NCBI GenBank assembly: GCA_002633005.1
Contig: NMRA01000334.1
Location: forward strand, 62,001-126,000
Source of the DNA: Phoronis australis
Lineage: Eukaryota > Animalia > Phoronida
Length of the DNA stretch: 64,000 nucleotides
Reading direction: 5' to 3'
Position 1 is the stretch's first letter. Every line of letters starts with the position of its first letter. The notes beneath the pieces are model-generated. The model did no database searches, was not told the DNA's origin, and saw only the letters and a list, made by a program, of their open reading frames with translations. This document shows positions 1 through 64,000 of this stretch, one piece after another. Position numbers and translations under genes: made by a program.

Positions 1-1595
1 ACAAATCAAACCGTTTCAACATGTGCATTTTACACTATCAGATACTGGCTAGTCACTATAGACTACTAGTGAAACAAAAGTCTACAAATATTGACTGACA
101 TGTACTATCATTTCCAACTTCTACAGCTCTCAATGAAATGGAAAATTATTGACATATACCACTACACTAACGATTTTTTCTTCAATTGGCAATACAAAAA
201 TCCCTTTCCAATTCGCCGTGACTCTCAAGGCTACACATGATACCCTATTTTAAGTGATGTGAAGAGCTTTTCTCCCTTTTTAATGCTCAGAGTTAGCATT
301 CATAATTAACCAAAAATTGTACACAAAGTAATGAGTGGAATTTATCGATTCCTTGGCTTCTACCACAAGATTCGCCAAAACAAACCCTCAAGTAAAATAT
401 TAACGCAAGGCCTTATAGGCATTTTTGGGAATGCTGAAATATGCAATTATCTTGAATGCACGGCGCTAGTCTGATTTGGTGCCCAGGGAACTGAAATTTG
501 GAAATCAATGAATCAGAATGAGGGTGTAAAGCCAAGCATGGTCATTTAAAAATAAAGGACCATTTCAAATATTCTTCAGTAAAAAATGGGTATTTTGAAG
601 CCCGGATGTGGCAAGGCGCCACTGAAACTGACTGTTTGACACCCAAAGGTAAGTAGTACAAAGGGTATGTTTTGAGAGCTAATAAAATTCTTGAAACACA
701 GGCGTTCACACACTGGCACTGGTATAAACTGGTGGTGGTGGGTGCTTAAAAAGCCGAGCATGGGGGTTTAAAAGAGAATTTTCAGAGGTGAGTGCTAAGA
801 AAATCTCGCACGAACGAGTACAGGTAGACCAATCATCATATGTTCACTGCCAATCATCCATCACCAAATGTTTGGGGGGATTGCTGGGGGTGGGGGGGGG
901 GTTACGTGTCGGAATCATGGACACCCTGGAATATTGGGAACCCCATTTTGGACACCCAAATTTCGAAATCCTGGATAAAGGCCTGAAGACCACCCATGAA
1001 AATGCTGAATAAACAATTATAATAAAACAATACACCGCATGTTGTAAAATCCAGTTCAAATTAAATGATTGTTCATGTTACACAACCCGAATATAAGACC
1101 ATGGCCTTAAATAACAGGTTTTATGGTAATAGGCAATAGGGCCATCCCGAATTACACGGCGTTTATTAAACTTTTTCACTTGGAGTTGCAGCCCTCAGCT
1201 TAGCAGCAATACTTCATTGGCATTGAAAGGTGGAATAGAGTAATGCAACTGAGAAGAACTTGTAAAGAATCAGACAACAATAAATGACGTGAAATTCCAG
1301 CGGCACAAAAACGAGGCAGTAAATGCGCCTGACGAATGTTAACGGCATTGTGGGTAAGTACTCCGAGATTCGAGTGTCGCAGTACAATCTGGGATGGCCA
1401 AATTGTTCACCAATTATGACACATGCCTTGAACCAGAGAACCAAGCAATTGCGTTCCACAGATGCGAAAATCTTGCGACGAAAGCTAGTTTGAGCATCTG
1501 CTAAAATGCTTGTCTGGCATTTTGTCTGACAACAGAAGCCCAAACATGAACGGGTTTCTAATGAAAGTAAATGACAAAACTGCCAAGGGTTCTGC

Positions 1596-1759
1596 ATTGT
1601 AACACACACTCCAAATGCTGGCATCTTAAAGCGACATTGAACCTGTGATTTCACTCAAAAAACTTAACCCTATATATTGTAACACACACTCCAAATGCTG
1701 GCATCTTAAAGCGACATTGAACCTGGGATTTCTCTCAAAAAACTTACCCCTATATATTG
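1596..1759. repeat. Tandem duplication, two copies of an 80-bp unit
   Basis: attgtaacacacactccaaatgctggcatcttaaagcgacattgaacctg...ccctatatattg recurs at an 80-bp offset with about 3 substitutions. Confidence 0.9.
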
Positions 1760-2390
1760 GTCTCATCTCATTCTTTACTCAGTTTAGAAATGATCAGTGG
1801 GCTCCCGAAGGAGATTCTGATACTGATTTTTTCGGACCAAGAAAAAAAATTTTCAGGACAAACTGACACTGAACCAAACTTTTAACAAATCGTTCATTAT
1901 TGTTGAAAACTCTACCAAAACATCCAATCATGGCAATCAAAATGATGCAAATTTTTTTCTGTAATCTTGAAAATCTCTTAATGAGTGAACACAAAAATTA
2001 TAACAAAATTATTAGCCGTAATTAACAAAAAAGACAAGGGGCTTAAATAACATACTTCTGAGTCAGCTATGGTAGGAAAATCTTTAGATGGCCGTGCATC
2101 ATACTGTTTAAAAGTTATCAAAATTCCTGTGAACTAATGGCACATCGGCCACAGATAATTCTTTATCACATCTTTAAAAGATTTCCTCGTGGTAAAGAGC
2201 ATATAATCTACGAGTAAAAAAAACTTTGACAGATGGATGATACAAAGAGTTCACTGTCCTGTCATGTTTCATAGGTTAAGGTGAGGAGGAAATGAGTCTT
2301 AATGAGTCTGTCAGCACACTAGACTGTCATAAACATTTCGTCAGTCATTATGCACTCGCACGCCATTTATCACGCCTGAAAAAATTAGCA

Positions 2391-2465
2391 TACCGTATTC
2401 GTCCTAATAAGTGCCCAAGGGCGCTTAGAAAAATTCGCTTCAGAAAGAGGGGTGCTTATTATAGA
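2391..2465 (+). mobile_element. Probable left terminus of a Tc1/mariner-pogo-type DNA transposon fragment
   Basis: TA followed by CCGTATTCGTCCTAATAAGTGCCC, with an internal inverted copy GGGTGCTTATT. TA-CCGTA ends are typical of pogo/Tigger-like elements. No matching right end was found. Confidence 0.4.
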
Positions 2466-3439
2466 CCAAAAGTGGTTGAAACCTGGCCTCTGAAACAGGT
2501 GAAATCGTAACCTAGAATTCATCAAATTTACGCTCTGTGACACATCTGTAACCTATGACAGAGTTTCTACAAAATTTCAGTGTATTGCTATCAAACTTTG
2601 TTGTTTAATTACGACCATTTTTCAGAAAATCCCAGTACGAAAACTCGCCGACTAATGCCTTGCTGCCTCGCGATCGCCGATAGGTCAACTTGAATAATTG
2701 AGTAAAAATATAGCTTCGATTCAACAAATTACCTGAAGTCCTCTTAAGTTTTCAAAATATCGTCCACAAGATTTTAAGTTCCTGTGGAGTCAGGATTAAC
2801 TGCATATTAAGTCCAAATCTGAGCTAGATCGTACTCTGCAACACGAGAAAAATTTATGAACGAACACACGTCACGTGATGTTTGTTTTGAAGTTCGTCTG
2901 CCTATTGTGTGAGAAAGCGAGCGCGTGAATGTAATAAGAGTTCATTTGCCAGAGTAAACGCGATGTAACGATCTGAGGGTGTGCATTGTAACTAAGGAAA
3001 TCAACACAAGGAGTAAAGCAGAACGTGTCTTACTTAGCACTAGTTGATCTCATCTGCTAACAAACGTTCGAGATTGTGTCTCGGTAAGGCCGATGTCATT
3101 GAGGCGCTGGGTGACTGGATGCGTGACAGTCTAACAGTTATTTTTCTGGAGATTCAGAGCTGTAAGGGTGCGGAAGTGCTCACTATCAGTGAGTCATTTT
3201 GACTTCAAAACACCAATTACGACTAATTTAATAATTTCCCCTTCAAAATAATGCAAATGTCTTTACGGTATTAGAGACTTTCGGAAATAAGTGGCAGCAT
3301 TTATTTCTTGCTGAGGCTATGCTCCCCGTTTTATGAATAGATAGTTCCCAAAGACTAATCTTCGATGATAGATTCTTGAATGTAGTGCGCGCTTCCTAGC
3401 TATGTGCTTTTAACTGAACAAAGGTCAAGTTTTTATTAG

Positions 3440-3593
3440 TCTTCGATTCGCGGTTTCCACATGTACAAAGAGATTTGGATTCCTGTTGAGGGAGAAGACC
3501 TGTAGGGAAAAGATACAATAGGCCTACAATCCCTTTGACAAGTACGCTGCATCTGTTTTGAAAGGCCAGACCATTATAGGACATGTCCTATGA
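3440..3593 (+). pseudogene. Decayed HIRAN-domain coding fragment (probably transposon cargo)
   Basis: Manual translation gives SSIRGFHMYKEIWIPVEGEDL* then, after a frameshift, YNPFDKYAASVLKGQTIIGHVL*. This fits the HIRAN-type pattern RG(F/Y)HxYxxxW...GExL...NxxDxxAVxV...VGHVP. Confidence 0.7.
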
Positions 3594-6500
3594 ACATGGC
3601 TTAAAAATAATGACACATTATCAAAAACTGACAGTCACGTGACCTTTTCATTGAAGACCGCTACAAGTGTTCAGATAAGAGTTGCTCAACGAATCAAGAA
3701 GTTACATAAATGTTTTCCCAGTGATGGACTAAAGCCTACGCAAATCAGCAAATAACTTTAATGGATAATCCAGTCAAGACTTTATGTAACATCAGCCTAT
3801 TAAGCAGCTAATTTCCTCCAGGGAAATGTCAAGCCAGTTTGTGAACAACATACAATGGGAAGCCAATTAGCCTATGGAAAAATCTCGCAAATTTCATACA
3901 AAACAATGGCCAAATTAAGCTTCTTTCATAGGCTTCACAAAAAGGCTTCTTTCTAATATTGTTGTGAATGCCCACAAATTTTCCACATATTTTCCGTTGG
4001 TAGCATACAGAACTTGAATTCAACAAAGTATCGTCCTGGTAATGTGTATTTACATAGCAATGAGAGAATGAATTTCACCTGGCCGCCACATTGTGCCCTA
4101 AACTGGCGAGATTTTACAGTACAATGTAGTGAGATGATAACATTCCCACACACTATACTATAACTTATCTGCATCAGAAACTACTGTAGAATCCGTGTAG
4201 AGTTGAACACCTGCACAAGCTGCAGGCGTCACAGTTCCTCCATAATTAAAGATTAAGGTGAAAATTCTTCACAAAACGGTGAACATGTAAAATTTAAATC
4301 AGCAAATTTCTCGACATAAATTACTTACCGCACCGTAAAATCTCACCAATTTAGGACACAATATGGCAGAAGTCAGTGAACTTTTATTTCACTTTTTCTT
4401 TTACAAAATGTAAAAATAGCACCAAATAAATTTTGTAACATTTTTAATGTTCTAAACCATAGCTACCACCAAACATTTTAAGAAATTTTGGACACTCTCA
4501 CAAATGATGTCTGACACTTGACAACGAAAATTAAAGACAATTTTAGCCATTATGTTTGTTCAAAATTGCTAAAATTTTACCATACTTGAGGAAAATAATG
4601 TTACTTTGTTGTTACCACGATAAAAGCGATACAGCTAGCTCTAAGAAATATTTGATAAATTTTGGGCACACGCAGTGTTCAACGGAGCAAGTCTTGAGCG
4701 AGTATTCTTGTCACAAACTGAAAAATTTCTACCATACATATCTGAATGCATTACCCGGCAACTAATGACAGCGGATTGGTACAATATTTGTAGTATCAAA
4801 AACATTGACATTTGGTTATTCATTGACTAGATGATAAGGTTATACACAACCTTAAAGACCTTCTTGCAAACTGCCCATGTGGTTCCAGTATCCGAAAATA
4901 CTTACTACATAAATTCTTATTTTCGACACCCTTTCTTTTATATTCTTTTCGCCTTTCTTGCCAAAAGCCATTTTTAACAGTATTTGACCCTTCTCTCTGA
5001 GCGTATGATTACCGGTTGTCATCGGTTATTTCCGTACCCACATTTCCGGCTCATCAGTTCAGGAACTTGTCCTGACCGCCACCATTTTTTCCTTGTAACT
5101 GAATGTTCTATGGCTTGCTCGAAAAGTCTTCATTACTTTGTTTTATTAGTAATATATCGTGATTCGTTTGCATATGTAGTGTATTTATAGTTTGTAGTTA
5201 GTAATCGTTGATTTTTTTTGGAATGTTACGCGTACTTAGTATGTTAAAATAGCATTGGTGTTTAGTTCCTTACGTAGGCGGGTCGAACCTAGGAACCAAT
5301 ATGGGTCGAACCAATTTTTTTTCGGTTTTATTTTTTTCCTCGTTTTGAAAAAGTACTTTGCTATCATCGGAAAGGTAGTACATTCTACTCAGTAAAAATC
5401 GAAAAAGTATCAAAATCGGGGCAAGCACTGTAAAGTTATTGCAATTTTTGTGGCGAAATTTGGGTGACTTTGTTTGGATCGCGTCAGCCATATTGGAAGA
5501 CAGCGGGATGAGTTACGAGAATAAAACTTTGTGTAATTTGTTTTCGCCAACAAATTACGGTGAAATTTAGTTAGACATATCTTTACTTACTATTCTGCAA
5601 GATTTAGCAGTGTTCACCAAATTTCAGCCTCGCAGTTGTTACTCATTAAGTGATAAATGTGCTCACAATTCCCGTTGGACTTCGTCTCATTTCTGGCGGC
5701 ACCTACAATGTCGACTTTGCCGAACTGAAAGGCACGTTCAATCGGCCACTTTGTAATTTGTGAAGATTTAACGTTGATACATTTTGACAAACGTTGCTAC
5801 AAAAAAGAAACTTTGTTCAATTTTCGTGTTTTTGTGTTTGTGGCCAGCGACCAGTTAGGCCTAATGGTAGTCAAGGCGCAAAGCTGTATAGGCCTACTAA
5901 CAAGCTGTATTTTGACTATAGTCTTCACTGGTACCTGGTGACTGAGGCTAACTAAGGTCTGCCGCGGCAGTATGACACAGGACTAACCAGCCCGTAATTT
6001 CATGCAAGTGTCTGAAACTACCCTTGAATATATGCAGCGTTTATCATTTGACCATTTTACTTCGACAAAACAGCTTGCAACCGCATGCATTTACCCTTCG
6101 CCAGTGTCTGGTCTCGATCCGCACCGGGTCCGATAGGCTGCGGTCCCGAGTCTGGCAAAATAATTTCTGTCAAAATTTATTCGCCACATTTCTTCAGCAA
6201 ATTCAATAAAATTGTCCGTAGTTTGATTTTATCAAAATTAAGTCGCGCTGTCGATTTTTTTATCCCCAATTGCTGGCTGGTAACAGTACAGGCACTGCTC
6301 CAGTCGCACTGACGGCGTTTTCTTGGCCTGGGTTCCTGAATGAATTGTACTTCCGGGTTCGCGGCAAGTTCAAAATGGCGGTGTTTCTTCGGGTGCGAAT
6401 TGTGAGTGGCGCGTTCATTTAAACTGTTTTTGAGTACGGATCGTGTATTAGTTATGGGGTAGGTACTTCTTGGATCCTTATAACATCTTCTAACCATGTA

Positions 6501-6789
6501 ATAAGGGTTAACAACGCGTGAGAGAAGGACTTTAAGCTGAGCAAATCGTACATGGCTCACACACACGACACCTGGGACCTGTAAAAGTGGCCAACAAACT
6601 CTTCGCTGCCGTTTGTGAATAGATGAGAGTCCATGAGCCGTGATTCAATGTGTGTGACCTGCCATGTTTTGTGGGAGTAAACCGAGCATGTACAGGCCTG
6701 TAAGCCTACTGTTCACATTATTGAGGAGCTTATGTTTATAAGTGTGTGAGATGTGTTGGTCGAGTATAAGTCTGTTTTCACAGGTACAC

Positions 6790-7000
6790 CTGATGCGCGA
6801 ACCCAGGGGGGCTCGAGGGGCAAAGTGGGCAAAAAGGTCTGCCTCAGAAAAACGAAAAGTCTGAGAAAACCAGACAAAAGTCCACTAAAAAGGCGCAGAC
6901 GCAGAGGTCATAGTTCTGAAGGTGCCACTTTTTTGTCAGCAAAAGGTCCACATCGTCAGAAATTCGAGCCCCCCCATATTAAAGGCTGGGTGCGCGCATG
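6790..7000. mobile_element. MITE (~210 bp) with imperfect TIRs and a TACAC target-site duplication
   Basis: Left end c(tg)ATGCGCGAACCCAGGGGGGCTCGA, right end TCGAGCCCCCC...CTGGGTGCGCGCATG. TACAC occurs at 6785-6789 and 7001-7005. Confidence 0.6.
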
Positions 7001-10000
7001 TACACTAAACAAAAGCTGTAAATTGTTCCTTATATAACCCCGCCAATAACACACAAAAATAACATACGCATGAACGTGACATTGGGTAGCTGAGAAAAGA
7101 CACTGAGTACATCATGAACACATGGCCATCAGCCTTGGATATACATGTATTTAATCACCTTGTGTCAAAATCACTTCAAACTAGACATATGACACGTGAC
7201 AAAAATAATCAGACAAAATGATCTGTTCATCCCAGTCTTGTGAAGGTTGAGCGCTAGCAAATTTCCCTTTATGACGAAATGAGAGCAAGTGGGATTGGCC
7301 ATCTGTTACGACTGGGGAATGACAGGAAACTAGCTGGAAAGTTTATAAAGTGGAAGGGAATCATTACAGAGAATGGGTGTTTTATGACAACTCACAATTT
7401 GTCACATCTCAAAAATAAATTGACATTCAGGCCCTGACGTAACGAACAAAGATGAAGGAGACATGTATGCCTATTTAGGACACAACTACAGGGTTGTGAG
7501 AGTTGCGTTTCTATCAGAATTGCATCAAAGAGGCAGCATACATGAATCATAAAATTTGCACAATCGCATTAAAATGTTCACCTATATTGTAATAGGCTAT
7601 TCATAATTACGATAATTTTACAACTCACAGTTGCCATTCTTAAGTGGTTCGACCAAACCTGGAGGACAGCATGCTTTTATGTACAATCAACATGCCGTTT
7701 ATTATACTGTAAATATACAGAAATTCTACATTTATTTTTAGTGCAAAAGAGTCACAGCCAAAATGGAACTTTTTCTATTGTTCAAAAACTGATTACCTGC
7801 TTACAAACACTGACTTTCAGCAAATGTCGTTTTATGACACCTACACACTACAATCCACCCTTGTAATAGACCAATGTTCTTAATCTTTACCTTTGTCAAG
7901 AGATTTAACACGAAAATTTTCACTTATTGGTTGTACTGTGTGCTAAATAAGTGAGGAATTATCATGCACTGGATTAAGGACAACCTTCATGGCATTGGGC
8001 CATTGCAGCAGAATGTTGTGAGAAGATATTACGCAGCCTGAGTATGACAAGCATGTCATTTTTAGCGGAATAAGTCAGAAAAAATCTGCAAGGGGAATTA
8101 ACTGCAATGACAGGGCAACAGTATTTTGTCCTTTTTGGCATGTAACGTAAATCATGTATGCAGACAAATCTACCAGCAGATTCTATCAATGGTTCATTAA
8201 CATAACTGTGTCTGAAGATTGATGAAATCTGGGTTTAATAAAGGTCTGAATGTATTCCAAGCAAAAACAAAGATGTCAACTGGCAATGTAGCATTAAACA
8301 TGAATCTAAGCCCTTGATCACTGATGTATTAAATTAAGCAAATCAGCTGGACGCTATACGACTACTTTGCATCAAGCTTGTTGAAAGGAAAAGGCCAAAC
8401 ACTCAATGAATTGAAAAGTCACATTTAGCAACTGCTTACTTTATATAAGCACTGTTGACTTGACGAGGTTCTTAAAGGTACTCTTTCCGTTATTTTCAGT
8501 AGTTTAGAACACAGAAGCAGTTTCATCAATTAAAATAAGAGCATTTCATGATTGTAAAAAAAAACATCTGAAAATTTTGAAGTCTGTAGTCATTCAACTG
8601 TAGCAGTTAACAGCAGTGGAGAGAGTATCTTTAACATTTCTGAAGATCACAAAAACTAGACTAAAAAGTTTGTCAACAGAGAAAGCACGCAGACATGTTC
8701 GCTTGTCATTGCAGCAATAATTTTGTGAATCAAAAATTAAAGTCAAGTACACATGTATAGTACACGTACATGCACACACACATGCCGAGTACTCATCAGA
8801 TACAGTATTGTCTAGCAAAGCGAGACAAACAGCTTGACTAAAGAGATCATTTGTGTTTGAACTTTGCATGACAATGTCAGAATCACCATGAGCCACTTAA
8901 TTTCCTATTACCATAGTTGATTTACCTCTCAAGTGTATTTTTTGTTCAATAATGGCTGTGCTGAAACAGAATTGTTATCCTGACAATTCTGGTGATGCAT
9001 CTTGAAGTCCGGGGCAGAGGTGGTTATAACTGTGCTCATTTTCGGCATTGCTCATTGCTCATTGTCTTATTAATGCTGTGGTTAGATGGCGAGCAAAGCT
9101 GCTAATAGAATAGACTTAGGTTCTCAGCCCACATAATATGCTACTTGCAACAACTGTGAAGTTTAAGCTGCACTATTTATTCTGGCCATTAGGGTAATTC
9201 TCTGAGTCTTTTAACAAAATGAATTGTTATTCAAGAGAGGGATAAGAATGTATCAAGATTGTTTTGCAACTGTACAGTACACATGACTGAAAGTTGACTT
9301 CCAGTTGGCATTAAGCTTGCTAGATGTTTAAAGGTTGCTATGAGACATGAAGTGTTGTAATTATCGTTCTCAAATGGACAATTTCATTAAGACGGAAGAC
9401 TGAGTTGCATGGCAATATTACATATGTCATTAGTTTCCCAGAAAGGATGAAATGGACAAAGCATCCATTACCTGGCGTCACCATGATGAGGTGGGAAACT
9501 CTTAATGATGTTTATGAGTAGAGGTGTGTGCAATAACAATATCAGTTTCGTGTAAGAATGCCACGTCATTGTGGCTGAGAAATTATCATGAGTAATTGTT
9601 AATTGTTCCCTACATGTGTTCGCAGGCAAACTGTGAAGAACGGTGCACTACAACAGAAAATAAATGTATTCTGCATTAACTTACTCCTGTAACCTACAAT
9701 TACTGAAGGACAGGTTAGCGTTCCTGATGCACTGAAACCAATTTCCATGGGCTGGACGAAGTATGTGGCAAAATCTCGAATGTTTTGGACAAAAACAACT
9801 GTTAAAAATCTCCTTTTTCATTTTTCAAGTGCACCCAACATTGTTGAGAATGCCTACAACAGATCTTGAACATGGAAAACCCGTAATTTGGAGTAACATA
9901 TTTCACGGAGAAAATGAGAAAGTAAAATTTTATTTCATGGCCATTTTTGTGTCTTGAATTAGTGAGATTTTACCATAGGCTGGTTTTGTGTTCAAAACTA

Positions 10001-10379
10001 GACAGAGCTACTGCTATACCTTTTAACATCGTCTTGTAAAAGCATCTACATTGATTCTTCTTGTATTTTGGACAAAAATAATTGCCAAAAATTGGTAATT
10101 TCCAATTTTTATTGTAACAAATAAGGGAAATTTGCCAAATGTTGCTTTATGACATCTATACAGTACAAATAAAGCTGATACTAAACTTTCATTTTGAAGA
10201 CGATATTTTACAAATTTTTTAAACAAAATTTCTGCCACTGGCCACATGGTGTGCTAAAAAGGTAAACAATTACAGTAAATATTATATAAAACAATGCTAT
10301 AGTGTATCCAATCAAGAATTTGATATGAGCAAACAAGTAGCTAAAATCAGTCATAAAGGCAATCATCTGTTTGCCAATG

Positions 10380-11068
10380 AGGTTTGTGGTGCAGCCGTTG
10401 CGATCATCTCTGGGCCTCTGGATGAGCACGGAAGACAGGGGGTTCAACAGCAGGCGTTGTCGTAGAACCAAGCTGGCGGGATGCATCAGGGGGAGGAACG
10501 ATGGTGGATGGCACAGCTGGGGCAACAAGTGGGCCACGTGAAGGTAGTACACCATTGTTGCACCATGGATCTGGATTGCAGGACGAGGGCAATGATGAAA
10601 TGGATACTAGAACAGCGGAAGACGGTGGGAACTCGTCGTCATCATCGTGGCCACAAGGGGCAGTGACAGGTGATGCAGCTGGAATGTCAGTAATCTCTGA
10701 CGGAACACGGTAACACTCGCTGCGTTTGACACGGTAAGAAGCATTACGTAACTGATCTCCAGAAAATTTCTGAACACTCAACCACACGCCATCGGAAGCA
10801 ACTACGAGGTATCATGGACGGGCTCTGGTCTTGTCCCAGAGTAGAGGTAAATGAGATCGCTGATGGATGCGTCGCATTCTACTGCCTGGTTGGCCAAAGG
10901 AGCCTTGGATAGTGCACTGGGTCCATGGTTGATGGAGCGCCGTTGTCGTTGGGAAGAGATCAACAAGTTGTCATGAACTGGTATTTGGCAATTGGTGAAC
11001 AGGTCGTACTGAAACCACATCTCTCTGGCAGACAATCCGGTGGAGCGAAGGCGGCTGTTCAATCGAGT
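10380..11068 (-). mobile_element. Displaced C-terminal integrase region of the Gypsy element (frameshifted)
   Basis: RLNSRLRSTGLSAREMWFQYDLFTNCQIP...DLIYLY...[28 protein letters not shown] is the expected continuation of the integrase broken at the N at 12632. The segment ends at the N at 11069. Confidence 0.75.
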
Positions 11069-12407
11069 NAGTGTATCCAATCAAGAATTTGATATGAGCA
11101 AACAAGTATTGGCAAATAACTTAAATGGTTAAAAGATTTCATAACTTTTTCGCGTATTTCACACACTTAAAAGTCGAGTGCTGCCAGCCGATGAAGTATA
11201 TCAGATCTGCTCTGCAAGTTGGGCAGCTTATATTAGATACATGAAGGCTGTGAACTCGTATCTATGATAAATTGAAGTGATCATATTAATCAGGGTATTG
11301 CCCAAGATGACTTCTATCCCACAATCCTGTGCGTACTCACCTTATCATAGCCTGTAAATTGTCAGCACTGACTACAAATAGAGCTGAAGAGCTATATATC
11401 AAGGGAATTTTCTAGTAGTTTTCCCCACAAAAGTGAGGGCAGCTGGTTAATACAGTACATTACTGAAAAACTATTTCACAGAGAACATAAAGTCTTAAAC
11501 ATCTATAACCTAACTTCAACTGTTTTTATAGTGTAGCAACACTGCACCCACGATCGACAGCGTACCACGATGACAACGGCTTCTGGATTTTTGGTGAATA
11601 AATGAGTATTTTACTGCATGGTTTCACTCTTTACATGGAATTCCATTCAAGTACCATCCGCAAAAATCTTACACTGCGTGCATGCCATCTTGTTTACTGC
11701 ACTGCACGTGTGCAAAATCGCGATTTTTTTTAACGCGGGTAAATAACAACTTGAAGCAGCAGAGCCGGAAGCAGATGTCATATCCCCCCAGAGCAAGGCA
11801 GTTGCTGGCTTGGGCAACGTAATCAAGAATTGTTTGAAAAAGTTTAATTGCAGAATTTTTCGAGTCGGGAAGAGTTAAAGACATAAACAACCTCCTGAGG
11901 TGTCTCTCTTTTGCAAAATGCACAGCAACACAACTACGATGGTTAAATCTGACTGTTTGAGGCATAATTCTCTGAAAAGATTCTGGTGTACGGAGGGCCT
12001 ATGGGATGACTACCGTATCTACTGGCCAGTTGAGATGCTGGTACTGTCCATAGTTAGTGTTTACGTGAAATTTGGTCAATCCATTCCACTGGCAGTAGTC
12101 ACTAGCCCTGATTCCAACCAGGCCTCAGCTTCCACGAGTCAATCACAAACCACTGCTATTCAAAAGTTGCTGGCTTTGCTTGCAGCTTTTGCAAGTGCCG
12201 GTTGTCAAAGAACGTTGACGAAACGTGGAATATGCGACTTTCACATACCTGGACTATGAAATATTCATTGCTAAAAGTCTGAATGCCAGGTCCATATTCA
12301 ACCCTGCGTAAACAGTGGACAGTGTCGAGCCAATTGAGATATATTATCATCCATGTGTGATCATTTTTGCAGGAGATATGAAGGGTTGAATATGGACACA
12401 GCAAATA

Positions 12408-12530
12408 CGCCAGATAAACTGAACAAAGAATTGTAAGTTTAACGAGTTTAATTCGCAGCCGACAACACAACGAGGCGGAACCAGAAGGGCTCTCTCCAAA
12501 CACAGTTGTACGAATAACAATGCAATGGCG
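12408..12530 (-). repeat. 3' LTR (shared 123-bp portion)
   Basis: Direct repeat of 16608-16730 with 8 mismatches in 123 bp by hand count. Confidence 0.85.
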
Positions 12531-12632
12531 TGATTGCCTCTTGTCACAGAACATGAGGTGAACTTACTCTAAGAACAGGTAGTAGAAAACAAAAATAGTA
12601 AACACAGTGCTAATACCGTAATCGTTCGGGTN

Positions 12633-15600
12633 CAGGGTTATGGTTGGGATTCTTGATGCGTCCGATCTCAATTGAAATGCAATGATGTTCTAGGAGTTTG
12701 TCTTTTTGAAGAGCCTGGAAACCTGAAGCCAGATCTGTACGGATAACTGCACGAGGGCCGTCTAACAATTGCAGTTCGAGACACATTTGGAGAAGACCAT
12801 TTCGAAGATCCTCGTGGCGTTCAGTAGCAACGATACAAGCCGCTGTGTAAGAAGAGACGCGCTCTCGGAGTACCAAAATCAGCTGTTGCTCGCGCTTCAT
12901 GACGTCAGCTGCAAACGACGTCCCAAGAGTCGCAGGTGTATCAGAGGTACTCTGCAGGGTCGTGGTTTTGGAGAAAGGGCGCATTGAACAACATTGATGG
13001 CACATGCGTGTGCAACGATCAATGGCAGACTCTAAATCAAGTGCAAAAAAGTATCGTTGGGTAACAAGTTTCAGTTGATGAGAGGTGGGGTGATCCAGCC
13101 GTAAACGAGGTGCCATGAGTAAGCCGTCCAAGATGGTACGTGGAACGATGATGCGTTCTTCATGAGCGACGAGGCTTGTCTCGCCGAGCCACAAGTAAAC
13201 CATCTGACGCGATAGTGGCGACGTTGAGATAGCGTTTGACATCCCGAGCGTTGGTGTCTCTCTTCGAGGGCTGCGTCCCTTGGTTGAGATGAGAGTGTAC
13301 TCGCCGTAACTCGGGAGACTCGGACTGAAGGGATAACCAAGATGACCTCGTGGTGAACGGAAGTTTGTATTCTACCTGAAGGACCTCGGCAGCAGTCGCA
13401 TGGAACACCACACAATCTTCCAGAGTGTTCACGAAAAAGGCAAACTTGGCAAGAAGCGTCGGTGCACTCTGGGCTGTGGCGACTTGCAAAGTCGGAGACG
13501 TGACAAACGATAGCCTGATATCGAGAAACGGTGGAGAGAAACGTCGACAAGTGAGGACTGACTGAGAATTCACCCCTGCAGTTTCTCGAAAGCTTGATGT
13601 CAGTAGGTATGATAGCAGGATGCGCTGACTGAATCAGATAAGGGCACGGAAGCAGCAATGGCGATCAGGGCTTCAATTTTGCATGGGAGCCAAGTAACTT
13701 GACGTGATCTCAGTTTCGCACTGAAGAAGCCGCAGACACGTGGCGTGTCCGCACGAGAGAGATACAGTGTACCAGCGATGCCCGGGTGTTTGGCGGAGGC
13801 GTCCGTGACTATCCACAGCTGATCGTCTAGTCTGGGTAGAGTGATAATTTTATGCGTGGACAATGCCTTTGGGCTGAGGTGAAGGCAACATGTAACAGGT
13901 AATGCGGTCTTTGGAATTGCATCACGATATAGCGGAGTCCAGTGCGGTGATGAAAGAAGCACAGTAAGGCAGAAATCTCGACATAGCTTTCACGGCTTCG
14001 CTGAAGGATCTTACTTGCCGAACAGTACCAGGTTTTGGACAAGACAAGACAGCAGCCACCTGATGTGAGCTAGCTTTTAAAGTACCCATCTCCCAAATCT
14101 AGCCAAGGACTTCTGTGCGTCGTGGGGCTATGACTGTCTTTGTAGAAGATAGACGGAGTTCCGCCATGGACAATGCATATAGCACCCTTTTCCAGTAGGT
14201 AATCAACTCTCTGATAGTCTGATCACCACAGTATAGGTTGTCAGCGAGCTTGGTGATGGCTCCATCTTCCAAAAGCTCTCCCAATACACGACACATGAAC
14301 TCTTCCAAAGCGGTTTCCAAACTGGGCATACCCATGACGCAACGTGCGTAGACATGGATACCTCGGAAAGGTGTGGATACGCCACAATATTTCATAGACT
14401 ATCGTGACAAAGGAATTTGATAGAAGGCACTCGTAAGATCAGTCTTGATGATGAACTTCCATTGAGCAATCTTCCGAAGCACGGAATCTACGTCAGGCAT
14501 GAGAGATGGCTGGGGCTTGGCGTACTGGCCGACGTCTGAAAAAGCTGTAACTAAACGAAAACCTCCATGGGGCTTCTTGACTAGAAACGAGGGATTAAGA
14601 CATTCTACTGTAATACCAACATCCTCTGGATGAGTGAATACTCCCAGGAACTTAAGCTCGTTGAATTTTTGTTGCAATTCCAGGAGCTTGTCCTTGGAGT
14701 ATTGGGGGAGGCGACCCATGTTGACGACGGCCTCAAACGGGCCTGAAGCGCCGTTGTACCCGGGGTATTGCGAATCAAATACATGAGCAAATTCTCGATG
14801 CAGGGCGTGGAACCTGTTCTGATCTGCAGCATGCAGAATATTGTCGCGATGAACGGCAAAAAAGCGATGATGATCCAAGGTAGTTTTGGGGGATGAGATA
14901 CATTGGGTGGCTGTCGGGGATCCAGATGGAACCTCTGAAGGAGTGAACACGGCGTGTACCTGGAAAAACTGCACATCTCGTCGCAAAAATCGTAGTTCAT
15001 TGGTGTTGTTGAACAGGCGAATTTTGCCATTAGTCGGAGCAAGAATGACAGGTTGTGGCCATAGCTGGGAAACACCCGTGGAGTGGAGGCTAATGCTGTC
15101 GCAGCGAGGTTTGATTGCACGATGTTCTTCAGGATCGGTGAAATCAGACGGGGCCTCCAACTCAAAACAATCACCAGGCCAGATGGCTGTCACGTGAGGT
15201 GGAGCACGTAATACGTGGGACAGTCGTGCTGTGGGTCGTGGGTATTGGTTTACGAATTGGCCATAAGTGTTTATAGATCCGTCGGCCAATGTGATAACCG
15301 AGCAGGTCGTACTGAAAAGTCGTTGTAAGTCATAAATGGGGTTGCTGCCAACACGCCTACATCAAGAGACTCGATAAAAAGACCGTGAAAAACGAAGGAA
15401 TGCTTGTCACGTGTGAAGACAAGTTGAGTTTCCCCCACAACATGTAGAGTAGATGTACCATCGGGCTGGAAGGCGGTTTGGGAATTTCTACGAACTTTCG
15501 TGCCCAACGAATGTGCACACGATGCGCTAATCATGTTTCCTGAGGCACGACAATCAAAAGTCAAACGCACGGGGGTTTGACCAGTAAATGTGTCGAGATA
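12633..15600 (-). pseudogene. Disrupted retrotransposon pol (protease, RT, RNase H, integrase)
   Basis: ORF fragments 15271-16038, 14399-15289, 14099-14395, 13600-13962, 13160-13573 and 12610-13242 carry consecutive pol motifs in different frames. Confidence 0.88.
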
Positions 15601-16594
15601 AGGAGACTGGACTATGTGGACGCGAAGCGCAACAGCGGAGTAAGGGCAGAACTGCTCGCAAGATATTGTGTCTTGAGCGAAGTCCTCCTCGGTGGCCTCG
15701 TCAACGTTGGTGGACCGGGCCTTGAGAAAAGCGCGCTTGTCGTCAGGTGGAAGGAACGGGCACCGAGACAAGAAGTGGTCTGAGGGAGTGCCGCGGGCGG
15801 TGGTGCATAAGACGCACGACGAGGTTCTACGGCGGCGAGGGGGGTTTGTCTTCGAGCTGGTTATGCGCATGGAGCGAGTGTCCTCGATACACCTAAGCTC
15901 ATCAAGTAGTGAGTTGATAGCTTGAGAAATTTCAGTCTTGATGGAGGCAAAGGACTTGTTGCTCAACTCCGCGCCATATAGTTGCTTAACAAGTTGGGGG
16001 TAAACCTGGGTTGACCATCCGTAACCATAACAACACAATAGTATTTTCGAGGGAGGGAGTCATGTCTTCGTCAATGTCGACAGGCTCGCCATGATGCATT
16101 ATGTCGCACCCAACGGTGAGTAAGTTATCATCAAAAAAAGCAGTGAGGCGCTGGAATAGGTCTTCAGGACGTTCATTTGGATCTAATGATATGAGTCCCA
16201 GGTCTAAGAAATGTGCTGCTGTGGAAGCGAATCCGAAATGTTGGCAGATTGTCTGCCAAATGTCCAGGACAGAGGTGGATGACTTCACGATAGAATTACG
16301 GGGTAAGGATTGGACAAAAATTGGCAATTTGTCCCAGCATGAGCTCTAAATGAGCCAGTTTCATGTGAGCAGAACGCTGCTGCAGTTCTGGGGTGTCATC
16401 GGGGTCGTCGGGCAGAGGTCAAGCAGTGGAGCAGTGACTGTCTTTTTTAGCCAACTAACACCGTCAACAAGAAATGGTGCAAAGTGAGGGTCCAACGAAA
16501 GGATGTATAATAAATTCTGCATCCAGCTATCAAATGAAGTAATGGTCTCATTTTTAGTGAGCGGCCACTGTTTTGGAGCTCAGGTTGTAGCCAT
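15601..16594 (-). pseudogene. Disrupted retrotransposon gag
   Basis: ATG at 16594 just after the PBS. Motifs [48 protein letters not shown] and a CxxC...H...C knuckle. Confidence 0.8.
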
Positions 16595-16596
16595 GT

Positions 16597-16607
16597 CGCT
16601 GCCACCA
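16597..16607 (-). other. Primer-binding site, tRNA-Leu-like
   Basis: The minus strand reads TGGTGGCAGCG directly after the 5' LTR. This is complementary to ...CGCUGCCA-CCA, the 3' end of eukaryotic tRNA-Leu(AAG/UAG)-type tRNAs. Confidence 0.75.
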
Positions 16608-16730
16608 CGCCAGATAAACTGAACAAAGAGTTGTATGTTTAACGAGTTTAATTCGCAGCCGACAACACAACGAGGCAGAACCGGAAGGGCTCTCACCAAA
16701 CGCAGTCGTACGAATAACAATGCAGTGGCG
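16608..16730 (-). repeat. 5' LTR (123 bp, possibly truncated)
   Basis: Direct repeat of 12408-12530 that abuts the PBS. Confidence 0.85.
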
Positions 16731-18243
16731 CTAGATTTTTACCTAGTAATCATCCTGTTTTGTTGCACAAGAATTAATTAGCGACCCAAAATTAAAGAAA
16801 TTTGACAAAAAAAAAAACACCTTCAAAATGGAGACTTCAATGTCATTTTCCGCTTCCACCAGAAAAAGAATCTCGAGGGTCGGCCTCGCTTCTAAATCAA
16901 CCAATCCGGGCATTCATACAACAAACTAGGTCATTAATGACATCATTTCACAAGTCACATCAACTTACAGAATTATACTCAGCGTCAAGGTGGCATTGAC
17001 CATTGACAGCAAGGCATGTGTGTGGAAAATGTTGACATTTTTGCATACTGCCGACTTCTTTCATTAAATAACTTTTTCTGTTTTGGTTAGGAACTGACTA
17101 TTTTGCTTCATTCAGGCCTTGCAACTACCACAAGAACGAATTTAATATGCAATATTTGGGCAAAATTGTGTTCCACGGTTTACCAACCTTGTTGAGCATT
17201 TATGTAAATACTAATTACAATTACAGATGGGTTACGTGTTTAGTATACGTAGTAGTACTAGTCACTACAGGCGTCCTGACAGCTTCTGATCGTCTCCAAT
17301 ACAGTACAATACATACACTACAAGGTATGATACTAGAAACTAGGAATTCCCCGGGTGCTTCACTTCAGCCGAACATAACAAACACATATTAACTTAATAA
17401 ATTTACACAAGAAGAATTTTGTGCTTTGACCGCAAATTTGATGCGAACTTGTTGGAGCAGCTGGATACTGTAAAAGGGATGCTTTCAGGTAGGGAGGACG
17501 CTTTTTTAATTTTTTTTACAATACCCATGTGTCATACATTTTTGAAAAGCCCTTGGTGTGAGAAATGAAATGGTGAAAAAATCAGAAAAATTGGGTGAGC
17601 GGTTAACGAGAAAATGGCCGTTGAAATGCGACGATTATGCGTAAAATATCTGCCTTTTTACATAATTTTGTAAAAAATAAAAGAATATACATGGGCCGCA
17701 TATAAAAAGATTCGTCTCATTGAGACAAACGTGGTGGTGTGTGTTACATAAAATTTGGATCGATTTCTACAGAGATATTGTCGTTTAAGTGTGTTGTTAG
17801 CATATGGAACAGGCTCATCATAAACCTCAATGTCATGATTGATGAAAACAATGGATTACACAGCTTAAAAAGTAAATAGCAAAGACAACACATCAGCTCA
17901 GAAACAAATACATCTGAGCTAGGAGGAAATTTCACATCAAACCACAACGGTGCAAATATCTTACAGGTAGAATCATGCGTAATACTCTGCCATGCCCCCC
18001 TTCCTATCTAAAAATCCTAGATCTGCCCCTGAATACTACTACATGGGCAACACATCATTGCCTGACAGGGGGCTGGGGGAGGCTATAGCTCCCCCACTTT
18101 TTTCAGTGCTGGGTGTCACCCATGTACTATTAGATCGTATCATGCCAAAAACATAAAAAAGTAGACAAAAGACCCCTTGGGAAAACAAATTACTCTTAAC
18201 ACGACGGATTTCATCATTTACGCAACAAAACTCTTTGTAACAA

Positions 18244-18588
18244 NNNNNNNNNNNNNNNNNNNNNNNNNNNNNNNNNNNNNNNNNNNNNNNNNNNNNNNNN
18301 NNNNNNNNNNNNNNNNNNNNNNNNNNNNNNNNNNNNNNNNNNNNNNNNNNNNNNNNNNNNNNNNNNNNNNNNNNNNNNNNNNNNNNNNNNNNNNNNNNNN
18401 NNNNNNNNNNNNNNNNNNNNNNNNNNNNNNNNNNNNNNNNNNNNNNNNNNNNNNNNNNNNNNNNNNNNNNNNNNNNNNNNNNNNNNNNNNNNNNNNNNNN
18501 NNNNNNNNNNNNNNNNNNNNNNNNNNNNNNNNNNNNNNNNNNNNNNNNNNNNNNNNNNNNNNNNNNNNNNNNNNNNNNNNNNNNNNNN
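18244..18588. other. Assembly gap (N run)
   Basis: Run of n characters. Confidence 0.99.
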
Positions 18589-19768
18589 GCGCCGTCATAT
18601 TTCCAAAAATATATGAATTGATCCCCTACCGCGTTTCCTCCATATTTTATCGTCGAATTTCAGTTGGCACTATTTCCCGGTGGACACCGCCATGTTAGCT
18701 CAACACAAGATTACAGCGACACCTACTGTTAATGAATGAAACAGCATCATTGATTCTGAATGGTGTTTGCCTGCGCGAGATTCCCGCTAAAGTTTTCCTG
18801 ACATAATAAATATTGATGAACAAGTAGAAGCATTTTACCTTTTCCATTTTTTTAAAATTGTGACCATTTGACCATTTTTCCACGAAATTGTCTGAAGTGA
18901 TACACTTTTCACAAATTTGGACCTCAAAAACAACCTCCGCTGTTTTGGCGGATTCTTGCTAGCAGGTGCGTATATCAGGGTCACCATAGGATCGAATTCG
19001 AATCCTTGATTCCGTAACTCGGGCAGGGAATTGACGGGTCTCGGTCAATTTGAACTTCTGAAAAGCGACGATCTGCAAGTCGGTAAATTAGTTTAGTTTT
19101 TGACCGCCAGGTGACACCTTCCATTCAACATGGCGGTATTACTACTGCGTACCAGGAAATAGTGCTAGAAGAAATTTCACGATAAAATACTACGGGAACG
19201 GGGTAGGAGAAATATCTGTGTACATTTGGAAAGATAACATTGCAAGGAATCGAACGATACCAAAATCATATGTCTAAGTCATTGTCGTCATATTGTAAAC
19301 AATTACCCAGATCACGCTTTCGCAAAATGAACTTACCAATTGCAAAATAACGCAACTGTAAAGGAAAGATCATGAACTGATAATGTCCTTGACAATGTTC
19401 ACATGCAGATGATTTATGAATTAAGAAGAAAATGTAGTTCACCAAGTCAACTTCAGAAGATAACATCCGGTACATGTGCCAAATAACGCTACAGCTGATT
19501 GGAGAAAGGAGAAGAAATTATCCAATGATTTTGGTGGATGCATCTTTGAAGGAGCAAATATGTATTTCGGGAGACTAATCGAAAATTTAATTTTCCTTCA
19601 AAATCAATCAGTTTCAAAGTGCTGCACACGAACAAACGAGTAAATTATAAGGAAAAAGCAGTTGAAGCAGTTCAGTGCTAGCAGCATTGTATTTTTAGTT
19701 TAGCTTTTTAAGGCAAATTCACTTCTGCAGACAAGCTCTCCATAAAACTACGGAAACCCAAATTAAAG

Positions 19769-19898
19769 ATGGCGCATCCGAGGGAACCACCAGGAAGTAT
19801 AATTCAGAGGCAAATTCAGCAAGATTGGGCGAACAGAGAGTATATAGAACTAATTACGAACAGCATCAAGAAAATAACAGATTTTCTAAACTCTTTTG
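19769..19898 (+). CDS. BRK1: BRK1 exon 1
   Basis: [10 protein letters not shown]...DFLNSF, donor G|gtatgt. Confidence 0.95.
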
Positions 19899-22800
19899 GT
19901 ATGTTTTGGAATGGTCTTTTTAAGTGCTTGTTCCGCTCGAGCGCAGTATTTTTACTGTTGTGCCAAAGCTGGACCAGGGAAGGGCCAGGCCCAGGGCCAG
20001 GGGCAGGGGCAGGGGCAGCCCACAGCCACAGGCAGACAGGAAGCATGGGAGCTTATTTTGATCTCTTAGAACATTCCTCTATATATAATATATTAGTAAG
20101 GAAGGGAGTATTGCCTACACTATTACAGTACGAAATGGATGCGCTCTGAGTCTGGATATTGTATGTGCGGGAAGTCTGTCGAAGTTTGCTATCTCGCCGC
20201 TACGTGACATGCTTGTGTCGATTACTGTTATTGGCTGTAGTTTGATTTTTGTACGGGGTCATTCATTATCTGACCCCGCTTAAAGGTTAACAAGGCTCGA
20301 CGCTATTAAAATCGCCAGGTCGCATTTTGCGACCTAGCCAAAATCCCAGGTCGCATTTTGAAAATCCAGCTCGCATTCGTAAATGCCAGGTCGCAAAATT
20401 TTCCTGCCATTTTTACGCGCCTAATTAGATTGTTTAGATCATCGAGAAAATGTTTAGATTATGCTCTTACCTGCAGCGTTTAACTCACAAATTTCGGATC
20501 TCGAAATTGACTTCATTGATGCAGGTACGGCCTTACTGTTCTTCACGACCACCATTGAAAGACTCTAGAGCGCAAGGCAAGTTGCCGACGTGAAAGTTGA
20601 ATTAGTGCTCTCTAACTGGCTTGTGCATTCGAGTACCTAAATTTGCGATGTGAAAAGGGAGAAAATGCCCGTTGAAAAAGTATCTGGGATTTTGTTAGAT
20701 CTGGCCTGCTACTGGCTGTCATCAAAGTCGTTAACGAATCAAACTAACTCGGGTAATGGCGAGTTTGCTCCTCAATACCTTCCAAGTACGGGAAAAATAG
20801 GTCAGTCACAAAACGACACCCATGTCACTAGTGTTAACTTTCTTTCCGAAGTATAAAACAAAGCCGGGATTTGGTTTTTACGTATTGTGAAAAGACGTTT
20901 TTGAAAACTGAAGTTGTGTAAAATGAAAGTGACACACCATATAAGCTGCGTGTCAATTTTAAATCACACGCGGTCGTTTGTAGTGCGCTATGATGGGCGC
21001 TAGCTTGAACTGTGAGCGCTTAATTGGAAATTCTTGAAATTTAAGGGGGACTTTTAATAGATCAGTGAGCGCTTATTATGAAACACTTTTGAGGTAGGGA
21101 GTAGGCTTGTGCGTGAGCATAGTCGTTAACCTCAGTGTTTGCGGTAATAAGGTATTAAAACGCTGCAATGATAAGAAACGTTATAATAATACGATTTTGC
21201 GAGGCAAACTCCATTTAGTAGGGGTGACTTTCTGGACATCGTTACCACCTACATTGTACCCTTTTTAGCCACCCGGAATGATTTTGTTTTTAATTGCCCG
21301 CTTCAGCCGGAACAAGGTTGTTTCTATAGGAGTCTGAAAATTTTATGGCGATGGTGGTTTGGGAGCGAAAAGTTGCCGAGGAGGGCAAGAGAATAATGAA
21401 AAGTTCGCTAATTTGAACCACAGTTTTGCATCTAGTGCCAGTTTAGTTGCAATAGCTGGCTATGGGTATAGAATACAGGGTTTACAGAACATCGACCTCG
21501 GGAAACATCAGAACAGGAAAACGTCAGTTCTGGGTTATATCGGTCCCGGGACATCGGGTCTTTTATAACCGCTGGGAATCTGAGTTCATTTTCAAATAAA
21601 CCAGAGCCAAGCCGGTATACTCTTTCATTTAGGACTATCGCTGTTCTTTGAAGTGGTGCGCACGCATGAGTTCACGCACTTGAATCGCTGGAGTAGGCCT
21701 ACACTTTACGTTGGCAACAACGTGTGAAAGACAAATCATATTTCGCGCACGTAGCCAAAGAAACAAGTAAAGGGTTTGAGAATTTCTGGGCAACTGAAAG
21801 TAAAGACGTGACCATCGTTTGGCGATTAATAACGTTGTCATTTTCACTTTCGTTGTCTTAATATGATAAAAAGGAGAAGCACATCTCAGTCTAAGTCATG
21901 ATTGTCTGCCGGGACCGCTTGCGCGCTAACGGTGTCGCAGTGCGATATCAGGGATATTGTCGTGGATATTTGGTACATGTAATAAGGACATCTTATGTGA
22001 AAAATAAACATTTTTGTCCACCACAAAGTTTGGTAAGTTGATCGCTTAAGAATTAGTAGAAACACCGTTGTTTTGTGAAGTTTTATCACGTGTTAAGCTG
22101 TGGCCCGAAACTTTCTTCGGCGAATCCGGGAATTTACAAAGTGGCCGATAGTGTTAGCCAATGAAACGCGTCAAAGGTCGATTCTGCATATCCCATGTTC
22201 ACGCGACTTGCTTACAAGTCATTGGGAGGGCTGTTCTCGGTTAGTGTTATTTTGAACTTGGATTTGGCAACAGCCAAATAACGATCGGATTAACAAGAGC
22301 TGCTTTGTATTTGCCAGGTATCTGTTGAGAAGTGTAAAAACTCAGCTCGCATTCGTTGGAAATTCCAGGTTGCATTTTGCGACTTGATACGAGCTGACAC
22401 ATATCTCAGCTCGCATTTACAAATTTCAGGTCGTAAATGCGACCTGCAGCTCGTTATGTCGAGCCCTGGTTAAGCAACAGCTAACCACGTATATCACATT
22501 GTTGCAAAGCTGTGAACTTTGCCAGAGTATCATGTAGTAGCTAGACTGCCACCCTCGCCAGACTTTCGGTGCATCTATATAGCTATGTAATGGTATACAC
22601 AGTACTCCCTTCTGTACTTATGGTGTATCTTACTGGATTTACGTTCTACCAAATCAACATAAGCTCTCATCTGCCAAAGAGTCCGAACCTAATCATAGCC
22701 AGGCAGTAGCTGTGGTTGGCGAGAGCAGTGTTGGTGAACCAATTACTCAGACACTTACCACTACGTTAGTTTGGTCCTTTTGGAATGTACCTCTCATGCA

Positions 22801-25293
22801 CTACATTTAACCAAAAGATTTCCACTGCTTTGAGTTCTATCGAGCACTAATGAAATCTTCTGATGGTCTACATTACGATTATTTTTGGAACATACTGACT
22901 AGGTTCTGTGTATGTTGCAGTTACGCCATTCCCAACTTACTATGCATTGCAGTTTTGGAGTGAATCTGTAAATGCCAGGGCCTTGTTTAATTGTTCAATT
23001 AGTTTTAAATGTTGTTTTTAGGAATCTTAGTTTAACAGTAAAACTACATTGTTAGGTCCAGTTCAGTTTCAGTCTTTCAACTTGTTCTGTCATTTGTTAT
23101 CGGCATGGAAACTCACACTAGATAAGAATTGATGACATTATGATTTACGGTACTTGCAGATATGTCATGTAGGTCGAGGTTAGCGGTATTGAATGAGAAG
23201 TTGACCTCTTTAGAAAGGAAGATAGAGTACATAGAAGCACGGGTGAGTATAGTGCAATACATTAAAAGGAACCATGTCTTCACGATTTCCACCAATCCTC
23301 ATTCTGTCACCTGCTAAATGCATCATTGACGTCAATCTTAAAGTTAAAAACAGGAATCAACTAAAAACTCTTATTCTCCATGTTACAGATTGTACAATTT
23401 AGTCCTTGGTGGGTGGTCGTTTCCCATAGTTGCCGTGTACTTCTCTAAAAGCATAGGTCACGCTTGCTGGTTTGGCAGACTTTGAAAGGAGTTTTCAAAT
23501 TTTCCTCCAAACTTTTTAGGGTTGCTGACTGTTGAGGTTTACTGAGCATTATCTTGATTCAGGAAGTGGATGGGAAAGTCATTTTTAGTATCTGTTAATA
23601 GGCCAAAACCGAGGTTGGTATCCTTTTAAGTGTAGCAAACAATGTTAGCATAGGATTTTATGTGTCCCATTACAAGCACTCTTAAAGTTTTCTCGAATTC
23701 GAATAAAATCAGCCAAAATTGTCATTCTTTATTTTTCAAACTCTCGCTATATTGCCAAAAACATTCAAAATTTAGTTATCTTTTATGACAGCTGTACCGT
23801 TATATAAAATTTTCAAATAATGATTTGAAATGGTCTTCTTGTTTACTTGTGTTGAAAATTTTGATTAAATAAAATTTCATGTTTCCGTCTCATTGTGTTA
23901 TTCTTCTGACGTTAAGTCTTGGAACTGACCTACAATAGAAAACCCTTCAGTTTGGGACAGTAAACATAAATTGTTTTTGTGAAGGTCAGAGCTTGTACCT
24001 CGTTTTTGGAATAGGCAGTATTGGTCATCCCAAATTCAAGAATTACGATCAATGACAAATGATCATTCACCTCGATGTACTGTACACACTATGGGGATGC
24101 ATGTAAACATTACATTGATGACTGTTTTCCATGATTTGTTGAGCTGCTCTGTCTCATTCTCAGATTTTGCTTCAAAGCACAGTGTCCAATATTTCAGAAA
24201 TATGATGAACGCCAAAGTTGCCGTTGCCCAATCTATAGATTCAAGAACATTTTGGCTTAATGTTGGTGTCACAAATTTTAGAGTCTTTCCTAAACTGGAA
24301 ATTTTTACTGTATTTCCAACTGTTTTGCTTTTGCCGTATGAAATGACTCGCCCAGGAATTTCTGTTGACCAAGTTCAATCTTCAGCAGTACAGGAAATCA
24401 CTTCTAATCTTAGGTAGGAACAAGTTGTGACCAGTTTTATAGCCGTAATTGGTCCAGGTTAAAAATTCTTGAACTTGAAAATCACTAAAGAGGGGGTGCA
24501 ATGGAACTTCAGAGAAATCTCCGAACTAACTTTTTAATGGAGGCTAACTCTGTATCATCCAGTTCTTGGAAACAATAGTCTTCTTTGGTCTGAGTTAAAT
24601 TTGATTAGAACTGTAGGTTTCTGATTTGGAGATGAGGCTTACCCATTTTCAGATGGATTTTACACGATCTGAGGAACTACTTTGGTGCAACCTATTGGCA
24701 AATTTATTTTTGCCTGTGTACCAAGTTCCTTGATAGATTTTGGTGATATTTGGCACAATTTCATGTGTCCCTATTTAGAGCACGTCTGTCATGGCATCCA
24801 TTACTGTCTATTAAGGTTTTCTTTTAGGATGGCTCTTTATCTACCAAGTTATGTACAGATGTACTCAAAATTTAACAAATCAGTTTCTCTCAGAGAGATA
24901 AGACGACACATTTGCTTGGTCTCTTGTGCTGTGATGTCTCCTAGTAGCCGTTTTATTTTGTACATTATGTGATGCTAATAAACACCCCTAGAAGCAATAG
25001 CATACCGTGTGCGGTGGAGCCATTTTGGACATTTCAACGGTTTTCATTGCTTTTGTTTTTGTTGTGATCAGTTTCCCCTCTTGTAGCAGTTTCTAGAAGT
25101 TTGTACTATTGTGGCTTGACACACAGTATATTTTCAAATTTTAAGAATTTATTTTACGGTAGACTACCGGCATTGAAACATCATAGTTCAAATGTCTAGT
25201 CGGTTATTAAGATGTTCTCACCCAATATTGTCTTGGTTGATAACACAAGAAAGCTCTTTTTTGCAGGTCACAAAAGGGGAGACGTTGTCATGA
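19769..25293 (+). CDS. BRK1: BRICK1 (HSPC300), SCAR/WAVE complex subunit; 3 coding exons, 79 aa
   Basis: Spliced product of 19769-19898, 23160-23242 and 25267-25293 is [79 protein letters not shown]. Confidence 0.97.
20291..22468. mobile_element. Non-autonomous hAT-like DNA transposon (~2.2 kb) in BRK1 intron 1 with a 5-bp TSD
   Basis: TIRs CAAGGCTCGAC / GTCGAGCCCTG, GTTAA on both flanks, and clustered subterminal (C)AGGTCGCATTT / AGCTCGCATT motifs at both ends. Confidence 0.8.
23160..23242 (+). CDS. BRK1: BRK1 exon 2
   Basis: ttgcag|(D)[27 protein letters not shown]|gtgagt. Confidence 0.96.
25267..25293 (+). CDS. BRK1: BRK1 exon 3 (terminal coding)
   Basis: Polypyrimidine tract and ttgcag|VTKGETLS*. 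Confidence 0.93.
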   Translation, partial: VTKGETLS

Positions 25294-25658
25294 GCCTCAC
25301 GCCCTCCAAGTAGCCAAAGAATGACTCAACACAACACCTGAACTATCAATACAAGGACAGGTCATTGTCATCGCATCTTCCACATCCTCGTGTCAAATTT
25401 TAGGGAAATAAGCTCTACCTTACTATTCAAATAGCTTTCAGTTGCCTTGGGAACCGTTCACGATTAATTGCATTGTCATGAGTGTACTCGACGTATAGTT
25501 TAGGGGGTCAAGGTTTGTTGATAACATATGCATGTAACAGCATAAAAATGGTAAATCGAAGACAAAACTGTCAGTTTTTCCCAAATCTAGGTACCAGCTC
25601 TCAACTGCGTAATAACACAATTCCTGTTTACAGCAGCTCCAAAGTCCAACGTAGCACT

Positions 25659-25900
25659 TGTTTATTTATTTATTTATTATTGTGATATTTAAAATGAGGG
25701 TGGCCTCTTCAGTGATAGCACTGCTTTCCAAGAGGGCCCTCAACAAGAAAAACAGTAATAGACTAAGTTGAAGTCACTAGCTTCAAACTTGAATGAATTC
25801 CGTCAGCGACGGATATGCCATTAAAAATATAAAGGATTCCACCCTAGAACATCCACAAAAACAACAATTTTCAAAGAAAGCGCAGCGTTGCATGGGACTT
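25659..25900 (-). mobile_element. Decayed non-LTR retrotransposon (CR1/L2-like) 3' end
   Basis: The minus strand has a hairpin GAGGGCCCTCTT...AAGAGGCCACCCTC followed by a (TAAA)n tail, a layout typical of LINE/SINE 3' ends. Confidence 0.4.
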
Positions 25901-27313
25901 TAATTTGGTTCATAGTCTTACGCAGTGTTAATTAGGTCTGGCCAAAAATCCAAGCTTCAAATTCCAACAGACCCTGGTAGTGGAGGCAAATCTGCCTGTT
26001 AAAGCAATGGGTGAACTCTGTTTTTATCAGGAACACTAACTCGCCTTATTAAAAAAACAAAACGGTTCCCATCCCAAAACGCAAACCAAACTGGTTTTTA
26101 AAGACGGTGCTGTCAATTTCAATGACAAATAATCAATGGTCTTTGTTGGACCACTTCTGCTAGCGTACTCTTCTATTTTATTCTTATTTACAAAATCCTT
26201 TTACTTATTTATTGCATAACAATTTATACTCTCCTGACGCTATAGTATAAGAATGTTACACGTGATAGTTCTTTACAGTATAAGCTCGATGACATTACAG
26301 CAACTCTCCACTCAATTCGCACAAAAATATTGCCCATTACTACAAATTATGCTATTTACTGAAAGTGGTTTTATGACATCTGTACAGTACAGCCATGCTA
26401 GTATTGACTAAAATGTTCTTAATCTTTTAGTTTTGTGGAGAAATTTGCCAAACTAGACTGATTCTCATCCATACTGTGATTAATACTGAACAAGTTCTGT
26501 TGGCAGCAAATAAATGCTAAAATGTTTAGCGACATACATACCTGCTAAGATGCATTTCAGTTACATTTTGCACGTATTGTCTTTTTGCTTTGAAAACCTG
26601 TAGTCAGATGTGAATACTGAGGTTTGTGCAGTTATTAAGAGTCTAGTGTTGACTTGCTTCAAGTAAATTTCATCAACCAAGGCAATCCAGTCATCATGTG
26701 CACCTTGAACGCTTCCAGGTGGTTAAACTAGAAATTTGGAGTTTTGTGTGGCAGCAACTTGTTCAAGCGCATTTTGATCATAGGAGATGCAACTGTGCAC
26801 AAGCGGTACAACGCTATTTATTACAGAACTCTCAGTGTAGTGACACACATTAATCAATAGTGGCTTACATTGGATAGAGGTGTGTTTAACTTCACAGTTA
26901 AATTATTGCTCATTGGCAATGTCTCTGCTTTTGTGATTACATGTAAATACACTTTGTACATTTGTATTTAGCCATATTGTGTGTGTGGGTGTGTTGGTAT
27001 AGTAATAGACATGTATTCCCAACACTGAATTGTTTTATTCTCATATTTACAGTTTCGGATACTTGCAGCACAATTGTCGAGTTTAGACAAACTACAAAGT
27101 CAAAATAGACAACGCTTAAATTGTAGAGCTCTCTTACAAAACTCTAAGGAACAAATCTCCAGCAACTAAGCACAATTGTTCACCAGCATTCATAGATGAG
27201 TAAAACATTTTGTCGTACACGCCCACCAAAACGTTCATTAAAATGAAGCAGAAGTTGGAAACGAAACAGAAAAGACTTTCCATGATGGTTCTCTTTCAAC
27301 TGGAATGATGAGA

Positions 27314-27496
27314 CTACATGCTGCTGAGTAGAGCTTCCATCTTGGACTGAATCTCTTCCTTCTTGGTTGTGCAACCCGATTCGTTATCTAAATACACCTG
27401 TTTGTTCATTTTCCCTGCTACCAGTTTCTCCGCTAACGAAATGGCTAAAGCGATCTGGTCTTTGTATTGCGTGTCCAATCGCTGGAGTTCGACCAC
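27314..27496 (-). CDS. RPN1: RPN1 exon 10 (terminal)
   Basis: ttcag|[12 protein letters not shown]...EALLSSM*. Confidence 0.92.
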   Translation of the reverse strand: MVELQRLDTQYKDQIALAISLAEKLVAGKMNKQVYLDNESGCTTKKEEIQSKMEALLSSM

Positions 27497-30400
27497 CTGA
27501 AATAATGCTTGAAGATGTGACGACTGTAAACATTCAAACTAAACCACTCTTACGTTCACGCACAATGATTCACTCGTGAATGTTTTCATCAAGAGATGTT
27601 TTCCAGCACAGGGTATCTCAAAGAGAGGCAAAAGACTTGAGTGTACTGACAGCTCAAGCCACATAAAAGTACAACTAAAAATACAGACCATCTCTCAAAC
27701 ACAGAATCTGAACAATGACCGAGAACTTTTCGGAACTTCATTGCCAAATATTAAACAGGGAAGCTTGCAAAGTGCGATTTCTGTTGTATACGATGGACCG
27801 TCCAGAGTTCAGCTTCCTGCCTACAGTGACAACCCAATAATTCTTAGATTCAAACGAACACACATTCCTGGCTATACAGATTTGACTTGTTTTTGTGCAA
27901 TAGGAATAGATATTTTGAGTATCCCCTCAAATCGCGATCACAAAAAGGGCATTTTTAAACATCTCCATTTGATGGCAAAGCTCTATTCGACCTACTCACC
28001 TTTTCCGCCATGTCTGAGCTCTCTGTCTTCAGTTTGGTCTGCAGGGCCGTCATCTGCTGGGTAAGAGTCTTGTGGTCGTGGTCGATCTTTTTGCGCTGGC
28101 TCGTCAGAGCCGTGTGGTCCTTACTCGCCTTGAACTTGTTGACGGCATCCTCGTATGACTGGTAGAGGGCGCTGCGTTTGTCGTGCGTGCTCTGTACAGT
28201 CTCCACAAGACTAGCCACACGCATCTTGCTCTCAGCTGCCATGTCCTGGTAAGGAATACCATCAAGTGAATGATCGGGTTAGATTATGGGCTAGGCAACT
28301 AACTGTAGACTGTACTACTTCATAGACAAGTGACTGAGACTGAACTATGGAATCAAAACCCTTGCATGTTTAATTAAAAATGTGAGAACTCTCTGATGGT
28401 TTGAATTAGTGGCCAGCTACCTGTGCCAAGACACCCACTGCTGGTTTACAAAAACGGTCAGGTCATTAGAATACAAATAACATACTTAATTACGAAAGGT
28501 GAATTCGTCACCCGCAATCTACTCACACCCATACTCGACATAACAAGTAAAAACGGAGTCCGGTTGGTAGAAAGATATGAAAATTATTTTGTTTTTTGAC
28601 AGTAAGGAAGCCTTCAGTAAAACGTGTAATCATAATTAATCAGGAACTAAAACAAAGTCTTAGACATCATCAGGCTTCCAGTATCAGCAGACTACTCTAG
28701 GTTTCAACTGTCATTATCAGAAACTGGTGAGGCGCGGCACAATGACCTCAAGAACTAGTATGAGAGCGGTGACTTTACTTCCCTCTTGCATACTTATACT
28801 GCTGCTATTGGCCTCTTTAAGGAGAACGAAGACATTACACAGGATTGCGAGACAGCTGTCCACCGAAGCAATCATGCCAGCACAAGCAGACACACAATCT
28901 GCAGGGTTCGTTTCATTTTAGTAGCGTTGCACACAGACAGAAGTTCAGTTGATCATAGCTACCAGTAAACGGGTAGCATCAGCTTAGTCTCGACCAACAG
29001 CTTACTGAGCAGCTGAGAATCCTACAAATCTACACTGTAGGAACGCACATCGGTTTTCGTTTTTTGTAAAAGTCGGTGGGTCTTTAATTTTATACTCAGT
29101 TGCATAGTGGTCCGTCGAATCGCCACCAGCGTTTTTTCACTAGCAATAAATTTATAGCCATAGCATAAAAACTTTCATTAAAAATGGGCGACATTTTGAA
29201 GCAAAAATTCACCTCCATTTCTTCAAGAGTTATTTTTCGATACGTCTCCATGTGGGTTTTCATTGCAACTACGCCCTCTTACGTTCAACAACCGACTCAC
29301 CTTGGTGATGGAGAAGTCGAGACGAACATAGATGATGACCAGCATGAAGAGAAGGTAGAAGGACAGGACGACCAACATTGGCTCTTGAAGCAACAGCATC
29401 TTCTTGTATGTGTAGTGCAGCTACAATAGAGTGATGTAGTGATGCGTTCACATGGATAACTTCTTGGTTAGCTATTTTAAAGGGACATGTTCCTTTTGGG
29501 GCAGAAAAAAAAACGCGAGATAGTGCGCTTCTGTGAACGTTCGTTTTAGGTGCCTGGTCTGACCTCTGATCAGACATACGGTGTGTCTTGTTCAATAATT
29601 CTACACCGGGATAAAACACACCCCCAGATTTAAAAGGATGTCGTATTTTTACAGCCGAAAAGTGCATTCTTGTGATTATTGCTGTATGTGGTAGACATCT
29701 TAAAGTTGCTCGCTTCGACTACAGGTGTAAAACAACAAACGCGTTGTTGTTTGAGATTTAACTACAAAATTGCCAATTCTCGTTGTTGGCTGCCAGTCAG
29801 TTTATGAAAGTGAGGCCAGACTTTATCAGCTGAATGCTCTTAAAATACTTGTCTATTTGCCGAGTGGGGTTTAGCTCAGCTAGCGAAGCATTGCACTGCA
29901 GCCACTGAGACTATGAATTCGAATGCATCTTGGGGCTGAGCTTAAAAAATTCTCACAGACTGTGTCTCTAGCCTAATCGGCAATCCATGACTCTAGTGGG
30001 TTCAAACGACATAAGTGTAATATTGAGAATGTCAACTCGCCATGTTAAAAAAATTGAAACATGCCTGGAGATAACTTGCTGACTTAAAGCTGCCAAAAAC
30101 TATCACCTTCGCACGTCACTTTGACTTTTCAACAAAGAGTGTTTACCTCAAAGTCCTGAATGTGTGGCTCAACCAGGTTGGTCTTCTTGGCCAGGATCAC
30201 AGGTCTACCCATGGTGTCAAGGTAAGTGTAATGCAGCTCGCTTGGCAGCTGGTCCACGCCATAGGGCACACTGAGGCTCACAAACCTGAGGTTGGAAAGC
30301 AGCAAATGTTAACCACCTGCCGGCACTTCATCGTTTTGTGAATGCACCATTACCAGTTTACGCTTAAATACTCAACACAACAGTCACAGTTGTGTTAATT

Positions 30401-33400
30401 TATTAGGTTACTCGAATGACTGGAAATCAGCTTTACACAATACTGCGACAACAATCACAGAAACTATGTATAATTTCCTCAAATTCGAACAGAAACAACG
30501 GTGCTCACTGCATTGCTAAAATGTTCAAAATTTCTTGAATACAGCTGTATTATACGAAGTTTTCAAAGTAATCCAGTAAAATTGTCTTCTTGCTGAAAAT
30601 TTCGATAAAATGAGATTTTACCGTTCTACCAAATTGTGCCTTAATTTGAAGAAACATTACTGCACATAGTCTAGCCAGCATGCCAGTGCTATCTGTGTGA
30701 TGTGTTCATTATGAAAAAAAAAGTGATAAACAGCGTCATATGAGTTGCACTGAATTTCACACGCGTTGAGATCACCACTTACTTGGCCCCCTCGGGAAGG
30801 ATCACCTTCAGCGTCATGTCATCGATAACCTGGTCATCGAACACGTGATCCACGAACCTCATCTTGAGCACGTAGTCGTCACCTGCCAATACGTAAAGCA
30901 AGTTAAAAAGCACATCCCTCTGTTATTAAATAATAGCTTTTGGGTGTTTTGCCGGCTCAACTGTATATCTGAACCATTTACACGAGACCAAGTTTAGTGC
31001 ATGCTGTCCTGACTATTATATTAAGGATGAATTGAATCGAATCGCATCGCGTTAGTGACGGTTTCCATAAACAAAGCCCCATTTTGATTTGATTTTTAGT
31101 TCTAATTTCTGCCGTCGTTTTAGATGTCTTACAATGTCACAACTTATTTGTATCCATTGAACAAATTAACAGCTCTGGACTGTTCATTAGCTGGAATATG
31201 TTTAACAATTTGTTGCTTAAATAGGTATGAGTGATAAGTATTTGAAAAATGAATCCAATTCAGGGCTTGAGATGACCAATGACAAAAAAGAGGAAATATT
31301 ACAGGTGATGTGCAATTCCACAAATAGGCTTGTGTGAAAGAAATGTTTTATGTGCTGAAACTTTTTTACTCAAATAAACATTTTTGTACGAACAAAGTCT
31401 AAATATCGATAAAAAAGTGACGAAAAAAGAGTAAACTGAAAATCAAAAAAGAGGAAATCCATGTAACTTGACAAACATGAATCACAAATAGTCAAATTCC
31501 TCCTAAAAAGAACTGTCAAATAAAACCAAACTCCAAACATTGTGTATTGTCCCACCTTTACATCACACCACAAGCACAAATGACTAGCTGGACACACCTT
31601 TGTTATAGAGGTACTCATAGCTAGGCACATTGTAACCCAGTGTGTAGTGAGTCTTCCAGCCACCAAATAGCGGGAAACGTGGACGTAAATCTACCTCTAC
31701 GGCCTCGTCCAGCTCTCGCAGGTTGGAGGTAGAAATGTTGCCGATCTCGTCGCGGTAGTAGACATCCTTGGCGGCTGCCGGAAGGACAGACTGACAAAGA
31801 GAGAAATTAACACATGTAAGCTTGAGTACGTTGTGCGTGACAAAATTACTGATACATGGAAGCTTACACAAATTTGTAGGCACCATCACTTTGAGAACAA
31901 GATATTACACTTGTTCTGAGTATCGCTTATGTTGTGAATGAAAGTTCAAATGTTCAGGGTTATATTCAGATTCAGGAAGCCTTCAGTAAAATTTGTAATC
32001 ACTACAGTTCAGGAACTAAAACAAAGTCTTAGACATCATCAGGCTTCAACTGACTAACGTGTCAAATATATTTCCAGTAGATACATCTTCAGTCTTATGT
32101 GAACTGTTACCAATATCTGATAGCTTCACTGAGTATGTACAACAAAACAAACAAACAAACAAACAAACAAACAAACAAACAAACAAACAAACACATATTA
32201 TAAGTGGGACTGTGTAAACAATACATAACAAGGTACCTTGAAAGCCTTGATGGCAGAGTGGGTGTTCTGTGCACGCTGGTAATCATAACGCGAGAACGGG
32301 CCCTTCAACACTGCCCCCGTGTGGCGAATGTCGAGCGTCTCTTCAATGGCCACGTTGCCCCAGTGAGAGACCTCGATCAATCGCTCCATGCTGGACACAG
32401 CCAGGAAGGGACTGTTGTTCTCGTAGTGCACAGTGATGTCAGCCTATGGTGGAAAACAAGAGTCATTGGTGACTGTGCGCGGTTTGTGAATGTCCATCTA
32501 GGCACACACGTATGATGGAAACATTACAGCAAGCCTTCAGCAAATGATCTAATCAGTACAGATATCATAGATTAAAACAAAGTCTTCAGACATCACAAGG
32601 CTTGAGAAATGTAACTATGTGTTAACACAAAAAGAATTCAATGAGAACGATGTGTAATTTGGCGATATTAGAACAGAAATAGTCCCAATACAAAACATAA
32701 AATCCCTGGAAATTGCTTTGTCAACAAATCAAAGAGACAGCGCACTGCTCCACAGGGTTGACTGTTCGGTGGAAGTTGTCAATCAAAACCTGAATGAAAA
32801 TTTGAAAAACAAAACAGCGAATACATGGTCATCACACTTATATCACCTACTCTGGCATATGGGTCTTTTGGTTCATATGGGCCGTAGGTGATGACAGCCT
32901 CAGACTGTGCCACAGGCTTGGGTGTCTTGGAGTACGACTCCAGCTTGCTACTGGGCAGGGTGATGGCCGTAGTTTGTTTCTTGACCCTGTATGGGCTGTA
33001 GAAGAAGGCGGAGCCCTCGTACAGTACCAGCTGGTCTTGGCTCTGCGTGATCTCGGCGGGGTAGGGGCGCAGGGCATGCGCAAACACTGTATCCACAGTG
33101 ACGGTTACTGTCTTGCCAGCAGGCAGGCTACTACCCAGGGTCACACGCCAAAAATCTGCACCGCTAGAAAGAAAGCACCATAAAAATTAATTTGCTATAT
33201 GGTCCAAGACTTCCTTCACATGTTGATATGCTAGGTGGTTCAAAACCTCCTTCACACGTTGATTTGCTAAGTGGTTCAAGACCTCACTCACATGTTGATG
33301 AAAACGTGTTTTACCACATCCAAGTGAAGTTCTTCAATACACGGGTCTTATCACAGACCTGCAGGTCGCTTATGTGACCTCAGATTGTGTTTGTCGACCT

Positions 33401-36400
33401 GGGAAAAATTCCTCCAAGTCGCCACGAGGTCGCCACTGAAAGTTTGATATTCAGACAATATTTTCCTCTAAGTTTATTTCAACATTGGTGTTGACTTCAA
33501 AACTTTAATTTCCTACTGTGTTCCTATATTCATTACCTTAACTTAAACAATTTTCCTGTTTATTTTGTGAATTGAACGCATTTACCACCACATTTAAATT
33601 ACAACAGGAAGTAAACAGATAGATGTTGGAATAGTTTGGCAAATATCAGGCAGGATCGACGAAACTTGTGCCACCAGGCCATGCCATCATCTGTGTCCTA
33701 TGCTCATCCGTTGGCGGGAGGAACAGCGGAGTTAGAGCATGAGGATACATATACCTACAGTGGAAATCAGGGCACCGTAAGGAAAATTGGTGCCATGCTC
33801 GACGAAAATTTACGCCCAATAAGAAACGTAACTCATCGACGCCGATGATTTTGCTATCAATTTTGGCAACCGCAGATTTTGTTTGGCAACCTGGGATTTG
33901 TACCAGGTCGCCAAATGCAATTTGGCATTTTGCTAAGCATCAAGTGCCGTATCAGATTTCTGTGTCTTGACGAGTGGTCTCGGTAGACTCGAGCCCAAAT
34001 CAAGAGACATATTGCCTGACTTGTAAATCACGGGATGTGACCATGTGTGTCTTTAACTCTGTGAAGTAACTACACTATGCAATTACAAATTGTGTAACAA
34101 AAATTACCATGTGTCTATGGCATACAAAATATGGAGATTTTTTGTACCTCAAGAAATTTTCCACATCCGATCGTTGCAATTTTCCATTTTTCAGGCATGT
34201 ATCAGGCGGGCCTGAAGAGTTTTTACGACCACAAATGATGAGTAAAATACAGCGGATACTTACATTTCACCGTGCGCCACTGTAACTGGCAGAACGTCTA
34301 ATTTTGACTCTTCGTCTTCTCCTTTTGTCTGAAATATTCAAGTAGCAGTCTTAAGGTTTAGGACGTTATTGACAAGTCAATGTATTTAACCATATACATA
34401 CATAACTATGTAAAGGCTGTTCCAGCAAAATCTGTGTGGGAGGGGGGGAAGGCAACTGAAATAAAAATTTATGGGTGGTTGCGTTTGATTTAAATTCAAA
34501 ATGGCTGGTGGTCGTACTTCAAAAAAATAAAAATTAACAGGTCGTTGTTGTTTCATTGGGCCATAAATGTTTGATGGTGGGTAAGTTTAGTAAATTTTAT
34601 AAACAATCCGCTCAGAATCAAAAACTGAAACGAAAATGCAACTTGCAAAAAGCTCAGACTTTTTCACTCCCTCCGATCTCCTCATCAGCATGCCCATAAC
34701 ACCATTTAACCACAGGTGCTCGAATATCTCGATGACTAATAACCATATACAAGAAACATGTGTTTTCTTAGTAATGAATGACGTTAGTGGTGATGGAGGA
34801 ACAGATGAACTCAAGCGCCTGTGCAGTCAACCACAAGAACAAAAAAAAATTACGGGTGGTTGCACTTCAAACTTATAAAAAATTACGGGTGGTAGGCTGA
34901 AGAAATAAATGAAAAATATGGGTGGTGGGTGCGAAAAATAGGTGCCTTTCCCCCCTCCCATACAGATTTTACTGGAACAGCCCTAATTGAATTCAGTAAC
35001 AATATAATTTTTTGAAGTAGCAAGCCTCTAGAATTAGAGTTTTGACTTTTCACCAACCTGCCTTTCAAAGGGTCATCATGTCTTTTTACTAAATGTCAGT
35101 ACAACAGTACAAGGGTCACAAATAGTTTCCATAAGAAACAGGTGTTTATTAATTACTAGTATCATTTACTATAATGAGCACTCATTCTACTACGATTTTG
35201 TAGTTTGAACAGCCTTATGAACTATTCACTTGCTGTCCTCTGTGCATGGTACAAAGTGGTAGGCCGTCACTTAATGGTCTTGATTCTTCCTTTAACGGTA
35301 ATGCATGTGTTGAACACAAGCCGTCGACACGCTATCAAGCATTCAAAATGTTCAGCCAAAGTCCAGCTGGCTGTGTGAGTAGTTTACAGATGCTTTTATA
35401 TGAGTGTACGTCCTACCGGAATTGAAAATTCACAATATTTTCGACTTCATGAACTATTAATTATCACCATAAAACAATGGATTTCATTATTCATCAATTC
35501 TTAAATCACCATCTCGGCCCCATTTTTATGGGATCGAGGGCCCTGTATATTCATTCTCTAAGTCAATTATTCCTCAGGGCTCAACACTAACGGTTGCCGG
35601 ATTGCCCGTGTACATGTAGATTTTGCGTCGGGCAAGTGGAATTTGAAAAGTACTTGCCCGATGGGCAAGTTAAAAAGCTGGCCGCATAGGCAAGTAGATC
35701 CTAAGATTGTCTGCTCGACATTTGCTCCAAAATAACAAACCCCGACACAAGCCTAAAAACCGTCGAAGAAGTCCCTGTGGTCGTCAAAGAAACTCCCGTT
35801 TTCGAATGAGCACCGAAAGGAAAATAGAACGAGTGTGATGCAGCGTGCACAGATGACGCCCGCGGTCAAATCCTTTAGATTCTCTGAACGTGCCCTGCAG
35901 TTTCTGAATAAGTTGTCACGTGATACTACTGATCGTCTGCACTCTGGCAAAACGTCCAAACAAGGAAGCCGTCCAGGCCTGTACATCATTGGTTTAGTTG
36001 CTAAAAATGAGTTCAGGAAGAATCAAAGCAACGATATGAAACGAAAAGAGTGCGGGGATGGGTTCCGTCATGGGAAATCTACAGCTGGAAGCAACGCGTT
36101 CGTCGGCGTGTAAGTCATACAGATAAGCGCAAAAGCTAAAAAGTGAATGATTGACTACATATTTTCTACACTACACAACAGTTTTAAATGCCTGGTATTT
36201 ACTCAGGGGGTATTCCAAAGGAAATTCTTATGAATTCCCGGCTACCGGTGGCGACTCCCAAAAGAAGAGGAATGCGGTCTTCAGGATTGTCGCTCTGAAG
36301 GGTGACTTTTTCGCGGTCTATCTATTTTTCAAAAATGTAACTATTTATTGAAAATAAAAGTATATGTGGCATTATTATATGTTAAAATTTGATTTTAATT

Positions 36401-39400
36401 TAATACAAGGTACCGATGACCAAAACTGTGCAAGATTTTTACGCATAGCAAAAATTCAAATTCAGGTTAAGCAACAACTAAAGTTTAATGTACGAGGGCG
36501 TATAAACTAATGAATACACAGAAGTGTCTGAAGTTCATGTCCTAGCTCATTTCGGCGCCTGTGAATGTGAGACAGTGGTTCAGATACCATAGTTACTGTT
36601 CTAATTTGTCTCTGTAGTGTTTTGACACACCTTATAAATAAATGTTCTATAAGAAGAATTGTTAAAAAAATAGCACCTCATGTATATAGCATGCACAACA
36701 CAAGAGGAGGCTCAGCACAGGCAGCCCTACCGTAACACATTACACAGGTGTGCACATGCATGGTGCTATTTGGGATTGTACTTGGGGCAAGTGAATTTTT
36801 TGTTCGGGCAAGTAAAAGTTTCAACTACTTGCCTAAAAACACAGTCACTGTGTATTTATATACGTTTTAAAAGTGTACACTGAACTGGTGTGACCTACTT
36901 TTTTACTTTCCTACCAATTTTTCACCATAAGTCCTCCAAAGCATTTATGAAAGATTCAAAAAATCAATCTAAAGATTATAAGTTCCTTTTTTAATAAAAA
37001 TGTCAATTCTACTTATTAAATACTACTAACAAATGTGACGTAGTATTCAGGGACACCTGTTGTCCAGTTGAATAATTTCTAATTCGCCACCAGATGTCAG
37101 TCAAAATCAAAATCCTTTAAATTAAGCAAATCAAATTGTTAATTTACAGGTTTAAGTGCAAAATTTTAAAGTTAAAATAATATTGCTGGCTATTCAATTA
37201 TTAAGGTAAGGTAGCTGAAACCATAAAATTATGTTAGAAAAAGAATTTTTTCAAATTTTTTTTAGCAATAATTTATACAAAAATTAGGTCATATATGTAT
37301 TAGGAACTATGTCTAATGTAATCTAATTCACCCTCATTTTTGATTCCGAGGGCAAAAGTGCCAAGCCAGCCAAAGTTTTAACTTGGCGCTGCACTTTTCA
37401 AACTCGACGCGCATTCTCCAAACTCCACGCGGCAAAATTTAAACTTGTTGATGCATCGAGTCAAAACCGGTCGTGGAGAACACTGAATATACGAAGCCAT
37501 CAATTTCAATTCTTCATTTAACTCCAAAGGTTTTTTGGCAAAGACAGTACGGATAACTTCAGCCTACCTCTGAGTCTGACAATACAAGCCCTACAGTCAA
37601 CACAAGAATTAATCAATTTGGAGCTCAGGCTCAGTAAGGCCTCAGTCCTGACACATTGAACACTAAAATAAGACACTTTAAAAGCACTATCCAACACAGG
37701 CCATACACCGTTGCCTCAACCTTCGTCCACGAATACTCAAACAGGTGAATTTTTTCATGAACAGGGATTTCATTAACCAGTCTGGGTTCTCTGGACCACA
37801 GGCGCTTAAATTTCCAGGTGACTCACAACCATACATAAGAAACATAAAGGTTGGACAAAAAAACTTTGCCGAGCTTAGGCTCCCAACTTCAACTGTCCCA
37901 AATCCAAATAAAATCTGTGTGCATCTCCCTGAGACTGGTATTGCATAAACCTCCGAAGCCTTATCTTCCCTTGATCCAATTAAATTATCCCTCTGAGTGG
38001 TGAATTGGCGACAATCTCAAAACTCTGAATTCGAGGACCTAAAATAGTTAACATGGCGGATTCCAGTTGTGCTTTAACTTCTAGGCTTGTCGAAGACAAA
38101 ATTTCAAGTTTAAGCAACCAAGCCCCGTGTAAAAGTCAAGAAATTTATCCCCAATTTAAACGATTGAGGTTGCTAAAAAAACCTTCCACTAAATGTGTAA
38201 TGTATTTCTTCTTATAGCTCATTATATCGCTTAACCTAGAAATTGACATCATGTGCTCCTCTTTGTTGAAGCACAATGAAAACTCCATTTTTGACGGAAA
38301 TTGGCTGTCTGACCGCACGTGTAGTCGAGATAAATCACCTATCGGCAACTGCCTGATATCGCAGTAGGCCAGCGTTAGTAGCCAGCAAGTCGTGGTACTT
38401 CACCTCCAGTTATAAACAATGTTGTTTGTCATCACCACAGTTTGACTACATTCAAAATGATGCTAAATTATGTGGAGGGCACTCAAATAACATTCGTGGG
38501 CGCGCGAAAACAGAGCTTCGGAATTGCTTTGGGTACGTCCGCCAAAAACCCGGATGCTCGAAGGTCGTCTGCCATGAACGACTTACATCGCAAAATAAGG
38601 TCTTTGAATTTGTGATTTTTGCGTTTTTTCATATTTCTGTCGTCAAATCACCACTTGAAGGCAATTTGAAGTGATCAAGTGAAAGAAGGTATTCAAAGAC
38701 ATGTTCAATGCCGATTGCGTAAAGTTTCATGCACGTTTGAGTAGAAAATTCTGACCAAACCGATTTTTAGTGTCCAACCTTTATGTTTTCTTAATAGTGA
38801 GTGACGTCAGAGGAGATCGTAGCCTTGGTACAAAGCTGTATACTATGGTAAATATACAGCTTTGCATCGATGTGGGTAAAAAAGTGGTAAAAGAAAATCT
38901 GACACAAAATTTGTGTCATTAAAAACTAGTCTTCCTGGAGTAAACTAAATTATTTAACGGCGTTGGAAACATGGTGTTCTACTATTAATCTGCTGCTAAA
39001 GTTGTGCAGCGATCTTTAGCGAGGTTTTTGACGCCATGAAATATTGCATCACATATTATCCAGTTTCTTTTTTCGCCGATTCTTCAATCAACTGTACTTT
39101 TTCCACGAGATTGTGTACATGTCACAACAAATTATCGGAACTGGTTTCATTTAGTTACAAGTGATTAGAATTTTAATACTGAAAAACTGAATTTCAGAAC
39201 AAATTTTGCTGCTGCGAAGTGTTCACAAAAATTTAGGAAATTGCGTGTGCGCGTGACACGAGCGTACTGTTTTCAAAACGACAACATACTTTGCATTGTT
39301 ACAAAAGGTTGAGCATGACGCAAGAAAATGAAGTTTGTTGCATTGTTTTTCACTTAAATAGTTGTCACGGGCAAGGTGAGTGTCGGTCGACAACCAGATT

Positions 39401-40117
39401 TTGCACGCACCCTGTCCGGTCTTTAGATTTACATGTTGAAACAAGTGTCACGGCGAAGTGACGAGCAGAACTATCCTGGCTGTGTGCAATTTCGGGGTCT
39501 ATGGAAGAAAAACACACAGTGTCACCAGTGGTACCTAGCTGTATTTAGACGACAGTCTCCATACAGCTAGCTGGCTGGCTAATGTTGTGAGACTAGAGTG
39601 GCACACGACCCTAGTCTTGACAGAGGAGATCATGGAACAGATAAACTCAAGCGCCTGTGCTCTGGACTGCCGCTTCAAAATCCCAACATGTTCAATCAAT
39701 GCCGAACAAACTAGGAGGCAACTGCCTTAGTAAGCGGCCAGAATAGGATTTATTAGACTCCCCAGTCCTACAAGAACTTGCACCGGTTTCGAGACACGTC
39801 ACCATCAACAGACAACGATCCCACTTTTTTGAGAAATCAAAAAATCCCAAAATTCAAGCTTTACCTACCATTGCACCAATAAATGATAGTTGACTTTTTG
39901 CACCAGGTTGCAAAGCAAACACAAAAGATCGAACTGCAGACTTTCCCCCATTTTCGATCGTCACCGAGGTTGAAACCTTTACGAGATGAGTCGTCAAATC
40001 GACCTTCCTATCGACTTCGCTAAGTACAAGGTCTGAACTAATTGTCTCTTGATTTGCAGTATAACATGTACTTAGGAAAGCAGCGATCACAATCGCCTTG
40101 AACTGAAAGCCCTGCAT
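27314..40117 (-). CDS. RPN1: Dolichyl-diphosphooligosaccharide-protein glycosyltransferase subunit 1 (ribophorin I); 10 coding exons, 604 aa
   Basis: Exons of 249, 65, 313, 207, 193, 100, 139, 120, 246 and 183 nt (total 1815) join in frame. They include a signal peptide, [51 protein letters not shown] and a TM helix. Confidence 0.98.
28000..28245 (-). CDS. RPN1: RPN1 exon 9
   Basis: [13 protein letters not shown]...SDMAEK|gtgagt. Confidence 0.94.
28606..28679 (-). ncRNA. Box C/D snoRNA candidate A (RPN1 intron 8)
   Basis: Minus strand GGAAGCC-TG-ATGATGT(C)-CTAAGA-CTTTGTTTTAGTTC-CTGA(D')-TTAATT-ATGATTA(C')-CACGTTTTA-CTGA(D)-A-GGCTTCC. It has a 7-bp terminal stem and is sense to the host gene. 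Confidence 0.85.
29301..29420 (-). CDS. RPN1: RPN1 exon 8 (transmembrane segment)
   Basis: [40 protein letters not shown]|gtgagt. Confidence 0.95.
29865..29942 (+). mobile_element. Degenerate tRNA-derived SINE head
   Basis: A-box-like TAGCTCAGCTAG and B-box-like GAATTCGAATGC at tRNA-like spacing. No intact cloverleaf. Confidence 0.35.
30147..30285 (-). CDS. RPN1: RPN1 exon 7
   Basis: [46 protein letters not shown]|gtaaac. Confidence 0.95.
30783..30882 (-). CDS. RPN1: RPN1 exon 6
   Basis: [32 protein letters not shown]|gtaagt. Confidence 0.95.
31261..31460 (+). mobile_element. Truncated MITE of the CAGGGC-ended family also present at 61509-61764
   Basis: CAGGGCTTGAGATGACCAATGACAAAAAAG... 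aligns with the reverse complement of 61764 leftwards for about 200 bp. Confidence 0.65.
31598..31790 (-). CDS. RPN1: RPN1 exon 5
   Basis: [22 protein letters not shown]...[11 protein letters not shown]...YLYNK. Confidence 0.97.
31976..32047 (-). ncRNA. Box C/D snoRNA candidate B (RPN1 intron 4)
   Basis: Minus strand GAAGCC-TG-ATGATGT-CTAAGA-CTTTGTTTTAGTTC-CTGA-ACTGTA-GTGATTA-CAAATTTTA-CTGA-A-GGCTTC, a paralogue of 28606-28679. Confidence 0.85.
32144..32192. repeat. (AAAC)n microsatellite
   Basis: About 12 AAAC units. Confidence 0.95.
32237..32443 (-). CDS. RPN1: RPN1 exon 4
   Basis: [30 protein letters not shown]...AIKAFK|gtacct. Confidence 0.96.
32530..32604 (-). ncRNA. Box C/D snoRNA candidate C (RPN1 intron 3)
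   Basis: Minus strand CAAGCC-TT-GTGATGT-CTGAAGA-CTTTGTTTTAATCT-ATGA(D')-TATCTGTA-CTGATTA(C')-GATCATTTG-CTGA(D)-A-GGCTTG. It ends about 86 nt upstream of the 3' splice site. Confidence 0.8.
32851..33163 (-). CDS. RPN1: RPN1 exon 3
   Basis: [21 protein letters not shown]...[14 protein letters not shown]|gtaggt. Confidence 0.95.
33192..33298. repeat. Minisatellite, about 3 x 33 bp
   Basis: Repeated tgctaRRtggttcaagacctccttcacatgttgat-like unit. Confidence 0.8.
33340..33950. mobile_element. Degenerate DNA-transposon remnant with CAGGTCGC/GCRACC subterminal motifs
   Basis: Clusters of aggtcgc/aagtcgc at 33360-33435 and ggcaacc/aggtcgc at 33865-33912 resemble those of the 20291-22468 element. 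The TIRs are not clear. Confidence 0.4.
34264..34328 (-). CDS. RPN1: RPN1 exon 2
   Basis: ttcag|[21 protein letters not shown](I)|gtaagt. The 65-nt length and phases fit exons 1 and 3. Confidence 0.85.
34414..34983. mobile_element. PIF/Harbinger-like MITE (570 bp), TAA TSD
   Basis: About 40-bp TIRs (R)GGCTGTTCCAGYAAAATCTGTRTGGGAGGGGGGAAGGCA at both ends, with TAA on both flanks. Confidence 0.85.
35575..36832. mobile_element. hAT-like non-autonomous element, right end missing
   Basis: Starts CAGGGCTCAACA. Clusters of GGGCAAGT/ACTTGCCC subterminal repeats at 35600-35700 and 36780-36832. Confidence 0.6.
39869..40117 (-). CDS. RPN1: RPN1 exon 1 (signal peptide)
   Basis: [21 protein letters not shown]...[14 protein letters not shown]...LSFIGAM|gtaggt. 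Confidence 0.93.
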
Positions 40118-40452
40118 CGTAAATTATACAAGGATCAAATGGATTAAGACTGATAATAAAGCCGGTTCCTGGACAAGGAATGGCGGCGCCCTGGGAAAAG
40201 GAGCCTCGTTATAAAGTTTGTTGGCCAACTTGGCACTCCCACAGTGCAAATTTTTTTTCTAATAAATGACAAAAATTTTAATATTTTACAAATAAATACA
40301 CTAAATATGTATAAAATATCAACAAAATAAATCTTGATTATGCATATATATAACTTTTTATAATTTTCATTTTTCTCCTCTGAATTTAGCGCCAAATCAC
40401 GTCCGATTGAAAACCTTGCATGGCTGAGTGTTAGGCCTAGTGTGTAAATGCC
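40118..40452. promoter_or_regulatory. Putative bidirectional promoter shared by RPN1 and IPO9
   Basis: 335 bp between divergent ATGs, a very AT-rich core at about 40250-40375, and a YY1-like AATGGCGG at about 40179. Confidence 0.7.
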
Positions 40453-40585
40453 ATGGCGTGTGGGGAGGATCGAACGAAGTCATTGAAAGAAGCTTTGTAT
40501 GAAAGCTTGACAGCTATTTTATCACCTGTACACGATGTCAGGCTCGCTGGGGAAGCACAAATAAAGGCACTAGAAGTCACAGAAG
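40453..40585 (+). CDS. IPO9: IPO9 exon 1
   Basis: [19 protein letters not shown]...KALEVTE, G|gtggag (weak donor, but the phase fits exon 2). Confidence 0.88.
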
Positions 40586-43500
40586 GTGGAGAGTTCAGAA
40601 GTTTATTTTGGTCTTTAACTGTGAATAACTGTCCCTTGGCTTTACCTTTCAGGTTTCACATTCGCCATTCGAGGACTTTGAAACTTGTCTGTGCTGCGGT
40701 GAAACATTTGGAACTGGTCAAATATAGCTCTCCCTGCTTTTGGAGATTCAATTTCATCCACTGAATAATGGTCCTGCTATTCGTGCCAAACGTTTCCTCA
40801 AAAATTTTTCAACTGGTTGAATGTGGGGGAATTTTGCTGCTTGCTTCACATTGACGATGTGGGATTCTTAACCGAAAACTTTGGTTTGGGGATGAAGACA
40901 TTACCACGCTTTCCAATCTTGAGTTGCTGCTGAATGAGCCAGCAACTCATTGCAAGCCACTGGAAATGTGAACATAATTACAGGATATAGGCTAAAGCAT
41001 TTTATTGAATCACTGTTGGTTTCAAGGTTATTTTTGCGATGGAAAATCAGATACTGACTTGGTAAGGGATACGTATGAGGTTGGTTTTCGGAGCTTAGAA
41101 TAGTGTATCCTCAGTTGTTATCAAACGAAAAATGAATTAAGATACCGATATGGTAATAACATTGGTCTCATAACATTCCTTACTGTGACAGGACTGGATT
41201 TCCATTACCAACAAGAACATAAAAATGAATTAAGATGCTGATATGGTAATAACATTGGTCTCATAATGACAGGACTGGATTTCCATTACCAACAAGAACA
41301 TAAAAATGAATCAAGATACCGATATGGTAATAACATTGGTCTAGTAACATTCCTTAATGTGACAGGACTGGATTTCCATTACCAACAAGAACATAAAAAC
41401 TCATCAATTCAAGAAAATGCATCAAACTTAATGGGGGGGGGGTTGATCAAACTTAAAATTGCAAATTCAAAAATGGCTCTATTGTAAGCAGCCAAGGCTT
41501 GAAACTTGAGAAGCCAGTTGATTCAGCAACAATTGAGGATAGGAGGTAAAAGTAATTTAAATCTCAAAGCGCTTCAGTTATGATGGTCCTTGCTCAATGG
41601 AGGGTGGAGGAAAAGGTGCCCGTGCCTTCTAAGAGCGAATTTTTTCTCGAATGAGGGAACACCCCCGCCGTAGTCATCTCCAAGCGGACCCCTTTTTCGG
41701 TTATACAGTTGACTCGGCTTGCAGGAGTTGGATGCCTAAGTCACACTCGTGTATCTTGTGCAAGTTGGACAGATTCTCGTCTTGCATTTCTAAATTTGAA
41801 GTCGTAGATGTGAGCCCATTCTCACAAACTTTGACACAGTGTGGCGGAACAATAAACACCTGGAATTGAATGCTTTTCTATGTTCATGGTCTGTAGCATA
41901 AGTACATGTGCACATTGTTTTGAAAATTGTGGGTATTCTCAACAATGTTAAGAGCTCTTGAAAAATGAAAGAATATAAAATTATTAATTTTGGCTTTAAA
42001 TTTTGTCTAAAATTGGTCAAATTTTACTGCAGTAAATACAATTTACCTTTGGTAAATAATCTCAAGTTTTACTACATGTCAAAATGAATTCGCCAAGTAT
42101 GTTGCTTTGCCGTAAATTTTTATTGGTTTCTATGCATGCTACTGATTGCTTTTCCTGTTCAATTAATTTGAGGTTTTTACATTACAAATGTAGTTCATGG
42201 CATATTGTTTTGTATCATGATCATGCCAAAGATAGCAGATATGGTGGCCATTTTGATTACAAAAGTGGCACATCTTTAAGTAACTTGCTACAAGTGTGCT
42301 AAGTTTAATTTATTTTTGCTTTTGCAGAGTTTGGTGTTCATCTGGCGGAGTTCACGGTAGATGTTCACGGTTCTCTGGCCCACCGACAGCTGTCATCAGT
42401 GTTGCTGAAGCAGTATGTTGAAGCTCATTGGTCACAACATTCGGAAAAATTCCGGGAACCTGAGACGTCACAAAATGTATGGGAGTTAGCTTGAATTGTT
42501 CTTGGTAGCTTCGTGCCACAAATGAAAATTGTATCCTAGAAACTTATGGAAAATGAAAATTGTCTAAATTGTGAATGAGAACATTAGGCTCTCTTGATTG
42601 ACTCCGCCTGGTCAACTGGCTAAGACATCTGATTGGTCCTTGATGACTGCTTCGGGCTTACTAACCAATCAGACCTCTAAGTCGGTTGACCCAACAGTCA
42701 GTCAAGTGCAGGCTATGTGTAACTGGGTCTTAGTATGCACAAGCCAAGCCAACCTAATGTGTGACAACACAGTACAGTGTTCAAGGTATGCTGTAGCCAG
42801 CATTTGTTTTTTTTGCCCAGTTTTAGGTCAATAGCAGTCATGGCTATATAACTTGAAAAAGTTGTTTCCTGTTCTGAGTCAGGATATCTTGAGTCTTATT
42901 GTGTTTTTGTGGCTGATACTAGCAACTGAACCTTGTTTTTATGGTAATACTGTGGTCATAATAGAGCTTGTGTTATTTTCGGCTTATTAATCCTTCATTC
43001 TTATTTTCGCTTTCTTTGAACTTGGCCATTTTACCTGCTGAAGCAGTGCTCAATGTAGCTTTAAATTAACACCTAACCAATTGATAACGACTTACGTTAT
43101 TAATTTCAGGCCAAAGAGATGATCCGGCAGGTGCTGCCAGTTGGCTTGAAGGAGACTATTAGTAAAGTGCGCTCTAGCGTTGCATATGCCGTGTCAGCCA
43201 TCGCTCATTGGGACTGGCCAGAGGCCTGGCCCAATCTGTTCGATATATTGGTGCAAGCGTTGACCAGTGAGGACGCCAATGCAGTACATGGCGCCATGAG
43301 GGTGCTAACCGGTAATGTCATGTGACGTGGGTGTCCATTTTTTATTTCATAATTTTCTAAGTATGAAATCCTTGTGCCTGAGGGCCGGTGCAGATATGAT
43401 CAGGCAAATTCAAGGCTGCTATTTTTGATGATTTTGTGAACAGCCACGACTGTTTGTAAACTCTGTTGATACGAATGCAGTGTCCCATGTTTGAGAAATA

Positions 43501-46500
43501 TGATAAATGACCTACTCGCCCGTATCCTAATCTTCAGAATCAAAGGAAATTGAATTTTAGTGTACTAAACTTTAGAGACTGTCCTAACAGGAAAGTTTTT
43601 ACCATAGGCTTAAATATGCTGGAAATATATTGTCCTGGAGAGAAGGTAGCTTTGATATGCTAAGGTGTTTGTTTTTATACTTGCAATGAAATGAACTCCA
43701 TTTAGTCGGTGTTTATGTTGAGCCAAAGACTGTGAACAATCTCGAATTACACTTTCATCCATTTCAGAATTCACGCGGGAAGTCACAGACACACAGATGC
43801 CCGAGGTGGCGTCAGTTATCCTCCCTGAGATGTACAAAATATTCACACAGGCGTCTGTAAGTTACTGAGAGGTCAATATTATCTTATTTGGTCACGCTCA
43901 ACAGATCAGGGATTTTGAAATCTCATGTGCTCAAAACATTGAAATTGAGGAAATATACTTAAAAAAGCCTATGAAAATGTACTTAAACAATTTGCTTTTC
44001 ACATTGAGCTGGAATTGAAAGATAACCTGGCATTTAAGTTGAGTAATCACATTCTGAACGTGCTAGCCAATCTGAAGGTTTTTGCATTTTTCACTTGTAA
44101 AACATTGTAAAGTAAATTGTGTTACTGAGGTCTTCATTTGGATTTCTGAAGCAGATCAACAAAATAAAATACAGCTTTAAAACCCTTACCAGCAAGTCTG
44201 TTTGTTTAGCCCAGCATCTAAACACTACATTTTAAAAATATATTATGAAGTCTAGAATTTTATTTTAACTTCATAGCAATCCCATGAATTGGGTCACATG
44301 ACCATGCATTTCAGTAAAATTTAGCAAAAAAGAAGATACATTCATGCCTAACAACGGTAACAATAACATGACTAAATCTCATTTGACATTGACATTCAAA
44401 AGGAAATTTCAAAAATGCTGCCACAATTTCCTAAATCATCATTTAATTAACCTTTGATGTTTTAAGAAAAATCATTGAAAGTCCTCAGGCTATTTTTTAG
44501 TACCTCAAGAGGAACATTTTAAAAACATTTTAAAATCAATCTCTAACAGCATTTTGGAGGGCAATGCACAATGCATAGTATTTGAAGGTTTCGTGAGAAT
44601 CTGATCGACCATTTCTGAGATAAGATGCTTTGAAGTTAGCCAAATTTGGACATTTTCCTTTGGTGTTTATAACCGGAAGAATGTTTGATCTTTGTAGTTG
44701 AATGTCTGTGCTCAAAGGAAAGGAAGACCGTGGGTCAGTTGTTGAGATGACCAATGTTTTTTTTTTTCAGGTTTACAGTGTTCGCACCAGGTCTCGTGCT
44801 GTGGACATCTTCAACACCTGCACATCTATGATTCTTGAGATCTCACAGTATCACAAGGTAGTGTCTTTATTGGATTTAGGTTGTTGTAGCGGGGCATGGG
44901 TGTGTGAAAATATATTAAGATATTCACGTCACAATAGGTAAATAAATGATTTTTTGTTTTGCACAATGTGAAGCGCGCACGATTTCTTATTTCAAAAATA
45001 TTTTTATGTACCGTTAACAGGGCGTAGCCAAGCAGATTTTATTCCCGACCTTACTGCCCCAGTTTGTGGAAGCATTCACACAGGCTTTGCAAGTTCCCGA
45101 CGGTCTCGTGTCTGACAGTGGCCTGAAGATGGAGGTACTGAAAGGTATGAAATGTCCACTGATTAACTATGATGCAAAAAGTTACCAGGTGCTACTTCCA
45201 CTCAAAATAATAGAAATTAGCAACGTAAGTAAAGAGGAAATAATATTCGCTCTCACAAATCACAAATCCCAGCTCTGCTTGACTTAAATTTACAGAGCTC
45301 AAAAAAGGTATGTCAGATTTATATGCTTGTGTCATCATGAAATTTCCCATTGATACAGCACAATAAAAAAACAAAAAAAATAATTGTAGGTGGTCTGATA
45401 CACGTTTTACTGATCACCTGGAACCATTTTCATGCTTTATTGATATACAGTTAAGGAGCTAGAATCCTGACTGAAGGGTTTAGCATTATGACCCAGTAGG
45501 ACTTGAACCGACGACCTCGAGTAAAGAAAAGGCACACCCATTGCACTAGGCCACACTGCCCCCTATTGAGGCAATACAAGACAAATACAATTTCCCTGTT
45601 GTTGTCTAATTTGTTAGAATGAATTGTTGGTAATATCTATTAGGGTGACAAAACTCATTACAGCCTGCCTCCCGTTCAGCAACGCTAGGACCTCGCCAAA
45701 AAGCAAGAATTCGCGAGATTACGTGAGATATTGCCGTGCATTTGAAATGAGAACACGTGACTTTGACTAGATTTTAGCTAGGTCCTAGCGTAGGTCCTAG
45801 CGTCTACTGAACGCGCGCCAGGCTTAGCCACGTGACTAACTTTCCTTTTGCCCAATCATCTGGGGAATTCCAGATGATTTTGACTGGATACTTTTCACTT
45901 GCACTGTAATCGATGCAGACTTTCTTTCAAAGACTTGACTCCTTATCTCGCTAGCTCTTACCACGCTACTGAAGAATATGCCGGGTAAACTGAGCCAGTG
46001 GCTTCCACAGATACTGCCCCCTGTCTGGACAGCGCTGACCGAGAGTGTAGTTCGGTAGGTTTTTGACGGTTGAAGTCCATACCATGCTAATTGGGTCACG
46101 TCAAAGACACAAGTCTTGAGACTACAAGGAATCAACATGTACAAACTATGTTTGAATTCTGGTCGGTCCACAGTGTATATTGTGTGATATTGTAGGCACT
46201 TTGAATCAAAAAAGTTAAAGGGGTTGCTGTCCTAGAACGCACTTAAAATCAAATTTTTTAAAGATGGCAATCCGTGTTTATTTGTGTTGTCAAGTCCAGT
46301 GAGGGTGTGTTCTGCGGATCTGATGCACTTTTGTTTACTGTTCATGTTACTTTAAAGTTGTTTGGCGAATAAGACGGCCTGAATTGTAATTAAACCAAAA
46401 TTTTCATAGTTTATACATTATTATAACAGATCATGATTTTTTATCCAGGTTCAGAAATCTCCAAAGCTGCATATTCTTACATTATCTAATGACAGTCGCA

Positions 46501-49500
46501 AAAAAATTAATTGGGGTCCTCAGAAAAATCACATCTAGAGTTACTGTTAGAGAATACAAGGACCTGCGTTTTTGGGCATTTTTCAAACTCATGTTTTGAA
46601 GTATTTCGTAAGAAAAATAAACTGTTTAATTTGAATGTTAGCCATCTTATACACCAAACTCGTGTCCAGCAACTTCAAAGGGGTTTTATGTGTACTTGCA
46701 ATTTTTCAGAACATTGTCTTGTGGTGTCTATGGGACAGAACCTGATAAGGGCTGTTCCAGTAAAATCTGTGTGGGAGGGGGGGGACGGCAGCAGAAATAA
46801 AAATTCATGGGTGGTGGTCTTCAGAAAAAAACTCAAATTATGGGTGGTCGTTCCTATAAGAAGTGATGCATTAAAAATGGGTGGTATTTTTTGACCTGTT
46901 AATGTTGATCCCAATAAAAAAGAGCCCATATTGCCAGTGAACAGAGTGCAATATGTTCACTAAGCCATTAAACAAGTCATGGGCAACTTGATTTGAGTCA
47001 ACTGTTTGTCTACAGTCCTATNTTTTCATAGTTTATACATTATTATAACAGATCATGATTTTTTATCCAGGTTCAGAAATCTCCAAAGCTGCATATTCTT
47101 ACATTATCTAATGACAGTCGCAAAAAAATTAATTGGGGTCCTCAGAAAAATCACATCTACAGTTACTGTTAGAGAATACAAGGACCTGCGTTTTTGGGCA
47201 TTTTTCAAACTCATGTTTTGAAGTATTTTGTAAGAAAAATAAACTGTTTAATTTGAATGTTAGCCATCTTATACGCCAAACTCGTGTCCAGCAACTTCAA
47301 AGGGGTTTTATGTGTACTTGCAATTTTTCAGAACATTGTCTTGTGGTGTCTATGGGACAGAACCTGATAATGGTAAAATGTTACGATGGTGTCATTTAGC
47401 ATTTAGGGAAAATGAGAAAGTGAAATTTCATTTGCCAGTCGTACTATGTTTAATCTGACAGAATTTTACAGTGTACTTTTGTATGTGACATTAATAGTGA
47501 CGTGGTTAGATCTTGACTGATGTTAATATGGCTTTCAAAGTCATTGTGTGATAGTCATTTCATCATGGATTCGCCTTAACGACTCTTGAGTCATTCACTG
47601 TTGCTACCTAACGCATCACACTGCGTTTGATGTTTGATGGCTGCTTTAACCTATTGCTATTAATAGCACAGCATGTCCCTTGTTGTCATAGGTATGTACG
47701 AACAGTGGTGAACGACCATGACCTCGCTGATGACCCTGTGGATTCAGATGGTTTGTACTATATAATTCCTCTGTGTTGTAGACATTCCAGTTTTCCACAA
47801 CAAAAGGAAACAGATGGAATTCTCTTAATCTGACCACTTTCACGGAATTAGTGATTTCAAACGGAATTTACATATTTCAGGGGCAGTTATCACTTACAAA
47901 AAAATTAGAATTATAATCCATCAAATTTAACATATTCTGGCCACAAATCGATTGACGATTGTTTTCAGCAGACATGTTCTAGCTGTTGTTTTTCATTCTT
48001 TCTCAAGGTGGCAATGTTTTTTTCTGAATTTGAGGAACAATTAACATGTTGTGCTGCAGTAAAACAGAGCAGCATCAATCAGCGTAGAAAGTAAGACAAA
48101 TCTCGTTGTTTTGTCACACTTTCAGATTATAGTGAACAGAATTTACGGACATTTATGTTTGCTAAAACGGATTTCTCAGTTTTTGAAATGGAAAATTAGG
48201 GTTTTGTTTCTCGTGAGTGTCATCTGTAGAATTTCATCAATAAATAATAATAGAAATTGTTGAGCACCTTGTTAGTCGCATATTGGTTATTTTCAGACGG
48301 AAATGACATTTTGTTGCCTTAAATCTTTATTTGTTGCTGGGAACTTTTTGTAAGAGATCTGAGAAAGTGAGTTGCATGTCTTTGAAGAAGTAGCAGCAAC
48401 AGTTTGACTCTGAAGTTTCGATTTTTTACGATAAGGAAGTAATTTTTTTTGGAGACTATGTACCGAACCGTCTTCACATAGATTGTAATTGAGTTCTGTC
48501 ACTGAGGTGTGACAAAGGGCAAAGTGATTTGAGCTGTCGACTCAAGTTTTGAATCCTGTGTACTCTGCCTGCATTCACTCCTTGAATGTGTGATATTGAG
48601 TGAATTTAGCAATAGCTCTCATGGAAGGCACTGCGGATTATCGCAAATGAAGATTGTTAAAGAAATATTTCATAAGAATCTGTGAAGTTTTTTTCAGTTC
48701 TGACATTTGTTTCGTGCATCATGTCGTGTAGCATTTTATTCAGGCTTCCTATTCGTCAAAAATGTGGCACGGTACATAGTTCTCAAAAGTTGACGAAATT
48801 TCTTCTCGTCAAATTTTGGCCAAATTTCGGAGAAAAGTTTTGCATTTAATATCATCTGGGTTCATCATAGGTTTTCATTGTAATTTCAACGGTCTTAGAC
48901 AAATTCTGACGACATCTGATAATGAAACAGATATTGTCAGTATCTCATCCTGAGTGCATTTCCCTGAATTTTGTTATGTTCTGCAGGTGAGGTACTGGGC
49001 TTTGAGAACCTTGTCTTCTCCATATTTGAGTTTATCCATGGCCTGATCGAGACGCCCAAGTTCCACTCTACTGTGAAAAGCTCCATGGACCAACTTATTT
49101 ACTACGTTGTGCTTTACATGCAAATCACTGAAGATCAGGTGATTTACAGTTCTTGTTTACAGTTAAAGTTTTCTGAGCAAACACTACAACTGACACTTTG
49201 ACATTTTGAGACTTCGAATACTGGATTGTGCAAGCATGGTTTTCTTAATTAAATTGAGACAAAGTGAATTCTTTAAATGTATATTCTGAAAAATCTAAAT
49301 GTACAATAATTGGATTTAAGCCAAGAAAATGCTAGTGACATCAGCAGTATTACACCAATTAAAGGACTTTGATGCTAAAGAGCGAGTGCTTAAAAGAAGG
49401 AAAATCGTATTTTTTTGCCAAAGTGACAGACTGATGCTGTCAGATGTATTTGCATAACAATGTACAAATATTTTGTTGAAGGGGCGATGCCGGGTTGTCT

Positions 49501-52500
49501 AAAATAGTTCCCTCTCGTTCGACGGAGTATTGCGGAGCCCGCTTATTGTCATACCCTTGGTTTTGACTTGGAACTATTATACTGAGCAGGATACTCCATT
49601 AAGTGAGTTACGACTTGGTGGTGATCATAACAACCATTATAAGCTAATCATGCCAAGTGGAAAGTCTCAGAGTAAAACAGGTAATGACTGATTTTTACTC
49701 CCGGCTCTGAGATCCAATAAGGATGAATTAGTTTTTAGACAGAAAAGTGAAGGTATGTGAAATGGACAAGAATCAATTTTGCAGATTTTTTTAATGGCAA
49801 TTCCTGGGAATCTGACAATTATTCAGGACATTTTGTGGATTGTTTCACGTTGGTTTAATGGGAAATGGTTGTTTTTTTAACATTTCTTAATAATAACCAG
49901 GATATTCTATTATTCGTTGTGACACTAAGGGGGCTCCACTGTACTAGTAAACCAATTGTATTTTATTTCTGAATAACTTGTAAGTCCAATTCCGTGGTAT
50001 CGCTGTGTCATTTTCCCTGCTGTTTGGTTATAGCTTTACTTCACATTAATGACTTCTTTTGAGATTCGCCGGGTACAGATTCGGCCTCCTGGCCAGAAAA
50101 GGAGTGTGACATGGGTCAGACACAGGTGAGGCGTGAGGGGACATTTGATGTTCCCGTTTGATAGACATGCGAACTTGTCCAGACTGGATGGAAGCCTGGA
50201 TGCGTATCTATTCAGGGGTCGGTCATGAAGAGTGACTTAAGGCCTTAGACAGAAATTTGGTCATGCGCTCTACGCAACTATTTCTGAAAAAATATTTAAA
50301 CCTCACTTGAGCGAGAGTGCAGTATACACATACCTGATATTCATTGAGATAATATTTATAAATATTTATAAATATTTATAAATATTTATATGTATTTATA
50401 AATTATTTCTTGACAGTGATGCGCTCATAATTACTTGGTTAAACCTTTATTTAGCAGTTGTAAAGGGGGAGGGGGTGTAGGATCAAATTTCTGTTGTAGC
50501 ACCCCTGAATATCTTTGTGTTGTGTATTCCAATGTAGTTAATTATGACTTAGAAATTTTTATTTTCAGATTAGTAACTGGTCGAATAATCCCGATCAGTT
50601 TGTGGAAGATGAAGACGATGATACGTTCTCATACAGTGTTAGGATATCGGCTCAAGATCTCTTGTTGGTAAGTTGTTTGTATAGAGGCTGTTCTATAGTC
50701 TTAAGGTTATGCAGGACCCTGGAAAATGTCCAGATTTGGGTAACATTGATCAGTTTCATATGAAATTTCCAGATACAAGCTATTCTTAATGCAAAGTGTT
50801 CTCCAATTGTGTTAGGAGTTGCTTTTAAAATGGTCCACTTCTGCATGAGGAGCTATCGGAAATCTAACTTTAATGGTTTTCCTCAAAATTTGCATGAAAC
50901 CAAAACGAAATGATTGTTTAGAAAAACTAGCGACAGCGAGATTCCTTCTTAAACATTTATATCAAAGAAATTTGGTAATGTCATTTATGTCTTTGTTTTG
51001 TTATCGATGTACCATTCTTTTTTGCTCTATTTTACCTAAAAGACATGGTGACATGACCCAATTAATGAGACATTGTTGTAAAGTCAAACATCAAATTTTA
51101 CACACTTTTAACTTGAAGAAAATGTGTACTGCAGAGTGGTCCGCTCCCAAATACTCATGTGTTAGTGAGCCTGCATGTTGAACATTTGTCTTGAGCTATG
51201 CACTGTTTTCTTCCCACTTCACTGATGAAAATGTCACATCAGGGCAAACACCATGGTCTTTTAATTTTGGATTCTCGCGTTCTTTGCAGTCTTTAGCGAG
51301 TGAGTTCATTGACGAGAGTGCCCCCTCGCTAGTGCAGTGCGTCACACGCCACCTACAGGAAGCTGAAGAAGCTAAGAACTCTGGCAATGAGCAGTGGTGA
51401 GGAACGTAAAGGACGCTGGTGATATTTTTTAAAAGTCATTTTTACTATACTGTGGATAATTTACTCAAATGGCCAAACTCTGTAAAATTTGGATTCATGT
51501 GAAACTTTTAGATGCTATGCTTTATGCAATGTGCTCCAAAGCGCTGTTAGGAGAATTGTTTTGAAAACTTTCCACTTTTGCACGAGGGCTGTCAAAAATG
51601 GGAATTAAAAAGTTGCATAAAATGAAAATGAACCGGTTATTTAGAAAACTACCATCTTGAACGTTTATATCAAATGAAATTTGGTCTCGTTACTGATACT
51701 GTTGTTTTCCTATGGATATAACTTTCTGCTAAATTTTACCAAAAAGACATGGTCAAGTGACCCAATTAATAGTAGATTGATATGAAATTGAAGATAAAAT
51801 TCTACAGGTTTTTTACTTTCATAAAATACACATACACGTGTTTATTTAATAGTTAAAATTTATAGGTTTTAGATAATTGGCTAACGACACCACCAAGTCT
51901 TTTTCATGCTGTAGGTGGAAAATCCATGAGGCAGTCATGTTAACGGTGGGGAGTATAAAGACGATATTCATCGAGGCTTGCAAAGAGCGCAAGGTGGAGT
52001 TCGACATCAATGGGTTCCTACAGAGAGTTGTCTTAGAAGACTTGAATAAGCCAGGTAAAATGTTGCGCAACTGAGGCGCTCTTCAGTAGCGCTAGTATCT
52101 TGAGAGTTCGACGAGATCACGTGAGGCTATGCTAGTGAACGGTATGATCTCGCCAGATTTTCCTGAGTTGACCGACTAGTGTGCGCTATCAACATGGCTG
52201 CCACAGAAGGTGATTCCACGGCTACATCCGTATGTTGAATTAGCCTGTATGAGAGAAAGGGGTACGCTGAAGTTGCTAGTTTGGCGAATAAAAACCGCTA
52301 AAGTTAAGTTGAACAGATATTTTATGTATGTTATACATCAAACTGAATTGCCCAAGCTGCGTGTACTTAATCTGTTCTCTAAAATATTTAGAGGAAGCTT
52401 TGGCACTCAAACGCCAAGGACCTAAATGTGTGCGTGGAAAAAACCTAAACTTCGCGAAAAATTGCAAAATCTTTTCTAGTTTGATTCCAAAGATTTGTTT

Positions 52501-55500
52501 TATACTTTGGCCCTATGACCATATGTATATATTTCAATAAAGATTAATATCAAAAAAGCAATCGAAAGTCTGGTAGACAACAAGGATTTTACAGATTTGG
52601 CGAACAGAATGTTTTGTATTTCAGTCTGTTGCATTCGACAAGAATTCTCGATGCTAACGTCTCGTCAAAGTTATTTTACATGTCTCTGCTCATTTACATA
52701 CAACCCACGTGAGCAAAATTTTTAGGTGAAACCTGTGACTGATTTCGATTTTGATGGTGATGAGAAACCGGTAAATGTGTTTGCCAGTGTTGTTGAGGTT
52801 GTCACCGCTATTCTCTCTACAGCTTTCATTTAAGGTTAGGTTGGACCCTAGAAAAATTTCAAAATTTGGCTAACTTGGAACCTAATTATTGGTTCTCAGA
52901 AATGGCTGATTGAATTCATGCACTCTGGTTTACGTAATGTTCTCCTAAATGATGCTAGCATTTGTTTTTAATTGCTCCACTTTGGGCTATCAAAAACAAT
53001 GTTTTTATGAAAAGGTGAAAAGTTGCTTATTCAATGGAAAACGAAATGTTAACTTTGAAACTTCATTGTATTTTTGAGATTTTATATAGGAACGTTGATG
53101 TTAAATGAAGTTTGGTCACACTGACGCCATTGTTTTGCTATGGTTTTCTCTGTTTGTTGCTTACTTTTACCTAAAAGACGTCATGTGACCCAACTGACGA
53201 CAGATTTGTTTTACTAAGTCGAAAATCAAATTCTGCTTTCAGAAAATATTTACTTTTTCAGTTATTAAAATTCTATAGTTATGGGGGTATTTGGTTCAAT
53301 GCACAAACTTCTCGACAAGGTCCTACATATCCTTGAGTCTTGTCTTGTTTGATTTTCCTACTGTTCTAATAAAATGCACTTATGTTGCAGTTTCGCCATT
53401 TCTCCTGGGAAGATGCTTATGGACAGCCAGTAGATTTGCTTCAGTAATGTCTCCGGAACTGATTCAAAGGTTTGTGCCAAATTCAAGCAGCTATATGGTC
53501 CCTAGTGGGTACACACCAAGTTCTTGCCTATAAGGCAACTGTATGTTAAAATTTTCCATTTTGAGAACCAGTTTCCAATTAGTGAATAACAGACTTCAAA
53601 CTGGTTCTCAAATATGGGCATGTGATATCTGACTTTTGCCTGCTAGTGTTCCTTAAATAATTAAAACGACTATAAACTAGTTGCTGTTACATAATCGGTC
53701 TCATGTTATTTTGTTATTCGGGGCCTTTACTGAGCTGTCAATTTGTTACAGCTTCATACTAGGGTCTGCAAGTTGACATGTCGCGCTATGTCATTTTATT
53801 TGCCGAGCAAAGTCTTAAGCAATACCGAACTGTCGGTTCTTTGCAAGATCGAAAATTATTTCTCATCTGAGTAAGGAACAAGTTAAGACCAATTTTATTG
53901 TGATATGCGGTCTAAGTCAAAAGGTAGATTCTTCTGCGGAACTTGTGTTTGAAATTGCTTATTAAGTAAAATGGCAGGAAACGTGAATTTTGCCAAAGGC
54001 TTGTCAAATATCAGTGTCGTATTTTACATGGTTGCGTTTTGAGTATCTGACTACTTGAGATACCTTTTCAGCTTCCTCCAAGCGACAGTGTCGGGGTTAC
54101 TCCCTCAACAGCCACCTAGTGTGCGTATCTCGGCTGTTCGTGCCGTGTTCGGTTTCTGCGAACATCTGAAGTCCTCCAACGCCACCCATCTCCTGTTGCC
54201 AGTACTTCCAGCCATTTTCGAGGGCTTACTGACAACTGCTCAACAGTTCTCGTCAGAGGTCCTGGCGTTGTGCTTAGAAACTCTAGTCGTCGTTTTATCC
54301 GTAAGTAATTTCGTAACAGGTGTCACTTAGTATCCCACTTTATACAGCAGACTTTCCAGGGTCCGTCTCATGCAAATGTCTTGGGAAATAAGTCCGAAAT
54401 TTCATCTTTCACTCCACTCACCTATTTCCGAAAAATAATTTTAAGGTTTTGTGAGTGCTGTCCTCTTTCAAATGTTCACAAAACTTTTGGCATGAAATGA
54501 GGCACGTTAACTCCTCCTGTATTCTCTGGTTATATTGTGGTTGGATTGAAATCATTGGTGTTATATATGGCTTAATAAACAGCTTCATTCTTATTTTATC
54601 GTTGGAACTGGTCATTTTTAATTTAGCCCTCAATATAACATTCAAGTGCACTCATTATTGCTTAACGCTTGGTGATTTTTTTTGAACTGTTGAACAGTTG
54701 GTTCTAGTCTCTGTTTTTTAAGAAAATTGAGTCTGTGGTTTGGTGTTTTTAGTCGCTCACGTATTCAAAAAAGAAAATCGCCCAATATGAGCAGAAGTGA
54801 TGCAAGATGGAATTTCTGACTTTAGCCTTAAGTCACTTTTCATAAAACAAAGTGGAGCGAAGACAATTGGTTGTTTTGACCCCAACTTGCTATTAATGCA
54901 GGAACAATTACGTGCCTGTCTCCACAAATATGAGTTCTGTATCTTAAATGTACCAATGTTTGCAGCCAGTAGGAGTTGTGCATCACACACGACCATCATC
55001 CGTTACTCACTTCCTGCAGGTTATCTGAGGCGAATGTCTTTTCGATTCTTGAAAAACCTGGAAAATAACGTAGGGTAGTTGTTCGTGAATACGAAACTCC
55101 AAAAATGATTTCGTGAACCAATTTATCCTTTAGTTTGCCGAGTTTTTATCACAAGTTCACAATTTATAGTTATCCTTAGCAATAATGTTTAGCAACCATC
55201 ATGACTAAACATCTACTTTTTATCTGGAAAATAACTTGTTGGAAATGAAAATAATGTCCTGGAAAATTTCGAGCATGTAAACGCAGCATGAGCTGTACCC
55301 AATGTGATGTTTTACCACCAGGGTTGAATGGAAGTATGAAATAATCTTGTGTAAAGTCGGTGTTCAGAAACATGTGGAATGTTAGTAATGCGTCTTTTTC
55401 CAGATTGATTCGTCTTTCACCGCATCTGTCGAAGAGAGAGTCACTCCGTTGTCAATAGCCTTTTTCTTGAAGTTCAGCGGAGGTTGGTATTCTTTACGTG

Positions 55501-58500
55501 TCGCTTAAGATGAAGATGTTTTTCCTTTTTACTAGTTATACATAACGATGTTCAAAATTGTCAAAAATGTGCTTAAGAATAAATCGTTGGAAACCTGTTA
55601 CATAATTAGTCATCACATTTTGAGGAAATTCCAAAGAGAAACGTGGACGTTTCTTGTCCGTATTTGGCACTTCAGCGAACTATGTAGCTGTGCTGCTAAT
55701 AAAATTTTGTCTCGTGCTTGTTTCAGTATCTTCACATGATGTCGATCATAAGGGAGACAAATCCATAGCGCTAGGCAGTGACTGCTTTTTGTTTAGTAAC
55801 AAATATTGAGTTTTGTTTATTACTAATTAGTATGCAGGACTTGTTTCCTCGTTTAATGAGTTTGTTTAAAATCTGCGTTGATATCTGCCAAGTTCCTTGA
55901 TGGATCTTCTTGAAATTTGATATGCGTCTCCTACTGAGGAGATTACTTGGCACGATGTCCAACAATGGCATCTCCTTGTGGCAGTTTTTTTGACGTCTAA
56001 AATTTTTGTTGTATCTTTAAAATTAAGCACATCCCGATCCTGTTCTGTTGAGCTTAGCTGCAGTTGAAGTTAACTTTTGGAGAGTGGCGCTTCATAGTGG
56101 CAATTTTTTTTACCAATTTTAGTTTTCTTTACATCTAGTTCAGTGATGGATCTTCATAAAACCTGGCAAACATGTTCGTATCAAGGATCGAACGCTTGCT
56201 CGCTGCTTTTTGTGTACTCACTGGTATGATTGCTCGTTTACCGGCAGACCCTCTGATCGTCAGCCTATGTCAAGACATCTTCAAGGAGCTCTCCCTGGTG
56301 GAGGTGTGTCGTCAACCCGTACAGCAGAGGCTCCTACCAACACTGAACAGTATACTGCAGGCTCCGGCGGACAAGGTGCCAATGGGCCTGCCATCGGTAT
56401 GTGACCTGTCTTGAGTCTATCTTGTACCAAATTCCAAGAAGTCAAAATGGAAGCAACTGATTTTGAAGTTGCCAGATCCTAGATAGAATTATATTTGGGT
56501 ATATTTTCTACCACCACCAAATAAGACCTGGATGCACAGAATAAAAAAAGAAAAACGACCACCCACCCGCCCGCATAAATTTCAGCCTAGGTCTAGTGTC
56601 ATTTGAAAAAGCTACACAAAATCACATATTATAAGCAAGGTTTGGTTATCCTTTATTTGCTTAAGGATACCCAATAAAGTCCCTTATCATTTTTGCTCGT
56701 CTCGAGTGGATTTTCTTTAGTGAGCATTTGAAAGTACTGTACATGCATTCACCGATACTCAGCAAGCGAGATTGATCGACACAGACTGTATTCAATGACA
56801 AATAGCACTCGATATCCTGGAGACTCGTCCACTGTAGAGAGGTTTCCCCGTCAGATGTCCACATACGTTATATTTTGTCTCATTTTTAGATTTTTTGTTC
56901 ATATTGGAAGCCCTCCTATGCATATGTAGGTGACCCTGTCTCTTCTAGACTGCCCTTGACATCCTGGAGACCCTCGTCCACTATAGTAGAGTCCCCCTGT
57001 CAGATGCCCTCATACATGCTGTAATGTAGTTACTTTAGTTTACCCTAGAGGCCGCTCTTGGTATAACACACAAATTGATGACGTAGCGATAAGTAGTGTC
57101 AAGGTTACTGGTCAGATAATAAATACCAACAAAGAAATCATCTTTATATACAGTACAATGGCGACGAGGATCGAAACGGACTCATTGCATATACTGCACA
57201 TACATCAGGGACACTTCTGATGTGGGTGAGNCATGCATTGTCTCTTCTAGACTGCCCTTGACATCCAGGAGACCCTCGTCCATTGTAGTGGAATCCCCCT
57301 GTCAGATGCCCTCATACATGTATTGTCTCTTCTAGACTGCCCTCGACATCCTGGAGACCCTCGTCCGCAGTAGTGGAGTCCCCCTGTCAGATGCCCTCAT
57401 ACAGATGTTCCCCGTGGCAGCCAGGTGTATAATGACCACTGATGACAACTCAACAATGCAGGTAACACTCAGTGAAGTCATGTTCCGTGCAAGCCGTACT
57501 ACTGATTGAACTGTTCTCAAATGTTTTGTGACTTACTGATTAGTTACAGCAACAACTTAGATGGAATACTTGAAATGCCACATATCCTGGGTGGAAGAAG
57601 AGTCCGGTTTTTTTCTGCAATGGGCTCCACTCCACATCTGAACATTGTTACCAAGTCTCTCATTTTTGCTTCATATTCCAGTAAAACTTCCATAAGTTGA
57701 ACTCAGACATGCGTTAAAAATTCTCCAATTTGGGACTGTCTCTAGAATTTGGGACACGGAAACTCCTATAAAATTGACTTATCTTGATTCTGAAATTTCG
57801 GACAAGGGCGATTTTTGCATTTGTCGTATTTCTCAAATTTCAGACAGTGTGTTTTTTATCTGCAGAGTGCCTGGGTAATTTTGCTGTCTTTCCCGTGATT
57901 GTTGAATTTGGGAAGGCCAGTATTGCCTTTTTATAGAATTTGGGACAAGCTCCAACCTTGAGCAAAATTATTAATTTTTTACTGTCACAGAATCTTTACT
58001 CTAGGTTTGCGGTACGACTATTCATGGAAATCACTTCACATGGATTCAGTTTCGCACTTCTTAAAGTGGAAATTTCAGGCTAATTATTCTCTGTGACTGC
58101 TTGGTCAAATTAGTTAGAAACACGACATATAGTGGCGTTGTCAATATGAAGTAGGTTGAAAATTGCCAATTTTTTAAGAACGCGTTTTGTGTCGAAAACG
58201 ACCGGCTGTAAATCACTCAACTGTGTCCAGTAAGTATCGTGACGTGGTGTTGGGGAATGACACTGCATGATATGGGCTATGAGCCCCCTAGGTATGATAT
58301 TAGTGCAAAGGTCACCTATTTGCAGAATTTCTTGTTTTCACATTTGCAATTTGACAATGAATACATCTGCACTTTAAGGTAGACTATGTTCAAATAGCAT
58401 TTTCTTTTTAGTTCCTGCTGAACATTAGCACACTTAGGAGCATGCAAAAAGTACATATTTTAGTTGTACCTAAAATTTTATTTTATTGGTCTAGTCTGTG

Positions 58501-61500
58501 TGTATGCTGCCTTTCTCTAGTCCTTGCTTTTATTTACAGAGTGGTGGGGAGTGTATTCGTGCATACGTGTCACAGTCTGTGGACCAGGTGGCTCAATGGA
58601 AAGACGAACACGGTAGGCCATATTTGTGGTTTGTTTTAATATCAGGAAGAATTTCTTGAGTTTGTCCATTGCCTCTTTTGTAGCTTGTTTCATCTTTTTG
58701 TTAAAATAAAGTATAGTAAGTGAATTGCTATTTCTGAACTTAAACCATCATTTTGTTAACTTCATATAATAGGGTATTTTAGTTGGAAAATGCCAAGTGA
58801 GTCACGTTGTTTTTTCAAGCACTGAGTCTTAATTTTTCTTCACTCTCCTTAGACAACAATGGCTTGAGCTATGTGGTGCAGGTCGTGTCTCGTCTGCTCG
58901 ACCCTCGCACCTCCGAATACACAGCGTGCTTCGTCGGCCGCCTCGTCTCCATTCTGATCTCCAAGCTTGGTGACGCACTCGGCGAACACCTCAGCCTGAT
59001 GTTGAATGCTGTGTTGATAAAAATGCAAAAAGCAGAAACTCTAAGCGTCATACAGGTAAGGTGAAAAGTCAACGAGTGAGGTCACCTATTGTGTTTACTA
59101 CATTGAAAATGCTAGAGTCTGTCATAATTCATTGGTTATTTTAAAAAACACAAAATTTACTTTCTTGTGAACTAATGTTTCCTTAAATCAGATAAATTAA
59201 TTTATTTTTTTGTTTCGGAAACTATCACATTAAACACCAAAGGGCTGGAAATATTAGTCCTTTGATTGAACCTTTCAGGATCCGAAGGAATTGTTACAAT
59301 ACTTTGAAATCAAAAAGTGTATGTGTTTCTGAAACCATGAACCAGAAAAATTCAGTGGAATACGGTCCTCTTTATCTCTCTTGTTTCGTTGATTATCAGC
59401 TAATGTCACTCTCAGTGCCCGGTCTCAAACTATGCTGCCTTGTGTGTGCATGAGAATGTGTCAGTCATACTCTCCTCCATTTGCATACAGTATTATTGAC
59501 ACAATGCAATTTATACAGTTACAAAAGTTGAATGTTTTGCAGACTGATGTGAACATACATCGGTGTGTCACTGTCTCCAATGTGTCATTCATTGAACTAT
59601 TAGCAACTGTCTAACTTTGTATATTTTTATATAGTTTTCATCAGTTTGTGAATACTTTTACTATTTATTAGACCTTACTTACTGCAAGGCCAAAAATCCA
59701 TAGTTGGCTTCGATCTGTACCCAACTCATTTTGAAACTTGTGCTCACCGACAAAAAGAACCCCTCAAAAATGCCTGGTAACCTCATCAGTTTCAGTTAAG
59801 GTCTCGTGTGTTTTTGTGAAAAGTTGCACGATCTCAAGGAATGCAAGCAAGGCTGACCAAGTTTTAAAGAGTGAGAAAAAATCTCAAACCATTTTTGCTC
59901 GTTTCCGGTGGATTTTTTTTAAATGACGCAGCACCACTGACTCGATTTAAGAGAAAAGACCTGAATCAACTTTGCTGTTTTGCCTTATAAGTTCGTTTGA
60001 ACATGTTCCCTTCACTTGTTAGAAGTGATTTTTGAGCTGAAGCATATCTATGCTCCCATCTTCAAGCTCTTTTTCAGACGAGAGTCACATGACCTGTCGC
60101 TCTTTCAGAATCTAGTCATGGTGTTTGCCCACCTGGTACACTCCCAGTTGCACGCTGTCCTCGACTTCCTGACCAATGTACCTGGGCCTACGGCCAAGCC
60201 TGCCCTCGAATTTGTTCTCAGCGAGTGGTGCTCACGACAACACCTTTTTTACGGTGCTTACGAGGGGAAAGTCAGGTAGGATGCTGCCAACAGGTGGCAT
60301 AATGTTCTCGTGACGTGTTCTTTATTCATACTAGACAAGGGAAGGTAGATATATTGACACTATTGTTAGATGCTGAAATTGAATCATATCAGAAATTATT
60401 TAATGAAGAGTAAGTCAAATCTGCAAATTCACCAATAGGTGTCTCTGTGTGTTGAAGGAGGGAGTGTTAATGAACAACGTCGCTACCACTTTTTGTTTGT
60501 CAAAATGGCTAGTTTGACAACATGTCAATTCCAAACACCTATCATTCAATGTATCTGGTACAAATGAAATGAAACACTTGCCTGGTTTTCGTTTTCACAA
60601 GAGCATAGCAAGACTAAATGAGCCAAACCTAGTTGGCGTGTTTTCAAGTCAACACACAGCAAAAGTTCGTGACCACCAAAGTTCACTCGAGACTTGGCTC
60701 AAAAGTTGACCAATTACATGGAATATTTCATGTCAACTTTCAAGTTTCATGCAATGTGATTAATCAACTTCCGAGTCAAATCTCACGTCAGTTATGTTTG
60801 ATATCAGGCCCGGGTAAATGACCCATTGGTACAAACCGTATGATAGTTCATTGATCCATTGGTACAGACTCCATGACAGTTCATTACAGCACAGTTCCCA
60901 AATATATAGATGCGACACTTAGACATCTAGGGGACGACGCTGGTGGGGGACACCCCTTGCCAACCTCTAGATGTCTGAGTGCTGGCTCTTGAACAAAATA
61001 TTAGTGAACTGTACTTTATGTCCTCATAAAACCAGTTGAGCAAGGGTCAGAATCATCTTATTCATGGTCATTTTCTATTCTAGTGCTGTTGCCTTGGTGA
61101 AGCTACTTGAGCATGCAATGAACACAAACGATGAACGACTGTGGGAGACAAAAATCAAGGGGGAGCAGATTTATGATCAAGGCGCGGGCATTAGAACGCG
61201 GTCCAAGGCGGATAAAGGTATAAGCTGCTCAGGTTTTCAAGTCTACTCAGATGCATTGCCATAGTGATGTGTTGGGATTTTCGCATTTCAAAGCCTCGTC
61301 AGGATATTGGTCTCGCAGTTCTTGATAATGAGTGGGAAAGGTTGCGAAATAGTATTATTGGTCACGAACGAACAAGGTAAAGCAATAATGCTTGTAAAAT
61401 CTCACACAATATGGACAAGTGAATTTTTTTCTTAATTTTTCATGAAAGATTGTAGCGTCAAATGAATCATTTACCATTTTCAAGCTACAAATCGTAGATT

Positions 61501-63426
61501 CCATCTGACAGGGCCTGGAATTTTCCTTTTGTTAAGTGGATTTCATCTTTTTTGGTTTTGATTTCCTCTTATTTGATTTCCAGTTTCCTCTTTATTTTGT
61601 ATATTTTTTATCATTATTTTGACTCCATTCATGCAAAAAGGTTTATTTCAGTTAGAAATATTTTTTGTGCTGTAAAATCTATCAAACAAGCCTATTTATT
61701 TTTGGAACGATACACCACCTCAAAAAATTTTCCACTTTTTTGTAATTGGTAATCTCAAGCCCTGATATGAAAATTTTTTGAAAAATTTGGGCTTTCGTGA
61801 CACTGTAAGGAGACCTTGAAAAAGGAAAAGAATAATATTATTTTGGAAATTATTTTTGTCAAAAATTAGTGAGAATTTACCGTAATCCTCGTATGTTATT
61901 TTTGAAGTGCTTCAAAATTGCCACGGTATCTATGGTATCTATTGTATCTTGTTTTGTTCCCTATAAACTGTGCTCGTGTAGAGTTGTTAATATAAACCGT
62001 GGATCTAAGATTTTGTCTTGGGAGACAAACATAGAAATGCTTGAAAACTTCCTCGACAGTCGGTAAAAGTAATCAAGCAGGGGGTCCGGACCTGCTTATT
62101 CGTAAAAATGTGATCATGGCCATGTTGCAAAATAAGTTGCGAGGTCTCCACCAGGTGACCTTACTGTTTCAGCCCCAGACAAATGGACAATGGTACCAAT
62201 CGTGGTCAAGATTTACAAGCTGCTGATCAACGAGCTGTCCAATCAACTAGAGAGTCAGAATGCTGGTGGCGGCGACGATGACGAGGAGGTAGGTCGCTTG
62301 TCATTTGGTGCTGGTATACAGTTGGGTTTGTTAATCCTTCACGAGCCATCGACCTCATTGGTCCGATTTCTTTTAAGTAGTATGAGCGTGGAAAAGTCTC
62401 GAGTTTTCCCGTGGATGGAATGATAGTTCATCGCAGATTACGCCTCAGGCATGGCCATTATTTATATGTGCAGATGAGTTGCCTGTATTGAGCTTGGCTG
62501 GTCAGTTTCCTGGATCAGGAGATGAGTTGCCTGTATTGAGCATGGCTAGTCAATTTCCTGGATCAGGAGATGAGTTGCCTGTATTGAGCATGGCTAGTCA
62601 ATTTCCTGGATCAGGAGATGAGTTGCCTGTATTGAGCTTGGCTAGTCAATTTCCTGGATCAGGAGATGAGTTGCCTGTATTGAGCGTGGCTAGTCAATTT
62701 CCTGGAACAGAATTGTGTCAGCCAAGAATAAAACCCATAACCTTTCAATTGAGAGCAATGCAATGCACTCGTAGCTGTTCTTCATAGGCACTGCTCTAGC
62801 AACAAGTATGCTACCATATGTTTTCATTATACGCATTCATAACAGGCACATATGCTGTCCTGTGAATCCTATATGTATTTCACTGGCCAGGGGTATTTTC
62901 TGAATATTTGTTGTTTTACTCGTAATATAAGCCTGTGGTCTTCTCGTCTTGGTAATTTGCATTGTGGCGTGAGCAAACTTCGAGGGTGCAACAATCTGAA
63001 CCACAAATGTCTGATGAAGTTTAGGGAAAACATGGTATGAGTGAACACCCTGAAAGACAATATGCAGCACTGCTATACTGTACCCAAACAGCTAACCTGT
63101 ATTTTATAATCTTAGACATTACTTACTAACACTTTGGTCATGACTGATAGGCCTTATATCCGAATTAACACAAGTATAAGGTTGCGGCCTTATATCCTAG
63201 GTCATTTGCATCAAGTGATCTCAAATAAAGGCATTAAAGCCATAGCCATATCTTCCAGGTAATACGTCAGTTATGGTTATGATTATAGCCTGTTGATATC
63301 ACATGGTGTGTCACGTGTCTCGACAGGTTGAGGAGGAGTGGGAAGATGCAGACGACCTGGACGAGGACGGGCGCACTGATGGCCAGACTCTCCAGGACCT
63401 ACTTATGTCTGGGGCCGGTAACTTGG
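40453..63426 (+). CDS. IPO9: Importin-9, 23 coding exons in window, 3' end beyond the window
   Basis: Exons join in frame. Diagnostic motifs: [100 protein letters not shown]. Confidence 0.97.
41128..41399. repeat. Tandem repeat, 3 x ~93 bp (middle copy 12 bp shorter)
   Basis: aaaaatgaattaagataccgatatggtaataacattggtct...gacaggactggatttccattaccaacaagaacat starting at 41128, 41221 and 41302. Confidence 0.92.
42328..42476 (+). CDS. IPO9: IPO9 exon 2
   Basis: [49 protein letters not shown]. Confidence 0.95.
43110..43311 (+). CDS. IPO9: IPO9 exon 3
   Basis: [10 protein letters not shown]...HWDWPEAWP...GAMRVLT. Confidence 0.96.
43768..43856 (+). CDS. IPO9: IPO9 exon 4
   Basis: [29 protein letters not shown]|gtaagt. 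Confidence 0.94.
44771..44857 (+). CDS. IPO9: IPO9 exon 5
   Basis: [29 protein letters not shown]. Confidence 0.93.
45021..45144 (+). CDS. IPO9: IPO9 exon 6
   Basis: GVAKQILFP...[16 protein letters not shown]. Confidence 0.94.
45491..45563 (-). mobile_element. tRNA-derived SINE head / tRNA pseudogene
   Basis: The minus strand reads GGGGCAGTGTGGCCTAGTGC (A box) ... GGTTCAAGTCC (B box). The anticodon arm is degenerate. Confidence 0.55.
45662..45824. mobile_element. Short MITE-like inverted-repeat element
   Basis: AGCCTG..CGTTCAG..ACGCTAGGACCT and its inverse AGGTCCTAGCGT..CTGAACG..CAGGCT. Confidence 0.6.
45955..46054 (+). CDS. IPO9: IPO9 exon 7
   Basis: [32 protein letters not shown]. Confidence 0.93.
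46401..47370. repeat. 348-bp near-identical duplication across a contig join (46401-46748 vs 47023-47370)
   Basis: 3 substitutions in 348 bp, with an N at 47022 between the copies. Confidence 0.9.
46749..47021 (+). mobile_element. Left part of a PIF/Harbinger-like MITE (same TIR family as 34414-34983)
   Basis: TAA|GGGCTGTTCCAGTAAAATCTGTGTGGGAGGGGGG, cut off by the contig end. Confidence 0.8.
47692..47750 (+). CDS. IPO9: IPO9 exon 8
   Basis: [19 protein letters not shown]. Confidence 0.93.
48987..49138 (+). CDS. IPO9: IPO9 exon 9
   Basis: [19 protein letters not shown]...YMQITEDQ. Confidence 0.96.
50349..50402. repeat. (AATATTTATA)n AT-rich palindromic microsatellite
   Basis: About 5 units of 10 bp. 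Confidence 0.85.
50569..50667 (+). CDS. IPO9: IPO9 exon 10
   Basis: [33 protein letters not shown]. Confidence 0.96.
51290..51396 (+). CDS. IPO9: IPO9 exon 11
   Basis: [35 protein letters not shown](W). Confidence 0.93.
51915..52054 (+). CDS. IPO9: IPO9 exon 12
   Basis: [15 protein letters not shown]...VVLEDLNKP. Confidence 0.94.
53391..53469 (+). CDS. IPO9: IPO9 exon 13
   Basis: [25 protein letters not shown]. Confidence 0.94.
54072..54300 (+). CDS. IPO9: IPO9 exon 14
   Basis: [29 protein letters not shown]...LETLVVVLS. Confidence 0.95.
55404..55482 (+). CDS. IPO9: IPO9 exon 15
   Basis: [26 protein letters not shown]. Confidence 0.92.
56248..56396 (+). CDS. IPO9: IPO9 exon 16
   Basis: (D)[14 protein letters not shown]...[23 protein letters not shown]. 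Confidence 0.95.
56800..57335 (+). repeat. Three partial copies of the IPO9 exon-17 acceptor/5' region
   Basis: Copies at about 56805-56868 (diverged, acceptor lost), 56941-57018 and 57241-57320 of tcttctag-ACTGCCCTYGACATCCTGGAGACCCTCGTCC...GTCAGATGCCCTCATACA. Confidence 0.9.
57336..57461 (+). CDS. IPO9: IPO9 exon 17
   Basis: [42 protein letters not shown]|gtaaca. Confidence 0.93.
58540..58612 (+). CDS. IPO9: IPO9 exon 18
   Basis: [24 protein letters not shown]. Confidence 0.94.
58853..59055 (+). CDS. IPO9: IPO9 exon 19
   Basis: [21 protein letters not shown]...AETLSVIQ. Confidence 0.95.
60109..60275 (+). CDS. IPO9: IPO9 exon 20
   Basis: [11 protein letters not shown]...[16 protein letters not shown]. 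Confidence 0.95.
61084..61217 (+). CDS. IPO9: IPO9 exon 21
   Basis: [19 protein letters not shown]...[10 protein letters not shown]. Confidence 0.94.
61509..61764 (-). mobile_element. MITE (256 bp) with CAGGGC termini
   Basis: CAGGGCCTGGAA ... TCTCAAGCCCTG, flanked by ATCTGA / ATATGA (possible 6-bp TSD with one mismatch). Homologue at 31261. Confidence 0.7.
62173..62288 (+). CDS. IPO9: IPO9 exon 22
   Basis: [38 protein letters not shown]. Confidence 0.94.
62472..62706. repeat. Minisatellite, ~4.9 x 48 bp
   Basis: Near-identical agatgagttgcctgtattgagcNtggctagtcaatttcctggatcagg units. Confidence 0.95.
63327..63426 (+). CDS. IPO9: IPO9 exon 23 (acidic region)
   Basis: gacag|[34 protein letters not shown]|gtaagg. 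An alternative donor lies 9 nt upstream. Confidence 0.85.
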
Positions 63427-64000
63427 GTAAGGACATCTGCGCGGTGCAGTCGAATGGTGTACCTAGTTCATAACATTCTCTTTGTCATAACGTTCCATTG
63501 TATGAGAATCGCGACAATTTCACTAGCACTGTACACTACATGCGTAATCACTAAACGAAGTGGCATAATATTCCCCGTCTTGCTGGCTATAAACAACACC
63601 TATACTGCAGTGACCGACAATGACCTTTTTTCACATTTTTGATTCTGGACCGTTTATGCCTTTTCTAAATTTCTATTGGACTCTTTTTCAGTCGCGGCGG
63701 AAGGCTATCTTGATGTTGAATTTTACTTGTACCCTGTGTTGGCATTGGTCACCCTTTCTGAACAGTTTTGGTGTATGCACTGTATATGATTGATTTTGCG
63801 TCGTTCAATTTTGATTGCTCTTCCGGTGTAAAAATTGTACTGGGAAAGCTGTAATGTGGTTGAGCTGAACAGGAGTTTGTTTCTAGAAGAGTTTGTAGTA
63901 AAAGTTGACTATTTAACTTTTTAGCTTTGACTTTTTGTCTGCTTCCTAGCAGGCTGCAGATTTCCGTTTTTGGCATTGATTTGTTGACAAATTACCTGAT

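Follow-up and report, generated by a model that had tools for sequence, protein, structure and literature searches.

Box C/D guide RNAs encoded within introns include cases in which several paralogues serve one rRNA site, such as the Drosophila multi-copy guides CD28a-d and CD3a-d (PMC11014333, Table 1). The three elements described here, termed copies A, B and C and carried by introns of the ribophorin I gene (RPN1), likewise provide several paralogues for one predicted site. They have in common with the class the C, D′, C′ and D boxes, a terminal stem, an antisense element of 10 or more nucleotides and the +5 rule. They differ from the known members in that the predicted target uridine is not among the listed sites, no Rfam family describes them and RPN1 was not found among reported hosts.

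The nearest mapped guides are zebrafish SNORD201, located in an rps12 intron, and Arabidopsis At4gCDbox112.1, which act on LSU Gm3606/3627 (yeast position 2123). SNORD201, like the RPN1 elements, guides via D′ to the same rRNA neighbourhood, but the target of these guides lies 18 nt upstream of the one predicted here and their antisense sequence is unrelated. Membership of the RPN1 elements in the SNORD201/At4gCDbox112 group was rejected on the basis of this 18 nt displacement from yeast 2123. In yeast, helix 65 carries the Bmt2-dependent m1A2142 and pseudouridines 2129 and 2133, according to the portion of PMC3664796 consulted. The Bmt2 modification lies in the same helix as the predicted target, on the adjoining base, but it is a base methylation made by a stand-alone enzyme rather than an RNA-guided ribose methylation.

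The window (the whole 64-kb stretch of DNA that was analysed) contains RPN1 on its minus strand (Table 1). The gene model comprises 604 codons in 10 exons without an internal stop, with GT donors and AG acceptors, and read ends place the transcript 3′ ends at about 27019-27040. RNA evidence came from three 151-nt paired RNA-seq runs (X6, X7 and X8) bearing the same species label. Reads confirm the splice joints of introns 3, 4, 7, 8 and 9; the host is expressed, and all three introns that bear an element (3, 4 and 8) are spliced. The original prediction of three elements of 72-75 nt, one each in introns 8, 4 and 3 and all sense to RPN1, is upheld by the 10-exon model, with every element located on the minus strand where it had been placed.

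Table 1. Positions of RPN1, the predicted snoRNA copies and the region of low intronic read depth in the window.
Feature	Position	Strand	Remarks
RPN1 (ribophorin I) host gene	27314..40117	-	10 coding exons; Pfam PF04597, tblastn, gene model, splice joints, read ends
RPN1 exons 1-5	40117-39869, 34328-34264, 33163-32851, 32443-32237, 31790-31598	-	
RPN1 exons 6-10	30882-30783, 30285-30147, 29420-29301, 28245-28000, 27496-27314	-	
Box C/D snoRNA copy A, RPN1 intron 8	28606..28679	-	predicted; 8-bp terminal stem
Copy A boxes	C 28670-28664, D′ 28643-28640, C′ 28633-28627, D 28617-28614	-	
Copy A guide	28657-28644, +5 base 28648	-	duplex 13 bp including one G-U
Box C/D snoRNA copy B, RPN1 intron 4	31976..32047	-	predicted; 7-bp terminal stem
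Copy B boxes	C 32039-32033, D′ 32012-32009, C′ 32002-31996, D 31986-31983	-	
Copy B guide	32026-32013, +5 base 32017	-	duplex 13 bp including one G-U
Box C/D snoRNA copy C, RPN1 intron 3	32530..32604	-	predicted; 7-bp terminal stem
Copy C boxes	C 32596-32590, D′ 32568-32565, C′ 32556-32550, D 32540-32537	-	
Copy C guide	32582-32569, +5 base 32573	-	duplex 12 Watson-Crick bp
3′ part of intron 8, thinly covered by sense reads between the neighbourhood of copy A and the 3′ splice site	28246..28680	-	possible snoRNA-capped read-through RNA

The terminal stem and the C, D′, C′ and D boxes attributed to each element were located base by base. Box C is RUGAUGU in all three copies (ATGATGT in A, GTGATGT in C), its last base being T rather than the A of the consensus RUGAUGA. 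Box D is an exact CUGA in every copy, the C-to-D span is 57-60 nt, and the two boxes are joined by a terminal stem of 7-8 bp. Internally, D′ reads CTGA, CTGA and ATGA in A, B and C, and C′ (NTGATTA) reads ATGATTA, GTGATTA and CTGATTA respectively. The folding z of the whole elements is merely -1.6 to -2.4. The D′ guide is T-rich. The segment adjacent to box D is 9 nt long and divergent between copies, and as a guide the D-box side is probably idle.

Aligned with LSU rRNA, the D′ guides of A, B and C form 12-13 bp with the helix-65 loop, where the +5 rule leads in each case to the same uridine (yeast U2141, human U3645), directly 5′ of yeast m1A2142. The complement was verified on the Rfam eukaryotic LSU consensus, on a eukaryotic 28S fragment (L001) and on a published animal 28S primer; the duplexes are thus computed on rRNA of other eukaryotes. 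The earlier claims of a 12-13 bp duplex with a G-U pair in A and B, and of a single uridine chosen by all three copies despite their differing D′ contexts, both held when the register was verified. In A and B, the G-U pair adjoins the target pair. The 12 Watson-Crick pairs of copy C stand, but its D′ is ATGA and position 2, counted upstream from D′, holds a mismatch that had been missed. Zebrafish guides rarely show such departures, and the zebrafish pairing rules fit, as far as the consulted part of PMC7668251 describes them. At uniform composition, 5,500 rRNA sites should yield about 3e-4 Watson-Crick matches of 12 bp; with G-U permitted at all positions, the chance of a 13-nt match is about 0.17.

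Comparison of the copies reveals where sequence has been retained. Between A and B, which agree at 64 of 74 positions overall and across 39 consecutive nucleotides, the stem, boxes and guide together differ at only 1 of 51 sites, the spacers at 7 of 21 (Fisher test, p=0.0005), and identities in the 60-nt flanks occur at only 20 and 24 positions. The view that only the boxes, the stem and the D′-adjacent guide are conserved thus needs amendment: conservation is indeed biased to the boxes, but all three RPN1 copies have kept the 6-7 nt that link box C to the guide as well. At guide position 4, A and B share an A-to-G change that is absent from copy C and from all eight candidates outside this locus described below, and because the target base is U, either A or G would be tolerated there. 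Judged from these sequences, the three copies likely arose by intron-to-intron duplication, with the shared change indicating that A and B separated last.

We consider it probable that A, B and C are paralogous snoRNA genes whose shared D′ guide directs 2′-O-methylation of one helix-65 uridine in 28S rRNA. The mechanism is the ordinary, textbook box C/D guide pathway. By that standard pathway, RPN1 pre-mRNA would be spliced and the debranched introns trimmed to ends protected by the snoRNP; a particle of 15.5K, Nop56, Nop58 and fibrillarin would pair the D′ guide with pre-28S rRNA, and fibrillarin would methylate the uridine opposite the fifth base upstream of D′.

Neither the family nor its target appears in the catalogues consulted. 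Rfam 15 gives no match at the gathering threshold in the window, and thus none to A, B or C. The best C/D scores at the elements do not exceed 27 bits: SNORD72, snR78, SNORD98, SNORD107, SNORD2 and snoZ159 give weak, box-driven hits of 20-27 bits in the expected positions, far under their gathering scores (37-55 bits), and the antisense element of the RPN1 copies is absent from the alignments shown. The target uridine is missing from the 2′-O-methyl maps of human, yeast, fly, frog, Arabidopsis, Dictyostelium and zebrafish, all seven that were checked. Literature searches for the target 13-mer and for Um2141 found nothing, and a search on Chlamydomonas snoRNAs gave nothing useful. The guide string is absent from the supplements of PMC8817022, PMC11014333 and PMC6461891 and from 12 of the 17 supplement files of PMC7668251, where guides drawn as images would escape such a search; full-text searches of PMC13487219 and PMC8053127 gave no match to the terms sought. 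In one publication that contains the string, it is an animal 28S PCR primer. Titles and the openings of abstracts include no report of RPN1 as a snoRNA host, and neither RPN1, ribophorin nor the human gene identifier occurs in three text supplement files of PMC3511168.

Among 28 metagenome matches to the search pattern, 8 (7 distinct) resemble snoRNAs with the same guide. These have a purine-led box C, a D′ of CTGA, a stem of 4-9 bp and a duplex of 13-16 bp, lie outside long reading frames, and pair with the target also at positions that the pattern leaves free. Four distinct candidates reside in verified introns of genes from other eukaryotes: two in SmD1, one in RPS4 and one in a green-algal RRM gene. 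L002, L023, L021 and L018 sit in GT-AG introns whose removal yields an open frame. No Rfam 15 match at the gathering threshold was found in the 16 of 28 metagenome loci submitted. A loose filter gave no separation of metagenome (12/28) from prokaryote matches (3/17; p=0.11). A strict filter did (9/28 versus 0/17; p=0.009), although it was set after the matches had been inspected, passes a coding match (L014) and would fail copy C. Viral contigs, scanned with a fungal-type guide permitted, gave six matches, none passing the filter. On sequence grounds, the guide likely represents a wider uncatalogued family of eukaryotes that passes from one housekeeping host to another, consistent with the snoRNA mobility described in the portion of PMC3511168 consulted. 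The suggestion that RPN1 is an undescribed host with its own guide family therefore survives in part: no report of the host and no Rfam family were found, but the guide is not peculiar to RPN1 or to this animal, and RPN1 would be one host among several.

It is scarcely credible that the elements are a small dispersed repeat or a chance motif without snoRNA function, a possibility already largely refuted. A pattern of C/D boxes plus guide matches the window at A, B and C only and has no match in any of 100 window shuffles, which, the pattern having been derived from the elements themselves, shows merely that copies should not be expected to arise by chance; no fourth copy is picked up by a profile built from the three. 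The copies thus number three, one per intron and all sense, with none elsewhere in the 64 kb. DNA depth argues against a high-copy repeat: for copy A it is 90 in its bin versus 41-46 on the flanking sides (about two copies), whereas it reaches 350-450 at a true repeat (26406-26446). The box-biased conservation also speaks against such an origin. What favours it is the lack of an Rfam match at gathering score, the T-richness of the guide, and the 20 of 28 metagenome and 17 of 17 prokaryote pattern matches that are evidently chance. A fourth C/D-like stretch (26557-26697) was rejected for its position past the 3′ ends of RPN1 and its antisense orientation to another transcript.

We also regard as very unlikely that just one or two copies function while the rest, such as C, given its D′ of ATGA, or A and B, given the G-U pair, are decaying duplicates. 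Each copy has one deviation, and the spacing of box D from the 3′ splice site is not constant (93, 192 and 368 nt). Yet copy C has lost none of its boxes and its stem is closed by C-G in place of the G-C of B, and between A and B 5 of 6 spacer sites but 0 of 14 guide sites have changed, which argues that both were constrained after duplication. It is unlikely, too, that expressed C/D snoRNAs pair here without methylating the target, whether as folding chaperones of helix 65 in 60S assembly, through fractional methylation, or on another RNA matched by the linker-extended stretch. In keeping with this, the uridine is unmodified in seven mapped species, pairing close to D′ is imperfect in every copy, and all three copies keep the linker on the 5′ side of the guide even though it leaves a 2-nt mismatch with 28S. 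Against it, the three copies share one +5 register although their D′ contexts differ, the eight outside candidates form 13-16-bp duplexes that include pattern-free positions, and the linker is not conserved among them.

Confirmation of methylation guided by A, B and C would place a ribose modification in helix 65, where base changes in yeast disturb subunit joining (PMC3664796, portion consulted). It would also mean that reconstructions of ancestral eukaryotic snoRNAs from model organisms overlook families lost in them. A broader reading, to which we give somewhat less than an even chance, is that an old uncatalogued snoRNA family of animals, green algae and other eukaryotes 2′-O-methylates this uridine, whose loop lies at the subunit interface. 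The family may be the RNA-guided counterpart of fungal Bmt2 m1A2142, and would have been tripled in RPN1 here, with copy A capping a read-through RNA. Guide and site would then be missing from lists because the main model organisms each lost the family.

The three runs, 151-nt paired libraries unsuited to 70-nt RNAs, show no sign of the mature snoRNAs: read depth is 0 for copy C and does not exceed 2.7 for copy B. Sense depth in the 3′ part of intron 8 is 5-15 in X6 and X7 and 0 in X8, and 28766-29176 has 0 depth in all three. Coverage fades inside the bin containing copy A, and a snoRNA-capped read-through RNA is possible in this region; a literature search on snoRNA-capped RNA found nothing. 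Sense reads that start near copy A and continue to the 3′ splice site faintly recall 5′ snoRNA-capped polyadenylated RNAs (SPA; snoRD86 cSPA of NOP56), long RNAs that begin at the snoRNA 5′ end, as described in the consulted part of PMC7038934; the signal is a binned low depth in two of three runs, with no sharp or common 5′ start called. The RPN1 protein of this animal groups with Branchiostoma (95/87), the sole named deuterostome among 35 rows.

The original prediction of three box C/D elements on the minus strand in introns of RPN1 (ribophorin I) proved real and correctly read. All three are present, with boxes and stem as described: a terminal stem of 7-8 bp, box C (RTGATGT), C' (NTGATTA), box D (CTGA) and a D'-adjacent guide, CTTTGTTTTA(G/A)T, the D' box being CTGA in copies A and B and ATGA in copy C. 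Pairwise identity over alignment columns is 64/74 for A/B, 56/77 for A/C and 57/77 for B/C. A generic search for C/D elements with stems of at least 5 bp returned seven matches in the window, three of them these copies, and a guide-plus-box pattern matched only A, B and C, with no match in 100 shuffles. A profile built from the three detected no additional copy in the window; its next best match had E=1.9. Boxes, stem and guide had been considered the only conserved parts; these are indeed kept, but so is the linker between box C and guide (28663-28658, 32032-32027 and 32589-32583, minus strand), which could fold into a 3-bp hairpin and for which contiguous rRNA pairing does not account.

Box C/D elements in the window, metagenome candidates with the same guide, and repeats in RPN1 introns
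Feature	Position	Strand	Context	Remark
Copy A	28606-28679	-	RPN1 intron 8	box C/D element, 368 nt from 3' splice site
Copy B	31976-32047	-	RPN1 intron 4	box C/D element, 192 nt from 3' splice site
Copy C	32530-32604	-	RPN1 intron 3	box C/D element, 93 nt from 3' splice site
L002	279-353		first intron of Sm gene	Pfam LSM
L023	894-963		first intron of Sm gene	Pfam LSM
L021			intron of RPS4	best matches, by name, mostly of animal type
L018			intron of RRM gene	top named relatives of contig's Cox11 mostly trebouxiophyte algae (Micractinium, Chlorella, Coccomyxa among them)
L015				same sequence as L018
L010			3' splice candidate only	
L016			no intron placement given	
L019			without context	
CAAA microsatellite	32137-32201		RPN1 intron 4	
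Tandem repeat	33187-33299		RPN1 intron 2	three 36-nt copies
Inverted repeat pair	34392-35005		RPN1 intron 1	66 nt, 482 nt apart

The host model has 10 exons with GT-AG introns and encodes a stop-free protein of 604 residues; Pfam Ribophorin_I was matched by four of the six exon frames submitted. Three raw RNA-seq runs with the same species label (X6, X7 and X8, about a fifth of each read) place RPN1 on the minus strand and verify the exon joints across introns 3, 4, 7, 8 and 9 by 130-384 reads each, in agreement with the sense placement originally given for the elements. The protein has a best identity of 64.6% among 121 relatives fetched, and a tree of 35 rows joins it with Branchiostoma, the sole named deuterostome there; the animal is accordingly an invertebrate.

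Pairing was assessed against L001, a single eukaryotic LSU rRNA fragment from a collection scan, which the Rfam alignment assigns to RF02543 positions 2127-2337. Copies A and B form a 13-bp duplex with one G-U pair, copy C pairs through 12 Watson-Crick bp, and the fifth base upstream of D', an A in each, faces the same U of L001 (2147 in the model, within a hairpin loop), reproducing the duplexes and shared uridine first proposed. In L001 the 28S piece (1-120) opens a viral contig and is followed by a phage-like gene; this is probably an assembly chimera. Box C/D snoRNA biogenesis from introns is well established, as is the +5 rule, and together they predict that the three guides specify one 2'-O-methyl-uridine in the helix-65 loop. 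Guide-rRNA pairing rules are given in section 8 of PMC7668251. The complement and +5 register are read from L001, and a published animal LSU primer has the same complement (excerpt of PMC3063787); for this species' own 28S both are predicted. The target lies 18 nt beyond zebrafish Gm3606, which is the third G of a G run (PMC7668251, table) and equals yeast 2123 and human 3627 (PMC11014333, Table S4); it is thus yeast U2141, human U3645 (old 3624) and fly 2520. With this numbering pseudouridine 2133 falls on a U and m1A2142 on the A directly after the target, as the excerpted text of PMC3664796 demands, so the loop is that of helix 65.

Rows 112-177 of Table S4 in PMC11014333, which align methylated sites of fly, human, yeast, Arabidopsis, Xenopus and Dictyostelium, run in yeast numbering from 2112, 2123 and 2125 to 2197, with no equivalent of 2141. 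The site is likewise absent from Table 1 for fly (PMC11014333) and for Dictyostelium (PMC8817022), and in the zebrafish overview of the PMC7668251 supplement (12 of 17 files searched) the row after Gm3606 is Cm3680. The target U is thus listed in none of the seven species covered by these portions of the maps. Rfam gave the window no match at gathering score, only weak ones driven by the boxes. The literature searched, which excluded most subscription papers, mentions neither this site and guide nor RPN1 as a snoRNA host. Judged by sequence, A, B and C appear to be a box C/D guide family that Rfam lacks, and the site predicted for it is missing from all seven maps consulted. The suggestion of an undescribed host and guide family stands to that extent, but candidates with the same guide also occur outside RPN1 in other eukaryotes.

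A single metagenome scan whose pattern joined box C, guide core, D' and D returned 28 loci, 20 of which were counted as chance: 18 lie inside frames of at least 230 codons, and L005 and L017 do not pass the test of box C or of the stem. The eight remaining candidates share a box C that begins with a purine, CTGA as D', a 4-9 bp stem and a 13-16 bp duplex whose pairing includes positions left free by the pattern. Four (L002, L023, L021 and L018) occupy GT-AG introns whose removal leaves an open frame, and this intron placement is the independent evidence for the outside candidates. L002 and L023, from two related protist-like genomes, have in common an internal hairpin between D' and D; their host we take to be SmD1. 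None of the eight matched Rfam at gathering score, nor was there a weak match with this guide in the alignments shown. On prokaryote genomes the same pattern gave 17 control matches; a loose filter passed 12/28 metagenome against 3/17 prokaryote matches (p=0.11), and a strict one, chosen after the matches had been seen and passing one coding match, 9/28 against 0/17 (p=0.009). The guide is likely wider in range than had been supposed. Since the candidates do not align with A, B and C outside guide and boxes, and their D' register was fixed by the search pattern itself, the shared guide may reflect either common descent or convergence on one rRNA site.

Guide position 4 is A in copy C and in all eight outside candidates and G in A and B, which probably makes that G the derived state and A and B the younger pair. 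Because snoRNAs move among broadly expressed hosts (PMC3511168, excerpt) and several guide copies for one site are common (fly; PMC11014333, Table 1), the RPN1 location and triplication are unremarkable in kind. A high-copy dispersed repeat might also be considered. Copies A and B, however, differ at 1/51 stem, box and guide positions against 7/21 spacer positions (Fisher p=0.0005), and their 60-nt flanks are unrelated. DNA contig depth, from a run that may be the window's own sample, is 90 over copy A and 41-46 on its two flanks, which is what would be seen were A and B to have sequence words in common that hardly any other locus shares; a true repeat nearby reaches 350-450. The scarcity of differences in boxes, stem and guide, the unrelated flanks and the modest depth argue against such a repeat.

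The RNA libraries, made of 151-nt pairs and little informative for mature snoRNAs, show no depth over C and no more than 2.7 over B. In two of the three runs, sense reads cover the 3' part of intron 8, beginning around copy A and reaching the 3' splice site (28246-28680, minus strand). In X6 and X7 depth is 5-15 over 28355-28628 and 0.2-1.6 in the bin with the 5' part of copy A; it is 0 over 28766-29176, and X8 has none in intron 8. The reads have several starts (a variant at 28508 occurs in 13/18 X7 reads, with 11 starts), and no sharp 5' start was called near copy A. They may be read-through RNA whose 5' end is protected by a snoRNP, resembling, at the level of binned depth, the SPA and cSPA RNAs described in the excerpted text of PMC7038934; an internal start site or an unlisted alternative splice would look similar.

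A plus-strand transcript (26300-26980, depth 20-54) converges on the RPN1 3' end; a C/D-like stretch antisense to it (26557-26697) is probably chance. Three frames submitted from 12610-16059 (minus strand) had no Pfam match; the broken reading frames there resemble, by eye and from their motifs, an LTR-retrotransposon pol region.
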